A stretch of DNA of 32,854 nucleotides from Robiginitomaculum sp. (GTDB taxonomy: Bacteria; Pseudomonadota; Alphaproteobacteria; Caulobacterales; Maricaulaceae): the NCBI GenBank assembly GCA_021647805.1, contig JAKITZ010000001.1:1-32854 (forward strand). The letters run 5' to 3'. Every line of letters begins with the position of its first letter. Position 1 is the stretch's first letter. This document shows positions 1 through 32,854 of this stretch, one piece after another. Under the pieces are notes generated by a model. That model searched no databases and had not been told where the DNA came from. It worked only from the letters and a program-made list of their open reading frames with translations. The position numbers were made by a program, and so were the translations under genes.

Positions 1-580
1 CCGCCATGACTGCGTATGATAATTTCCACGAACTATAATCAGCAATTATCAAGCCAAGGCCGGCAAACATAATCGCAAACCGGTAACCAAGGATATATGT
101 GGCCGCCATGCCAGCTTGTTCTTTATTGGGAGCCGATTCAATACGCCATGCATCAACAGATATATCTAATGTTGCCCCCGAATATGCCAATATCAATGCT
201 CCGGCAATAGTCATGCCCAAGCCCTTAGAGGGATCAGAAAAACCAATTAACAAAAGTCCCATTATTGTTCCAAGCAGCGCAATTAACATCCACGAACGCC
301 GGCGACCCAATATGTTATATAGAAACGGAATTTGAACACGATCAACTACTGGCGCCCACAAGAACTTGAACGTGTAAGCCAAGCCCACCCAGTAAAAAAA
401 TCCTATTGTAGAGCGATCAATACCTACTTCGCGTAGCCAGAATGATAGTTTTGAGAACACCATCATCAAAGGCAGACCGGATGCAAACCCCAGCACCAGC
501 ATAGCCGGATAAGAAAAAATTAGATCTTTCCATGATCGATGAGCAAATTTTTGCAGTTTGGGTTTTTCTGTACTTATCAT
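1..580 (-). CDS. ampG: AmpG-type MFS permease, N-terminal part; the gene runs off the left edge
   Basis: Absent from the ORF track because it is edge-truncated. The reverse complement from ATG (580-578) reads MISTEKPKLQKFAHRSWKDLIFSYPAMLVLGFASGLPLMMVFSKLSFWLREVGIDRSTIGFFYWVGLAYTFKFLWAPVVDR... It shows successive TM helices and the YxxKFLWAPxVDR stretch I associate with AmpG. The listed + ORF 99..335 is its antisense shadow. Confidence 0.62.
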   Translation of the reverse strand, partial: MISTEKPKLQKFAHRSWKDLIFSYPAMLVLGFASGLPLMMVFSKLSFWLREVGIDRSTIGFFYWVGLAYTFKFLWAPVVDRVQIPFLYNILGRRRSWMLIALLGTIMGLLLIGFSDPSKGLGMTIAGALILAYSGATLDISVDAWRIESAPNKEQAGMAATYILGYRFAIMFAGLGLIIADYSSWKLSYAVMA

Positions 581-612
581 TGGCCTGCCAAAATTATTAA
601 GGCCTATTTGCC

Positions 613-1452
613 TTAACCAAGTTTGGCGCGGTTTTGCGGCTCTGTCCAACGTTTACTAGCGGCGGCCAGTGCATCAATGCTTATTGGCTTGGTTAAAAAC
701 CCGTTCATGCCGGCCTTGTGACAAGAGGTTTTATCTTCAGCAAAAGCATTGGCAGTAAGTGCCACTATTGGAATTTCAGCCCATTTGCCACCTAATGCAC
801 GAATGGCTTTGGTTGCGCTTAAACCATCCATTTTTGGCATGCGTATGTCCATAAACACTAGGTCAAATTCGCTTTGTTTTGCCGCATCCAACGCCGCAAC
901 ACCATCTTCCACATGAGTGACCAAGCACCCAGTTCGTTCCAGCAGTGTCCGCGCAAGTTTTGCGTTTAGTAAATCATCTTCGGCCAACAATACTCGCATG
1001 GCGGTTTTGGCAGCAGGGGGTATTTGTTTTTTGGTTCGTGCAGGGACGTTGTCATTAGTATTGGAATTGGTCTTTTCTTTTGCCGGTTTGGCGTAAACTG
1101 ATGTCTGGTTTTTTCGCCGGTCGCGATCAGGGTTAAATGTTGATCTTTGGTCTTTTCTACGGTCAGCATTTAGTCTGCCAACAGAAACAGTTCCACCTTC
1201 TTCCAGCTTTATTTCAACCCACTCCACCCAATATAGTTTATCATCTATGCTAAGGTTTCCATAAGCCCGGTTTTCATCGAACGCTCCGATTTGTGCTCCG
1301 CAAGTGGCATCATCAAGCTTGCGGCCAATCCAGTATTTATGATCGTTACCAAAAGCAGAAATGAACGCCATATTGACCATCTTAATCTTGCGATTTCGGT
1401 CACGACAGACCACAAGGTCGGGTAATTGTTGAAAAAGAGAAGCTATGTCCAT
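613..1452 (-). CDS. Response regulator with a C-terminal receiver (REC) domain, an N-terminal PAS-like sensory region and a basic low-complexity linker
   Basis: The C-terminal half reads RVLLAEDDLLNAKLARTLLERTGCLVTHVEDGVAALDA...FDLVFMDIRMPKMDGL...IPIVALTANAF...GMNGFLTKPI, the classic CheY-like DD...D...T...K pattern. No DNA-binding output domain is visible. Confidence 0.8.
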   Translation of the reverse strand: MDIASLFQQLPDLVVCRDRNRKIKMVNMAFISAFGNDHKYWIGRKLDDATCGAQIGAFDENRAYGNLSIDDKLYWVEWVEIKLEEGGTVSVGRLNADRRKDQRSTFNPDRDRRKNQTSVYAKPAKEKTNSNTNDNVPARTKKQIPPAAKTAMRVLLAEDDLLNAKLARTLLERTGCLVTHVEDGVAALDAAKQSEFDLVFMDIRMPKMDGLSATKAIRALGGKWAEIPIVALTANAFAEDKTSCHKAGMNGFLTKPISIDALAAASKRWTEPQNRAKLG

Positions 1453-1497
1453 TGGGTATACCTGTTAAATTCAAGAAAGAACCCTAACAGGCGAGGT

Positions 1498-3054
1498 TTA
1501 AGAAACCGTCACTTTCGAGTTTAAAATTGCACCATTTGCCGTATCGCTTGCTTGCCCGGTTCTGCGGCGCAACCCCAAGCTTTCGGCAATATGCATGCGC
1601 CGTACAGCGGTTACGCCTTCAATGTCAGCAATGGTTCTGGCGGTACGTAGAACTCGATGATAACCACGGGCGGTTAATTGCAAATGTTCTGCAGCCTTTA
1701 ACAATAATTGCCGCCCGGCTTCGTCGGGTCTAGCCACGTGATCAAGCGATGCAGTAGAAATTTCAGCATTGGTTATTCCGTTTGTTTCTTTCTCCCGCGA
1801 TAATTGTATATCTCTGGCCAGCTTTACTCTAGCCGCAACCTCTTTTGTGCCCTCAGATGATGGCGGTAATGCCAGATCAGCTGCGGTAACTGCAGGAACA
1901 TCAATTTGTAAATCCATTCGATCCATTAACGGCCCTGATATTCTTGCTTGATAGTCACTGACGCATCTTGGTCCTCGCCGACAGGCATAACCGTCATTAC
2001 CGCCTGAGCCGCACCTGCAGGGATTCATTGCTGCGATTAGCTGAAACCTTGCCGGATAAGTGATATGGGCATTGGCTCTGGCAACACTAATGCTTCCAGT
2101 TTCCAATGGCTGGCGTAAACTATCCAAAACCTGCGGTGAAAACTCTGGAAACTCGTCCAAAAACAATACTCCTCGATGCGCCAAACTGGCCTCTCCGGGT
2201 TTGGCTTTGTGCCCACCACCAACCAATGCTGCCATTGAGGCGCTATGATGGGGTGATCTAAATGGACGTGACCTGGTTAATTGTCCCCTTTCCAAAAGTC
2301 CTGCCAGAGAATGTACCATCGATACTTCGAGTAATTCACGCGAAGAAAGTGGCGGTAACAGCCCGGGCAATCTGGCGGCCAGCATTGATTTACCAGAGCC
2401 GGGTGGCCCGATCATAAGTAAATTATGCCCACCAGCAGCAGCGATTTCCAACGCTCGTTTTGCCAGTTCCTGCCCACGAACGTCTGATATATCCGCAATT
2501 GCCGGCTCTTTAGCCAATTCTCCGGGTTTTGGGCTTGGCAAAACCGCTTTGCCTTTTATGTGGTTTACCAGCTCAATCAGGCTAGCCGGCGCAAGAATAT
2601 CCATTTCACCAGCCCATGCAGCTTCGGGGCCATTTGCTATTGGGCAAATAAGCCCAAGATCGGAGCTGTTTGCTGCCATTGCCGCTGGTAAAGCACCGTT
2701 TACTGGCGCTATTTGGCCGTTTAATGACAACTCGCCGATCGCTGCAAACCGATCAAAAGCATCTTCGGGTAACACGCCGATCGCCATCATCAGCGCCAAA
2801 GCTATTGGCAAATCGTAATGCGAGCCTTCTTTGGGTTGATCAGCGGGAGCCAAATTAACCACCAAGCGTTTGCCCGGCAGAGCCAAACCAATGGCCGCAA
2901 ATGCGGCTCTTACCCGCTCCCGGCTTTCGGCAACAGCTTTGTCACCCAAACCAACTATTGAGAAACTGGGCAGGCCGGAAACAATTTGCACCTGCACATC
3001 AACCTCACGCGCCTCAACGCCATCAAATGCAAATGTAGTAATTCTGGTTGCCAT
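1498..3054 (-). CDS. comM: YifB/ComM family Mg-chelatase-like AAA+ ATPase
   Basis: 518 aa. The N-terminus has a Lon-protease-like S5 fold (VDVQVQI..GLPSFSIVGL.D.AV.ESRERV). Walker A is GPPGSGKSM, followed by VLFLDEFPEF and a C-terminal ARGYHRVLRTARTIADIEG, all typical of this family. Confidence 0.9.
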   Translation of the reverse strand: MATRITTFAFDGVEAREVDVQVQIVSGLPSFSIVGLGDKAVAESRERVRAAFAAIGLALPGKRLVVNLAPADQPKEGSHYDLPIALALMMAIGVLPEDAFDRFAAIGELSLNGQIAPVNGALPAAMAANSSDLGLICPIANGPEAAWAGEMDILAPASLIELVNHIKGKAVLPSPKPGELAKEPAIADISDVRGQELAKRALEIAAAGGHNLLMIGPPGSGKSMLAARLPGLLPPLSSRELLEVSMVHSLAGLLERGQLTRSRPFRSPHHSASMAALVGGGHKAKPGEASLAHRGVLFLDEFPEFSPQVLDSLRQPLETGSISVARANAHITYPARFQLIAAMNPCRCGSGGNDGYACRRGPRCVSDYQARISGPLMDRMDLQIDVPAVTAADLALPPSSEGTKEVAARVKLARDIQLSREKETNGITNAEISTASLDHVARPDEAGRQLLLKAAEHLQLTARGYHRVLRTARTIADIEGVTAVRRMHIAESLGLRRRTGQASDTANGAILNSKVTVS

Positions 3055-3178
3055 GTTGTCGTTCTCTCGTTTGTAAAAGAAACGCTAGAACACCTTAGAG
3101 GTAAAAGCAAGAACAAAAAGAGAACGATTGGTTTTGAAGAATAGCTTCTGTGTAATGGTTTAGAGACCCTAATGACTT

Positions 3179-3643
3179 TTACTCATCATCATCAAAGACG
3201 CCAAGCACATCTGCTAGACCTAACAAATCATCACCTAACTGGTCTTGAATAGAGCTTAAATCTACATCGTGATGGTATAAAGCACGGCCAACTTCGAATA
3301 GTGATTTTTTATCTCCTAGCATCGCAGCAATTATATAACAACGGACAGCCTGTGAAACAGATTTAACTTTTCCAGCTCCCTTTTCAAAACTCACCGCAAG
3401 GTCGAACCAGGCTTCTGCCACAGCTTCTTTACCTGCTAATTCCAGTAACCTATTACCCTCCTCATGATCTTCTGGTATTTCTCCCACACCAAACAAATAC
3501 CAAGTTGCTAGAGCATATGTTGAGCGACCGTGTCCAACAGCAACCCCTTTTCTTAATATACGTTCTGCTTCTTTAGTGTATCCTTTTGCATCCAAACTAA
3601 TACGCAGAGCTTCTTCATAATCCTCTTCGGAAAATTCTTCCAT
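3179..3643 (-). CDS. Small Sel1-like/TPR-like repeat protein with an acidic tail
   Basis: 154 aa with repeated A..W(Y/F)..(G/A)...G.G motifs (ALATWYLFGVGEIPEDHEEGNRLLELAGKEAVAEAWFDLAVSFEKGAG...AVRCYIIAAMLGD) resembling Sel1 repeats. AT-rich compared with neighbours by eye. Confidence 0.45.
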   Translation of the reverse strand: MEEFSEEDYEEALRISLDAKGYTKEAERILRKGVAVGHGRSTYALATWYLFGVGEIPEDHEEGNRLLELAGKEAVAEAWFDLAVSFEKGAGKVKSVSQAVRCYIIAAMLGDKKSLFEVGRALYHHDVDLSSIQDQLGDDLLGLADVLGVFDDDE

Positions 3644-3650
3644 ATTTTAA

Positions 3651-4046
3651 CTACTCTCTTGAAATAATCATGCTGGCACGAAAGCCATTAGATGATAATT
3701 GTCTGCTTAATTTTTCAATCTCATCTTTTCGCGAGCTATCTCCGAGCAAAAGAATATTTATGTTTGGGTTTTCATTGTGCCGCTTGGACAAGTGCTCAAT
3801 AATATTTTCTTCAGAGAATAGTTTATCATCAATTTTGTATGCGCTCTTACCAATAACAACCATGACAATGGGAGCGGTTTGTTCTGATGCCGATCTTTCA
3901 ACCGGCATTAATTTTGGCTGGTATGGATCATTGAATATTTCATCAATTTGATCGCAAGCAGCTATAGGCAATATAAATACAAAAGCAGCGATTATTAACT
4001 TACTTATTATGTTCTTACTCTGAGCGTTACTGCTTATAATGGTCAT
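3651..4046 (-). CDS. Hypothetical lipoprotein whose mature part has an ExbD/TolR-like sequence pattern
   Basis: The N-terminus KLIIAAFVFILPIAAC gives a signal peptide plus lipobox Cys. The pattern PIVMVVIGKSAYKIDDKLFSEENIIEHLSKRHNENPNINILLLGDSS...EIEKLSRQLSSNGF resembles ExbD periplasmic domains. This is recollection only. Confidence 0.4.
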   Translation of the reverse strand: MTIISSNAQSKNIISKLIIAAFVFILPIAACDQIDEIFNDPYQPKLMPVERSASEQTAPIVMVVIGKSAYKIDDKLFSEENIIEHLSKRHNENPNINILLLGDSSRKDEIEKLSRQLSSNGFRASMIISRE

Positions 4047-4097
4047 TCAGCCTCTCCACAAAAAATAGTAGCAAATATCTACGGTGATTTACGGCGG

Positions 4098-4964
4098 TTA
4101 CAATGCTGCTGCCAGCTCGGAATTAACCTGAGTTAAGTTCTCATCAAACAGTTCTGCCCAAGCTTCAAAGCCCTTCGCTCGTCTTGCGCCTTGTGGATAC
4201 AAAACACCCCGGGAAGCATTAACCACCACACCCTCACCATTTACCGTAGCCGCCAAAGCGTCTTTTGCGCTAGCGCCCTGCGCTCCGAAACCCGGAACCA
4301 AAAACGGACAGTTTGGTAAAATATTTCGCAAAAACTTTGCTTCATTGGGTGCGGTTGCGCCAACCACCACCATCAATGACGACCATTTGTCGTCTCCGGT
4401 TTGTAGATCTCTGGCAAAGGGAGCCAATTTCTCGGCCACACATTCAAATACTGTTTTTCCGCTTACTTGTAATTCCTGAAAGTCGGCAGCGCCGGGGTTT
4501 GAAGTGCGAACTAAAACAATTACGCCCTTATTGTTCTCTTTGGCTAAAGAAAAAAACGGCTCCAAAGTTTCTATACCCATATAAGGATTTAAGGTAATTG
4601 CATCAACATGTAGCCAAGCCTCAGCACCCAAATACCCTTGGGCATAACCTTCGGCGGTCGAACCAATATCACCACGCTTGGCATCAAGCAAAACCAGCAG
4701 ACCAGCACTTTTGGCAGCAGATGCTAGTTCCGCCAACAGTTCCAAACCTGCTGGCCCGTAGCGTTCAAACAAAGCAATTTGCGGCTTTATTATTCCGCAT
4801 TTACCTTCTATGCGCTGTAGAACCTCGAGAAAGAAAGCTTTGATCGCCGGTAGGCCAGTGCCAAATATTTCAGGGATACGATTCGGATGCGGATCAAACC
4901 CGACACATAATGGCCCGTATTTCCGAACTGAATCGGTTAGTTTATCGCCAAAAGATAAGTTCAT
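4098..4964 (-). CDS. pyrF: Orotidine 5'-phosphate decarboxylase, type 2
   Basis: 288 aa. Motifs GPLCVGFDPH, LLDAKRGDIGSTAEGYA and ITLNPYMG are typical of the long-form PyrF. Confidence 0.88.
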   Translation of the reverse strand: MNLSFGDKLTDSVRKYGPLCVGFDPHPNRIPEIFGTGLPAIKAFFLEVLQRIEGKCGIIKPQIALFERYGPAGLELLAELASAAKSAGLLVLLDAKRGDIGSTAEGYAQGYLGAEAWLHVDAITLNPYMGIETLEPFFSLAKENNKGVIVLVRTSNPGAADFQELQVSGKTVFECVAEKLAPFARDLQTGDDKWSSLMVVVGATAPNEAKFLRNILPNCPFLVPGFGAQGASAKDALAATVNGEGVVVNASRGVLYPQGARRAKGFEAWAELFDENLTQVNSELAAAL

Positions 4965-4987
4965 ATCATTTTCCCTCTCAGCAGAAA

Positions 4988-6202
4988 TTACGTTGATTCT
5001 TCTGTTTGCTCAATAACCTCTAAAGCAATCGGGTGCCCAGGTTGCAACTTTAAAATCTGTTCCGCCAAACGCGTCACCAAAATTTGATCGGAGCCATCAC
5101 GTAAAGTGACCATGGCTTGTACCAGCAGACCGGCGCTAGTGGCTTCATTTCCAAGGCGCATTTTTGTTTCTTGATAAAGTCTGGTGGCATATTCATCGCG
5201 TTCATATAACAGCGGTGCCAAAGCCTGAGTATAACTAACCACCTCGTTTAGTATATCAGCTTTCGGTGTCCATTTGTTACTTAATATTTTTTGGTATTCA
5301 TCAATCAGCTGCTCGGTCATACTGGCTAATGAAGCATGTTCAACAACCAGCCCGGCCAGCTGCTTACCTTGTTCCCATTTTATATTAGAAATTTCATTAG
5401 ATATATCATTTTCATCCAATTTACGATCAATGGCTCGCAGGCCAAAATTTAGTGTACGAAGTTTGAGCCAGTTTTGTGGTGTTACTGCGCCGCCCCATTT
5501 ACCATAATCGGCAAGAATTACATTACAGCCGCATGCCATAGCTTCGATAGCGGCTCGGCCTTTGGCGAAAACCAGTCCATATTCTCCTAAGATTCTTTCT
5601 GGTCGATCAATGGGCTTACCCACTCCAGAACCGATAACATCTAATTGTATGCCATTTGCCACGCAAGCGTTTGCCAATGGTAAAATGGAGGCATCTTGTG
5701 CTTGGTTAGAAAACACCAAAGCTCGTTTATTCCGGGACGGATCATTATTATTACTTAGATGAAACCGTTTTAGGTCAACACCATTTTGAATGATGGCTAT
5801 TTCTTTGGTGGAGATATTTAGATCATTTATCAATCTGTCTCGACCGGCTTGATCCACAGCAATGAATTTTTTGATTTGTTGGAATTTGATCAACGGAGTT
5901 TCTGACCAAGGTATAAGTCCGTGACAAACAAAAACTGCTGGTGTTTGCGGAAGGGCAAAAAAAGCACTTGCAGACGCAGTGAAATGGTGTGCGTGAATAA
6001 GGTCAGGTTTGTGGGTTAATTGTTGTAAATCACTAATCGCCTCAATTTCATGGTCTCGTAATTCATCTGCAACCCTGCCTAGCTTTGGTGAATAACAAAT
6101 TGCCGTTATTCCTTTGTCTTTTAGGGACAAGGCCAAGTCGCGCACATACATTTCTGTGCCGGCTCGAGCGTTAAGTGTGTTATTGGTGATTAAAATTCGC
6201 AT
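4988..6202 (-). CDS. GT4-family glycosyltransferase with a helical C-terminal extension
   Basis: The N-terminus MRILITNNTLNARAGTEMYVRDLALSLKDKG is GT-B/GT4-like. It continues with HAHHF..., VFSNQ... and GRAAIEAMACGCNVI (the E-x7-E region is degenerate). Confidence 0.7.
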   Translation of the reverse strand: MRILITNNTLNARAGTEMYVRDLALSLKDKGITAICYSPKLGRVADELRDHEIEAISDLQQLTHKPDLIHAHHFTASASAFFALPQTPAVFVCHGLIPWSETPLIKFQQIKKFIAVDQAGRDRLINDLNISTKEIAIIQNGVDLKRFHLSNNNDPSRNKRALVFSNQAQDASILPLANACVANGIQLDVIGSGVGKPIDRPERILGEYGLVFAKGRAAIEAMACGCNVILADYGKWGGAVTPQNWLKLRTLNFGLRAIDRKLDENDISNEISNIKWEQGKQLAGLVVEHASLASMTEQLIDEYQKILSNKWTPKADILNEVVSYTQALAPLLYERDEYATRLYQETKMRLGNEATSAGLLVQAMVTLRDGSDQILVTRLAEQILKLQPGHPIALEVIEQTEEST

Positions 6203-6983
6203 CAGGTAAGTCTGACAGAAAATTCAATGCAAAAGCAAGGTGCGGGTGTAAACGTAATATTTCTTTGTATTTCTTACTTTGAACTCGCTGTTCGCCATAG
6301 CGCTCAAAATGCGGTTTGCACTTAGAGTATCGATTGAAGTAATCTGGTAGGCTTATTGGGGGTCTTAAGATTTCCCTAGCGTTTACATCAACGCCAAATT
6401 CTGCCTCCATCGCTTTGGCTTCATTTGCTAGTTGCCCGCCAGCGGCTTTGGCATAGGAGTTAATAGCCGAAGTTTTTATTTGCGACTGATTATTAGTCAT
6501 ATCAAGAACCATACAATCAGTAATGTCATGACCGTCAAGTTCATGCGGATGTTCAGTAAGCGGTGTCACCATAATTTTGGTTTGTAATTTGCTTGTTTTT
6601 ACCGCCGCCAAAGTTAAGAAGTGACATAAATCATGCACTGGATTATAGCCTTCTGCGGCATCTGTTATGATAATATCCGGTTGTTCTTTTTGTATAATAA
6701 AGCACAATTTATGATAAAAATCAGCCATCCAAGCTTGGTCTTTGGTCATTATAGCCAAATAAACCTCGGTATCTGAGACTGCTATTTCTGAATCTAAGGC
6801 TTGTAGTCCATAATCCTGCAGCAATTCGCTGGATTGTTGTAATCTTTGTTGTCCGGTACTGGCAGAAGCATCACTCAAGTATAAAACTTTCGCGGACAAG
6901 GATTGTAAAAAACCAAAACAACGCAACTCATGTCCCGGATGAGCGAATATTGCGATTACTTTTTCTTGGGGGCGAACTATCAT
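6180..6983 (-). CDS. Divergent PIG-L/LmbE-like (deacetylase-fold) protein
   Basis: VIAIFAHPGHELRCFG occupies the place of the AHPDDE motif, and NPVHDLCH resembles the H-x-D-H region. The 3' end overlaps the GT4 start by 23 nt, and the start abuts the bkdR stop. Confidence 0.4.
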   Translation of the reverse strand: MIVRPQEKVIAIFAHPGHELRCFGFLQSLSAKVLYLSDASASTGQQRLQQSSELLQDYGLQALDSEIAVSDTEVYLAIMTKDQAWMADFYHKLCFIIQKEQPDIIITDAAEGYNPVHDLCHFLTLAAVKTSKLQTKIMVTPLTEHPHELDGHDITDCMVLDMTNNQSQIKTSAINSYAKAAGGQLANEAKAMEAEFGVDVNAREILRPPISLPDYFNRYSKCKPHFERYGEQRVQSKKYKEILRLHPHLAFALNFLSDLPDANFNHQ

Positions 6984-7477
6984 TACTTCGGAGCAATTAA
7001 CCCCAATGGTAATGCCGTGGTATCTTTTACGCTACGGATCACAATTCGCGACAATGCTGTTTGCACCAGATCAAGACTTAAAATTTGATCCCGCAAGAAA
7101 TCATCATACGTGTTCATATCGGTGGTAATTACCCGAAGCACATAATCTACCGCACCGGTAACTGTGGCGCATTCTAAAACCTCTGGCAATGCGCTGACGA
7201 ATTTCTCAAAAATCTTTAAATTATCGCGGGTTGGCCGCTCTAACTTAACCGCCACATACACCTCAAAACCAAGACCAAGTTTATCACGGTTGAGAATAGT
7301 CACATTGCGTACAATAATTTTGTCTTCTTCCATGCGCTTAATACGTCGCCAGCAAGGTGATGAAGACAGCCCAACCTTGGTGGCAATATCGGCCACAGAG
7401 ATGGAAGCGTCTTCTTGTAATATCTGTAGAATTTTTGCGTCTATATCATCAATAATTGTGGTCATATTTACTCTCAT
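6983..7477 (-). CDS. bkdR: Lrp/AsnC-family transcriptional regulator, divergent from the bkd operon
   Basis: It reads DAKILQILQEDASISVADIATKVGLSSSPCWRRIKRMEEDKII (HTH_AsnC) followed by an RAM/ligand domain. The divergent position relative to branched-chain keto-acid dehydrogenase genes matches the BkdR arrangement known from Pseudomonas. Confidence 0.82.
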   Translation of the reverse strand: MRVNMTTIIDDIDAKILQILQEDASISVADIATKVGLSSSPCWRRIKRMEEDKIIVRNVTILNRDKLGLGFEVYVAVKLERPTRDNLKIFEKFVSALPEVLECATVTGAVDYVLRVITTDMNTYDDFLRDQILSLDLVQTALSRIVIRSVKDTTALPLGLIAPK

Positions 7478-7601
7478 TAAGGAAATTAGTGGAATTTTTT
7501 ACCATTATGCAGAATTATTGAGACAAAAACAATCTTTTTTGTAATACTGTTTGGAAATCCAAACCGCACACGCTCCACAAGCCTGTAACTAAATTGAGAA
7601 A

Positions 7602-8849
7602 ATGACGATGAAACGTAATAAAAACAACAACAACACCGGTTTTTTTGTCCCTGAACCGGCTGCCAGACCAGGCGAGAAGCCTGATTTTTCAAGAATTGAT
7701 ATATCAAGCCCAGGGGCAGTTCCTATGTATAAAATTGACTGCGCGGCGAAACAAACCCACGAATTTGCCGATGGGCTGATTCGGGTACTTGGGTTTGATG
7801 GTGTGGCTGGTGGTGATTGGGATCCAAAACTAGATGCCAGCGAATTATTGGAAATGTTACGCCTCATTAGTCTTACCAGAACCTATGACGAGCGCATGTT
7901 CAAATTACAGCGCCAAGGCAAAATGTCGTTTTATATGAAATCCCTCGGCGAAGAAGCCGTGGCGGTGGCGGCAGCCAAAGCTCTGGATGATGAAGACATG
8001 GTGTTTCCATCATACCGGCAACAAGGAATTTTGTTTAGCCGTGGCCGCGATATGGTTGATATGATGTGTCATTGCATTTCCAACTCACGTGACAATTTGA
8101 AAGGCCGCCAATTACCGGTGCATTACAGTTGGGCGGAAGGTAATTTTTTCTCAATCTCTGGTAATCTTTGCACACAGTTTCCACAAGCAGTAGGCTGGGC
8201 AATGGCTAGTGCCGCCAAAGGTGAAACCGCAATTGCTGCTAGTTGGATCGGTGATGGCACCACTGCCGAGGGTGATTTTCACGCGGCGCTTACATTGGCA
8301 TCGGTTTATCGTGCGCCAGTGATCTTAAACGTAGTCAATAACCAATGGGCGATCTCGACCTATGCCGGAATTGCTGGTGGTGATCAGGCCAGCTTTGCCA
8401 GTCGTGGTATTGGTTATGGCCTGCCAACTTTGCGAGTTGATGGTAATGATGCTCTGGCTGTTTATGCGGCCACCAAATGGGCGGCAAAGCGTGCTAGATC
8501 CGGTCATGGAGCAACTTTGATTGAAACGGTTACTTATCGCGGTGAAAGTCATTCGACCTCTGATGATCCGGGTAAATACCGCCCCAAAGATGAGGTGAAA
8601 AGCTGGCCGCTTGGTGATCCTCTTGAACGGTTAAAAGATCACCTTATTGGCCTTGGTACGTGGGACGATAAACGCCACGAGAAAATGCTAACCGAACAGG
8701 CCGAGTTAGTGCGACTAGCCTATAAAGAAGCCGAGAGTTTTGGCACATTACGCGAAGGCCCGCTTAGTCCAACCGCAAGCATTTTTGACGATGTTTATGT
8801 GGAACAACCTTGGCATATTCGCCGCCAACGCCAAGATCTGGGAGTATAA
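7602..8849 (+). CDS. bkdA1: Branched-chain 2-oxoacid dehydrogenase E1 alpha subunit
   Basis: 415 aa with a TPP-binding region (GDGTTAEGDFHAALTLASVYRAPVILNVVNNQWAIS) and YR..SHSTSDDP. It is followed by E1 beta, E2 and E3 genes. Confidence 0.9.
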   Translation: MTMKRNKNNNNTGFFVPEPAARPGEKPDFSRIDISSPGAVPMYKIDCAAKQTHEFADGLIRVLGFDGVAGGDWDPKLDASELLEMLRLISLTRTYDERMFKLQRQGKMSFYMKSLGEEAVAVAAAKALDDEDMVFPSYRQQGILFSRGRDMVDMMCHCISNSRDNLKGRQLPVHYSWAEGNFFSISGNLCTQFPQAVGWAMASAAKGETAIAASWIGDGTTAEGDFHAALTLASVYRAPVILNVVNNQWAISTYAGIAGGDQASFASRGIGYGLPTLRVDGNDALAVYAATKWAAKRARSGHGATLIETVTYRGESHSTSDDPGKYRPKDEVKSWPLGDPLERLKDHLIGLGTWDDKRHEKMLTEQAELVRLAYKEAESFGTLREGPLSPTASIFDDVYVEQPWHIRRQRQDLGV

Positions 8850-8852
8850 GTC

Positions 8853-9866
8853 ATGGCCAGAATGACAATGATCAAGGCGATAAATTCGGCGCTTGATAAT
8901 TTGATGCAACGAGACGAAACGGTTTGCTCGTTTGGTGAAGATGCCGGTTATTTTGGCGGCGTATTTGGCTGCACCGAGGGTTTGCAGGCAAAACACGGCC
9001 TTAACAGGGTGTTTGATGCGCCGATCAACGAGGCAGCAATTATTGCCATGGCGATTGGCATGGCCAGCAATGGCTTGCGGCCAGTGGCGGAAATTCAGTT
9101 TTCCGATTATATTTTTCCCGGCTTTGATCAAATAGTTTCCGAGCTGTCGCGTATTCGCTATCGAACTGCTGGCTCATTTACCACGCCGGTAACGATCCGT
9201 ACTCCGTGTGGTGGCGGCATTTATGGCGGTCAAACCCATTCCATGTCACCAGAGGCTTTCTTTACCCATATTCCGGGCATTCGCGTGGTGATGCCGTCCA
9301 ACCCCTATGATGCCAAGGGCATGCTAATCGCCTCGGTCGAGTGTGATGATCCGGTGATCTTCTTTGAACCAAAACGGCTATATAATGGCCCGTTTGATGG
9401 TGATCCGCACAAGCCGGCTTTGGCATGGTCGTCCCACGAAAAAGGCGAAGTTCCCACTGATCATTATACGGTTTCAATAGATAAAGCCGAGATTGTCCGT
9501 GCCGGATCAGAGCTAACCATATTGGCTTATGGAACCATGGTGCATGTGGCGCAAGAATCAGTACGGGTCGCCGGTGTTGATGCCGAAGTGATAGATCTTA
9601 GAACTTTGTTGCCTTATGATATGCAAACTATCGCCAAATCGGTAAACAAAACCGGGCGTTGTGTGGTGTTGCATGAAGCGCCACGGACATCAGGTTTTGG
9701 AGCCGAGCTAATCGCGCAAATCCAAGAAGATTGTTTTTACGCGCTTGAAGCACCGGTAGTACGGGTAACAGGTTGGGACACACCATATCCGCACGCGCAT
9801 GAATGGGCATATTTCCCCGGTCAAGAACGAGTGATACGGGCAATTAAACAAGTTTTGGAGGGTTAA
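8853..9866 (+). CDS. bkdA2: Branched-chain 2-oxoacid dehydrogenase E1 beta subunit
   Basis: 337 aa. Motifs FGEDAGYFGGVF..T.GL, DAPINEAAIIAMAIGMA and EIQFSDYIFPGFDQI are typical of the transketolase-like E1 beta. Confidence 0.92.
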   Translation: MARMTMIKAINSALDNLMQRDETVCSFGEDAGYFGGVFGCTEGLQAKHGLNRVFDAPINEAAIIAMAIGMASNGLRPVAEIQFSDYIFPGFDQIVSELSRIRYRTAGSFTTPVTIRTPCGGGIYGGQTHSMSPEAFFTHIPGIRVVMPSNPYDAKGMLIASVECDDPVIFFEPKRLYNGPFDGDPHKPALAWSSHEKGEVPTDHYTVSIDKAEIVRAGSELTILAYGTMVHVAQESVRVAGVDAEVIDLRTLLPYDMQTIAKSVNKTGRCVVLHEAPRTSGFGAELIAQIQEDCFYALEAPVVRVTGWDTPYPHAHEWAYFPGQERVIRAIKQVLEG

Positions 9867-9869
9867 GTT

Positions 9870-11117
9870 ATGGGACAAGTCAAATTCAAAATGCCAGATG
9901 TTGGCGAGGGCGTGGTCGAGGCGGAAATCGTTGAGTGGCATGTAAAAGTCGGTCAAAAAGTCCAAGAAGACGATACTTTGGTTGATGTGATGACCGATAA
10001 GGCGACTGTGGAAATTCCAGCGCCAGTAACCGGCGTGATCAGTGCTCTAAATGGCGAACCGGGTGATGTATTAGCCATTGGTTCGGTATTATTGGTGATA
10101 GAAACAAACGGGGACGCCGGTGAAGAAGAACCCGCCGACAAACCCGAACCGGCTCCGGTATCAAAGCCAAAGCCTGCACCCGAACCTAAAATAGAACCGG
10201 TAAAACCCGCTACACCTGCACCAGTGGCCGCACCGGCAGTAACAACTTCCAGCAATGCCAAACCGTTGGCTTCTCCGGCAGTTCGTAAGCGGGCGCTGGA
10301 ACAAGACATTGATCTTGGACAGGTTGTCGGCACTGGCCCGGCGGGACGGATCAGCCATCAAAATCTTGACGATTTTATTGCTGCTGGCTGGAGTTTACCC
10401 CCTGTAAGCTATAAACGTCAAAAACGTGAGGGGCAAACCTCACACAAAGTCATTGGCTTGCGCCGCAAAATCGGACAAAACTTAAGTGCATCCAAGCGCA
10501 ATATCCCGCATTTCTCTTATGTTGAAGAGATCGAGATGGACGCACTGGAAGATTTGCGCAAGCATTTGAATGACACTCGCCCAAACTGGCAGCCAAAACT
10601 TAATCCATTGCCGTTTTTAGCATTGGCCTTGATAAAAGTGTTGCCGGAATTTGTCCAAGCAAATGCTCATTTTGATGGCGAAACTCTCACCCAGTTTTTT
10701 CCGGTGCATTTGGGCGTGGCGACGGCCACCCCTAATGGTTTGATGGTGGCAGTAGTTCGTCATGCCGAGGCCATGGACATTTGGACTTTAGCCGCCGAGA
10801 TCGCCAGAGTCACCAAAGCCGCCCGAGATGGAAAAGCCACCAAAGACGAGCTAACCGGCTCGACCATCACCATTACCTCATTAGGGGCGCTTGGCGGTAT
10901 TGCTTCAACGCCGGTGATCAATGCGCCGGAAACCGCAATCATCGGGGTCAATAAGCTCACAGAAAAATTGGTACTGGATCGCGGCAATGTAGTGGCGCGA
11001 AAAGTGATGAATTTATCTTCTAGCTTTGATCATCGGATTGTTGATGGTTTTGATGCAGCAAGCATGATTAGAGGAGTGAAAACCGCATTGGAAAATCCGG
11101 CAACTTTGTTTATGTGA
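9870..11117 (+). CDS. bkdB: Dihydrolipoyl transacylase (E2) of the branched-chain 2-oxoacid dehydrogenase complex
   Basis: It has a lipoyl domain (VMTDKATVEIPAP), a Pro/Ala linker, an E3-binding domain (ASPAVRKRA...GTGPAGRI) and a catalytic DHRIVDG motif. Confidence 0.92.
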   Translation: MGQVKFKMPDVGEGVVEAEIVEWHVKVGQKVQEDDTLVDVMTDKATVEIPAPVTGVISALNGEPGDVLAIGSVLLVIETNGDAGEEEPADKPEPAPVSKPKPAPEPKIEPVKPATPAPVAAPAVTTSSNAKPLASPAVRKRALEQDIDLGQVVGTGPAGRISHQNLDDFIAAGWSLPPVSYKRQKREGQTSHKVIGLRRKIGQNLSASKRNIPHFSYVEEIEMDALEDLRKHLNDTRPNWQPKLNPLPFLALALIKVLPEFVQANAHFDGETLTQFFPVHLGVATATPNGLMVAVVRHAEAMDIWTLAAEIARVTKAARDGKATKDELTGSTITITSLGALGGIASTPVINAPETAIIGVNKLTEKLVLDRGNVVARKVMNLSSSFDHRIVDGFDAASMIRGVKTALENPATLFM

Positions 11118-11587
11118 TGCGAAGTGAAATTGGACACTTTTTACATTTTTTTTCTATTCATTTATCTTCCTTCTTTGTATTGATTTTTTACGGGTTGCAA
11201 CTTGATATTATAGATCAATCTAGTCGACCCTATAAAGAAGTTGCCATATCTTATTTGAGTCTATTTTTTGTTTTTTTGATCAGCTATTGGATGGTGGAGG
11301 AAAAGAAAATTGAAGGCCCAATGTCTGAATATGATGACGGAGCAAAAAAGAATCTGATAAGGGTGCTGTTTGAAAAGCAAATCGCAGAACAGGAATGGGC
11401 TGCCAAAATTGCATTTTTTGGCGCCTCTACGGCATTCCTGTTTCAGTGTATGGTGTTTTTCTTGGGTCGAAATGAAAATCGGATCACAGAATATTTTTAT
11501 TGGGTACTGTTTTTGGGGTTTCTTGGGTTTGGTATGAGGCCTGTATTGGAAAGTTTTGATTGGATTGAGAAGTGGGAAAAAGAATAA
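11114..11587 (+). CDS. Hypothetical 4-TM membrane protein wedged between the E2 and E3 genes
   Basis: 157 aa. Its start overlaps the bkdB stop (aTGTGAtg) and its end overlaps the extended lpd reading frame. Four hydrophobic segments are visible. It is visibly more AT-rich than the flanking bkd genes. I recognise no family. Confidence 0.45.
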   Translation: MMRSEIGHFLHFFSIHLSSFFVLIFYGLQLDIIDQSSRPYKEVAISYLSLFFVFLISYWMVEEKKIEGPMSEYDDGAKKNLIRVLFEKQIAEQEWAAKIAFFGASTAFLFQCMVFFLGRNENRITEYFYWVLFLGFLGFGMRPVLESFDWIEKWEKE

Positions 11588-11588
11588 A

Positions 11589-12992
11589 ATGAAATCTCTT
11601 AAAACAAAAATTCTAATTATTGGCGGTGGGCCAGCCGGTTATCCGTGTGCAATTCGTGCCGGACAGCTTGGCATGGACGTAACATTGGTTGATGCCAGTG
11701 GTTTGGGCGGTACTTGCCTTAATCGTGGCTGTATTCCGTCGAAAGCCTATATACATGCAGCTTCAAGACTCGAAGAAATTACTGCCCACGCCAATGAACC
11801 AGCAATGGGTATTTCTTGCGCCGAGCCAAAACTGGACATGGCTGGCCTCAAAAGCTGGAAAGATCAGCTGGTCGGCAAATTAACTGGCGGCATTGGCATG
11901 TTGTTAAAAGCTGCCGGGGTGAATGTATTACACGGACACGCAAACTTTAGTGATGCCAAAACCTGTGTGGTCAAATTGGCCGATGGCGGGGAACAGCAAA
12001 TTACTGCCGAGCATGTGGTATTGGCCACCGGCTCTACCGAAACCGAATTGCCATTTTTACCGTTTTCCGATCGGGTGCTTTCTTCGACCAGTGCGCTAGA
12101 GTTGGAAACCTTGCCGAAAACCTTGGCCGTAGTCGGTGCCGGTTATATCGGGCTGGAGCTGGGCATTGCTTTTGCCAAATTGGGCAGCAAGGTCACATTC
12201 GTCGAGGCCTTGGATACCATTTTGCCGCAATATGATGCCGAGATGACAAGGCCAATTAGAAGATGGCTAAAAACTCATAAAGTCGATCTGCACCTATCGG
12301 CCAAAGCCAAAGACGTAAACAAAAACGGTCTGGTGTTCACCAACAAATCCGGTGATGAACAAACAATAACCGCAGAAAAAATACTGATAGCCGTTGGCCG
12401 TAAACCCAATACCACCGGCTTTGGTTTAGAGAACATGGCCATTGATATGGACGGGGTGTTTATTGCGGTGGACGATCAATGTCGCACTGCCATGCGAAAT
12501 GTCTGGGCAATTGGCGATGTGGTTGGCGAGCCTATGCTGGCGCACAAAGGAACCGCCCAAGGTGAAATGGTGGCAGAGATTATTGCCGGTAAAAAACGCC
12601 GCTTTGATCCGACGGCGATTGCCGCAGTTTGTTTTACCGAGCCGGAAATTGTTGGCGTTGGCCTAACTCCGGCAGAGGCCAAAGAGACCGGCGAAGAAGT
12701 AATAACCGGCAAATTCCCGTTGGCGGCATTGGGCAAAGCCTTGGCCATGCAAAGCGGAACCGATGGCGGCTTTGTGCGGGTAACAGCTAGAAAATCCGAT
12801 CATCTGATTTTGGGTATTCATGCGGTTGGTGCCCATGTTGCGGAATTAAGCGGTGAATTTGCCTTGGCACTGGAAATGGGAGCGCGGCTTGAAGATATTG
12901 CCGGAACCATTCATGTGCATCCGACTTTGACCGAAGGTTTTGCCGAAAGCGCAATGACAGCACTTGGCCACCCGATTCATATCAAGGCTTAG
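11589..12992 (+). CDS. lpdV: Dihydrolipoyl dehydrogenase (E3)
   Basis: MKSLKTKILIIGGGPAGY (FAD fold), redox disulfide GGTCLNRGCIPSK, NAD fold VVGAGYIGLELG, and C-terminal HVHPTLTE. I prefer the ATG at 11589 over the track start at 11556, because the extra 11 aa precede the Rossmann beta1 strand and overlap the upstream ORF. Confidence 0.92.
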   Translation: MKSLKTKILIIGGGPAGYPCAIRAGQLGMDVTLVDASGLGGTCLNRGCIPSKAYIHAASRLEEITAHANEPAMGISCAEPKLDMAGLKSWKDQLVGKLTGGIGMLLKAAGVNVLHGHANFSDAKTCVVKLADGGEQQITAEHVVLATGSTETELPFLPFSDRVLSSTSALELETLPKTLAVVGAGYIGLELGIAFAKLGSKVTFVEALDTILPQYDAEMTRPIRRWLKTHKVDLHLSAKAKDVNKNGLVFTNKSGDEQTITAEKILIAVGRKPNTTGFGLENMAIDMDGVFIAVDDQCRTAMRNVWAIGDVVGEPMLAHKGTAQGEMVAEIIAGKKRRFDPTAIAAVCFTEPEIVGVGLTPAEAKETGEEVITGKFPLAALGKALAMQSGTDGGFVRVTARKSDHLILGIHAVGAHVAELSGEFALALEMGARLEDIAGTIHVHPTLTEGFAESAMTALGHPIHIKA

Positions 12993-13026
12993 ATAGTTTT
13001 GTTGTTCAAATTGAGCGGTAATTTAC

Positions 13027-13258
13027 CATAACCCTTTAATGGATGAAAATACCGATTGATCTTGGTGCTGGAACGGAATGGTTGGACTGCGGCTCGTAGG
13101 TCGGAGTGACTTCTAAGATAAAAGATAAGGGGCATAACAAGGGTCACGCACCCTTAGGGGTAAACCCTTAATTGGCACCCCTTGGCAAAGACGTTACTTA
13201 TAGTTAGGCGTAATGGCACTCTTAAGAGACCCTCATTGACCCTTAATAACCCTTGGAC
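13027..13258. repeat. Cluster of about 8 CCCTT/AAGGG-containing short motifs (approximate consensus NACCCTTR) in the lpdV/truA convergent spacer
   Basis: Hand count: accctttaat, ataagggg, acaagggtca, cacccttagg, aaacccttaa, caccccttgg, gacccttaat, aacccttgga. About 0.5 copies of a given pentamer (both strands) are expected in 250 bp. The cluster shares the 11-mer aacaagggtca (13136-13146) with 32020-32030. Confidence 0.5.
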
Positions 13259-13414
13259 AGTGAGGGGTAAGTGTCAGGCATGCCCGCATTGCCGGTTTTT
13301 ACTTTTGTAGCATATTACTAACTAGGTGCGACTGCGCCTCAGCAATTATTTGCCGCGCCGTCGCAGGTCATTGCTAAGCAATCTGACCGCGAGACAGAAC
13401 AACTTAGCATTGCT

Positions 13415-14152
13415 CTAATACACCACCTTAGTAAGATACAACCCGTCTGGCGGAGCAACAGGACCACAACGGGCGCGGTCTTTAGACTGTAATGCCTCAA
13501 CAAAGTTCTGATGATCCCATTTGCCCAAGCCGACCTCAACCAATGAGCCAACCATTGAGCGCACTTGGGAATGTAAAAAACTACGAGCCTCACAAACCAG
13601 TTGAATCTCATCACCAATTTGTATCATGTCACAACGATCAATGGTTTTTACTGGAGTTTTCGCCTGACAATCACTATCGCGAAACGTGGAAAAATCATGC
13701 AGGCCGACCAGTTCTTGCGCCGCCATATCCATTGCCTGCCAATCAAGTTTTCTTGGTACTCGCCAAATATGCCCACGACCCAGCGTCAAAGGCGGTCTTC
13801 TGGCGCTGATACGATATAAATAATGTCTGGCCTTGGCGCTGAACCTTGCATGAAATTCATCATCCACAAGTTCGGCAGATAAAATCGCAATTGGGTCAGG
13901 GCGCAAATGATGGTTCAAAGCATCGCGCACCTGATCACAACTAAGCTCGCGCTGTAAATCCAAATGCGCCACTTGCGCCAAAGCATGCACCCCGGCATCG
14001 GTTCTGCCCGCGCCTTGAACCATTACTTCCCGGCCATCAAGCGCGGTGGCAGCTTTGATCAACGCCCCTTGCACGCTTGGCAAGGTATCTTGTTTTTGCC
14101 AGCCATAAAACAGCCCGCCATCATATTCGATAGTTAACTTAAAACGCTTCAC
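13415..14152 (-). CDS. truA: tRNA pseudouridine(38-40) synthase
   Basis: [21 protein letters not shown], then [17 protein letters not shown] with the catalytic Asp, and a C-terminal APPDGLYL. Confidence 0.92.
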
Positions 14153-15081
14153 GATAAAATATCGCCGACATTAAACCCGCCACCGCGAAATAGCTGTTCT
14201 GCGCTCATGGGCCTGCCGCCAGAGGGCTGTACGGTTATAAGCCGCACCGCGCCTTGCTTGGTAGCAATAGTTAGCTTGTCATCAAGTATTTCACCGGGCT
14301 TGCCAGATTTATCAACATACTCGCTAAACAACACTTTTATGCGTTTATTTGCTTTTGGCGTATCTAGCTCGAACCACGCCCCCGGAGATGGCGCAAGTCC
14401 GCGAATATGCCAATCCAGTTCACTTGCCGGAAGTGTCCAGTTTAGCTTGGTTTCGGTTTTTGCTATTTTCTTGGCATAAGTAACACCGGTCTCAAGTTGT
14501 TTTGTGGCAAACAAAGCATCACGCTGTAATGCTGAAATTGCCCTTATCATCAGATCAGCACCAACCAACATCATTTTATCATGCAAAGATCCGGTGGTGT
14601 CTTGCTTGGATATGGGCATGTTTTCCGAAAGCAATATGTCACCTGTATCCAAACCCTCGTCCATCTGCATGACCTGCACTGCGGTTTGGTTGTCGCCAGC
14701 CATTATTGCTCGCTGGATCGGTGCAGCACCACGCCATCTTGGTAATTCAGAGCCGTGTAAGTTAAAACAACCATGCACCGGCGCACTTAAAATTTCTTGC
14801 GGCAATATCAGGCCATAAGCAACCACCACCGCTAGGTCTATTTTTAATGCTGCAAACTCGGCTTGCGTATCGGCATCACGTAAGGTTTTTGGGGTTTTCA
14901 CCGGCAAAGAAAAACTATCTGCCATTTGGTGAACCGCCGTTTTTCCAAGTTTTTTACCTCGTCCCGTGGGTTTTGGCTCTCTGGTGTAAACACAAACAAT
15001 TTCATGACCGGCGGCCACCAACTCGCCCAAGGTCGCAGTAGCAAAAACCGGCGAACCCATAAAAGCAATTCGTAAAGCCAT
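14149..15081 (-). CDS. fmt: Methionyl-tRNA formyltransferase
   Basis: [12 protein letters not shown], then [24 protein letters not shown] (the HxSLLPxxRG motif region). It has a 4-nt overlap with truA and lies directly after def. Confidence 0.93.
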
Positions 15082-15083
15082 AG

Positions 15084-15605
15084 CTATTCGTCCGTCTCGG
15101 CTTCGCGTTCGGCTTTTTGTACTTTCTTGATCGCTCGCTGTCGCTTTAGCCGTGATAAGTGATCAATAAACAATACGCCGTTTAAATGATCCATCTCGTG
15201 CTGGATGCAAGTGGCATACATATCCTCGGCCCACTCGACAATCTCTTTGCCGTGATAGTCTAAATAACGCAATTTAACCCGCCTTGGACGCTCTACTTCT
15301 TCGTAAAAGTCCGGCACCGATAAACAACCCTCTTCCCAAAGGCGCAACTCTTCTACATCGTCCAGAATTTCCGGGTTAATAAAACATTTTGGTTCTGGCG
15401 TAGCATCTGTCTCGGCCAGATCCATAACAATAATTCGCAATGGTACGCCAATTTGAATTGCCGCCAAACCAATACCCGGTGCATCATACATGGTTTCTAG
15501 CATATCATCCATCAAGGCGCGGGTTTCGTCGGTCACAACCTCAACGGAACGCGAAACCTGTTTTAATACCGGATTGGGTACGGTGAGTATCTGTTTAATA
15601 GCCAT
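15084..15605 (-). CDS. def: Peptide deformylase
   Basis: [10 protein letters not shown] (motif 1), EGCLSVP (motif 2) and HEMDHL (motif 3). The start is taken at [15 protein letters not shown] (ATG at 15605-15603). The 24-aa track extension is not Def-like and overlaps rmuC. Confidence 0.93.
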
Positions 15606-15677
15606 TTGAGTTACATGGCGTGTGAGCTTGCTCACGTCAAGATTAGTGATTGGCGGCGAATCAGTTATAACTGTCAC

Positions 15678-16808
15678 ATGTTAGAACAATTAACGAACAT
15701 CGATCTATTGATCATCATACTTGTCATTGGTTTTGCGGCTCTTTTTCTGATTGTGCTATTGCTGCGCCGTAAACCCGAGCAAAATACTTTTTTGAAAGAT
15801 CAGCTAAGCCAATTGCACGATAATCAAATTCGAATGCAAGGAGCATTCACCAACGTACAAGAAACCTCTTCTAACAATCAAAACGAGTTAAAGCGTACAT
15901 TAAACGACCGGCTTGATGTTATGAGTAAAAAACTTGGCGATAGTCTTGGTGAAACTCGTGAAAAAACCCATGAAAGCCTAAAAGGTCTAGGCGAACGACT
16001 GGCAATAATTGATCGGGCGCAAAAGAATATCGAAGCCTTAGGCCAAGAGGTCAATTCCTTACAAAGCATTCTTGCCAACAAACAAAGCCGTGGCCAATTT
16101 GGTGAAATGCGAATGCAAGATATGGTTGAGGACAGCCTGCCGCCAAATGCTTATTCATTTCAGGAAACCTTGAGTAATGGCAAAAGAGTTGATTGCCTGA
16201 TCCATCTGCCAAATGGCGCAGAATCAATAGCTATTGATGCAAAATTTCCGCTTGAAAGCTGGCGCACGCTACAAGCCGCCAGTGATGATGCAATGGCAAA
16301 ACCAGCGGCCAAACTATTACAAAGCGATATTAAAAAACACATTGACGCTATAGCAACAAAATATCTATTGCCCGGCGAAACCACTGACACCGCTTTGTTG
16401 TTTTTACCCTCAGAAGCAATTTATGCTGATCTGCATGCGCATTTTCCAAAACTTATAGAACATGCCTTTAAGTTCAAAGTTATGATCGTTTCACCGACCA
16501 CATTTATGGCCACCTTGCTTACCATATCCTCATTGTTAAAAGACGCACGTATGCGAGAACAAGCACACCTGATCCAGCGCGAGGTAGAAATGATGATGCA
16601 AGACGTGCGCCTGCTTGACGAGCGCACGCAAAAGCTTGATCGTAATTTCAAAACTGCCAGCAAAGCCATTGATGAAATTCTAACTTCAACGTCACGAATT
16701 ACGAAACGCGCCGGAAAAATCAGCGATGTAGATGTCGCTCCGAATGAAATTGAAGAAATAATTAAACCAGAGATAAAACTTATCGACGGTGAACAAGGAG
16801 ACAGTTAA
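15678..16808 (+). CDS. rmuC: DNA recombination protein RmuC
   Basis: It has an N-terminal TM segment, a long coiled coil, then [20 protein letters not shown]...[19 protein letters not shown]...LFLPSEAIY, typical of RmuC. The start is chosen at ATG 15678 ([14 protein letters not shown]...). Confidence 0.87.
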
Positions 16809-17981
16809 ATGAAAAACTTATTTTTCTTAACTTTGACTTTTTTAGTTATTGCCAGCTGTAGTCAGCAACAAGCTAACGAAAGCAAAGCAACCAATGAAAC
16901 CATTGAAACTATTTTCCCCATCATCCACAGCGAACAAAGCCAGCAAGCTGGTTTTGATGTGGTGCGAATAACTGATCAGCTTGATGCCCCGTGGGGTTTG
17001 GCTTTTTTACCAGATGGCGATTTTCTAGTTACGCAAAAATCCGGTGATCTAGTTCAGATTTCTAGTAAGACAGGCCAGATAACTATAATAACTGGCGTAC
17101 CAAATGTCCTTGATACTGGACAAGGAGGCTTGCTTGATATTGCACTTTCGCCGAATTTTTTGAACAATCAAATTGTATTTATTTCTTTTGCTGAAGGCAG
17201 CAAAAAGCAAAACCATACGGCAATTGCCAAGGCAAAGCTTGTTGGCAACACGCTAGTTGACCTAAAAATTATTTTTCGTGCAAACATGCCAGAAAAAACC
17301 GGTGGCGGGCATTTTGGCTCACGTCTGGTTTTAGATGGAAAAGGTTATATTTACGCCAGTATTGGCGATGGTTTTAAGTGGTTAGAGAACGCGCAAAACC
17401 CGCATGATAATTTTGGAACCATTGTCCGGTTGAACCTTGATGGCTCAAACCCTAATGATAACCCTTTTTCTGACGGCAAAAATGGCGATCCTTCAGTGTG
17501 GAGTTATGGTCATCGCAATCCACAAGGGCTGACGAAACACCCAAAAACCGGCGAGCTTTGGCAAAGCGAACACGGGCCAAGAGGCGGTGATGAAATAAAC
17601 ATAATCATAAAGGGTGAAAACTATGGCTGGCCGAAAGCTACTTTTGGCAGAGGTTATTCCGGCAAAACTATTTCCAAATTTTCTGAGCTACCCGGTATGG
17701 TTTCGCCGCTATTAAATTGGACGCCATCAATAGCCCCTTCCGGATTAGATTTTTATGTTGGAGAAAAGTTTGCCAATTGGAACGGTGACCTTTTCTCCGG
17801 CACATTAAAAGCCGAGCATTTAAGACGTATCGAGCTGGACGGAAAAACCATAACCGGCCAAGAAGAATTATTAGGCGAATTAGGCTTGCGGATCAGAGAT
17901 GTACGCTCCGCGCCGGATGGTTTATTGTATCTTTTAACCGATGATGGGCAGTTATTACGTTTGCAGCCAACCGAAGGCTAA
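16809..17981 (+). CDS. PQQ-dependent (soluble) sugar dehydrogenase, YliI/sorbosone dehydrogenase family; lipoprotein
   Basis: It has a lipobox (LVIASC), then [65 protein letters not shown] and GENYGWP. Confidence 0.85.
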
Positions 17982-18583
17982 ATAGCCTTTCTTGAAACCA
18001 AGGCCGCAGCCAAAGTTCCATCATCAAGGTAATCCAGCTCACCACCCACTGGTACGCCTCTGGCGATTGTTGTTACTTTTACTCCGGTTTTGGCCAAACT
18101 GTCTGCTAAAAAATGCGACGTGCTAGCACCATCTACATTTGCGCTTAACGCCAAGATCACTTCGGTAATTTGCGGAGTTTCTGCCAAGGTCAATAACCGA
18201 TCGATAAACAAATCTTCTGGGCGCACGCCATCAATGGCTGACAGCACCCCACCCAATACAAAATAACGACCACGATGGGCGCCGGCACGCTCCAACGCCC
18301 ACAGGTCTCCAACCTGCTCGACCACGCACAAACTCGTCTGGTCACGTCCCGGAGCTTGGCAAATAGCACACGGGTTTTTCACATCAATATTTCCACAAGT
18401 ATCACAAGACCGTATGTGCTCGGCAGCTTCATTCATCGCTCGGCCTAATGGTATCAACAGGCCTTCTTTTTTGCGAATCAAATGCAATACAGCTCGCCTG
18501 GCCGAACGCGGCCCTAAACCGGGTAGCCGCGATAACATTGTTATCAATTGTTCAATTTGCGGGCCGGCAGAAGTATGTGGCAT
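17978..18583 (-). CDS. recR: Recombination protein RecR
   Basis: [27 protein letters not shown] (HhH), a C4 zinc finger (CDTCGNI....CAIC), and a Toprim domain (LCVVEQVGD). The start is taken at the internal ATG 18583. The stop overlaps the convergent dehydrogenase stop within CTAA/TTAG. Confidence 0.92.
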
Positions 18584-18706
18584 AACGAATCGCCTTGTCT
18601 GAGTTACACTGCCAAAGATGCAACACTCACCCACGCCTGCCAATAGCCTTAAAGCCTACTAAACATTTGCCTCTTAATTACAAAGAGCCGGTTTTGGTAA
18701 GTTCAA

Positions 18707-19249
18707 TTATTTTGGTGCCAGTACCATCATCATTTGCCGACCTTCTGTTTTCGGCTCAAATTCAACTTTGGTAGTGTCCTCAAAATCATCACGTACTCGT
18801 TGCAACAAGTTTGCGCCACGATCTTGGTGTGCCATTTCCCGGCCACGAAAGCGGATTGTTACTTTGACCTTATCTCCTTGAGCAAAAAATCTAGTCATGG
18901 CTTTTGTTTTTACTTGATAATCATGAACATCGATATTTGGTCGCATCTTGATCTCTTTAAGATCAGCGGTCTTTTGTTTCTTTTTTGACTCAGCACGTTT
19001 TTTCTGCGCTTGAAAGCGCATTTTGCCGTAATCAAGGATTTTACAAACTGGATTATTTGCCTCCGGTGCCACTTCAACCAGATCAAGTCCGGCTTCTTTA
19101 GCAGCTTCCAAAGCAGCAGCGATTGGCATTACACCTTGCTTTTCACCGTTCTCATCAATGAGCAAAATGCGCTCAGCAGTGATATCCTGATTAACTTTGG
19201 GGCCTTTGGGCTTTTTCGGGGCGGCTGGCGGTGGACGACGTGCTATAAT
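18707..19249 (-). CDS. infC: Translation initiation factor IF-3 with a non-canonical ATT (or adjacent ATA) start
   Basis: The track ORF starts inside the conserved N-domain. Extending in frame gives [40 protein letters not shown]..., which matches the IF-3 N-terminus (INxxIrxxEVRLI). No ATG, GTG or TTG lies between the upstream in-frame stop (19267-19265) and that region. AGGAG sits just upstream of the ATT. Confidence 0.88.
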
Positions 19250-19259
19250 GCTCTCCTGT
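19247..19259 (-). promoter_or_regulatory. infC translation-initiation region: SD-like AGGAG plus an AUU start codon
   Basis: The minus-strand sequence reads CAGGAGAGC-ATT-ATA-GCA. An AUU start on infC is the established IF-3 autoregulation device in E. coli. The SD-to-ATT spacing is short (3 nt), so ATA (19246-19244) cannot be excluded. Confidence 0.6.
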
Positions 19260-19402
19260 GATTGTCAAAAAAATGCCGGACAATCATTGTAGAGAAATCG
19301 TATCAACCATGAAAACCCTCCTATTAAGTGCCAGACCAAAGCTTTATGAAGAAAGCTGGGCGCGGGATCAAGCAACTTTCGCATAGATTTCAAAAATAGT
19401 GA

Positions 19403-20356
19403 TTAAAACGCACCAAACATTTTCATGGTTTTTAACAAATCTTCAGCAGAAAGTTTTTCTAATGGCTCACTGATAATGGTCATTGCATTTGGCACACGAA
19501 TGCCGGTTTGCTTGGCGCTGGCTACACTGCCATGCAAAGAAATACAGCGGCCTGCGCCGGCTCCACATAGGTGCAATATTCCATCGGCTATGCCAACAAC
19601 ACCTTTGGCTTTGGCGCCAAGTGCGGTTAATTGAAACGGGTCTGCCCGAGCACACAGGTCTTTGATTTTCGGATAATTTCTTAGCAATGGGCGAGCAAGG
19701 TCACGAGCTTTGATCCCACCAGTAATTGCCAGCATTGTATTGGAGTTTAGTATGTGACCGGCAAGTGTCTGATAGGCCGCTGCTGGCCAACCATCATTAC
19801 TATCTAAACGTCCAAGATTGAGCAAAATATAATCACCCTTTAAGCCAAAATACTCTGGCTGTAATGAAGGGGTTTTACCGGCCAAACGTAATAACCAACT
19901 AAAATCAGGGCCAATGCTTAAGTCTACTTTTGACGGCGGCACACCAATAATATCCAACAACCGGTTATCCGCATCAACCGGATGTTCGTTGTTTTCATTT
20001 ATTTGCCATTTGGCTCTTGATGCAGATCCTGCAAACTTTGGAACAAACAAGCCAAAGGAGGCGAATAAATTTGCAGTTTTGTCGCTACGTTCCAGATCTA
20101 TAATTTTATCAAATTTGCTTTTCTTAAGGATTTTTGCCAACATCGAAAGATTAGTATCTGCTGCGGCAAGATCTGCTGATATGATATCATCAAACCAAGG
20201 TGACTTGGTTGCCAAACCAACCAATGCTGGATCAGTAAGTAATACGAGTTGGTCATCAGGAAACGCTTCACGCAATCGCGCACTAGCGCAAAAAGCGTTT
20301 AACAGCCTTCCAAGTGGCCCAAAACAAATAATTAGTGTTTTAGTTCGCAATTTCAA
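19403..20356 (-). CDS. GT9-family (heptosyltransferase-like) glycosyltransferase
   Basis: 317 aa with a TTG start preceded by AAGGA. The layout LIICFGPLGRLLNAFCASARLREAFPDDQLVLLT....P.FD.II is that of ADP-heptose:LPS heptosyltransferase-like proteins, and the C-terminus has GIADGILHLCGAGAG. Confidence 0.65.
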   Translation of the reverse strand: MKLRTKTLIICFGPLGRLLNAFCASARLREAFPDDQLVLLTDPALVGLATKSPWFDDIISADLAAADTNLSMLAKILKKSKFDKIIDLERSDKTANLFASFGLFVPKFAGSASRAKWQINENNEHPVDADNRLLDIIGVPPSKVDLSIGPDFSWLLRLAGKTPSLQPEYFGLKGDYILLNLGRLDSNDGWPAAAYQTLAGHILNSNTMLAITGGIKARDLARPLLRNYPKIKDLCARADPFQLTALGAKAKGVVGIADGILHLCGAGAGRCISLHGSVASAKQTGIRVPNAMTIISEPLEKLSAEDLLKTMKMFGAF

Positions 20357-20370
20357 AATCCTTATTTGCT

Positions 20371-20494
20371 TATACTCAAAACCCAGAATTAAAAAGCTTT
20401 TGAGTATAAGCCCCTTTGTTACCCATCAGCTTATCCAAAAACCGGTTCCCACTTTTTGGGGCGATGGGGTGTATGAAATTAACACTATCTGAAT
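20371..20494. repeat. Direct-repeat copy 1 (short form) of a two-hairpin element; its partner is at 22209-22399
   Basis: tatactcaaaa(16 nt)ttttgagtata, then ctttgtta(c/t)ccatca(g/a)cttatccaaaaa, then ttcccactttttggg(g/t)cgatgg, then atctgaat. All are shared in the same order and orientation with copy 2. Confidence 0.8.
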
Positions 20495-20638
20495 TAGCTC
20501 GTTTCTTTTAATTAGCGCCAGAGGTAATTAGAATACACAGTTTTGTTTATCAAGAAAGTATTAGATATAAGCAAAAGACACAAAAACAATCAATCTTTGC
20601 CCTAAGAACAACTCAGAGCCAATTAAGAAGGTTATAAA

Positions 20639-21247
20639 TTGAAAAACTGTTTGCCACATGGCTTTCACTATTTACCGGGTTATTTTTCCCGTCAACAGCA
20701 AGAAAAATTAGTTGAACTGGTTCGCGCCGGAATTAAAAAGGCTCCGTTTTATCAACCAATAATGCCAAAAACCGGACAGCCGACTTCGGTGATTATGAGT
20801 AATTTTGGAGAGCTGGGCTGGGTCTCGGAAAAATCCGGTTATCGTTATGATTCTTTGCACCCCAAAACCGCCAAACCTTGGCCAAAAATGCCGCAAGAGT
20901 TATTGGATTTATGGCGAGATGTAACAACTTGGCCGCAAAACCCGCAATCTTGCCTAATTAACTGGTATCGTGAGAAATCACGACTTGGGTTGCACATTGA
21001 CGCCAGCGAACAAGCCAAAAACGCGCCGATTGTTTCGGTGTCTTTGGGTGATCAGGCTTTATATCGTATGGGTGGGCTAGAACGTAATTCACCCACCGGT
21101 TCATTCAAGTTATCATCAGGTGATGTGTTGGTGTTGGCTGATACTGCACGGCATTGTTATCATGGAGTTGATCGAATTTATGGCGGCACATCGACACTAA
21201 TACCAAAGGGCGGGCGGATCAATTTAACCTTGCGAGTAGTGCGCTAG
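20639..21247 (+). CDS. alkB: Alpha-ketoglutarate/Fe(II)-dependent dioxygenase AlkB (alkylation repair)
   Basis: LGLHIDASE (HxD), HCYHGVDRI (distal His) and GGRINLTLR (RxNxTxR). TTG start with AAGAAGG upstream. Confidence 0.85.
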   Translation: MKNCLPHGFHYLPGYFSRQQQEKLVELVRAGIKKAPFYQPIMPKTGQPTSVIMSNFGELGWVSEKSGYRYDSLHPKTAKPWPKMPQELLDLWRDVTTWPQNPQSCLINWYREKSRLGLHIDASEQAKNAPIVSVSLGDQALYRMGGLERNSPTGSFKLSSGDVLVLADTARHCYHGVDRIYGGTSTLIPKGGRINLTLRVVR

Positions 21248-22266
21248 TTATTTATTGCGTCGCTAAAAAAACCAGCCATTGAAATACCGTTGCTGAAATA
21301 ACTCTCTCGCCAACTTTGATCAATCTCGTCTAGTACCAAGGCTTCTGCCGCTCCTAACGAGTAAAAATAAACCCTTTGGTGCTGGCTTATTTTGCCCTCG
21401 ATTAAAGTTTGTAAAATCCGGGTGCGTAAATTGGCTGCCAATGCAGCAAAATCATGATCCACCCCAAGAGAAGTGTGGGTGCCGCTGGCAGCAAATTCCG
21501 CCAAGGCCAGTTCGGTATATCGAGCCACCCCTTCTTGCCAAAGCTGAAACTCCAGATATCGCCTATCAGCGGCGGTAAGAGTAGATAACCTGCCGGCGCG
21601 TTTGGCGGCATATTGCAGAGCAAGTTTTTTTCTAATATTTTTATCCGGCTCGGTTAAAATAGCCACTAGGTCAAGACTGTTGCTTCTGATTATAGCGACA
21701 ACTTGTTGGTCATCATAAGCAAATGGGTAGTTCAACGCCCACATTCCACTATCGTCATCGCCGGCCAGGTCAAGAGCTGTTACGCCACTATAATAGCCGT
21801 TCCAGTTCATCTGGTATTGATGGAAATTTTCATGCAAAAGAGTAGCAACCCAAGAGGTGGAATTGCTTTCTATAATTCCATAAGCGCCTATTACTGCTAC
21901 TGGCCCTGCTCCGGCAAAAGGCAAAGTTGCCTGAATATTAGTGGAAAATTGACCAGCTTCACGAATATCAATGCGGCAATTAGTATCGGCATCAATACTA
22001 AATAGAGTAAAACCAACGGGTAACTTTCTGGCGCAGTAAAACTTGTCGTACTTATGATCTACTATAACAATCGGAAAGTCCTTGCCGGAAAACCCCTGCC
22101 ATAATTGTCCGCCATAAGCTGACAATACTTTTCGCGCCTCGCCCATTAAAACCGGATCAGCAAATGCAGTAACTGGCAGAAATAAAAAGACTGCCAGCAC
22201 CACAACAATATACTCAAAACACCGAACTAAACGGTATTTTGAGTATATTTTATCTTTGTTATCCAT
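21244..22266 (-). CDS. Secreted HExxH protein, peptidase-MA-like (putative zinc metallopeptidase)
   Basis: It has a signal-peptide-like IVVVLAVFLFLPVTAFA, then LLHENFHQYQ (HExxH) and a later WQEGVARY (E..A.Y, as in MA-clan domains). The start is preferred at ATG 22266 (MDNKDK...) rather than the upstream TTG at 22299. The first roughly 20 codons lie inside repeat copy 2. Confidence 0.5.
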   Translation of the reverse strand: MDNKDKIYSKYRLVRCFEYIVVVLAVFLFLPVTAFADPVLMGEARKVLSAYGGQLWQGFSGKDFPIVIVDHKYDKFYCARKLPVGFTLFSIDADTNCRIDIREAGQFSTNIQATLPFAGAGPVAVIGAYGIIESNSTSWVATLLHENFHQYQMNWNGYYSGVTALDLAGDDDSGMWALNYPFAYDDQQVVAIIRSNSLDLVAILTEPDKNIRKKLALQYAAKRAGRLSTLTAADRRYLEFQLWQEGVARYTELALAEFAASGTHTSLGVDHDFAALAANLRTRILQTLIEGKISQHQRVYFYSLGAAEALVLDEIDQSWRESYFSNGISMAGFFSDAINN

Positions 22267-22399
22267 CAACTTATCCAAAAACAATCTTAGTAGTCGCAAT
22301 CCTTTGCCATAAAACCGGTATCCACATTTACTGAGGATTGCTTAGTTCCCACTTTTTGGGTCGATGGAGTATATGTCGAAAATTCTGCATAATCTGAAT
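22209..22399. repeat. Direct-repeat copy 2 (long form, two internal insertions relative to copy 1)
   Basis: See 20371-20494. The hairpin-1 stems are identical (22209-22219 / 22237-22247) but the loop differs. The ccaaaaa...tttttgg arms are separated here by about 70 nt instead of 11 nt. Confidence 0.8.
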
Positions 22400-22409
22400 G
22401 ATTATAAGA

Positions 22410-23027
22410 TCAAGCCTTAGTGTCGATAGTGCTGCCCGGTTCTGCTTTTTGCTCTGGCTCTGATGTTGCCGCCGGAGCAGACGCGCTGGCACCGGTGGAA
22501 ACCGCAACTATTGCAGCGCGCAAAGTACGATCACCAAGAGTATAACCATTTTGAATAACTTCGGCGACCAGACCCGAAGCCACATCATTTGATGGAATTT
22601 GCGCTACTGCCTGATGCAAATTGTGATCAAATTTTTCACCTTTGGCGTTAATTTGTTCAATTCCATGGCGTTCTAATGCAGCTTGCAAAGATTTTTGGGT
22701 TATATCAACACCCTCAACCAATTGCTCCATGCGCTGAGAGGCTTCTTCTCTGGCTTCGGCTGGAACATTGTCCAGAGCGCGGCTTAAATTGTCGGCAACA
22801 TTTAACATATCTTCGGCGAAACGAGTGACCGCATAGCGTTTTGCATCAGCTATGTCGCGCTGGGAGCGTTTTCGTAAGTTTTCCAGCTCTGCCGCCAAAC
22901 GCAAAGTGCGGTCATTAGCAATTTCCAGCTCGCCCTGTAATGCGATCACTGGATCTAATTGTTCCTCTATCGGAGTTACATTGTCCGGTGTTTCTTCTGT
23001 TTCTGGTTGGTCTTGTTCGTTATTCAT
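22410..23027 (-). CDS. grpE: Nucleotide exchange factor GrpE
   Basis: It has an acidic N-terminus, then RLAAELENLRKR..RD, then FAEDMLNVADNL.RAL and GYTLGDRTLRAAIV. Confidence 0.92.
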   Translation of the reverse strand: MNNEQDQPETEETPDNVTPIEEQLDPVIALQGELEIANDRTLRLAAELENLRKRSQRDIADAKRYAVTRFAEDMLNVADNLSRALDNVPAEAREEASQRMEQLVEGVDITQKSLQAALERHGIEQINAKGEKFDHNLHQAVAQIPSNDVASGLVAEVIQNGYTLGDRTLRAAIVAVSTGASASAPAATSEPEQKAEPGSTIDTKA

Positions 23028-23043
23028 CTTTGGTCTTTTTCCG

Positions 23044-24111
23044 TTATTTGCGCACTTGTTGACGCATTAAAAATCCAATGGCTTGCGCCGTATAATCCAC
23101 CATAGGGATCACTTTAGCATAATTTAGCCGTGTTGGACCAATTACACCGATGGCTCCTAGTACCTTGCCTTGCGCATTCATATAGGGTGCCGTGACCACA
23201 CTTGAACCCGAAAGGCTAAATAAAGGGTTTTCCGAGCCGATATATATCTTGACTCCCGGAGCTTTGCCAGCCTCGTCAAGCAAAGAAATTAATTCTTTCT
23301 TTTGTTCCATCTCGTCAAGCAATAACCGTATGCGTTCAAGGTTTTGGCTGGCTTCGACATTATCGATCAATTGTGATCGCCCGCGTACTATTAGGGTGCG
23401 CTCTTCGGTATCAGCGCTTGACCAATGCGCCATTTCGTCCTCGATCAAAGCTTTAGCCGCCGCGTCCAATTGATGATTATGGTGGCTAATTTCTTCTAGT
23501 ATTTGTGTTTTGGTTCCAGATAATGATTTGCCTTTAAGCCGCCGCGAGAGAAAATTTCCCGCCGCAGTTAATGCCGAAGGGGTCGTGCCCGGCGGTATGG
23601 TCATTATTCTGTTTTCAACCGCTCCGGTTTCATAAACCAGCACCACCATTGCTTCGGTTGGGGCAAGCGGAACAAATTCAACATGGCGTAGAGCTTGATC
23701 TTGAACCGGCGCCAATACCAAGCCGGCACCTCCAGCCATGCCGGATAATAACTTTGAGGCTTCGTCCAGTGCGCTTTGTAATGGCTGGTCTGATAAACGA
23801 TGCCGGATGTTCGAGCGTTCGGTTTCGTTCAAATCGCCAAATTGCAATAGACCATCAACAAACAACCGCAACCCGCTTTGCGTTGGTATCCGCCCGGCAC
23901 TTAAATGCGTTGCCGATAATAACCCTGCCGAGGTTAAAGCCGCCATAGTATTGCGAATCGAGGCCGAAGACAGCCCGCTAGCGCCGCTGATTGCCAAGGT
24001 TTTTGAACCAACAGCCTCACCGTTAGCTAGATAGCTTTCGACGATCTCGCGAAATATCTCGCGCGAGCGTTGATCAAGATCGGAAATGCTAGGGCCGCGA
24101 ATGATGGACAT
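23044..24111 (-). CDS. hrcA: Heat-inducible transcription repressor HrcA
   Basis: LDQRSREIFREIVESYLANGEAVGSKTL...SSASIRNTMAALTSAGLL, with a C-terminal GAIGVIGPTRLNYAKVIPMVDYTA. It is followed by grpE, the usual hrcA-grpE pair. Confidence 0.92.
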   Translation of the reverse strand: MSIIRGPSISDLDQRSREIFREIVESYLANGEAVGSKTLAISGASGLSSASIRNTMAALTSAGLLSATHLSAGRIPTQSGLRLFVDGLLQFGDLNETERSNIRHRLSDQPLQSALDEASKLLSGMAGGAGLVLAPVQDQALRHVEFVPLAPTEAMVVLVYETGAVENRIMTIPPGTTPSALTAAGNFLSRRLKGKSLSGTKTQILEEISHHNHQLDAAAKALIEDEMAHWSSADTEERTLIVRGRSQLIDNVEASQNLERIRLLLDEMEQKKELISLLDEAGKAPGVKIYIGSENPLFSLSGSSVVTAPYMNAQGKVLGAIGVIGPTRLNYAKVIPMVDYTAQAIGFLMRQQVRK

Positions 24112-24212
24112 GATAATTTATTTAGGATCCTGAGTTTTAACTTCTAGGTAATTTGGGGTTTATCCCACCATCAGGCAAGGGTAGAACAGCAACAAAATAA
24201 CAGGAGAGAACA

Positions 24213-24932
24213 ATGCGACCATCAGGACGAGAGCAAGTACAAATGCGAGAAGTCAATATTGAAACCGGCGCGGCAAGCTATGCAGAAGGGTCGTGTCTGA
24301 TCTCGTTTGGCAATACCAAAGTATTATGCACGGCATCGGTCGACGAGCGGGTTCCGCCATGGATGCGCGGCAAAAACAAAGGTTGGGTAACGGCAGAATA
24401 CGGAATGTTGCCCCGGGCAACCCACACCCGTGGCCGTCGTGAAGCCGCAGCCGGCAAGCAATCAGGACGCACGCAAGAAATTCAGCGATTGATCGGGCGG
24501 TCATTACGAGCGGTTACCGACCTTACTTTGCTGGGCGAGCGGCAAATAGTGCTTGATTGCGATGTCCTGCAAGCCGATGGCGGCACCAGAACTGCATCAA
24601 TTACCGGTGCATGGCTTGCTTTGAAAATCGCCACCATGGGATTAGTTGAAAAAGGATTGCTTGAAACTGATCCGGTATTTGATCAGGCAGCGGCCATTTC
24701 ATGCGGTATCTGGCAAGATATGGCTGTTTGTGATCTTGATTATGCCGAAGACAGCACTGCACAAACAGATGCCAATTTTGTATTGTCTGGTTCTGGTGGT
24801 TTGATCGAAGTGCAGGCTTCGGCTGAAGACCGACCAATGAGCAAACAACAATTTACAGAAATGATGGCGCAGGCAGAACAAGCCGCACAAGAACTATTTG
24901 TGATGCAAAAACAAGCAATAGAACAGGATTAG
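24213..24932 (+). CDS. rph: Ribonuclease PH
   Basis: MRPSGR...R...I..G....[19 protein letters not shown], then [14 protein letters not shown], then [19 protein letters not shown]. Confidence 0.93.
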
Positions 24933-24935
24933 ATT

Positions 24936-25434
24936 ATGACAATAATTACTGCATTATCAGACGGGAAAAGTGTTTAGGTCGGGTATAATAATGCTTGTAG
25001 CGTTGGTGATACGCCAATTTTTGAACAACATCACTGGATATATTTTGGCGATTGGGGTTTGGGATTGTCTGGCGGCGGACGACAGTAAAACACCATTAGC
25101 TGTTGCCAATACAATTCGAAACATTTTTCAAGACGAGGGTGTTTCCAAAGAAAGTAGCGATTCTGCTACTCCATCATTTGGTATGTCAGGCATATTGGTG
25201 AATAAAGACACTAGTGTTTGGGACGTAGACCATCGATTAGCTCTTGCAAGAATGCAAAACAACAAATTATGGGCTAGAGGTTCTGGAATTGATTATGCCT
25301 TGGGAGCTGACTATACGGCATTGGCTATTGATCCTCAGCTAAACCATCAACAAAGAGTTCGCATTGCCACCGAGGCCGCAATTTCTTGTGACACTTACTG
25401 CCCGGGCGAAGCTATCATATCACAATTTGTGTAA
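24936..25434 (+). pseudogene. Disrupted Ntn-hydrolase (proteasome/HslV-fold-like) gene with an in-frame TAG at codon 14 and a frameshift near 25050-25090
   Basis: ATG 24936 gives MTIITALSDGKSV, then TAG (24975-24977), then VGYNNACSVGDTPIFEQHHWIYFGDWGLGLSGGG..stop. An M-T start with beta-strand and D/G patterns is typical of N-terminal-Thr hydrolases. The +1 frame (track ORF 24970..25434) continues with ...LWARGSGIDYALGADYTAL....RVRIATEAAISCDTYCPGEAII, which resembles the GSG..YA.GA and C-terminal helix/strand region of HslV-like Ntn hydrolases. Confidence 0.5.
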
Positions 25435-25557
25435 AGGTTGTTATTGCAAATAACTTTCGCAAACTGTTCTGCGAAATGGTCAAATATAATGTCAGAAAAA
25501 ACAAACACTAGAGAACCTCAATGTTAAGGCGATTTATCTCAACAACAATATTAATTT

Positions 25558-25836
25558 TTGGTTAAATCTCAAATCGTTAGAGTTGGTGAGGGGATATATG
25601 TATATCCAAGTATTGATGATCTGATGCACAAAACTTACGATAAAATGATTGCATTAAACTTCAATAACATTAAACGCCCTGACTATAACGATTTGAGATT
25701 TAACCAAAAAGTTCAATTTTGTGGGATAATTGAGCTTGATAAAGATTGCTGGATGGAAACTATCAAATCGCGTGGACCAAACTGTATTCCTTATAACAAG
25801 CCTGTTAATGTTAATGTCAGCAAATTTAGTTATTGA
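25558..25836 (+). CDS. Hypothetical small protein (AT-rich), possibly the frameshifted continuation of a signal-peptide-like mini-ORF at 25521
   Basis: 92 aa with a TTG start and no recognisable motif. ATG 25521 encodes MLRRFISTTILIFG-stop in another frame, which ends in the T5 run immediately before this ORF. Confidence 0.3.
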   Translation: MVKSQIVRVGEGIYVYPSIDDLMHKTYDKMIALNFNNIKRPDYNDLRFNQKVQFCGIIELDKDCWMETIKSRGPNCIPYNKPVNVNVSKFSY

Positions 25837-25916
25837 TGTACGAACGAAAGATCAGAATTTCAAAGGAAGTAGAGTCTGGTCTTTTTTAGTATTCTTTTTA
25901 TGTTGTTTCTGATCTT

Positions 25917-27941
25917 TTAACCTTGATACCTGATACCAAAAAACAGGGTTCTTGGGCGGGCTGGAAAATAGCGATAAGAACCAAAAGCAAAATCAGCACG
26001 ATCCGCATAGGCCGCATCAAATAAATTGTCGATGCGCCCATAAATGTTAAGTTGCTCTGTCAGTTGATAATTTGAACGAAGCGTAAAAACATTATGTCCG
26101 CCGTATTTGGCTGTATTGCCGGGATCCAGATAATAGTCCCCGACATGTTGCCATTTTAAGGAAGTTTGCAATTTAGGATTTGGACGCGCGGTGATTTGCA
26201 AAAACCCTAATGTATTGGGAGCCGTATCCACTTGATTGCCTTTGGTAATCGAGCTGGACGGTGAACCGACAATATCAGTGAAGCCATAAATGTGATTGGC
26301 CAAAGTAAAACCACCGGAAATGTCCAGAAAACCAGATAAAGGCGCCGCAAAGCTCAGCTCAATACCGCTATGGTCTGTTTTGCCATCAACCACATTAAAA
26401 CCGTTGGCGTTTCGAAAGAAGAAATTATCTTTGCGCATCACGAACGCTGCCAACTCAAACGTCACATTGCCAGCATTGCCCTTTAACCCAAGCTCGAAAC
26501 TGTCGAGAATTTCCGGTTTTATTTCGCCAGCGACCTGCCCTAATTGCAAGCTGTAGGCATCGGTTACTTGCGGCGCCCTGCCCGCACGGGCATAGCGGCC
26601 ATAGGCACTTAAATTATCGGTGAACTGATGGGTAATTCCGACTTTAGGGGTCACAACAAAGAAGCTATCTTGCCTGTCCGGAATACGGATAAAGCGCCCG
26701 AACCGGCCATTATCGATTTTATTTTGGTAATTATAATATGTGTAATCGGCGCGAACACCGATATTGATTTTGGTTTTTGCCCCAAGATCGAACCTGTTTT
26801 GCACATAAGACGACAAAACGTAAGAGCTCACATTATAGTCAAAGTGATCGCCCTGAATAAATGAAAACACGTTGGGGCCAGGTTGAAATTCACGCAAATA
26901 CCCCTTGGTATATTCTGCATCAACGCCAAGGGAGTATTCGCCAAAACTAGAGGCTCCACTAACAGAGGAAAGCAGACCAATGCTTTTATGACCGTTATCC
27001 TCAAGTGCTTTTCCCGGCACAAAATGTCGCCTGAATGATAAATCTGTCCAGCGCGCATAAGGAATAAATGACAATCTGGAATTACCATCTGTTACTTTGG
27101 TAAAGTGCATGGCAATGCGCGCAGACTTTCCGTCCCTAAAAGCCTCAGGGTTGGGGTTGGTTCGTGAGACATCACTATCTTTATATGCCTCAAAGCCTCT
27201 GATAAATCCGGCGGTTTCCTGATTTAAGTTTTGCACTGTGGCCAGAGTTTTTAGTGACCAAAGGCCAATATCAACATCGTGACGGACTTGTATTTTTTGT
27301 TGATCAAAGCCGGAGTCTTCGCGAAAACCCGCATCATGTACAAGGCTTGCCGAAATACGATAACGCCCAAATAGCGCATCTCCATTGACCGAAGTTTTAA
27401 GACCCGCATACCCGGCGCTGCTGCCCATAATATCAACGAACAGGTCTTGCTTCGAACTTGGAGCCTGAGATAATATATTTACAAGGCCATGCACAGCATT
27501 GGAGCCATAAAGCACACTACCCGGCCCCTTGGTGACCTCAACGCCGCCAGCAAGATCCAGCGCGCCTTCAAACAGACCGTTAACATTGGAAAATCCGGCG
27601 GCACGTAATGGAACACCGTCTTCTAGGTATAAAAACGAACCTGCGCCAGCTCCGCCGGTTAGAACCGGAGAGCGAATCGCGGTTAGGTGTTCTTGTCCGC
27701 TATTTCTATGGATATTAACTCCGGCAATTTCATTTAAAGCTTCCGCCGGATGCACAGGGGCAATCAGCTGTAATTGCTCCTGCCCCAAAACCGAAACGCT
27801 GCCAGCATAATCTTTAGTCGGTAATTTGTGTCGGCTGGCGGTAACAATCACTTCATCATCGACAATGTCATCAACGGCATAACTTGGCTGTGTGAAAAAA
27901 AGCCCAAACAGGCTTATATAAAATATGATATGAAATTTCAT
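25917..27941 (-). CDS. TonB-dependent outer-membrane receptor
   Basis: It has a signal peptide (MKFHIIFYISLFGLFFTQPSYA), a TonB-box-like DEVIVTASR, plug motifs (AEALNEIAGVNI, SPVLTGGAG.GSFLYLEDGVP, VEVTKGPGSVLYGSNAV.G.VNI) and a C-terminal aromatic barrel end (...LFFGIRYQG). The start is taken at ATG 27941. Confidence 0.88.
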   Translation of the reverse strand: MKFHIIFYISLFGLFFTQPSYAVDDIVDDEVIVTASRHKLPTKDYAGSVSVLGQEQLQLIAPVHPAEALNEIAGVNIHRNSGQEHLTAIRSPVLTGGAGAGSFLYLEDGVPLRAAGFSNVNGLFEGALDLAGGVEVTKGPGSVLYGSNAVHGLVNILSQAPSSKQDLFVDIMGSSAGYAGLKTSVNGDALFGRYRISASLVHDAGFREDSGFDQQKIQVRHDVDIGLWSLKTLATVQNLNQETAGFIRGFEAYKDSDVSRTNPNPEAFRDGKSARIAMHFTKVTDGNSRLSFIPYARWTDLSFRRHFVPGKALEDNGHKSIGLLSSVSGASSFGEYSLGVDAEYTKGYLREFQPGPNVFSFIQGDHFDYNVSSYVLSSYVQNRFDLGAKTKINIGVRADYTYYNYQNKIDNGRFGRFIRIPDRQDSFFVVTPKVGITHQFTDNLSAYGRYARAGRAPQVTDAYSLQLGQVAGEIKPEILDSFELGLKGNAGNVTFELAAFVMRKDNFFFRNANGFNVVDGKTDHSGIELSFAAPLSGFLDISGGFTLANHIYGFTDIVGSPSSSITKGNQVDTAPNTLGFLQITARPNPKLQTSLKWQHVGDYYLDPGNTAKYGGHNVFTLRSNYQLTEQLNIYGRIDNLFDAAYADRADFAFGSYRYFPARPRTLFFGIRYQG

Positions 27942-28082
27942 TACGCTGCCCATAGAGTCTTTACACTACAAAAGTAACTGATGCCGACAGAGCACAAGCT
28001 TGTAAAGGCAAGCACGTGAAATAACAGCAACCTTTAGAGCCAAAGCTACAAAGAAACACCGCTTCACGCCGCGAGACAGAAA

Positions 28083-28928
28083 GTGGCGGTGAGAGTGGCT
28101 ACTTATGCTTATCACAGCAATCCAGCTTATCTTGGTGCGCTTTATTCGGTAACCAATGGCAATGTAACTTACCTGCACAAGGATCATCTCGGTTCGGCAA
28201 GCACGGGTACGATTGGCAATGGAGTTAACGCAGGCAACATTGCGTGGAACGAACAATACACACCATTTGGCGAGACTATCCTTAACCCGGCGGCAAATGA
28301 TAACCTTGATGGATTTACCGGACATATCAAGGACAAAGCCACCGGCCTGAACTACATGCAGGCGCGTTATTACGATCCGGCACTGGGTAGGTTCCTAAGC
28401 ATTGATCCGGTAGAGTTTAGCGCGGAAAGACCGGGAATGTTCAATCGTTATACTTATACATACAACGATCCAATAAACTTTACTGACCCAACGGGTATGG
28501 TCGGTGGTTGCGACAGCTGCTGGACGGACATGTATAATTCTGGGATGTCTGCTGAGAGTGCTACGATTGCTGAAGCTGGTTTTCGCCCATATAGTGAAGC
28601 GTTTGCAAAAGGCACTTTGATTGGTGCAACAATGACACCTATTGGACGGGGTGTGTCAGTAGGTATAGGTATTGCAACTAGAATTCTAACGAAAAAAGCA
28701 CTGACAACATCGCAGAAAAAAGCAGTTCGAAGCATGAAGAAGAATATAAAAGAGCATAAAGCTAGAATCAAATCAGAGAGGAAGAACCCTACTGTTAAGC
28801 CTGAAATGGTTGGTAAAACTACCAAGAAACAGCAGAAGCAACAACGTAAAACGCGAGAAAACAAACACAAACGTGATATAAAAGACTGGAAGAAACAAAT
28901 TAAAGAAATCAAGAAAGAAGCGCAATGA
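28083..28928 (+). CDS. Orphan Rhs C-terminal module: end of the RHS repeat-associated core (to DPTGM, nt 28499) fused to an unrecognised 142-aa C-terminal (toxin) domain
   Basis: ...NGNVTYLHKDHLGSAS...YTPFGE...DGFTGHIKDKATGLNYMQARYYDPALGRFLSIDPVEF....FNRYTYTYNDPINFTDPTGM is the conserved Rhs core end (YYDPxxGRF...DPxG). The variable tail that follows is VGGCDSCWTDMYNSG...GTLIGATMTPIGRGVSVGIGIATRIL...K/Q/R-rich. There is no N-terminal Rhs shell, PAAR or VgrG. The GTG start is nominal, and the frame is open from 28038. Confidence 0.8.
   Translation: MAVRVATYAYHSNPAYLGALYSVTNGNVTYLHKDHLGSASTGTIGNGVNAGNIAWNEQYTPFGETILNPAANDNLDGFTGHIKDKATGLNYMQARYYDPALGRFLSIDPVEFSAERPGMFNRYTYTYNDPINFTDPTGMVGGCDSCWTDMYNSGMSAESATIAEAGFRPYSEAFAKGTLIGATMTPIGRGVSVGIGIATRILTKKALTTSQKKAVRSMKKNIKEHKARIKSERKNPTVKPEMVGKTTKKQQKQQRKTRENKHKRDIKDWKKQIKEIKKEAQ
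28084..28098. repeat. 15-bp duplicate of the tRNA-Ser 3' end (att-like direct repeat; partner at 30204-30218)
   Basis: tggcggtgagagtgg is identical at both sites. The second copy is the reverse complement of the last 15 nt of the tRNA, including CCA. The repeat coincides with the left boundary of the Rhs-derived material. Confidence 0.55.
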
Positions 28929-29407
28929 GTTCTGGTTTAAATCAAGAAGCATATGAAGGGCTTTGTGGAAAATTCACCAAGCTTGAAAATGTCACTAGCA
29001 TGGAGTTTAGAACAACTTCTCCATCTTTGGCGTTAATCCATCTTCAAAACAAAGTAGATGACACTATGTTTGAAAAAGCTGTCATACACTTACTCGATAA
29101 CAAAGTGGAATATTTTTGCCTATCTGGCGCAGACGCTTCAAGCTTGCATGATGCTGTTGATGATACCATCATTGATGGCGGGTATGAAAAGAGGGGTTTT
29201 TTTAGAGACCTCTTTAGACCTAAAAACATACTTACCAGTTTTCACGTTGACGAAGGTATGAGTGATATACTCAACATGATAGAATTTACCGCTAGATATA
29301 AAAAGCTGAACCGGATCATAAATGTAATTTACGACCAACCTTCACCTGCAATAGATTATTTGAAAAATGTTTTGAAAAAAAATGATAGGTATTCACCCAG
29401 ACCTTAA
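28925..29407 (+). CDS. Candidate cognate immunity protein (hypothetical, 160 aa)
   Basis: The ATG overlaps the toxin stop (gcgcaATGAgt), and the same strand and AT-rich composition continue from the toxin tail. This is the standard position for Rhs/CDI immunity genes. I recognise no family motif. Confidence 0.55.
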   Translation: MSSGLNQEAYEGLCGKFTKLENVTSMEFRTTSPSLALIHLQNKVDDTMFEKAVIHLLDNKVEYFCLSGADASSLHDAVDDTIIDGGYEKRGFFRDLFRPKNILTSFHVDEGMSDILNMIEFTARYKKLNRIINVIYDQPSPAIDYLKNVLKKNDRYSPRP

Positions 29408-29614
29408 ACGCTAGGCTGCAACCTTTACACACCCGTACTGCCAAGCCGGGCGGATCAGTGGCACTTGATTATACCTATGCTTATGATGCTCGTGGTAAAG
29501 TCATCAGCATTACCGATGCAGTAACTTCGGCCAACAATCGGGTATATGCTTATGATCAATTGGGTCGGTTAACTACTGCCGCTGGGCCATGGGGTGCGGG
29601 TAGCTTTGGTTATG

Positions 29615-29691
29615 CTTCGTAGGTGGTTGGCCAACGGTCAAATAATTGATCCGGGGGATCAAATATAACCGAAGAAGGCCACGGCAGTGGC
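29615..29691 (+). mobile_element. 77-nt hairpin-rich mini-insertion, copy A (non-autonomous; no TIRs; subterminal palindromes)
   Basis: cttcgtaggtggttggccaacggtcaaataattgatccgggggatcaaatataaccgaagaaggccacggcagtggc is 67/77 identical to copy B by hand alignment. It contains palindromes gttgg/ccaac, a long hairpin at 29642-29666, and gccac-ggca-gtggc. Confidence 0.65.
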
Positions 29692-29857
29692 TTGGTAATA
29701 TCCGTACCAAGACGCTTGGTTCGCGCAATATCATCAACACTTACAACAATGCCACTAATATGGTTACGCAGACCGCAGACAGTGTCAAAGGCACTCGTGC
29801 CATAAGCCATGATGCCCGTGGTAATGTTATCTCGCTTGGCGCACAGAACTTCACTTA

Positions 29858-29934
29858 CTTCGTAGTTGGTTGACCAACGGTCAAATATTCAGTCCGGGGG
29901 ACTGAATATAACCGAAGAAGGCCACTGCAGTGGC
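29858..29934 (+). mobile_element. 77-nt hairpin-rich mini-insertion, copy B
   Basis: cttcgtagttggttgaccaacggtcaaatattcagtccgggggactgaatataaccgaagaaggccactgcagtggc. The long hairpin at 29885-29909 is a perfect 11-bp stem. Three of its base pairs differ from copy A on both strands. Confidence 0.65.
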
Positions 29935-30203
29935 GTCGGATCAACCGGTATTGATCAGCGGCTCGGCCAGTGGTAGTTATCTGTATGATGGCAATCGTAA
30001 GCGGGTGAGAAGCGTGGTAAATGGCAAGACTATTTATAACGTTTATGATGCAAGTGGCACGTTGATCCATGTGGACGATACCAGCACAGCGAAGCAAACA
30101 GACTATATCGGCAAGATCGCTCGGATAACCAATGGCAATGTAACGTATTTGCATAAAGATCATCTTGGTTCGGCGAGTTCTGGTACCACCAGCACCGTAG
30201 CAA

Positions 30204-30294
30204 TGGCGGTGAGAGTGGGATTCGAACCCACGGTACGCTATTAACGCACACACGCTTTCCAAGCGTGCGCCTTCGACCACTCGGCCACCTCACC
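30204..30294 (-). tRNA. tRNA-Ser (anticodon GGA), type II with a long variable arm and encoded CCA
   Basis: The reverse complement is GGTGAGGTGGCCGAGTGGTCGAAGGCGCACGCTTGGAAAGCGTGTGTGCGTTAATAGCGTACCGTGGGTTCGAATCCCACTCTCACCGCCA. The acceptor pairs GGTGAGG/TCTCACC, the anticodon stem is CACGC/GCGTG with loop TTGGAAA, the variable arm is GTGCG...CGTAC, and the T arm is GTGGG-TTCGAAT-CCCAC. Confidence 0.93.
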
Positions 30295-30412
30295 TTTATG
30301 CCTGCGTCTTTATAACGAGGGTTTTTAGTTTCACAAGAGCGTGAACCCCATGACATTATGTCTTTTGTGCATTATGTGTAAACTTAAGGATAAACAGCTA
30401 GGATTTTAGAAC

Positions 30413-30634
30413 TTGTTTCGCAGTATTATAGTATTTGGCCTATTAGGTAATGGTTTGTTATTTGCTTTTGGCATTTGGCGTTCGGTAATGCAGGGCAGGC
30501 AAGCGTTTCATACTATTGGCGATCTGTTTGGTTCTTCTGGCGGGATAATGAATGTTTCACTTTGGCCGTTGGGAATTATTTTGTTTGCGCTCTTATTAGC
30601 GCGGCAATCAAAGCTCGGAGACCCTGATGACTGA
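30413..30634 (+). CDS. Hypothetical small 2-TM membrane protein upstream of and overlapping msrA
   Basis: 73 aa with a TTG start and two hydrophobic segments (IIVFGLLGNGLLFAFGIW; VSLWPLGIILFALLLA). Its stop overlaps the msrA start by 8 nt. It could be spurious. Confidence 0.35.
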   Translation: MFRSIIVFGLLGNGLLFAFGIWRSVMQGRQAFHTIGDLFGSSGGIMNVSLWPLGIILFALLLARQSKLGDPDD

Positions 30635-31196
30635 TCCGCAATTACTACATTTCGTCAATAACCACGCTTTGTTGCCGCCATGGCCAGAGCAAATGCAATA
30701 TATCGATTTAGCCATGGGTTGTTTTTGGGGCGCAGAGCGATTGTTTTGGCAATTAGAGGGCGTTCACGTCACCATGGTGGGTTATCAAGGCGGCGAAACC
30801 TTAAACCCAAATTACACTGAAATTTGCCAAAAACAAACAAACCATACTGAATCTGTGCGGGTGGTGTTTGATCCGGCACTGATCTCTTTTGAGCAAATAC
30901 TAATGGTGTTTTGGGAAAACCATGATCCAACTCAAGGCAATCGTCAGGGCAATGACATTGGTTTGCAATACCGCTCGATGATTTTTACCAATACAAATGA
31001 TCAGTTTAATCAAGCGATCTTATCACTCGCCACCACCCAAAAATTACTAAATACTAAAGGGTTTGGTGAAATAACTACCGAGGTAATTACCGGTGCAAAA
31101 TTTTGGCTGGCCGAAGAAGAGCACCAACAATATTTAGCCAAAAACCCAGACGGGTATTGCAATATAAAAGGGACAGGGATCACCTGTGTAGTTTAA
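30627..31196 (+). CDS. msrA: Peptide-methionine (S)-S-oxide reductase
   Basis: LAMGCFWGAERLFW (GCFWG active site), GY.GG...NP.Y..IC...T.H.E.V.V.FDP and FWENHDPTQGNRQGND.G.QYRS. Confidence 0.93.
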   Translation: MTDPQLLHFVNNHALLPPWPEQMQYIDLAMGCFWGAERLFWQLEGVHVTMVGYQGGETLNPNYTEICQKQTNHTESVRVVFDPALISFEQILMVFWENHDPTQGNRQGNDIGLQYRSMIFTNTNDQFNQAILSLATTQKLLNTKGFGEITTEVITGAKFWLAEEEHQQYLAKNPDGYCNIKGTGITCVV

Positions 31197-31199
31197 CCC

Positions 31200-31763
31200 A
31201 TGAGCCATTACCCATCATTAGCAAAAGATGCTAGGTTAGAAGAGTTGTTTAAGCGGTTTCCCCGTGGAGTTGCCCCGTTAATAGCTTTGCATGACCAGGT
31301 CTTGCGGGATGATAATAGCCCGCTTTGTTTGGGCGACCGTGAATTAATAGCGGCCTTTGTTTCTGGCTTAAATGCTTGCAAATTTTGTTTTGGGGCGCAC
31401 AAATTAATGGCCAGAGCCTTTGGCGTTGAAGAAAAACTAATCGACGATCTAATTATCGATGAGCAAACTGCCGAAATACCTGCAAAGTACAGGCCGTTAT
31501 TTGCTTACTTGCGAAAACTTACTTTGTCTCCGGCAAAAGTCACAGCAAATGACATGAAAGCAGCCTTAAAAGCTGGCTGGACAGAAGAAGCAATATATGA
31601 CGCTGCTTTGATTTGCGCTTTGTTCAGTTTCATGAACCGGGTTTTGGACGGAGCCGGAATTGAGCCAAAACCATTGTTTGAAAACCCCAGCGATGAAGAC
31701 TTAAAAACCAGATCAACAGGTACATATGGCGAGTGGGCAAAAAATGCCAATTTGATTAAATAG
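31200..31763 (+). CDS. AhpD-like / carboxymuconolactone decarboxylase-family protein (peroxidase-related)
   Basis: RELIAAFVSGLNACKFCFGAH carries the CxxC..H motif of the AhpD-core fold, followed by W.EEAIYDAALICALFSFMNR. It sits 3 nt after msrA, giving a redox-repair context. Confidence 0.78.
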   Translation: MSHYPSLAKDARLEELFKRFPRGVAPLIALHDQVLRDDNSPLCLGDRELIAAFVSGLNACKFCFGAHKLMARAFGVEEKLIDDLIIDEQTAEIPAKYRPLFAYLRKLTLSPAKVTANDMKAALKAGWTEEAIYDAALICALFSFMNRVLDGAGIEPKPLFENPSDEDLKTRSTGTYGEWAKNANLIK

Positions 31764-32011
31764 CACTTACAAAAAACCATTAGCAATTTCCTAGTGCTTT
31801 CCCCAGCGGATAAAGCTTAAAAAGGCTGACTACAAAACAATATTGTTTGTGAGCAATGTTAAAGAAATTCTTTATTAAAACTCAGGTTTCATTGAGTTTA
31901 GAGAATATTCACCATGTCAAAGAGCCGCAAATTGACAAATTATAACCATTTGCAAGACCACTATAGCAAGTGCGAGTAAAGAGAGCATGGTTGAAACTTA
32001 TCCCCGTTGTT

Positions 32012-32139
32012 CAAGGGTGAACAAGGGTCAATGATTGCTAATTCTTTGCCAATTAACCCTTAGTTTATGGGCTGTCTTTGCCAATGATTGCTAATTAAGT
32101 ATCAAGCAGTATTGCAAATGCGCCCCTTGTTCACCCTTG
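32012..32139. repeat. Composite repeat: a perfect 16-bp inverted repeat enclosing two 15-bp direct repeats
   Basis: caagggtgaacaaggg (32012-32027) is the exact reverse complement of cccttgttcacccttg (32124-32139). Inside, caatgattgctaatt occurs at 32029-32043 and 32082-32096, and ctttgccaat occurs at 32044-32053 and 32075-32084. Confidence 0.75.
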
Positions 32140-32163
32140 TTTAATCTTGCAACTATTCTCGTC

Positions 32164-32183
32164 ATTGCGGCGAAAGCCGCAAT
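32164..32183. repeat. REP-like stem-loop (8-bp stem, GAAA loop)
   Basis: attgcggc-gaaa-gccgcaat within gtcattgcggcgaaagccgcaatcc. This is the same word shape (gtcatt..stem..aatcc) as palindromic extragenic repeats seen in many proteobacteria. A second gtcattcc word lies at about 32529. Confidence 0.5.
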
Positions 32184-32709
32184 CCATCCACCGATTGAAG
32201 TCACATCAAGACCGGCCAATAACTTACACCATTCACACTGACTCCACCTACAAGGATGGAACCTACGTCAAGCACGACATGACGATCCGTGGTGAAGTGC
32301 AAAACATATTCATTAAGATCACGAACGTACCCCCTCCGAGCGCTTCGCGCCCACATCCCACGCAAGCGAGGGGAGGAAAACATCTTGTCTTTTGTCTCAC
32401 CATCAAATGTCAAAACATCACGAGGCGGACTCCTTCTCCCGGCTAGGGAGGGGGTGAGGACATAAATTGAGTAGCGCTCAATTTTGATCGAATGGTGAGG
32501 GTCTTAATGTTGACAATAACAAAACGCCGTCATTCCGTTCTTGTCCCTCATAGTCGCTTTGCGACAGCTTAGAATGAGGTCGGGATACATCCCTGTAACT
32601 ATCGTTAGAGCTAATAGCAGGAAGACTGGATCACTCGGGTAAGCCGCGCAGCGACGACCTATAATGTTGTATTTGTAAAATATTGAAACTTAAAACCGTA
32701 TTACAGAGG

Positions 32710-32854
32710 TTATTTTTGACTGGCTTTAAGTCTGTTCATCATCGCTCCAATTTCGCGAACTGTCGATATGGCCGCTTCATCACCGCTCTGTAAAGTCGAT
32801 TTAACTTTGGCGGAACGTATGATGTTCAATGTTCGGCGGCAAATATCATCTGAA
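32710..32854 (-). CDS. 3' end of an unidentified gene entering from the right edge
   Basis: The minus-strand frame is open from the window edge and reads ...SDDICRRTLNIIRSAKVKSTLQSGDEAAISTVREIGAMMNRLKASQK-stop (TAA at 32712-32710). It is too short to name. Confidence 0.35.
   Translation of the reverse strand, partial: SDDICRRTLNIIRSAKVKSTLQSGDEAAISTVREIGAMMNRLKASQK

Follow-up and report, generated by a model that had tools for sequence, protein, structure and literature searches.

Rhs orphan toxin/immunity cassettes located downstream of full-length rhs genes are known from Enterobacteria. Islands inserted by tyrosine integrases at tRNA 3′ ends are reportedly by far the commonest source of direct repeats that copy a tRNA 3′ end, a point attributed to Williams, writing in NAR in 2002. 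Elements that have no integration genes but are bounded by attL and attR form a described category, and the cis-mobilizable elements (CIMEs) described so far are decayed ICEs or IMEs that keep their att sites and usually also remnants of the element (PMC5704250). Casposons are Cas1-dependent transposons. Casposases generate target duplications of 14–15 bp, with the extreme 3′ end of tRNA genes as their preferred target (PMC6977970; PMC4046053), and they join diverse DNA ends in vitro (PMC6977970; PMC7786333). Many casposons have ends that share a few nt with the duplication, and a casposon is present in the marine alphaproteobacterium Henriciella (PMC4046053).

Here, we describe an islet that combines features of several of these systems. 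It lies in a window of 32,854 nt, i.e. the whole stretch of DNA analysed, which is a contig from a metagenome-assembled genome (MAG) of a marine Robiginitomaculum sp. A first-pass annotation of the window had interpreted the islet as Rhs cargo bounded by a duplicated tRNA 3′ end.

A 15-bp direct repeat of the tRNA-Ser(GGA) 3′ end

The window contains two exact copies of the 15-mer TGGCGGTGAGAGTGG, both on the + strand and at the two positions that had been reported for it, and no further copy is present even when one mismatch is allowed. Placement of the tRNA gene by ARAGORN and Rfam bears out that the second copy corresponds, in reverse complement, to the last 15 nt of the minus-strand tRNA-Ser(GGA), i.e. 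4 nt of the 3′ strand of the T-stem, the 7-nt 3′ strand of the acceptor stem, the discriminator and CCA. Identity between the two copies ends abruptly at either edge.

28084–28098, + strand: distal 15-bp direct repeat, identical to the tRNA-Ser 3′ end; tRNA similarity is confined to these 15 nt
30204–30218, + strand: tRNA-proximal 15-bp repeat, the real 3′ end of the tRNA gene
30204–30294, − strand: intact tRNA-Ser(GGA) (ARAGORN; Rfam, 59.2 bits; blastn, 100% identical to the tRNA of the loci L001 and L002)

Altogether, the window has approximately eight distinct direct repeats that match exactly over 15 nt or more, as compared to 0.5 expected under a uniform model, and five of these (exact 15–16-mers) are unrelated to the islet locus. 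Because the window holds this many repeats, the 15-mer alone is not significant, and its weight derives from its position and from the comparison with a relative. The first-pass annotation, too, had argued from the position of the repeat rather than from its length.

A close relative has the same site without the islet

The sister MAG NORP30 (L002) encodes a TonB-dependent receptor that is 91% identical to that of the window. In L002, the tRNA-Ser is 100% identical and leads directly into the DNA that, in the window, lies beyond the distal 15-mer; the locus contains a single 15-mer and no Rhs DNA. Window positions 28062–28098 match L002 9748–9712 at 97%, and the flank is collinear in the two genomes up to the receptor start codon; in L002, this DNA sits directly downstream of tRNA-Ser.

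27954–28083, no strand assigned: ancestral intergenic flank from the start codon of the TonB-dependent receptor to the distal 15-mer, collinear with L002 9727/9872–10000

Therefore, 28099–30203 together with one 15-mer represents an indel exactly at the tRNA 3′ terminus. In total, these observations show that 28099–30203 is an insertion at the exact 3′ end of tRNA-Ser(GGA) that kept the tRNA intact. The first-pass annotation had predicted precisely this arrangement for a relative lacking the islet, with the receptor upstream region and tRNA-Ser joined, one 15-mer and Rhs absent. It had also named two patterns that would speak against an islet, i.e. Rhs-less relatives that keep a separate 15-mer next to the receptor gene, and Rhs pieces that are contiguous with a full-length rhs gene. 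In L002, the 15-mer is the tRNA end itself, and in no relative of the locus are the pieces contiguous with a full-length rhs gene.

The MAG origin of the contig and the five or so exact 15–16-mers that occur by chance in the window would fit the absence of any insertion at the tRNA, in which case either an always-adjacent array had eroded beside a coincidental repeat or the metagenome had been misassembled. However, the indel relative to L002 coincides exactly with the stretch bounded by the repeats, and the flank is conserved up to the repeat. Moreover, a 15-nt overlap is too short for a mis-join by a de Bruijn assembler, and synteny with the relatives extends in both directions from the islet, to the receptor in one and to the tRNA and msrA in the other, arguing against an artefact. 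We consider it highly unlikely that no insertion took place.

The L002 site, although free of Rhs DNA, has been altered by a separate 145-bp insert of its own at the tRNA end. This insert is flanked by a 46-nt imperfect repeat (six mismatches and one indel) that extends from the T-loop to 22 nt past CCA, and its spacer has a GC content of 66%, as compared to roughly 45% for the genome. Judged by its sequence, the insert looks like attP/attB heterology together with a decayed foreign element, so that this tRNA has served as an integration site in this genus. Unlike the repeat of this putative remnant, the 15-bp identity block of the window excludes the T-loop.

L001, the other close relative, was discarded as a second comparison because the DNA that follows its tRNA shows no relationship to the flank shared by L002 and the window (alignment score at shuffle level); a second 15-mer is absent from L001. 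Scanning metagenomes for 26 nt across the distal junction (flank and 15-mer) gave no matches in collections without close relatives of the locus, and a scan of viral contigs for the 15-mer outside a tRNA and followed by TT gave one match, which is chance level. Similarly, neither a circular or attP junction nor a second occupied site was found, which is a weak negative because the searched collections are without close relatives of the locus. We confirm that the islet is real and moderately unusual; as there is only one example, from one MAG, its weight is modest.

An Rhs orphan array as the source of the insert

The insert of 2,105 bp (28099–30203) consists of Rhs-array DNA and two repeat elements, and nothing else. 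Previously, its content had been described as exclusively Rhs-derived; the three parts named then, i.e. a core end with toxin, an immunity candidate and a second core fragment, stand, while two 77-nt repeat elements within the second core fragment had been overlooked.

28099–28928, + strand: part A, 5′-truncated Rhs core end plus C-terminal toxin domain (TIGR03696; blastn and tblastn to the Rhs of L024)
28925–29407, + strand: part I, immunity candidate of 160 aa, the start of which overlaps the stop of A (ATGA); GC content 36–38%
approximately 29389–30208, + strand: part B, next orphan Rhs core fragment, toxin-less (blastn and tblastn against the main and orphan Rhs of L024, 74–81% at the nucleotide level)
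29614–29692, + strand: 77-nt structured repeat element, copy 1, inside B after the Tyr codon of a YD motif, with 6 nt replaced
29858–29934, + strand: 77-nt structured repeat element, copy 2, inside B after another YD Tyr codon

In A, 28099–28149 has a weak YD-repeat-like match to core residues ~916–938, and the sequence from 28150 matches the core from residue ~1143 onward. The Rhs_assc_core domain TIGR03696 comprises residues 59–139 (28257–28499; E 1.3e-23). The motif ..NDPINFTDPTGM.. (DPxG) is followed by a Lys-rich C-terminal domain (CT) of 142 aa at 28500–28925, which has no relatives in Pfam or PDB and belongs to no known family. The product of A (P0001) is named 'RHS repeat-associated core domain-containing protein' by NCBI. 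Over the toxin/immunity part, the GC content is 36–38%.

We infer from its position only that I is an immunity protein. I matched nothing but itself in an indexed search, and a full HMMER search yielded only five remote relatives among 1.84 billion representatives; a weak match to DUF7684 (25.3 bits) was below the cutoff of 26.

B matches residues ~940–1170 of a full-length relative, contains RHS_repeat (Pfam, E 2.6e-10) and is cut off at the tRNA end. It is present as three frame-shifted pieces (29389–29613, 29691–29858 and 29936–30208) and is now a pseudogene broken by two repeat-element insertions. The two copies of the element are 82% identical, with compensatory changes in the hairpins. 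We rejected the elements as islet boundaries or as recombination sites of the islet, because both are internal to B and not at its ends.

We conclude that the insert derives from an Rhs orphan array, of which it comprises one open cassette and the 5′ part of the next orphan core. With the orphan cassettes of L024, L111 and Enterobacteria, it shares a core C terminus with Rhs_assc_core and DPxG, a variable toxin tip and an overlapping small downstream ORF, followed by a further core fragment directly after the putative immunity gene. In L024 and L111, a full-length rhs gene lies upstream of the orphans; by contrast, the islet has no full-length rhs gene upstream, and such a gene is absent elsewhere in the 32.8-kb contig. 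Instead, the slice lies between a tRNA and a TonB receptor, and its outer ends are arbitrary core cuts rather than the usual orphan boundaries.

Homologue searches with A and the de-interrupted B returned short orphan-type proteins only, and the donor array was not found; the nearest parent genes are no closer than 76% (A core) and 74–89% (B). Look-ups of the exact proteins I, MsrA, receptor and P0001 found none on record. A donor array continuing past the equivalent of 30203 would read ..GCAATGGCGTGG.. followed by a toxin. L025, in which an Rhs orphan lies beside an integrase-bearing prophage, was rejected as a comparison because the associated partial tRNA is tRNA-Gly-like and not Ser.

Insert ends and mobility genes

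Genes for an integrase, excisionase, transposase, Cas1, PolB or reverse transcriptase are absent from the 32.8-kb contig, so that the earlier statement that no mobilisation ORF is present in the islet or its flanks applies to the whole contig. Moreover, no integrase remnant was detected in the insert or the contig, and no IS or transposon signature (transposase plus terminal inverted repeats) was detected at the islet. Rhs core sequence abuts both 15-mers, with the insert ending at core residues ~916 and ~1168, and because the core reaches both repeats, there is no room for att arm-type sites or element-specific DNA. An inverted match of 4–5 nt at the insert ends (GCTAC/GTAGC) was rejected as a terminal inverted repeat or as core-type sites, because it is too short and asymmetric.

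At the B/tRNA junction, TGGCG represents the first 5 nt of 30204–30218 and also continues the Rhs reading of B (..GCA ATG GCG..). Alignment of this junction with four Rhs relatives gave the consensus ..GC-AGTGGCGTGG.... If an att site unrelated to Rhs had set the junction, the chance of this homology into the repeat would be approximately 1 in 250–1000.

As in tRNA islands, the insertion lies at the 3′ part of a tRNA gene that is reconstituted, a direct repeat is present distally, and the site is unoccupied in a relative; by contrast, the element contains neither an integrase gene nor element-specific att flanks. Similarly, the islet shares with CIMEs and decayed tRNA islands a direct repeat of the tRNA 3′ end beside an intact tRNA, which corresponds to attL and attR being kept, the loss of integration and transfer genes, and absence from a close relative. 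It differs from CIMEs in that it is an Rhs-array slice alone without ICE/IME remnants, in that the repeat is only 15 bp, and in that one junction has microhomology with the cargo. The first-pass description of Rhs orphan-type cargo without a mobilisation gene, in the position and geometry of a tRNA-integrated element, holds.

Proposed placement by an integrase acting in trans

Our preferred reading, which we hold tentatively and rate a little below an even chance, is that the islet is a non-autonomous, CIME-like element placed by an integrase acting in trans. In this scenario, a tyrosine integrase encoded elsewhere would have recombined the Rhs slice site-specifically into the attB of the tRNA, where it would persist as a non-autonomous, att-flanked islet that resembles a CIME or a genomic island reduced to the extreme. 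The islet could be lost again through recombination between the two 15-mers.

Several observations count for placement in trans: the repeat is a direct one that equals the end of the tRNA over 15 nt and leaves the tRNA reconstituted; L002 has an empty site, with the same flank directly after CCA; a separate att-like insert is present at the tRNA end of L002; and the toxin/immunity part is of foreign composition. The described category of elements without integration genes but with both att sites, and the prevalence of tyrosine-integrase islands as a source of such repeats, point the same way. Counting against it are the lack of an integrase or its remnant in the insert and contig, and the identity block without the T-loop. 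Moreover, Rhs core touching both 15-mers, with no room for arms, argues against a classical attP; the attP to be inferred would be a bare 15-mer between two Rhs fragments, the origin of which needs its own explanation; and the 5-nt Rhs homology into the repeat argues against a junction set by an att site.

Possible capture of a fragment by microhomology

The main rival is a possible but less likely origin, namely capture without an integrase, in which part of an Rhs orphan array, as a linear or copied fragment from the genome itself or from an external source, was joined to the tRNA gene end. The join would have formed where the DNA was broken or a fork had stalled, through microhomology-mediated end joining or template switching, and the 15-nt target duplication would have arisen when the template switch returned 15 nt behind the point of departure or when a staggered break was filled in. 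The order A-I-B is the natural order of an orphan array, in which the next core comes right after the immunity gene (cf. L024 and L111). Both insert ends are arbitrary core cuts without the vestigial '..AANDN' boundary that lies upstream of ordinary orphans, the 5-nt microhomology TGGCG is located exactly at the B/tRNA junction, and a recombinase, terminal inverted repeats and att arms are all absent.

However, capture leaves the exact junction at the mature tRNA terminus unexplained, for which we estimate a chance of at most 1% unless tRNA ends are preferred break sites. Duplications of 15 nt are unusual for bacterial end joining. For the other junction, 28098/28099, the databases contain no close relative of the 5′ part of A with which microhomology could be assessed, and the att-like remnant at the same tRNA end in L002 favours site-specific events.

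A less probable delivery without an attP

It is improbable that the islet was delivered without an attP, as an arbitrary Rhs piece pasted in by a process that recognises or uses tRNA ends and is indifferent to the donor; the 15-bp repeat would then represent a target duplication or primer copy instead of an att core. Candidates for such a process are an integrase of the Cas1/casposase type and priming by the 3′-OH of the mature tRNA (TGGCG/CGCCA).

In the former case, a target-specific, donor-indifferent integrase making staggered cuts of ~15 bp would have inserted stray DNA, for which we see only a small chance. The size of the duplication and the tRNA 3′ end as the target fit; like casposons, the islet has a 15-bp duplication at a tRNA 3′ end that is left intact, and an insert end overlaps the duplication, in that the TGGCG overlap resembles the few-nt overlap of casposon ends. 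By contrast, the islet has no terminal inverted repeats, the inverted match of 4–5 nt not being significant, Cas1 and PolB are absent from the contig, and its duplication lies wholly inside the tRNA, whereas described casposon duplications overlap the tRNA by only 4–7 nt and not 15. No casposon of this type is on record in the host lineage. Henriciella is a close relative of Robiginitomaculum; its casposon was rejected as a local precedent, as its repeat is 1 nt and lies at an intergenic site.

In the latter case, the mature tRNA-Ser 3′-OH would have primed reverse transcription on an Rhs sense transcript, with the last 5 nt, CGCCA, annealing to UGGCG, and the tRNA-linked cDNA would then have been integrated at the tRNA gene. 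In favour of this, the junction coincides exactly with the mature CCA terminus, the 5 complementary nt belong to the sense strand of the Rhs array, which is the orientation that such priming needs, and the distal 15-mer resembles a primer-binding site copied from the tRNA end. Still, the contig is without a reverse transcriptase, the orientation and position of the distal 15-mer by the ancestral flank are not readily produced in this way, and no tRNA-primed incorporation of this kind is known in bacteria; we therefore regard priming as barely probable. The islet shares with the primer-binding site of LTR retroelements an exact complement of the tRNA 3′ terminus including CCA at the insert edge. 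It differs from these elements in having neither LTRs nor a reverse transcriptase, in its bacterial host, and in that the distal copy is the original tRNA gene end by the original flank. This likeness is a resemblance only.

Implications

The islet lacks a recombinase, a start context and the N-terminal shell or secretion part of Rhs, and should therefore be unable to deliver the toxin or to move by itself. At most, it may provide immunity or serve as a source of a spare toxin tip that could recombine with a full-length rhs gene elsewhere.

If the islet arose by microhomology, it would be a rare documented case in bacteria of the capture or copying of a gene fragment at a tRNA gene end. The target duplication would then mimic the footprint of an integrase, which would call for caution with island-finding software that uses repeats of tRNA ends as proof that integration was site-specific. 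If, on the other hand, the islet is an att-flanked element that was mobilised in trans or has decayed, single Rhs toxin/immunity cassettes would travel or persist outside rhs loci at tRNA sites, providing a route for the spread of immunity genes and spare toxin tips.

A 15-bp repeat and an empty site at the tRNA-Ser(GGA) 3' end

The first-pass annotation had described a 15-mer at both ends of the Rhs islet, the second copy being the end of tRNA-Ser; an exact search together with ARAGORN and Rfam confirmed this. The window contains two exact copies of TGGCGGTGAGAGTGG in the same orientation, one at 28084-28098 and the other at 30204-30218; a window-wide search allowing up to one mismatch found no further copy, and at both copies identity ends sharply on either side. 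ARAGORN and Rfam place the tRNA gene as follows:

30204-30294, minus strand: tRNA-Ser(GGA), complete

Therefore, the second copy (30204-30218) is the reverse complement of the last 15 nt of the tRNA, comprising four bases of the T-stem, the 3' strand of the acceptor stem, the discriminator and CCA. By itself, the repeat is no proof: the window contains ~8 independent exact direct repeats of at least 15 nt, five of them unrelated to the islet locus, and the earlier caveat about chance repeats was not only right but understated.

The window corresponds to one complete contig, 32,854 nt long, from a Robiginitomaculum MAG (Alphaproteobacteria). Using the TonB-dependent receptor as query, with one genome per species, we obtained 23 loci, among which L001 (NORP327) and L002 (NORP30) are from close relatives (receptor identity 91%) and are the only two with tRNA-Ser(GGA) upstream of the receptor. 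In NORP30, the tRNA is 100% identical to that in the window and is directly followed by CTTTCTGTCTCGCGGCG, which in the window is the sequence after the distal 15-mer; the flank is collinear with the window for the remainder, up to the receptor start codon. This locus contains a single exact 15-mer and no Rhs DNA. The two loci therefore differ by an indel of 28099-30203 plus one copy of the 15-mer, positioned precisely at the end of the tRNA, and the first-pass description of the islet is supported by the empty-site test that it had itself proposed. That the arrangement reflects coincidence or an assembly error is very unlikely, given that the indel boundaries match the 15-mer repeat exactly; a 15-nt overlap is too short to mislead an assembler.

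A separate insert, of 145 bp, is present in NORP30 at this tRNA end (within L002 9703-9893). It is flanked by an imperfect direct repeat of 46 nt, with 6 mismatches and 1 indel, that extends from the T-loop to 22 nt past CCA and encloses 99 nt with 66% GC and several N's. The insert resembles the scar left by an earlier, independent att-type integration, and its site resembles a polymorphic spot in that co-assembly. In NORP327, 7.4 kb of unrelated genes (L001 2630-10000: a methyltransferase, a 647-aa secreted repeat protein with an NDNDHN-type tail, and an ECF sigma/FecR/TonB receptor set) lie between tRNA-Ser and the receptor and run straight into the receptor gene, with no second tRNA-end 15-mer in the locus. 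Because the DNA after the tRNA in L001 shows no relationship to the flank common to the window and L002, this locus is uninformative for the islet site.

The islet consists of Rhs-array DNA

Every base of the islet is accounted for, and all bases are assigned to Rhs-array DNA or 77-nt elements, with no element-specific DNA in the islet:

28099-28928, plus strand: part A, Rhs core end and toxin domain, open for 281 codons counted from 28083
28925-29407, plus strand: part I, 160-aa ORF, sharing an ATGA overlap with the stop of A
~29389-30208, plus strand: part B, second core fragment, ~residues 940-1170 of the Rhs protein of L024, a locus with an Rhs array and a full-length rhs gene
29614-29692 and 29858-29934, plus strand: two copies of a 77-nt element, within B

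Integrase, transposase, Cas1 and RT genes are absent from the 32,854-nt contig, the rest of which is housekeeping (BCKDH, def/fmt, truA, recR, infC, grpE/hrcA, rph, msrA); the claim of Rhs-only cargo lacking a mobilisation gene was thus borne out. A stretch of low GC (33-39%) at 24970-25900, located between rph and the receptor gene's 3' end, contains two ORFs (154 aa and 92 aa) with no family match; it may be another small acquired segment.

Part A contains the Rhs-associated core domain (TIGR03696, E 1.3e-23, residues 59-139) with the end motif ..DPINFTDPTGM.., followed by a 142-aa Lys-rich C-terminal domain for which no Pfam or PDB relative was found. The first 51 nt of A are weakly similar to core residues ~916-938 of a full-length relative (~53% nt, 9/21 codons), and from 28150 A matches core residue ~1143 onward; from this alignment, A is apparently a core end with an internal deletion. 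Within 28099-28160, ~17 codons resembling core ~916-938 are fused at a T-x-G-N motif to residue ~1143. The start of B (29380-29400) corresponds to core residue ~940, almost exactly where the first piece of A ends, suggesting either a past insertion of the A toxin cassette into a core of the B type or a hot spot of recombination at this core position.

Part I (GC 36-38%) has a sub-threshold match to DUF7684 and only five remote relatives among 1.84 billion representatives; its position makes it a candidate immunity protein. Part B is 74-81% identical to L024 Rhs DNA and begins directly after the immunity candidate gene, the same placement as that of orphan fragments in the arrays of L024 and L111. 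It is broken into three frames by the two 77-nt copies and is a pseudogene. The close database relatives of A and B are all short orphan-type proteins, and a parent gene of either was not found among them.

A structured repeat element within part B

Each 77-nt copy replaces 6 nt of B just after the Tyr codon of a YD motif; as both copies lie inside B, they were ruled out as islet boundaries. The copies belong to a widespread family of structured repeats (65-77 nt) with an outer stem (CTTCG/CGAAG), an optional hairpin, a central 11-bp hairpin with the conserved apex UCC-RGU-GGA, and an invariant 3' hairpin (GCCAC-GGCA-GUGGC). In an alignment of 27 sequences, compensatory changes were present in 8/11 central pairs.

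A metagenome scan with the 3' 21-mer of the element gave 84 matches, ~35 of them true copies, on soil, freshwater and marine contigs (e.g. L035, L041, L052, L061, L072 and L097). The element is often multi-copy per assembly in this set; some copies are located within rRNA operons or immediately after tRNA-fMet, in the direction of transcription, and none of these loci contains Rhs. The element also recurs, in both orientations and right after YD-motif Tyr codons, in orphan core fragments of marine alphaproteobacterial Rhs arrays:

P0008 and P0009/P0012: copies in orphan-type Rhs proteins
L026 2964-3038: one copy
L111 4383-4443, 7019-7092 and 8714-8787, minus strand: three copies

The element matches no Rfam family, its 18-mer occurs in no searchable paper, and it is either REP/MITE-like or an undescribed RNA.

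Junctions and origin of the islet

Tyrosine-integrase elements classically leave a reconstituted tRNA and a direct repeat of its 3' end. The islet shows both of these features, together with an unoccupied site in a relative and another att-like scar at this tRNA. CIMEs are a described class of integrase-less, att-flanked derivatives (PMC5704250). The islet would accordingly be an att-flanked, integrase-less derivative of a tyrosine-integrase type element at tRNA-Ser, an origin that we tentatively rank as the most likely class because of its prior frequency.

However, the islet fits such elements poorly in three respects, i.e. it has no element remnants, no room for arm sites, and microhomology at the junction. 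At the tRNA side, B reads ..ACC GTA GCA ATG GCG / GTG AGA.., and four Rhs relatives read ..GC(A/C) (A/G)TG GC(G/C/T) TGG (A/G)(A/C)C GA.. (..G-A-(M/V)-A-W-x-E..) at the same place. Therefore, Rhs homology runs 5 nt (TGGCG) into the tRNA-proximal 15-mer before it ends, an overlap with a probability of roughly 1 in 250 to 1 in 1000 if the boundary were set by an att site unrelated to Rhs. On the distal side, the weak YD-repeat homology of A begins right at 28099, in a stretch with no close relative in databases. With Rhs homology up to both repeats, the islet ends are arbitrary cuts within the Rhs core. A hypothetical islet circle would have as its 'attP' a bare 15-mer flanked by the two Rhs fragments and in frame through both (1-in-3 by chance).

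In the main rival, which we consider somewhat less probable, a break or stalled fork at the end of the tRNA gene took up or copied a piece of an Rhs array through microhomology-mediated joining or template switching, with the 15 nt as a target duplication. Such capture accounts for the arbitrary ends, for A, I and B standing in their natural order, for the TGGCG overlap and for the absence of any recombinase, but leaves the exact coincidence with the tRNA terminus unexplained. Both the tRNA-end targeting and the arbitrary ends would be explained by a donor-indifferent, target-specific integrase, which we consider improbable: casposases produce duplications of 14-15 bp at the 3' ends of tRNA genes and tolerate a variety of DNA ends (PMC6977970, PMC4046053), but the islet has no TIRs and the contig no Cas1. 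The only casposon on record in a related genus, that of Henriciella, a close relative of Robiginitomaculum, has a 1-nt repeat and an intergenic site. Least credible of all is that the mature tRNA-Ser 3' end primed reverse transcription on an Rhs transcript: although this would account for the junction at CCA and the sense-strand complementarity, the contig encodes no RT, the distal repeat has no simple route, and to our knowledge such a process has no precedent in bacteria.

In marine alphaproteobacteria, a vestige of the core motif ..PAANDN, itself joined to a variable earlier core position, stands before many of the orphan Rhs fragments (N-termini of P0007, P0008, P0009, P0012, P0029, P0101, P0105 and P0124; L024 5275-5290), which implies repeated use of one junction point when arrays form. 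A degenerate trace is present just upstream of B (29381-29388, AATGATAG). Abrupt borders with non-Rhs DNA are also seen at other Rhs orphan fragments: one in L025 (1-1360 and 10467-11141) has an IS3-type OrfA remnant on one side and, on the other, a partial tRNA-Gly-like 3' half at the boundary of an integrase-bearing prophage, and one in L026 (1900-3060) has an IS5-family remnant on one side and, on the other, a 77-nt element with ald immediately after it.

Plausible present role of the islet

Because A is without the N-terminal shell, the delivery part and an obvious start, we infer that it cannot be an active effector. Plausibly, A is a silent toxin tip that a full-length rhs gene located elsewhere in the genome could acquire by recombination, and I is an immunity gene retained by selection. 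A consensus scan gave one promoter-like match in A, upstream of I (28510-28538), which is no evidence of function.

In total, we conclude that this is a real, non-autonomous Rhs toxin/immunity islet at the 3' end of tRNA-Ser(GGA). It stands near known kinds, i.e. decayed or cis-mobilizable tRNA islands and Rhs orphan cassettes; by contrast with these, it has only Rhs-array DNA between bare 15-bp repeats, as well as junction microhomology that leaves room for an integrase-independent origin. The islet is an unusual single case.

Follow-up and report, generated by a model that had tools for sequence, protein, structure and literature searches.

An orphan Rhs toxin–immunity cassette beside tRNA-Ser encodes a predicted helical-hairpin toxin paired with a DUF7684-type protein

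Among the small, basic RNase toxins that are paired with acidic immunity proteins are colicins E3, E5 and D, the CdiA-CT tRNases and barnase/barstar. Polymorphic toxins deliver few molecules per contact and are, for that reason, nearly always enzymes or membrane poisons. For Rhs proteins there exist orphan modules, known as rhs ‘core-extension’ orphans, in Salmonella Typhimurium, E. coli, Dickeya and Serratia: in these a 5′-truncated core, with the DPxG motif at its end, is followed by a variable C-terminal toxin and an overlapping immunity gene. Their GC content is below that of the core, and conserved core-end homology can be used for recombination. TspA and Tse5-CT are glycine-zipper toxins that depolarise membranes. 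EsxX is a third toxin of this kind and is neutralised by soluble immunity (PMC12744356).

Here we describe a locus of the orphan type in the window, a stretch of 32,854 nt from a Robiginitomaculum contig. Positions 28083–29407 form an orphan Rhs toxin–immunity cassette in a small AT-rich islet adjoining tRNA-Ser: a truncated core, a variable C-terminal extension (CT), an adjacent immunity gene and a break in composition are all present. The order is ∼135 aa of Rhs core end, a ∼63-aa pre-toxin linker, a ∼75-aa predicted α-helical hairpin toxin domain and a translationally coupled putative immunity gene.

The orphan ORF (28083..28928, forward strand, 281 aa) was delimited by the ORF list, the TIGR03696 model and alignment with PDB Rhs/TcC structures; NCBI begins the same ORF at the GTG at 28095 and records it as a 277-aa ‘RHS repeat-associated core domain-containing protein’ (MCF6291783.1). 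Its Rhs core part amounts to the final ∼135 aa of such a core, and an extension of 142 aa follows. The Rhs-associated core end (aa 59–139; 28257..28499, forward strand; YYDPALGRF...IDP plus NDPINFTDPTGM) matches TIGR03696 (Rhs_assc_core) with E = 1.3e-23 and 83.2 bits against a cutoff of 32.5 bits. Alignment with solved PDB Rhs/TcC shells covers the last ∼110 residues and stops at nt 28499, the very position at which the first-pass annotation had ended the core. This segment contains the DPxG...DPxG autoproteolysis motif and is both the autoproteolysis region and a conserved recombination substrate. The YD-repeat β-shell (∼1000 aa or more) is absent from the ORF, as are a PAAR domain, a signal peptide or any other N-terminal secretion or loading domain. 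No Rhs-like sequence continues in frame upstream, where the neighbouring gene is a TonB-dependent receptor on the opposite strand, and the 32.8-kb contig contains no ORF above 700 aa and no full-length rhs gene. A fragment with neither shell nor export signal cannot be delivered; we therefore infer that the copy in the window is an orphan fragment and not a deliverable Rhs protein.

The islet measures 2.1 kb and is bounded by tRNA-Ser(GGA) (30204..30294, reverse strand; ARAGORN, and Rfam RF00005 at 59.2 bits) and by an exact 15-nt copy of the 3′ end of that tRNA, TGGCGGTGAGAGTGG, at 28084..28098 (no strand assigned), found by repeat search and the tRNA coordinates. The two copies agree at 15/15 nt (28084–28098 and 30204–30218), the right-hand one being the 3′ end of the tRNA itself: a tRNA-island boundary repeat is present, and its left-hand copy is an att-like direct repeat that marks the left edge of the islet. 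The first codons of the orphan ORF (MAVRV) come from this copy. Both the tRNA-derived start and the truncation of the ORF to a core end plus tail had been passed over at first pass. Apart from Rhs pieces, the ORF list shows in the 2.1-kb interval only the CT and its immunity gene, with no integrase gene. The second Rhs piece (29458..30203, forward strand), recognised from ORFs and translations, from repeats D1 and D2 and from by-eye comparison with an intact Rhs protein (P0015), is a degraded core fragment; it corresponds to the region that in intact Rhs proteins lies N-terminal to the piece at 28099–28499, is interrupted by two structured inserts of ∼70–90 nt and stops at the tRNA. In contrast to the described orphan modules, this cassette has no main rhs gene ahead of it on the contig, and its flanks are tRNA-Ser and a copy of the 3′ end of that tRNA.

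A further difference from those modules lies in composition. GC content is 0.469 in the core part, 0.505 over CT codons 1–35 and 0.429 over a G/A-rich stretch; it is 0.363 in the hairpin and 0.362 in the immunity ORF, and 0.490 downstream of that ORF. The shift to AT-rich sequence had been placed exactly at the core/toxin junction, at 28499. It is found instead at ∼28680, ∼60 codons past the core end, that is, inside the ‘CT’ and beyond a shared linker. A drop over hairpin and immunity gene (here from 0.47–0.50 to 0.36) is also seen in six other loci, where it amounts to 3–27 points.

The linker (CT aa 1–63; 28500..28688, forward strand) was recognised from pLDDT, GC content and its occurrence before unrelated toxins. 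It presents, in order, a Cys pair (GGCDSCW; VGGCDSCW in the extension), SGMSAESATIAEAGF and the G/A-rich PIGRGVSVGIGIATRIL; AF2 pLDDT is below 50 for CT aa 1–64 and GC (0.43–0.51) is similar to that of the Rhs core. The same type of linker precedes unrelated C-terminal domains in three Rhs proteins (P0018, P0026 and P0027). Two of these (P0018, P0026) share the G/A-rich segment itself although their toxins are unrelated, so that it is linker rather than toxin, and CT aa 1–63 as a whole are not toxin-specific. The Cys-containing part and the glycine-zipper-like stretch that had been counted as toxin domain are real features of the extension, but they belong to the linker before the ∼75-aa module, and the stretch is not strongly hydrophobic (best 19-residue Kyte–Doolittle mean 1.24). 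Across the family the segment before the hairpin has a median best 19-residue mean of 1.07, with values of at least 1.6 in only 6/50, and a hydrophobic segment is absent from the CdiA-borne copies (0.14 and −0.81 on the same scale). A glycine zipper as the toxic element was ruled out, the stretch being shared linker that is not conserved.

The remainder of the CT (aa 64–142; 28689..28925, forward strand) is the candidate toxin domain, defined by AF2, hhalign, alignment and GC content. AF2 predicts a helix–loop–helix with pLDDT ∼90: helix 1 (CT aa 70–95) carries the near-invariant His86, the tip loop reads KNPTVKPEMVG, and helix 2 (CT aa 109–141) carries QQ114–115, Arg119, His123 and Trp130. 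In an alignment of 60 sequences conservation reaches 100% for M103, 98% for H86, 97% for P101, 95% for R119 and 92% for T98. The family-invariant residues (H86, N96-P97-T98-V99-K100-P101, M103, Q114-Q115 and R119) are all kept in the window, and at a distance from the tip, in the middle of the hairpin, there is a second conserved polar cluster. GRAVY values (−1.85 here, family median −1.23) show the hairpin to be strongly hydrophilic. The early description of a very basic, helical tail of ∼75 aa holds for this copy, where AF2 gives two helices and the last 80 aa have a pI of 10.8, 30 K+R against 8 D+E and a net charge of +22, but the basicity is lineage-specific. Median net charge over the last 75 aa is +4.5 in the family, and extreme basicity is confined to a rare subfamily of about 7 sequences; a polybasic tail was rejected as a family property on this account. 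Across the family, hairpins range in net charge from −9 to +15, which weakens any general argument for nucleic-acid binding.

Comparison of the narrow family, to which the window belongs, with a broad hairpin family by hhalign gives a probability of 96.7% (E = 4.7e-10, 66 columns), and a family profile recovers P0016, P0017 and P0020–25 at E 4e-9 to 9e-6 among 1.84 billion proteins. Judged by these profiles, the window hairpin is homologous to a widespread polymorphic-toxin hairpin family with an NPTVRPGME tip and the consensus K.IRSL.KQI..H..KL..F..NPTVRPGME....I..QQ..R..HL..EI.TF..NI.KIK. The hairpin forms the extreme C-terminus of full-length Rhs proteins (for example that of locus L004, of 1536 aa and with a Sec-like leader), whose carriers also include DUF6531-, SpvB/FG-GAP- and teneurin-like types, and the broad family is likewise C-terminal on CdiA/TPS proteins, downstream of the VENN motif. 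A survey of scaffolds for the CT-plus-ORF pair, an idea of the first-pass annotation, thus found it on both Rhs and CdiA, with a sister hairpin subtype at the C-terminus of a T7SS-signal protein. Hosts of the broad family belong to Pseudomonadota, Acidobacteriota, Planctomycetota, Verrucomicrobiota, Spirochaetota, Myxococcota and Campylobacterota, and the sister subtype reaches Actinomycetota; host genera include Neisseria, Burkholderia and Caulobacter. The narrow hyper-basic subfamily was not found in 185,579 species-representative genomes, and a scan of JGI metagenomes returned two loci, one already known and one a weak partial match (37% identity over 59 residues).

The 142-aa extension has no match in Pfam, NCBIfam or PDB sequences, in keeping with the earlier failure to assign it to any toxin family, and no curated model of the NPTVRPGME hairpin family exists in Pfam, NCBIfam or PDB. 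Searches with the CT, the immunity protein and broad-family hairpins against Pfam, NCBIfam, PADLOC, PHROGs and PDB sequences gave sub-threshold coiled-coil noise only (AAA_11, YidC, XaxA/MakE/HBL, LmuB, tape-measure proteins, IF1 and YheS), and Foldseek of the CT model against PDB returned nothing at E ≤ 0.001, only generic helical hairpins; the CT accordingly falls within no curated family or solved structure of a well-characterised toxin. Literature searches on DUF7684 and on the sequence motifs yielded nothing relevant to the hairpin family. The motif strings are absent from Zhang et al. 2012 (PMC3482391), the table entries examined there holding no family match, and one supplementary file of the Levy-lab preprint on nine ‘PT’ toxins shows no motif match. 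Several named candidates were rejected: an HEPN-type RNase, because helix 2 has only R-x2/3-H and not Rx4-6H and there is no Pfam or NCBIfam HEPN match; Ntox16, the motifs or HMMs of which are absent; bS21 ribosomal protein, the resemblance to which is compositional only and has no search support; and Tox-WTIP, defined by Zhang et al. (PMC3482391) by a pair of TM helices and the motifs RxxR and Wx[ST]IP, neither of which motifs occurs in the CT, with no Pfam match at E ≤ 1.

The putative cognate immunity gene (28925..29407, forward strand, 160 aa), assigned from PF24733, synteny and AF2, begins in an ATGA overlap with the toxin stop codon, just as first described, and is entered at NCBI as a ‘hypothetical protein’ (MCF6291784.1, L3J04_00155). 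It matches PF24733 (DUF7684) at E = 1.3e-5 and 25.3 bits, against a gathering score of 26; its close homologues match in 9/9 cases (best E = 7.8e-7), and two broad-family partners, linked by the family profile, lie above the gathering score at 41.1 and 35.0 bits. These profile matches place the 160-aa ORF in the DUF7684 superfamily, which would be the dedicated immunity family of the hairpin. The Pfam name records no function, and the link to a toxin family is made in the present analysis. The two genes do travel together: the pair is kept in 7/7 narrow-family loci examined, and the next gene belongs to the same immunity family in 47/50 broad-family genome loci (30 matched directly by the window's own family profile, 47 after one iteration) and also at L008/L009. 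AF2 models the 160-aa protein as a Rossmann-like α/β fold (pLDDT 76, pTM 0.75), for which the best Foldseek hit, at E = 0.02, is to generic Rossmann-like domains. It has no TM segment and no signal peptide; a signal-peptide-like N-terminus is absent in 55/56 immunity proteins (median best 19-residue hydrophobicity 1.19), the family is soluble and acidic (median pI 4.5), and no membrane immunity gene was found at any locus examined. The initial proposal, an unrecognised Rhs C-terminal toxin domain with a coupled immunity candidate in a swapped-in cassette, is borne out at the level of sequence by the lack of family matches, by the toxin position of the hairpin and by this co-occurrence.

Our preferred reading of the whole, held with moderate confidence, is an orphan cassette that is undeliverable here and whose hairpin toxin would act on cytoplasmic RNA. 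Its likely roles in this genome are immunity against neighbours firing the same toxin and a reservoir for full-length rhs genes, into which it could recombine via the conserved core-end homology. Alternatively, the islet might be what is left of a tRNA-Ser island that has decayed, with a pseudogene for a toxin ORF and no role for either product: it holds only Rhs fragments, permuted in order and broken by inserts, the start of the ORF is tRNA-derived, no convincing promoter signal precedes it (nothing above chance), and there is neither an integrase nor, on the contig, a full-length rhs gene. We consider this unlikely, however, given that both ORFs are intact over 441 codons with their coupling kept, that every family-invariant residue is retained and that short orphan copies of exactly the same type make up 15/50 loci; the contig, moreover, represents only 32.8 kb of the MAG, and orphan cassettes are functional reservoirs in Salmonella and E. 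coli. The toxin part may be a silent relic in this genome.

For full-length relatives the preferred reading runs as follows. The Rhs shell would free the C-terminal piece by autoproteolysis, and the hairpin would enter the target cytoplasm, the hydrophobic linker possibly helping, there to attack a universally conserved component. That the action is cytoplasmic is suggested by immunity proteins without a signal peptide together with the hydrophilic hairpin, and that the target is universal by hosts spanning many phyla; the target is probably RNA. If one mechanism has to be named, we would guess that a structured RNA (tRNA or rRNA) is either damaged catalytically or captured very tightly. Substrate recognition would fall to the tip loop NPTV(R/K)P(G/E)M, and a cluster of His86, Lys/Arg89, Arg119, His122/123 and Glu/Asp126 on the two facing helices would carry out the chemistry, for which dimerisation into a four-helix bundle is perhaps needed; the acidic immunity protein would neutralise the hairpin through 1:1 binding. 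The system resembles the small basic RNase toxins in the pairing of a basic toxin with an immunity protein that is acidic, soluble and cytoplasmic and whose gene lies directly downstream, in its conserved His, Arg, Lys and Glu, and in its Rhs and CdiA scaffolds, with the sister subtype on a T7SS-signal protein. Unlike them, the hairpin is an all-α, two-helix module of ∼75 aa with no family or structure match; to our knowledge it is unlike any RNase fold. Family and structure searches revealed no homology to any nuclease or other enzyme, a coiled-coil hairpin of ∼75 residues is very small for an enzyme, and His86 occupies a heptad ‘d’ (core) position and may therefore be structural.

It is quite unlikely, in our estimation, that the toxin depolarises or perforates membranes, the G/A-rich helix inserting in the inner membrane and the amphipathic basic hairpin oligomerising at the membrane face. 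Most Rhs-borne members do have a G/A-rich, moderately hydrophobic segment ahead of the hairpin (the hydrophobicity is clear in L004), a pore needs only a few delivered molecules, and weak sub-threshold coiled-coil matches to the α-pore-forming toxins XaxA, MakE and HBL were seen. Like EsxX, TspA and Tse5-CT, the CT is a small, helical, non-enzymatic-looking C-terminal domain with a G/A-rich segment; it differs from those toxins in that this segment is unconserved linker, also found in Rhs proteins whose toxins are unrelated, in that conservation falls on a very hydrophilic coiled-coil hairpin and in the absence of a membrane immunity protein, and sequence similarity to them was not detected. 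Sequestration of a glycine-zipper toxin by soluble cytoplasmic immunity has a precedent in ExiAB for EsxX, but EsxX also requires the membrane proteins ExiCD against incoming toxin, whereas the orphan cassettes here retain only the soluble protein (PMC12744356). The evidence leans away from membrane insertion.

We regard as very doubtful a non-enzymatic plug. On this reading the rigid hairpin would lodge its tip loop, which is invariant, in a cleft or channel and so block an essential machine stoichiometrically; candidate sites are a ribosomal site, F1-ATPase and, in RNA polymerase, the secondary channel that Gre/DksA-type factors use. In its favour, no element is conserved more highly than the NPTVRPGME loop (M 100%, P 97%, T 92%), typical enzymes are larger than this domain, its shape and length resemble those of known channel-probing hairpins and the only PDB ‘matches’ are helical hairpins or coiled-coil factors (DksA2, IF1 and the ABC-F protein YheS), all non-significant (Foldseek E at least 2.5; profile search E 0.39 or weaker), but similarity to any channel-probing factor is not significant, the conserved mid-hairpin polar cluster lies off the tip, and toxins delivered by contact arrive at a low dose, for which reason few of them are stoichiometric inhibitors.

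The boldest statement that we would entertain, and only tentatively since we think it unlikely in full, is that the hairpin alone (∼72 residues) constitutes a new class of interbacterial toxin, with a fold unlike that of known enzymes or pore formers: it would kill via the invariant tip loop, as a plug or a minimal dimeric RNase, with DUF7684 as its dedicated immunity fold, and would be carried by Rhs and CdiA in at least seven phyla, the sister subtype adding T7SS and Actinomycetota.

C-terminal domains of polymorphic toxins have been a source of new biochemistry, as exemplified by DddA, Tas1 and the ADP-ribosylation of RNA. The toxin/immunity pair defined here is named by no database, and its genomic association would assign an immunity role to Pfam DUF7684. 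Given the unusually small size and simple structure of the hairpin, work on its target should be feasible, and there would be a use for a short, peptide-like antibacterial module whose target is universal. The meaning of the window itself is more modest: it holds an orphan cassette that probably provides immunity, in the MAG of a marine alphaproteobacterium.

The 142-aa C-terminal tail (CT) of the Rhs ORF at 28083..28928 (plus strand, 281 aa) could not be placed in any toxin family in the first-pass annotation, and searches bear this out, with 0 matches in Pfam, NCBIfam and PDB sequences. It follows a Rhs core whose proposed end at nt 28499 also holds: the TIGR03696 Rhs-associated core covers aa 59–139 (E = 1.3e-23), a segment that can be aligned to the final ~110 residues of Rhs and TcC shells of solved structure, and the motif NDPINFTDPTGM finishes there. 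The extremely basic character of the tail is equally clear (last 80 aa: pI 10.8, 30 K+R versus 8 D+E). What does not stand is a drop in composition exactly at the core/toxin junction: GC stays at 0.47–0.50 past the core end as far as tail codon 35, falls to 0.36 from about nt 28680, holds through the immunity ORF and is back to 0.49 at 29408.

AlphaFold2, run with four sequences, divides the tail in two. CT residues 1–64 have pLDDT below 50; residues 70–95 and 109–141 form a confident helix-loop-helix (~90), hereafter the hairpin. A linker of the form LPPEGTVSGELFSGHSLEHAQGISDAFAPASEAGF.G...P.G.G, of which the window linker is a variant, is common to the proteins P0001, P0015, P0018 and P0026, and a second, ETRLMVEAHHLDMDV..., to P0003, P0027, P0030 and P0032; the C-terminal domains of P0018, P0026 and P0027 are unrelated to the hairpin, one being Ntox24-like. 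Given the pLDDT split and the sharing of linkers among Rhs proteins with unrelated tails, both the Cys-containing part and the 'glycine-zipper' stretch form a pre-toxin linker, so that of the 142-aa toxin domain originally proposed it is the hairpin that survives. The exchangeable module begins at about nt 28689, coinciding with the GC drop. Across the family the pre-hairpin segment is weakly hydrophobic (median best 19-residue Kyte-Doolittle mean 1.07; 6/50 reach 1.6), and CdiA-borne copies have no such hydrophobic segment. Several otherwise different linkers carry a Cys pair, 2–5 residues apart and within ~10 residues past the Rhs DPxG cleavage motif: the window (28506-28520, GGCDSCW), P0014, P0021, P0023 and P0028, in the forms CDSC, CAGAC, CDGPSTC, CESIATC and CGTC.

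The narrow, hyper-basic subfamily to which the window hairpin belongs is rare. Three relatives emerged from a word-indexed search of 5.8 billion clusters, and 22 proteins (E≤0.001) from a profile search run exhaustively on 1.84 billion representatives. The KPEMVGKTTKKQQ motif is present in about seven sequences, one of them L004, an Rhs protein of full length (1536 aa) that has a Sec-like leader. The subfamily was not found in 185,579 species-representative genomes, and a JGI metagenome scan gave one known locus and one weak partial match. It is nonetheless homologous (hhalign 96.7%, E=4.7e-10) to a much larger family with an NPTVRPGME tip loop, represented by 50 loci in representative genomes, whose hosts include Caulobacter, Neisseria, Burkholderia, Mesorhizobium and Corallococcus as well as Acidobacteriota, Planctomycetota, Verrucomicrobiota, Spirochaetales and Campylobacteraceae. 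The window loop, KNPTVKPEMVG, falls between the narrow and the NPTVRPGME type. In a 60-sequence alignment (window CT numbering) the most conserved residues are Met103 (100%), His86 (98%), Pro101 (97%), Arg119 (95%), Thr98 (92%) and Asn96 (88%); the hydrophobic heptad positions are conserved too. No hairpin model or structure exists among Pfam, NCBIfam, PADLOC and PHROG models or PDB entries.

Whether the pair travels on other scaffolds was a question raised in the first-pass annotation, and for the hairpin the answer is yes. Hairpins occur on Rhs proteins that differ in architecture (DUF6531, SpvB plus FG-GAP, teneurin-like NHL) and on CdiA/TPS proteins, where they lie downstream of the VENN motif; short orphan copies make up 15 of the 50 broad-family loci. 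A Sec-type signal peptide starts each of two full-length Rhs proteins, L004 (narrow-type hairpin) and P0015 (sister subtype), with no PAAR domain seen, which suggests delivery by a route other than the T6SS. P0026, which has the linker of L004 and P0015 and an unrelated toxin, likewise has a Sec-type start. The L004 rhs gene (4969-9579) is preceded by a gene for a 1030-aa fn3-containing protein. On two metagenomic contigs the cassette has mobility genes next to it (L005:1182-3390, relaxase, DUF3363; L010:6902-8732, resolvase and tyrosine integrase).

The partner gene (28925..29407, plus strand, 160 aa; hypothetical at NCBI) does start inside the toxin stop codon, in an ATGA overlap, and its suspected coupling to the toxin recurs: every narrow-family locus examined has a 149–151-aa ORF, 42–46% identical to the window protein, that overlaps or abuts the toxin stop. 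The window-family immunity profile alone recognises the downstream ORF at 30/50 broad-family loci, rising to 47/50 after one iteration; the remaining three belong to a third subtype with its own immunity protein. The window ORF scores 25.3 bits against PF24733 (DUF7684; gathering score 26), nine of nine close relatives match (best E=7.8e-7), and the partners at loci L011 and L014 reach 41.1 and 35.0 bits. AlphaFold2 predicts a Rossmann-like beta-alpha sandwich (pLDDT 76, pTM 0.75), which no PDB structure resembles significantly. The family is acidic (median pI 4.5; window protein 5.8), has neither signal peptides nor TM helices, and conserves the motifs G..SE.LHD.ID..I and I.TT.H..E. At six other loci the GC content of hairpin plus immunity gene is 3–27 points lower than that of the Rhs body next to them (≥10 points in 4/6); the cassette evidently moves as a unit.

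The third, sister subtype, found in Actinomycetota and elsewhere, has the loop (K/R)(N/D)P(D/E).FDNKG.LKNAP and is carried by the Rhs protein P0015 and by the T7SS-signal protein of locus L059. Its partner is a different immunity protein of ~100 aa (L010:5256-5579; downstream ORFs of L052, L056 and L059) with the motif F(Y/W)..IP....Y..P......GQL(S/T)(D/E), a family for which Pfam has no model.

In the window the cassette occupies a small islet at a tRNA gene. A 15-nt stretch, TGGCGGTGAGAGTGG, at 28084-28098 is identical in every position to the 3′ end of tRNA-Ser(GGA) (30204-30294, minus strand), whose own copy lies at 30204-30218, and in-frame Rhs-like sequence begins directly after the first copy. 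The 2.1 kb between the copies holds nothing but the cassette and a degraded Rhs core fragment (29458-30203), and no integrase; MsrA, CMD-family protein, RNase PH and HrcA genes flank it. By-eye comparison with P0015 puts the counterpart of 29458-30203 N-terminal to the 28099-28499 piece in intact Rhs; the two thus stand here in permuted order. Both share a 61-nt repeat of 84% identity (28150-28210 and 30126-30186). Both reading frames pass through the att-like core in phase (right side ..TSTVAMAVRV, left side MAVRVATYAY..), and a circular or tandem intermediate would fuse both pieces into a single ORF. Two 82%-identical, highly structured inserts of ~75–90 nt interrupt the degraded fragment (29615-29704 and 29858-29947; single-stranded DNA folds of −15.4 kcal/mol, z=−3.2, and −22.6 kcal/mol, z=−6.1). 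Their central hairpin shows compensatory changes (TTGATCC/GGATCAA versus TCAGTCC/GGACTGA) and the structure is closed by a CTTCG...CGAAG stem; with no Rfam family and no further copy in the contig, they could be MITE- or REP-like.

The ORF at 28083..28928, named 'RHS repeat-associated core domain-containing protein' by NCBI, is an orphan Rhs fragment. Upstream of it there is neither a YD-repeat shell nor a secretion domain; the next gene on that side, on the minus strand, encodes a TonB-dependent receptor. The window is a whole contig (32,854 nt) of an NCBI MAG labelled Robiginitomaculum sp. and contains no ORF above 700 aa. Promoter signal in the cassette region is not above chance. A sigma-70-like site just past the core end (28510-28538, plus strand; GCGACA, 17 nt, TATAAT; 10/12 matches) could give the hairpin and immunity genes transcription of their own; such sites are no more numerous in the region than chance predicts.

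The hairpin lies C-terminal to the Rhs cleavage motif, on several delivery scaffolds and strictly paired with a soluble immunity protein; its predicted fold is a helical hairpin with conserved tip and polar residues. The toxin would most likely act in the cytoplasm, because the sole immunity protein is cytoplasmic and is kept by orphan cassettes, and, since hosts span many phyla, the target should be universal. With His86 some 17 residues ahead of the loop centre and Arg119 about 16 beyond it, the two should face each other; Lys/Arg89, His122/123 and Glu/Asp126 would be near. Such a toxin might attack structured RNA, perhaps after dimerisation, a reading we favour as possible rather than probable because the toxin is basic and the immunity protein acidic. 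Because contact-dependent delivery brings in few molecules, a catalytic or otherwise amplifying mode is likelier a priori than stoichiometric inhibition. One rival reading is a stoichiometric plug working via the tip loop. Another is a membrane poison, which has a precedent in EsxX/ExiAB (PMC12744356) but is weakened by a linker that is non-conserved and shared and by a hydrophilic hairpin.

The window copy is without shell and without export signal; here the cassette is probably an immunity gene and recombination reservoir, or else a relic. The literature searched yielded no paper on the hairpin family, and the databases searched no model and no structure. Orphan Rhs toxin-immunity cassettes are a well-known kind of element, and the window element is of the same kind; three things about it are new: the hairpin toxin family, the link of that family to DUF7684 and its very small, predicted all-helical fold.

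What the first reader, a model, noticed from the sequence alone, without database searches (positions are those of the whole stretch)
29615..29934. Two copies of a 77-nt structured mini-element split an Rhs reading frame, with compensatory stem changes and frame-exact length
Copies at 29615-29691 and 29858-29934 lie in the same orientation and are 67/77 identical by hand alignment. Six of the 10 differences form three fully compensated base pairs in the central hairpin (A: ttgatcc/ggatcaa; B: ttcagtcc/ggactgaa). A seventh difference converts an A-A mismatch into a T-A pair. This covariation argues that the fold, as DNA or RNA, is under selection. Each copy also carries a left palindrome (gttgg/ccaac), a right hairpin (gccac-NGCA-gtggc), and a possible closing helix cttcg/cgaag. 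The Rhs frame goes 1 -> 0 -> 2 (coordinate mod 3), which is a shift of +2 at each copy, and 77 = 2 mod 3. Deleting 29616-29692 and 29859-29935 gives one continuous YD-repeat ORF (...GSFGYAGNIRTKTLGSR...GAQNFTYSDQPVLISGSASG...). There are no terminal inverted repeats, and I see no clear target duplication. Copy B follows TTAC, copy A follows TTATGC, and a GTAG lies near the 5' end. That architecture recalls IS200/IS605-type palindrome-associated mini-elements and REP/RAYT substrates rather than classical MITEs. RNA-level removal (an intron-like element) is a much more speculative alternative, raised only by the frame-exact length.
Basis: seen in the sequence. Interest (0 to 1): 0.75.

Follow-up and report, generated by a model that had tools for sequence, protein, structure and literature searches.

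The report
Mobile hairpin mini-element splitting Rhs
Two copies of a 77-base, hairpin-rich selfish DNA element have jumped into a dead fragment of a bacterial toxin (Rhs) gene; they belong to a widespread family, apparently undescribed, whose insertions remove about five bases of the target, which no familiar transposon does.

Summary
Two direct 77-nt copies (29615-29691, 29858-29934) are 67/77 identical, and eight of the ten differences lie in helices. Removing them restores an Rhs reading frame.

They are not local oddities. Pattern and covariance-model searches recovered about 90 copies (62 distinct full-length sequences) in MAGs and soil, marine and freshwater metagenomes. All share a five-helix fold with strong covariation: 98.9% of cells paired, and 0 of 500 shuffles reached the observed values.

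Filled-versus-empty comparisons show real insertions, in both orientations relative to the interrupted gene. That excludes an intron. The copies have no terminal inverted repeats, no target duplication and no fixed target word. Each insertion replaces 4-6 bp of target, so the "frame-exact length" is an accident: the repaired ORF lacks two codons at each site.

The family fails the defining tests for REP/RAYT, IS200/IS605 mini-elements, classical MITEs and attC, and has no Rfam match. One subfamily is strikingly enriched in polymorphic-toxin loci (Rhs, LysM-Ntox50).

My best reading is a non-autonomous element recognised as folded single-stranded DNA by an unidentified trans-acting enzyme. The mobilising enzyme and the chemistry remain unknown.

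The parts
29615..29691 (+). Element copy A (77 nt). P1 29615-29618 with 29674-29677. G-N-A loops 29619-29621 and 29671-29673. P2 29622-29623 with 29669-29670. P3 29627-29632 with 29636-29641. P4 29644-29652 with 29656-29664, containing one A-A mismatch. P5 29678-29682 with 29687-29691.
   Evidence: Covariance model R1 scores 78.5 bits. Helix positions come from alignment A1.
29858..29934 (+). Element copy B (77 nt). It has the same architecture as copy A. P4 is fully paired, and one P2 pair is broken (T at element position 9).
   Evidence: R1 scores 76.1 bits. The differences from copy A are listed.
29413..29614 (+). Rhs (YD-repeat) core fragment, piece 1. It has no start codon and begins right after a stop codon, downstream of the immunity-like ORF.
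   Evidence: Homologues P0001 and P0002 match at 72% and 57% identity and carry RHS_repeat / TEN_YD-shell Pfam domains.
29692..29857 (+). Rhs core fragment, piece 2, lying between the two copies.
29935..30203 (+). Rhs core fragment, piece 3. It runs through ..NGNVTYLHKDHLGSASSGT.. and is cut off by the 3' end of tRNA-Ser.
30204..30294 (-). tRNA-Ser(GGA). Its 3' end forms the right border of the islet.
28084..28098 (+). 15-nt direct repeat of the tRNA-Ser 3' end (TGGCGGTGAGAGTGG). It forms the left border of a 2.1-kb islet that has no integrase.
   Evidence: family D8.
28083..28928 (+). Rhs C-terminal piece (..DHLGSAS..NPAANDN..GFTGH..YYDP..) with an uncharacterised toxin tip.
   Evidence: No Pfam hit.
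28925..29407 (+). Immunity-like ORF downstream of the toxin tip.
   Evidence: Weak DUF7684 match, below the curated cut-off.

Best explanation
The two 77-nt sequences are independent insertions of a non-autonomous, selfish mobile element.

**The family.** The element belongs to a widespread family of 63-79 nt, seen so far mostly in what look like alphaproteobacterial sequences. Members keep a five-helix fold:
- a 4-bp closing helix, CUUC/GAAG;
- a symmetric G-N-A/G-N-A internal loop;
- a short helix P2;
- an optional variable hairpin P3, often a GCGNAGC-type mini-hairpin;
- an A/T-rich hairpin P4, usually capped by TCC-NGN-GGA;
- a terminal hairpin, GCCAC-GGCA-GTGGC.

**In this window.** The host site is a decaying, start-less Rhs core fragment in a small islet at tRNA-Ser, so the insertions cost the cell nothing.

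**Shown.** The family exists, its structure covaries, it inserts in either orientation, its ends are precise, it has no inverted repeats and makes no target duplication, and it removes 4-6 bp of target.

**Inferred.** The fold is read as single-stranded DNA by a trans-acting enzyme encoded elsewhere in the genome. An HUH-type nuclease (Y1 transposase or relaxase-like) is the leading candidate, and it would cut and rejoin at the element's ends. The enrichment in polymorphic-toxin loci reflects tolerance of junk DNA and co-transfer on integrative elements rather than a function in those loci.
For: **The family is real and its structure is conserved.**
- An exact 19-mer scan of GTDB genomes found homologous copies in two alphaproteobacterial MAGs.
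- A metagenome scan returned 109 stretches, most of them family members.
- Model R1 gives about 90 hits above 50 bits.
- On 62 distinct sequences, 98.9% of cells are paired against 87% in shuffles. There are 147 double-change cells against 38, and 0 of 500 shuffles reach the observed values. Slid controls pair only 36-51% of cells.
- P3 forms in most copies from unrelated sequences.
- P5 covaries in diverged copies, for example GCCCC/GGGGU in L001 2461-2537.

**It is mobile.**
- L118 carries empty sites for both window copies, and carries its own copy where the window is uninterrupted.
- L119 is empty where L103 and L120 are filled.
- L001 has an intact relaxase start where L003 is interrupted.
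- L069 is intact where L006 is filled.

**It acts at the DNA level.**
- Antisense insertions occur, and there is no orientation bias: 17 sense against 21 antisense.
- DNA-parameter folding reproduces the family structure.
- The window carries no transposase or reverse transcriptase, so the copies are non-autonomous there.
Against: - No mobilising enzyme was identified. I held only a few kb around each copy, so co-occurrence with any transposase could not be tested.
- Loss of about 5 bp of target is not what Y1/HUH single-strand transposition (IS608, ISDra2) produces. To my knowledge those insert seamlessly next to a fixed short word.
- G.U against A.C mismatch counts are mixed. P4 has about 4 against 5; P1/P2 have 8 against 0. 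Strand- or RNA-specific selection is therefore not settled.
- The search patterns fixed the 3' hairpin sequence, so its apparent invariance is partly an ascertainment artefact.
- The toxin-locus enrichment has no control sample.
Confidence: 0.6

Rival explanations
1. The element is retro-mobile. A structured RNA is transcribed, its conserved 3' hairpin is recognised by a reverse transcriptase, and the cDNA is integrated at staggered nicks. A target-primed mechanism with the two strands cut in the 'deleting' polarity would remove a few target bases.
For: - The small target loss is consistent: 4-6 bp at five sites.
- The most conserved part of the element is its 3' end.
- 5'-truncated units sit behind full units in L051 and L059.
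- G.U pairs are tolerated in P1/P2.
Against: - Full-length copies have precise 5' ends.
- A 3'-truncated copy also exists (L025 11624-11686).
- No reverse transcriptase was seen in the window or in the few neighbouring ORFs of other loci that were scanned.
- To my knowledge, no bacterial SINE-like system is known.
- The conservation of the 3' end is partly imposed by my search patterns.
Confidence: 0.12
2. The element is a functional recombination or nicking site rather than a pure parasite. It could be an oriT-like hairpin-plus-nick substrate of a conjugative relaxase, or an attC-like site that bounds and shuffles polymorphic-toxin / immunity cassettes.
For: - Two or three copies lie just upstream of, or inside the 5' end of, a VirD2/DUF3363-like relaxase gene in related integrative elements L001, L003 and L022. 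I identified the relaxase from memory of its N-terminal pattern; Pfam found nothing in the 149-aa fragment.
- Copies flank a toxin-immunity pair in inverted orientation in L001: 2461-2537 on the + strand and 4483-4553 on the - strand.
- Rhs or LysM-Ntox50 loci account for at least 12 of the loci that carry copies.
Against: - The two window copies are separated only by 166 nt of Rhs core sequence, not by a cassette.
- In L003 a copy disrupts the relaxase gene itself.
- Most GC-rich copies lie near genes with no evident link to toxins or conjugation, including a 16S-23S spacer.
- No recombinase or relaxase recurs among the neighbours.
Confidence: 0.1
3. The element is removed or acts at the RNA level in cis, as an intron-like intervening sequence, a ribozyme or a regulatory RNA, so that the Rhs message could still be read.
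For: - The fold is compact and covarying, with conserved loop nucleotides.
- One copy in a LysM toxin gene is in frame and free of stops (L006).
- Sense copies sit in an rRNA spacer.
Against: - Copies interrupt genes in antisense orientation (L003, L006, L103, L119, L120).
- There is no orientation bias.
- Excision of the 77 nt would leave the protein two conserved residues short at each site.
- The window Rhs fragment has no start and no toxin tip of its own.
- There is no Rfam match, even at E<=10.
- At 63-79 nt the element is far below the size of any self-splicing intron (my knowledge).
Confidence: 0.04

Closest known systems
REP / BIME / REPIN elements mobilised by RAYT (Y1, HUH) transposases
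   Same: - Short, multicopy and mostly extragenic.
- Defined by hairpins rather than by inverted termini, with no target duplication.
- Occur as singletons, tandem clusters and inverted doublets (L020, L079, L097, L065; L066, L104).
- Non-autonomous.
   Different: - REPs are single imperfect palindromes of 20-40 nt headed by a conserved GT(A/G)G. This element has five helices in 63-79 nt, and its G-N-A-G has a free second base.
- Copies also insert into coding sequence.
- No RAYT gene has been linked to the family.
IS200/IS605-derived palindrome-associated mini-elements (PATEs)
   Same: They have no inverted repeats and make no target duplication. Folded single-strand ends are plausibly the recognition signal.
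   Different: IS200/IS605 elements insert seamlessly 3' of a fixed tetra- or pentanucleotide (my knowledge). Here the 5' flanks share no fixed word, and 4-6 bp of target are lost.
Rickettsia palindromic elements (RPEs) and Correia/ERIC-type MITEs
   Same: They are small structured repeats that can land inside protein-coding genes. The L006 copy is in frame and open, as RPEs are.
   Different: RPEs are longer (about 100-150 nt) and typically in frame. Correia and ERIC elements have terminal inverted repeats and make target duplications. The window copies carry stop codons and shift the frame.
Integron attC sites
   Same: They are of similar size, are recognised as a folded single strand, conserve structure more than sequence, and sit next to cassette-like toxin or immunity genes.
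   Different: There are no R''/R' boxes (RYYYAAC / GTTRRRY), no integron integrase or regular cassette array was seen, and copies occur singly inside genes.

Membership tests
REP / RAYT substrate | Conserved GTAG/GTGG tetranucleotide at the 5' foot of the palindrome | tested here: not met
   At element positions 5-8, G5 is invariant and A7 and G8 predominate, but position 6 takes any of T, G, C or A (alignment A1).
REP / RAYT substrate | A single imperfect palindrome of about 20-40 nt | tested here: not met
   The element has five helices (P1-P5) over 63-79 nt.
REP / RAYT substrate | A RAYT (Y1 transposase) gene in the same genome, typically flanked by inverted REPs | not testable with these tools
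   Only a few kb around each copy were held. There is none in the 32.8-kb window.
IS200/IS605 mini-element (PATE) | Insertion 3' of a fixed tetra- or pentanucleotide target | tested here: not met
   The 5' flanks of 59 non-redundant copies show only a purine/G preference at -1 to -3. Defined sites end in ..TATG..CTTA..GCCA..CATG and ..ATAA (L003..AAAA in the empty homologue L001).
IS200/IS605 mini-element (PATE) | Seamless insertion, with neither gain nor loss of target bases | tested here: not met
   Target bases are replaced at every defined site: ATGCAC and CGACAT (window against L118), TTATC (L103 against L119), AATTA (L119 against the conserved GLNYMQ motif) and TGAA (L003 against L001).
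Classical MITE | Terminal inverted repeats and a target-site duplication | tested here: not met
   The ends CTTCG.. and ..GTGGC are not inverted repeats, and no flanking direct repeats are present.
Integron attC | R''/R' core sites (RYYYAAC ... GTTRRRY) and arrays beside an integron integrase | tested here: not met
   The conserved blocks are CTTYG, TCCNGNGGA and AAGGCCACGGCAGTGGC. No such boxes, integrase or regular arrays appear in the loci.
Self-splicing intron / intervening RNA | Always in sense orientation to the interrupted gene, with removal restoring the native product | tested here: not met
   Antisense copies occur in L003, L006, L103, L119 and L120. Removal leaves the window Rhs protein two residues short at each site.
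Any Rfam 15 family | A covariance-model match | tested here: not met
   The only gathering-threshold hit in the window is the tRNA. Nothing matches at E<=10 in 29560-29990. In 12 other loci that carry copies, only rRNA and tRNA matched.

The most novel reading that the evidence does not exclude
This is a new class of bacterial mobile element whose insertion chemistry swaps about 5 bp of target for a precisely ended, folded 63-79-nt unit. No described bacterial transposase family that I know of produces that signature. It preferentially colonises polymorphic-toxin (Rhs, LysM-Ntox) loci carried on integrative elements. There, recombination between copies could help truncate, join and reshuffle toxin modules.
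Probability: 0.2. Interest if true: 0.8.

Novelty: new variant of a known kind. Interest (0 to 1): 0.6.

Why it matters
Small structured repeats such as REPs, MITEs and RPEs shape bacterial genomes, but for most families the way they move is unknown. This family offers unusually clean material.
- The ends are precise and the covarying fold is richly supported.
- Several filled and empty site pairs are available.
- The footprint, loss of about 5 bp, is reproducible and odd, and it constrains the enzyme that must be found.

The family's concentration in Rhs and other polymorphic-toxin loci also gives a concrete, testable candidate for part of what makes these loci 'rearrangement hot spots'. For annotation, a covariance model would flag many apparent frameshifts and 'orphan' toxin fragments as insertions of this element.

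Tried and rejected
**Searches that found nothing.**
- BLASTN of the region against plasmids, phages and 5,426 E. coli genomes gave no match.
- Rfam gave nothing, at the gathering threshold or at E<=10.
- A full-text search for the conserved 15-mers in both orientations, as DNA or RNA, found no paper.
- Keyword searches for Rhs plus REP/MITE terms and for rhizobial RIME / Sm-repeats found nothing that matches.
- The Di Nocera 2013 REP survey contains none of the element's 8-mers.
- An exact-product look-up of the window's MsrA found no record, so the source genome could not be fetched.

**Analyses that did not help.**
- Greedy ORF calls in GC-rich loci were unreliable, and Pfam on ten such neighbours was mostly empty. 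Context statistics are therefore rough.
- I prepared 150 neighbour ORFs for a bulk Pfam scan but dropped it as uninformative for a single-copy transposase.

**Ideas considered and rejected.**
- The TTAC target: not general.
- A coding repeat: copy A has a stop in the frame that is open in other copies, and the hairpins covary.
- A segmental duplication producing A and B: the flanks are unrelated Rhs core positions, and the two copies carry P4 stems of different sublineages.
- Orphan Rhs fragments starting exactly at the window junctions as evidence of a hot spot: on inspection, P0003 simply starts at the conserved Met, and homology in L120 extends further upstream.

Full report
**1. The observation**

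The window holds two direct copies of a 77-nt sequence at 29615-29691 and 29858-29934. They are 67/77 identical. A degenerate core pattern matches only these two places, against zero expected in shuffles.

Each copy folds far better than shuffled controls, as RNA (z -4.4 and -4.3) and as DNA (z -4.5 and -6.7).

- Positions 33/47, 34/46 and 35/45 are three double compensations in the central hairpin.
- Position 31 repairs an A-A mismatch.
- Position 16 converts a G.U into an A-U pair in a left hairpin that is best drawn as TTG[G/A]CC-AAC-GGTCAA.
- Position 9 breaks a pair in copy B.
- Position 69 lies in a loop.

Deleting 29616-29692 and 29859-29935 yields a single 225-aa YD-repeat frame.

**2. 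Not a local curiosity**

A 19-mer from the element was scanned across one genome per GTDB species and gave five hits. Three were chance. Two were full homologous copies in a Caulobacterales MAG (L001) and an alphaproteobacterial MAG (L003). Both loci turned out to carry further, more diverged copies. A viral-contig scan added one more (L006).

One metagenome scan used the 3' hairpin plus CRAAG at 40-68 nt. It returned 109 stretches from soil, rhizosphere, marine and freshwater samples, and most are family members.

I aligned 62 distinct full-length copies (A1) and built covariance model R1. The model finds about 90 hits above 50 bits in the held loci. It also finds weaker, diverged copies in which even the 3' hairpin covaries, for example GCCCC/GGGGU in L001 2461-2537.

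**3. Anatomy**

In the element strand, the parts run 5' to 3' as follows:
- CUU[C/U], the 5' strand of P1;
- G-N-A;
- the 5' strand of P2 (2-3 bp);
- an optional variable hairpin P3;
- an A/U-rich hairpin P4 of 9 bp, usually capped by UCC-NGN-GGA;
- the 3' strand of P2;
- G-N-A;
- [G/A]AAG, the 3' strand of P1;
- the terminal hairpin P5, GCCAC-GGCA-GUGGC.

RNAalifold recovers P1, P2, P4 and P5. On the 62 sequences:
- 98.9% of cells form standard pairs, against 87% in column shuffles.
- There are 147 double-change cells, against 38 in shuffles.
- None of 500 shuffles reaches any observed measure.
- Sliding the partners by 1-3 columns drops pairing to 36-51%.

The register of P1 is fixed by covariation: CUUC:GAAG in 51 copies and CUUU:AAAG in 9. 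P3 forms in most copies from unrelated sequences, often as GCGNAGC, and is absent from the 62-63-nt variants. From my own knowledge, GCGNAGC is the motif of very stable DNA mini-hairpins.

P5 is invariant in A1, but my search patterns imposed that.

**4. It moves**

Locus L118 comes from assembly GCA_027071965.1 and encodes an Rhs fragment 72% identical to the repaired window protein. It is uninterrupted at both window sites:
- Site A: L118 reads TTATG-ATGCAC-TTGGTAAT, and the window reads TTATG-[77 nt]-TTGGTAAT.
- Site B: L118 reads CCTA-CGACAT-GTCTGATC, and the window reads CTTA-[77 nt]-GTCGGATC.

Conversely, L118 has its own copy (2965-3038) after ..TACGATG, where the window reads straight on (TATGATG-CAAGTGG).

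Other filled/empty pairs:
- L103 and L120 carry an antisense copy after ..NAAGN. L119 has TTATC at that place.
- L119 carries an antisense copy in place of AATTA within the conserved GLNYMQARYYDP motif.
- L003 carries an antisense copy 18 nt into a relaxase-like ORF that is intact in L001, replacing TGAA.
- L006 carries an antisense copy that happens to be in frame, inside a LysM toxin gene that is intact in L069.

Across these sites the ends are precise. There are no inverted termini and no target duplication. Instead, 4-6 bp of target are lost. The 5' flanks of 59 non-redundant copies show only a G/purine preference, not a fixed word.

**5.

The frame argument fails. Removal of 77 nt restores the frame only because 77-6 = 71 is 2 mod 3. 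The repaired protein lacks two conserved residues at each junction.

The interrupted gene was already dead. It has no start, it begins right after the stop of an immunity-like ORF, and it is cut off by tRNA-Ser.

The intron alternative is excluded by the antisense insertions and by the lack of orientation bias: 17 sense against 21 antisense in a rough ORF-based count.

**6. Context**

The rest of the window is housekeeping: the branched-chain keto-acid dehydrogenase operon, def-fmt, truA, rmuC, recR, infC, grpE-hrcA-rph, a TonB-dependent receptor and msrA. It contains no transposase and no reverse transcriptase. The rph/hrcA/grpE arrangement suggests an alphaproteobacterium, which is an inference from my own knowledge.

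The Rhs pieces lie in a 2.1-kb islet bounded by a 15-nt repeat of the tRNA-Ser 3' end.

Clustering the neighbours of all copies gives Rhs as the largest cluster, in seven independent loci. Adding L118, L119, L120 and the LysM-Ntox50 toxins of L006 and L069, at least twelve loci are polymorphic-toxin loci. All known copies of the subfamily with a GGT/ACC P2, which includes both window copies, are in such loci.

GC-rich subfamilies instead sit in intergenic mosaics, near genes with no evident link to toxins, and in one case in a 16S-23S spacer directly after a tRNA CCA end.

Copies occur singly, in tandem (L066, L104, L051/L059, the last with 5'-truncated units) and as inverted doublets (L020, L079, L097, L065).

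**7. What it is**

The best-supported reading is a non-autonomous selfish element whose fold, not its sequence ends, is the recognition signal. It most likely acts as single-stranded DNA and is handled by an enzyme encoded elsewhere. The points in favour:
- It inserts in either orientation.
- Its structure is conserved through covariation.
- It contains DNA mini-hairpin motifs.
- The family fold is reproduced with DNA parameters.

An HUH-type enzyme is the obvious candidate class. The family nonetheless fails the defining tests for REP/RAYT and for IS200/IS605 mini-elements: there is no conserved GTAG, there is no fixed target word, and insertion is not seamless. It also fails the tests for classical MITEs and attC sites, and it has no Rfam counterpart.

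I found no description of it by sequence search of the literature. I cannot exclude that some rhizobial intergenic repeat described only in figures is the same thing.

**8. Rivals**

- Retro-mobility would explain the small target loss and the 5'-truncated tandem units. It lacks any reverse transcriptase or precedent.
- A functional role as a relaxase nick site or as a toxin-cassette recombination site is suggested by the copies clustered at a relaxase gene start and flanking a toxin-immunity pair in L001. It is contradicted by the window arrangement, by the copy that disrupts the relaxase in L003, and by the copies in settings unrelated to toxins or conjugation.
- Action at the RNA level in cis is essentially excluded.

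**9. Verdict**

The general interpretation, a structured mobile mini-element, is supported. The specific family assignment is not supported, and the intron idea is refuted.

I rate the element as a new variant of a known kind, the small structured non-autonomous repeats. It has two unusual and unexplained properties: the target loss of about 5 bp and the enrichment in polymorphic-toxin loci. Interest is moderate to high.

Noticed in passing
window 28084-28098 and 30204-30218: A 15-nt direct repeat, TGGCGGTGAGAGTGG, equals the 3' end of tRNA-Ser(GGA). It bounds a 2.1-kb islet with no integrase that holds an Rhs toxin tip, an immunity-like ORF and the Rhs core fragment. This looks like the remnant of a tRNA-integrated island.
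   Followed up: partly
window 28150-28210 and 30126-30186: The two Rhs pieces of the islet share a 61-nt stretch at 84% identity, encoding ..NGNVTYLHKDHLGSAS... This homology could support recombination between the toxin-bearing piece and the core fragment.
   Followed up: no
L051 7608-9562 (also L059): Copies of the element lie in a 16S-23S rRNA spacer. They start immediately after the CCA end of a tRNA and run in the sense orientation. A full unit is followed by 5'-truncated units joined by TTGGCAC.
   Followed up: partly
L001 2403-5269, L003 946-3153, L022: Related integrative elements in alphaproteobacterial MAGs carry an Rhs toxin-immunity module followed by two or three element copies just upstream of, or inside, a VirD2/DUF3363-like relaxase gene. 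L003 has what looks like a deletion remnant (TCG) at the site that is filled in L001, L022 and L047.
   Followed up: partly
L001 2403-2460, L003 985-1035, L022 865-810; also P0004, P0008, L060: Orphan Rhs ORFs in several organisms begin with a short conserved ..AANDN segment (GCGGCGAATGATAA at the DNA level), followed by unrelated 'junk' before the Rhs core resumes. In L001 that junk is a diverged copy of the element.
   Followed up: partly
L103 1742-2734; L060 363-1462; L118 1920-2260: Other mobile DNA sits beside the element in Rhs loci: an IS110-family transposase gene 250 nt from a copy, an IS3-type transposase between Rhs orphans, and an IS5-like (DUF4096) remnant.
   Followed up: no
L066 1-820 (also L032, L086, L115): In GC-rich soil contigs the element is embedded in a larger mosaic of repeats. 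Each copy is preceded by a CCCC-TTGA/GCGG-GGGG hairpin, and three copies lie within about 500 nt downstream of what looks like an arabinofuranosidase gene (not checked against Pfam).
   Followed up: no
L119 634-710: One Rhs-inserted copy has lost the usual TCC-NGN-GGA cap of the central hairpin and has GATAT-TGT-ATATC instead. That conserved cap is therefore not indispensable for insertion, or this copy has decayed.
   Followed up: no
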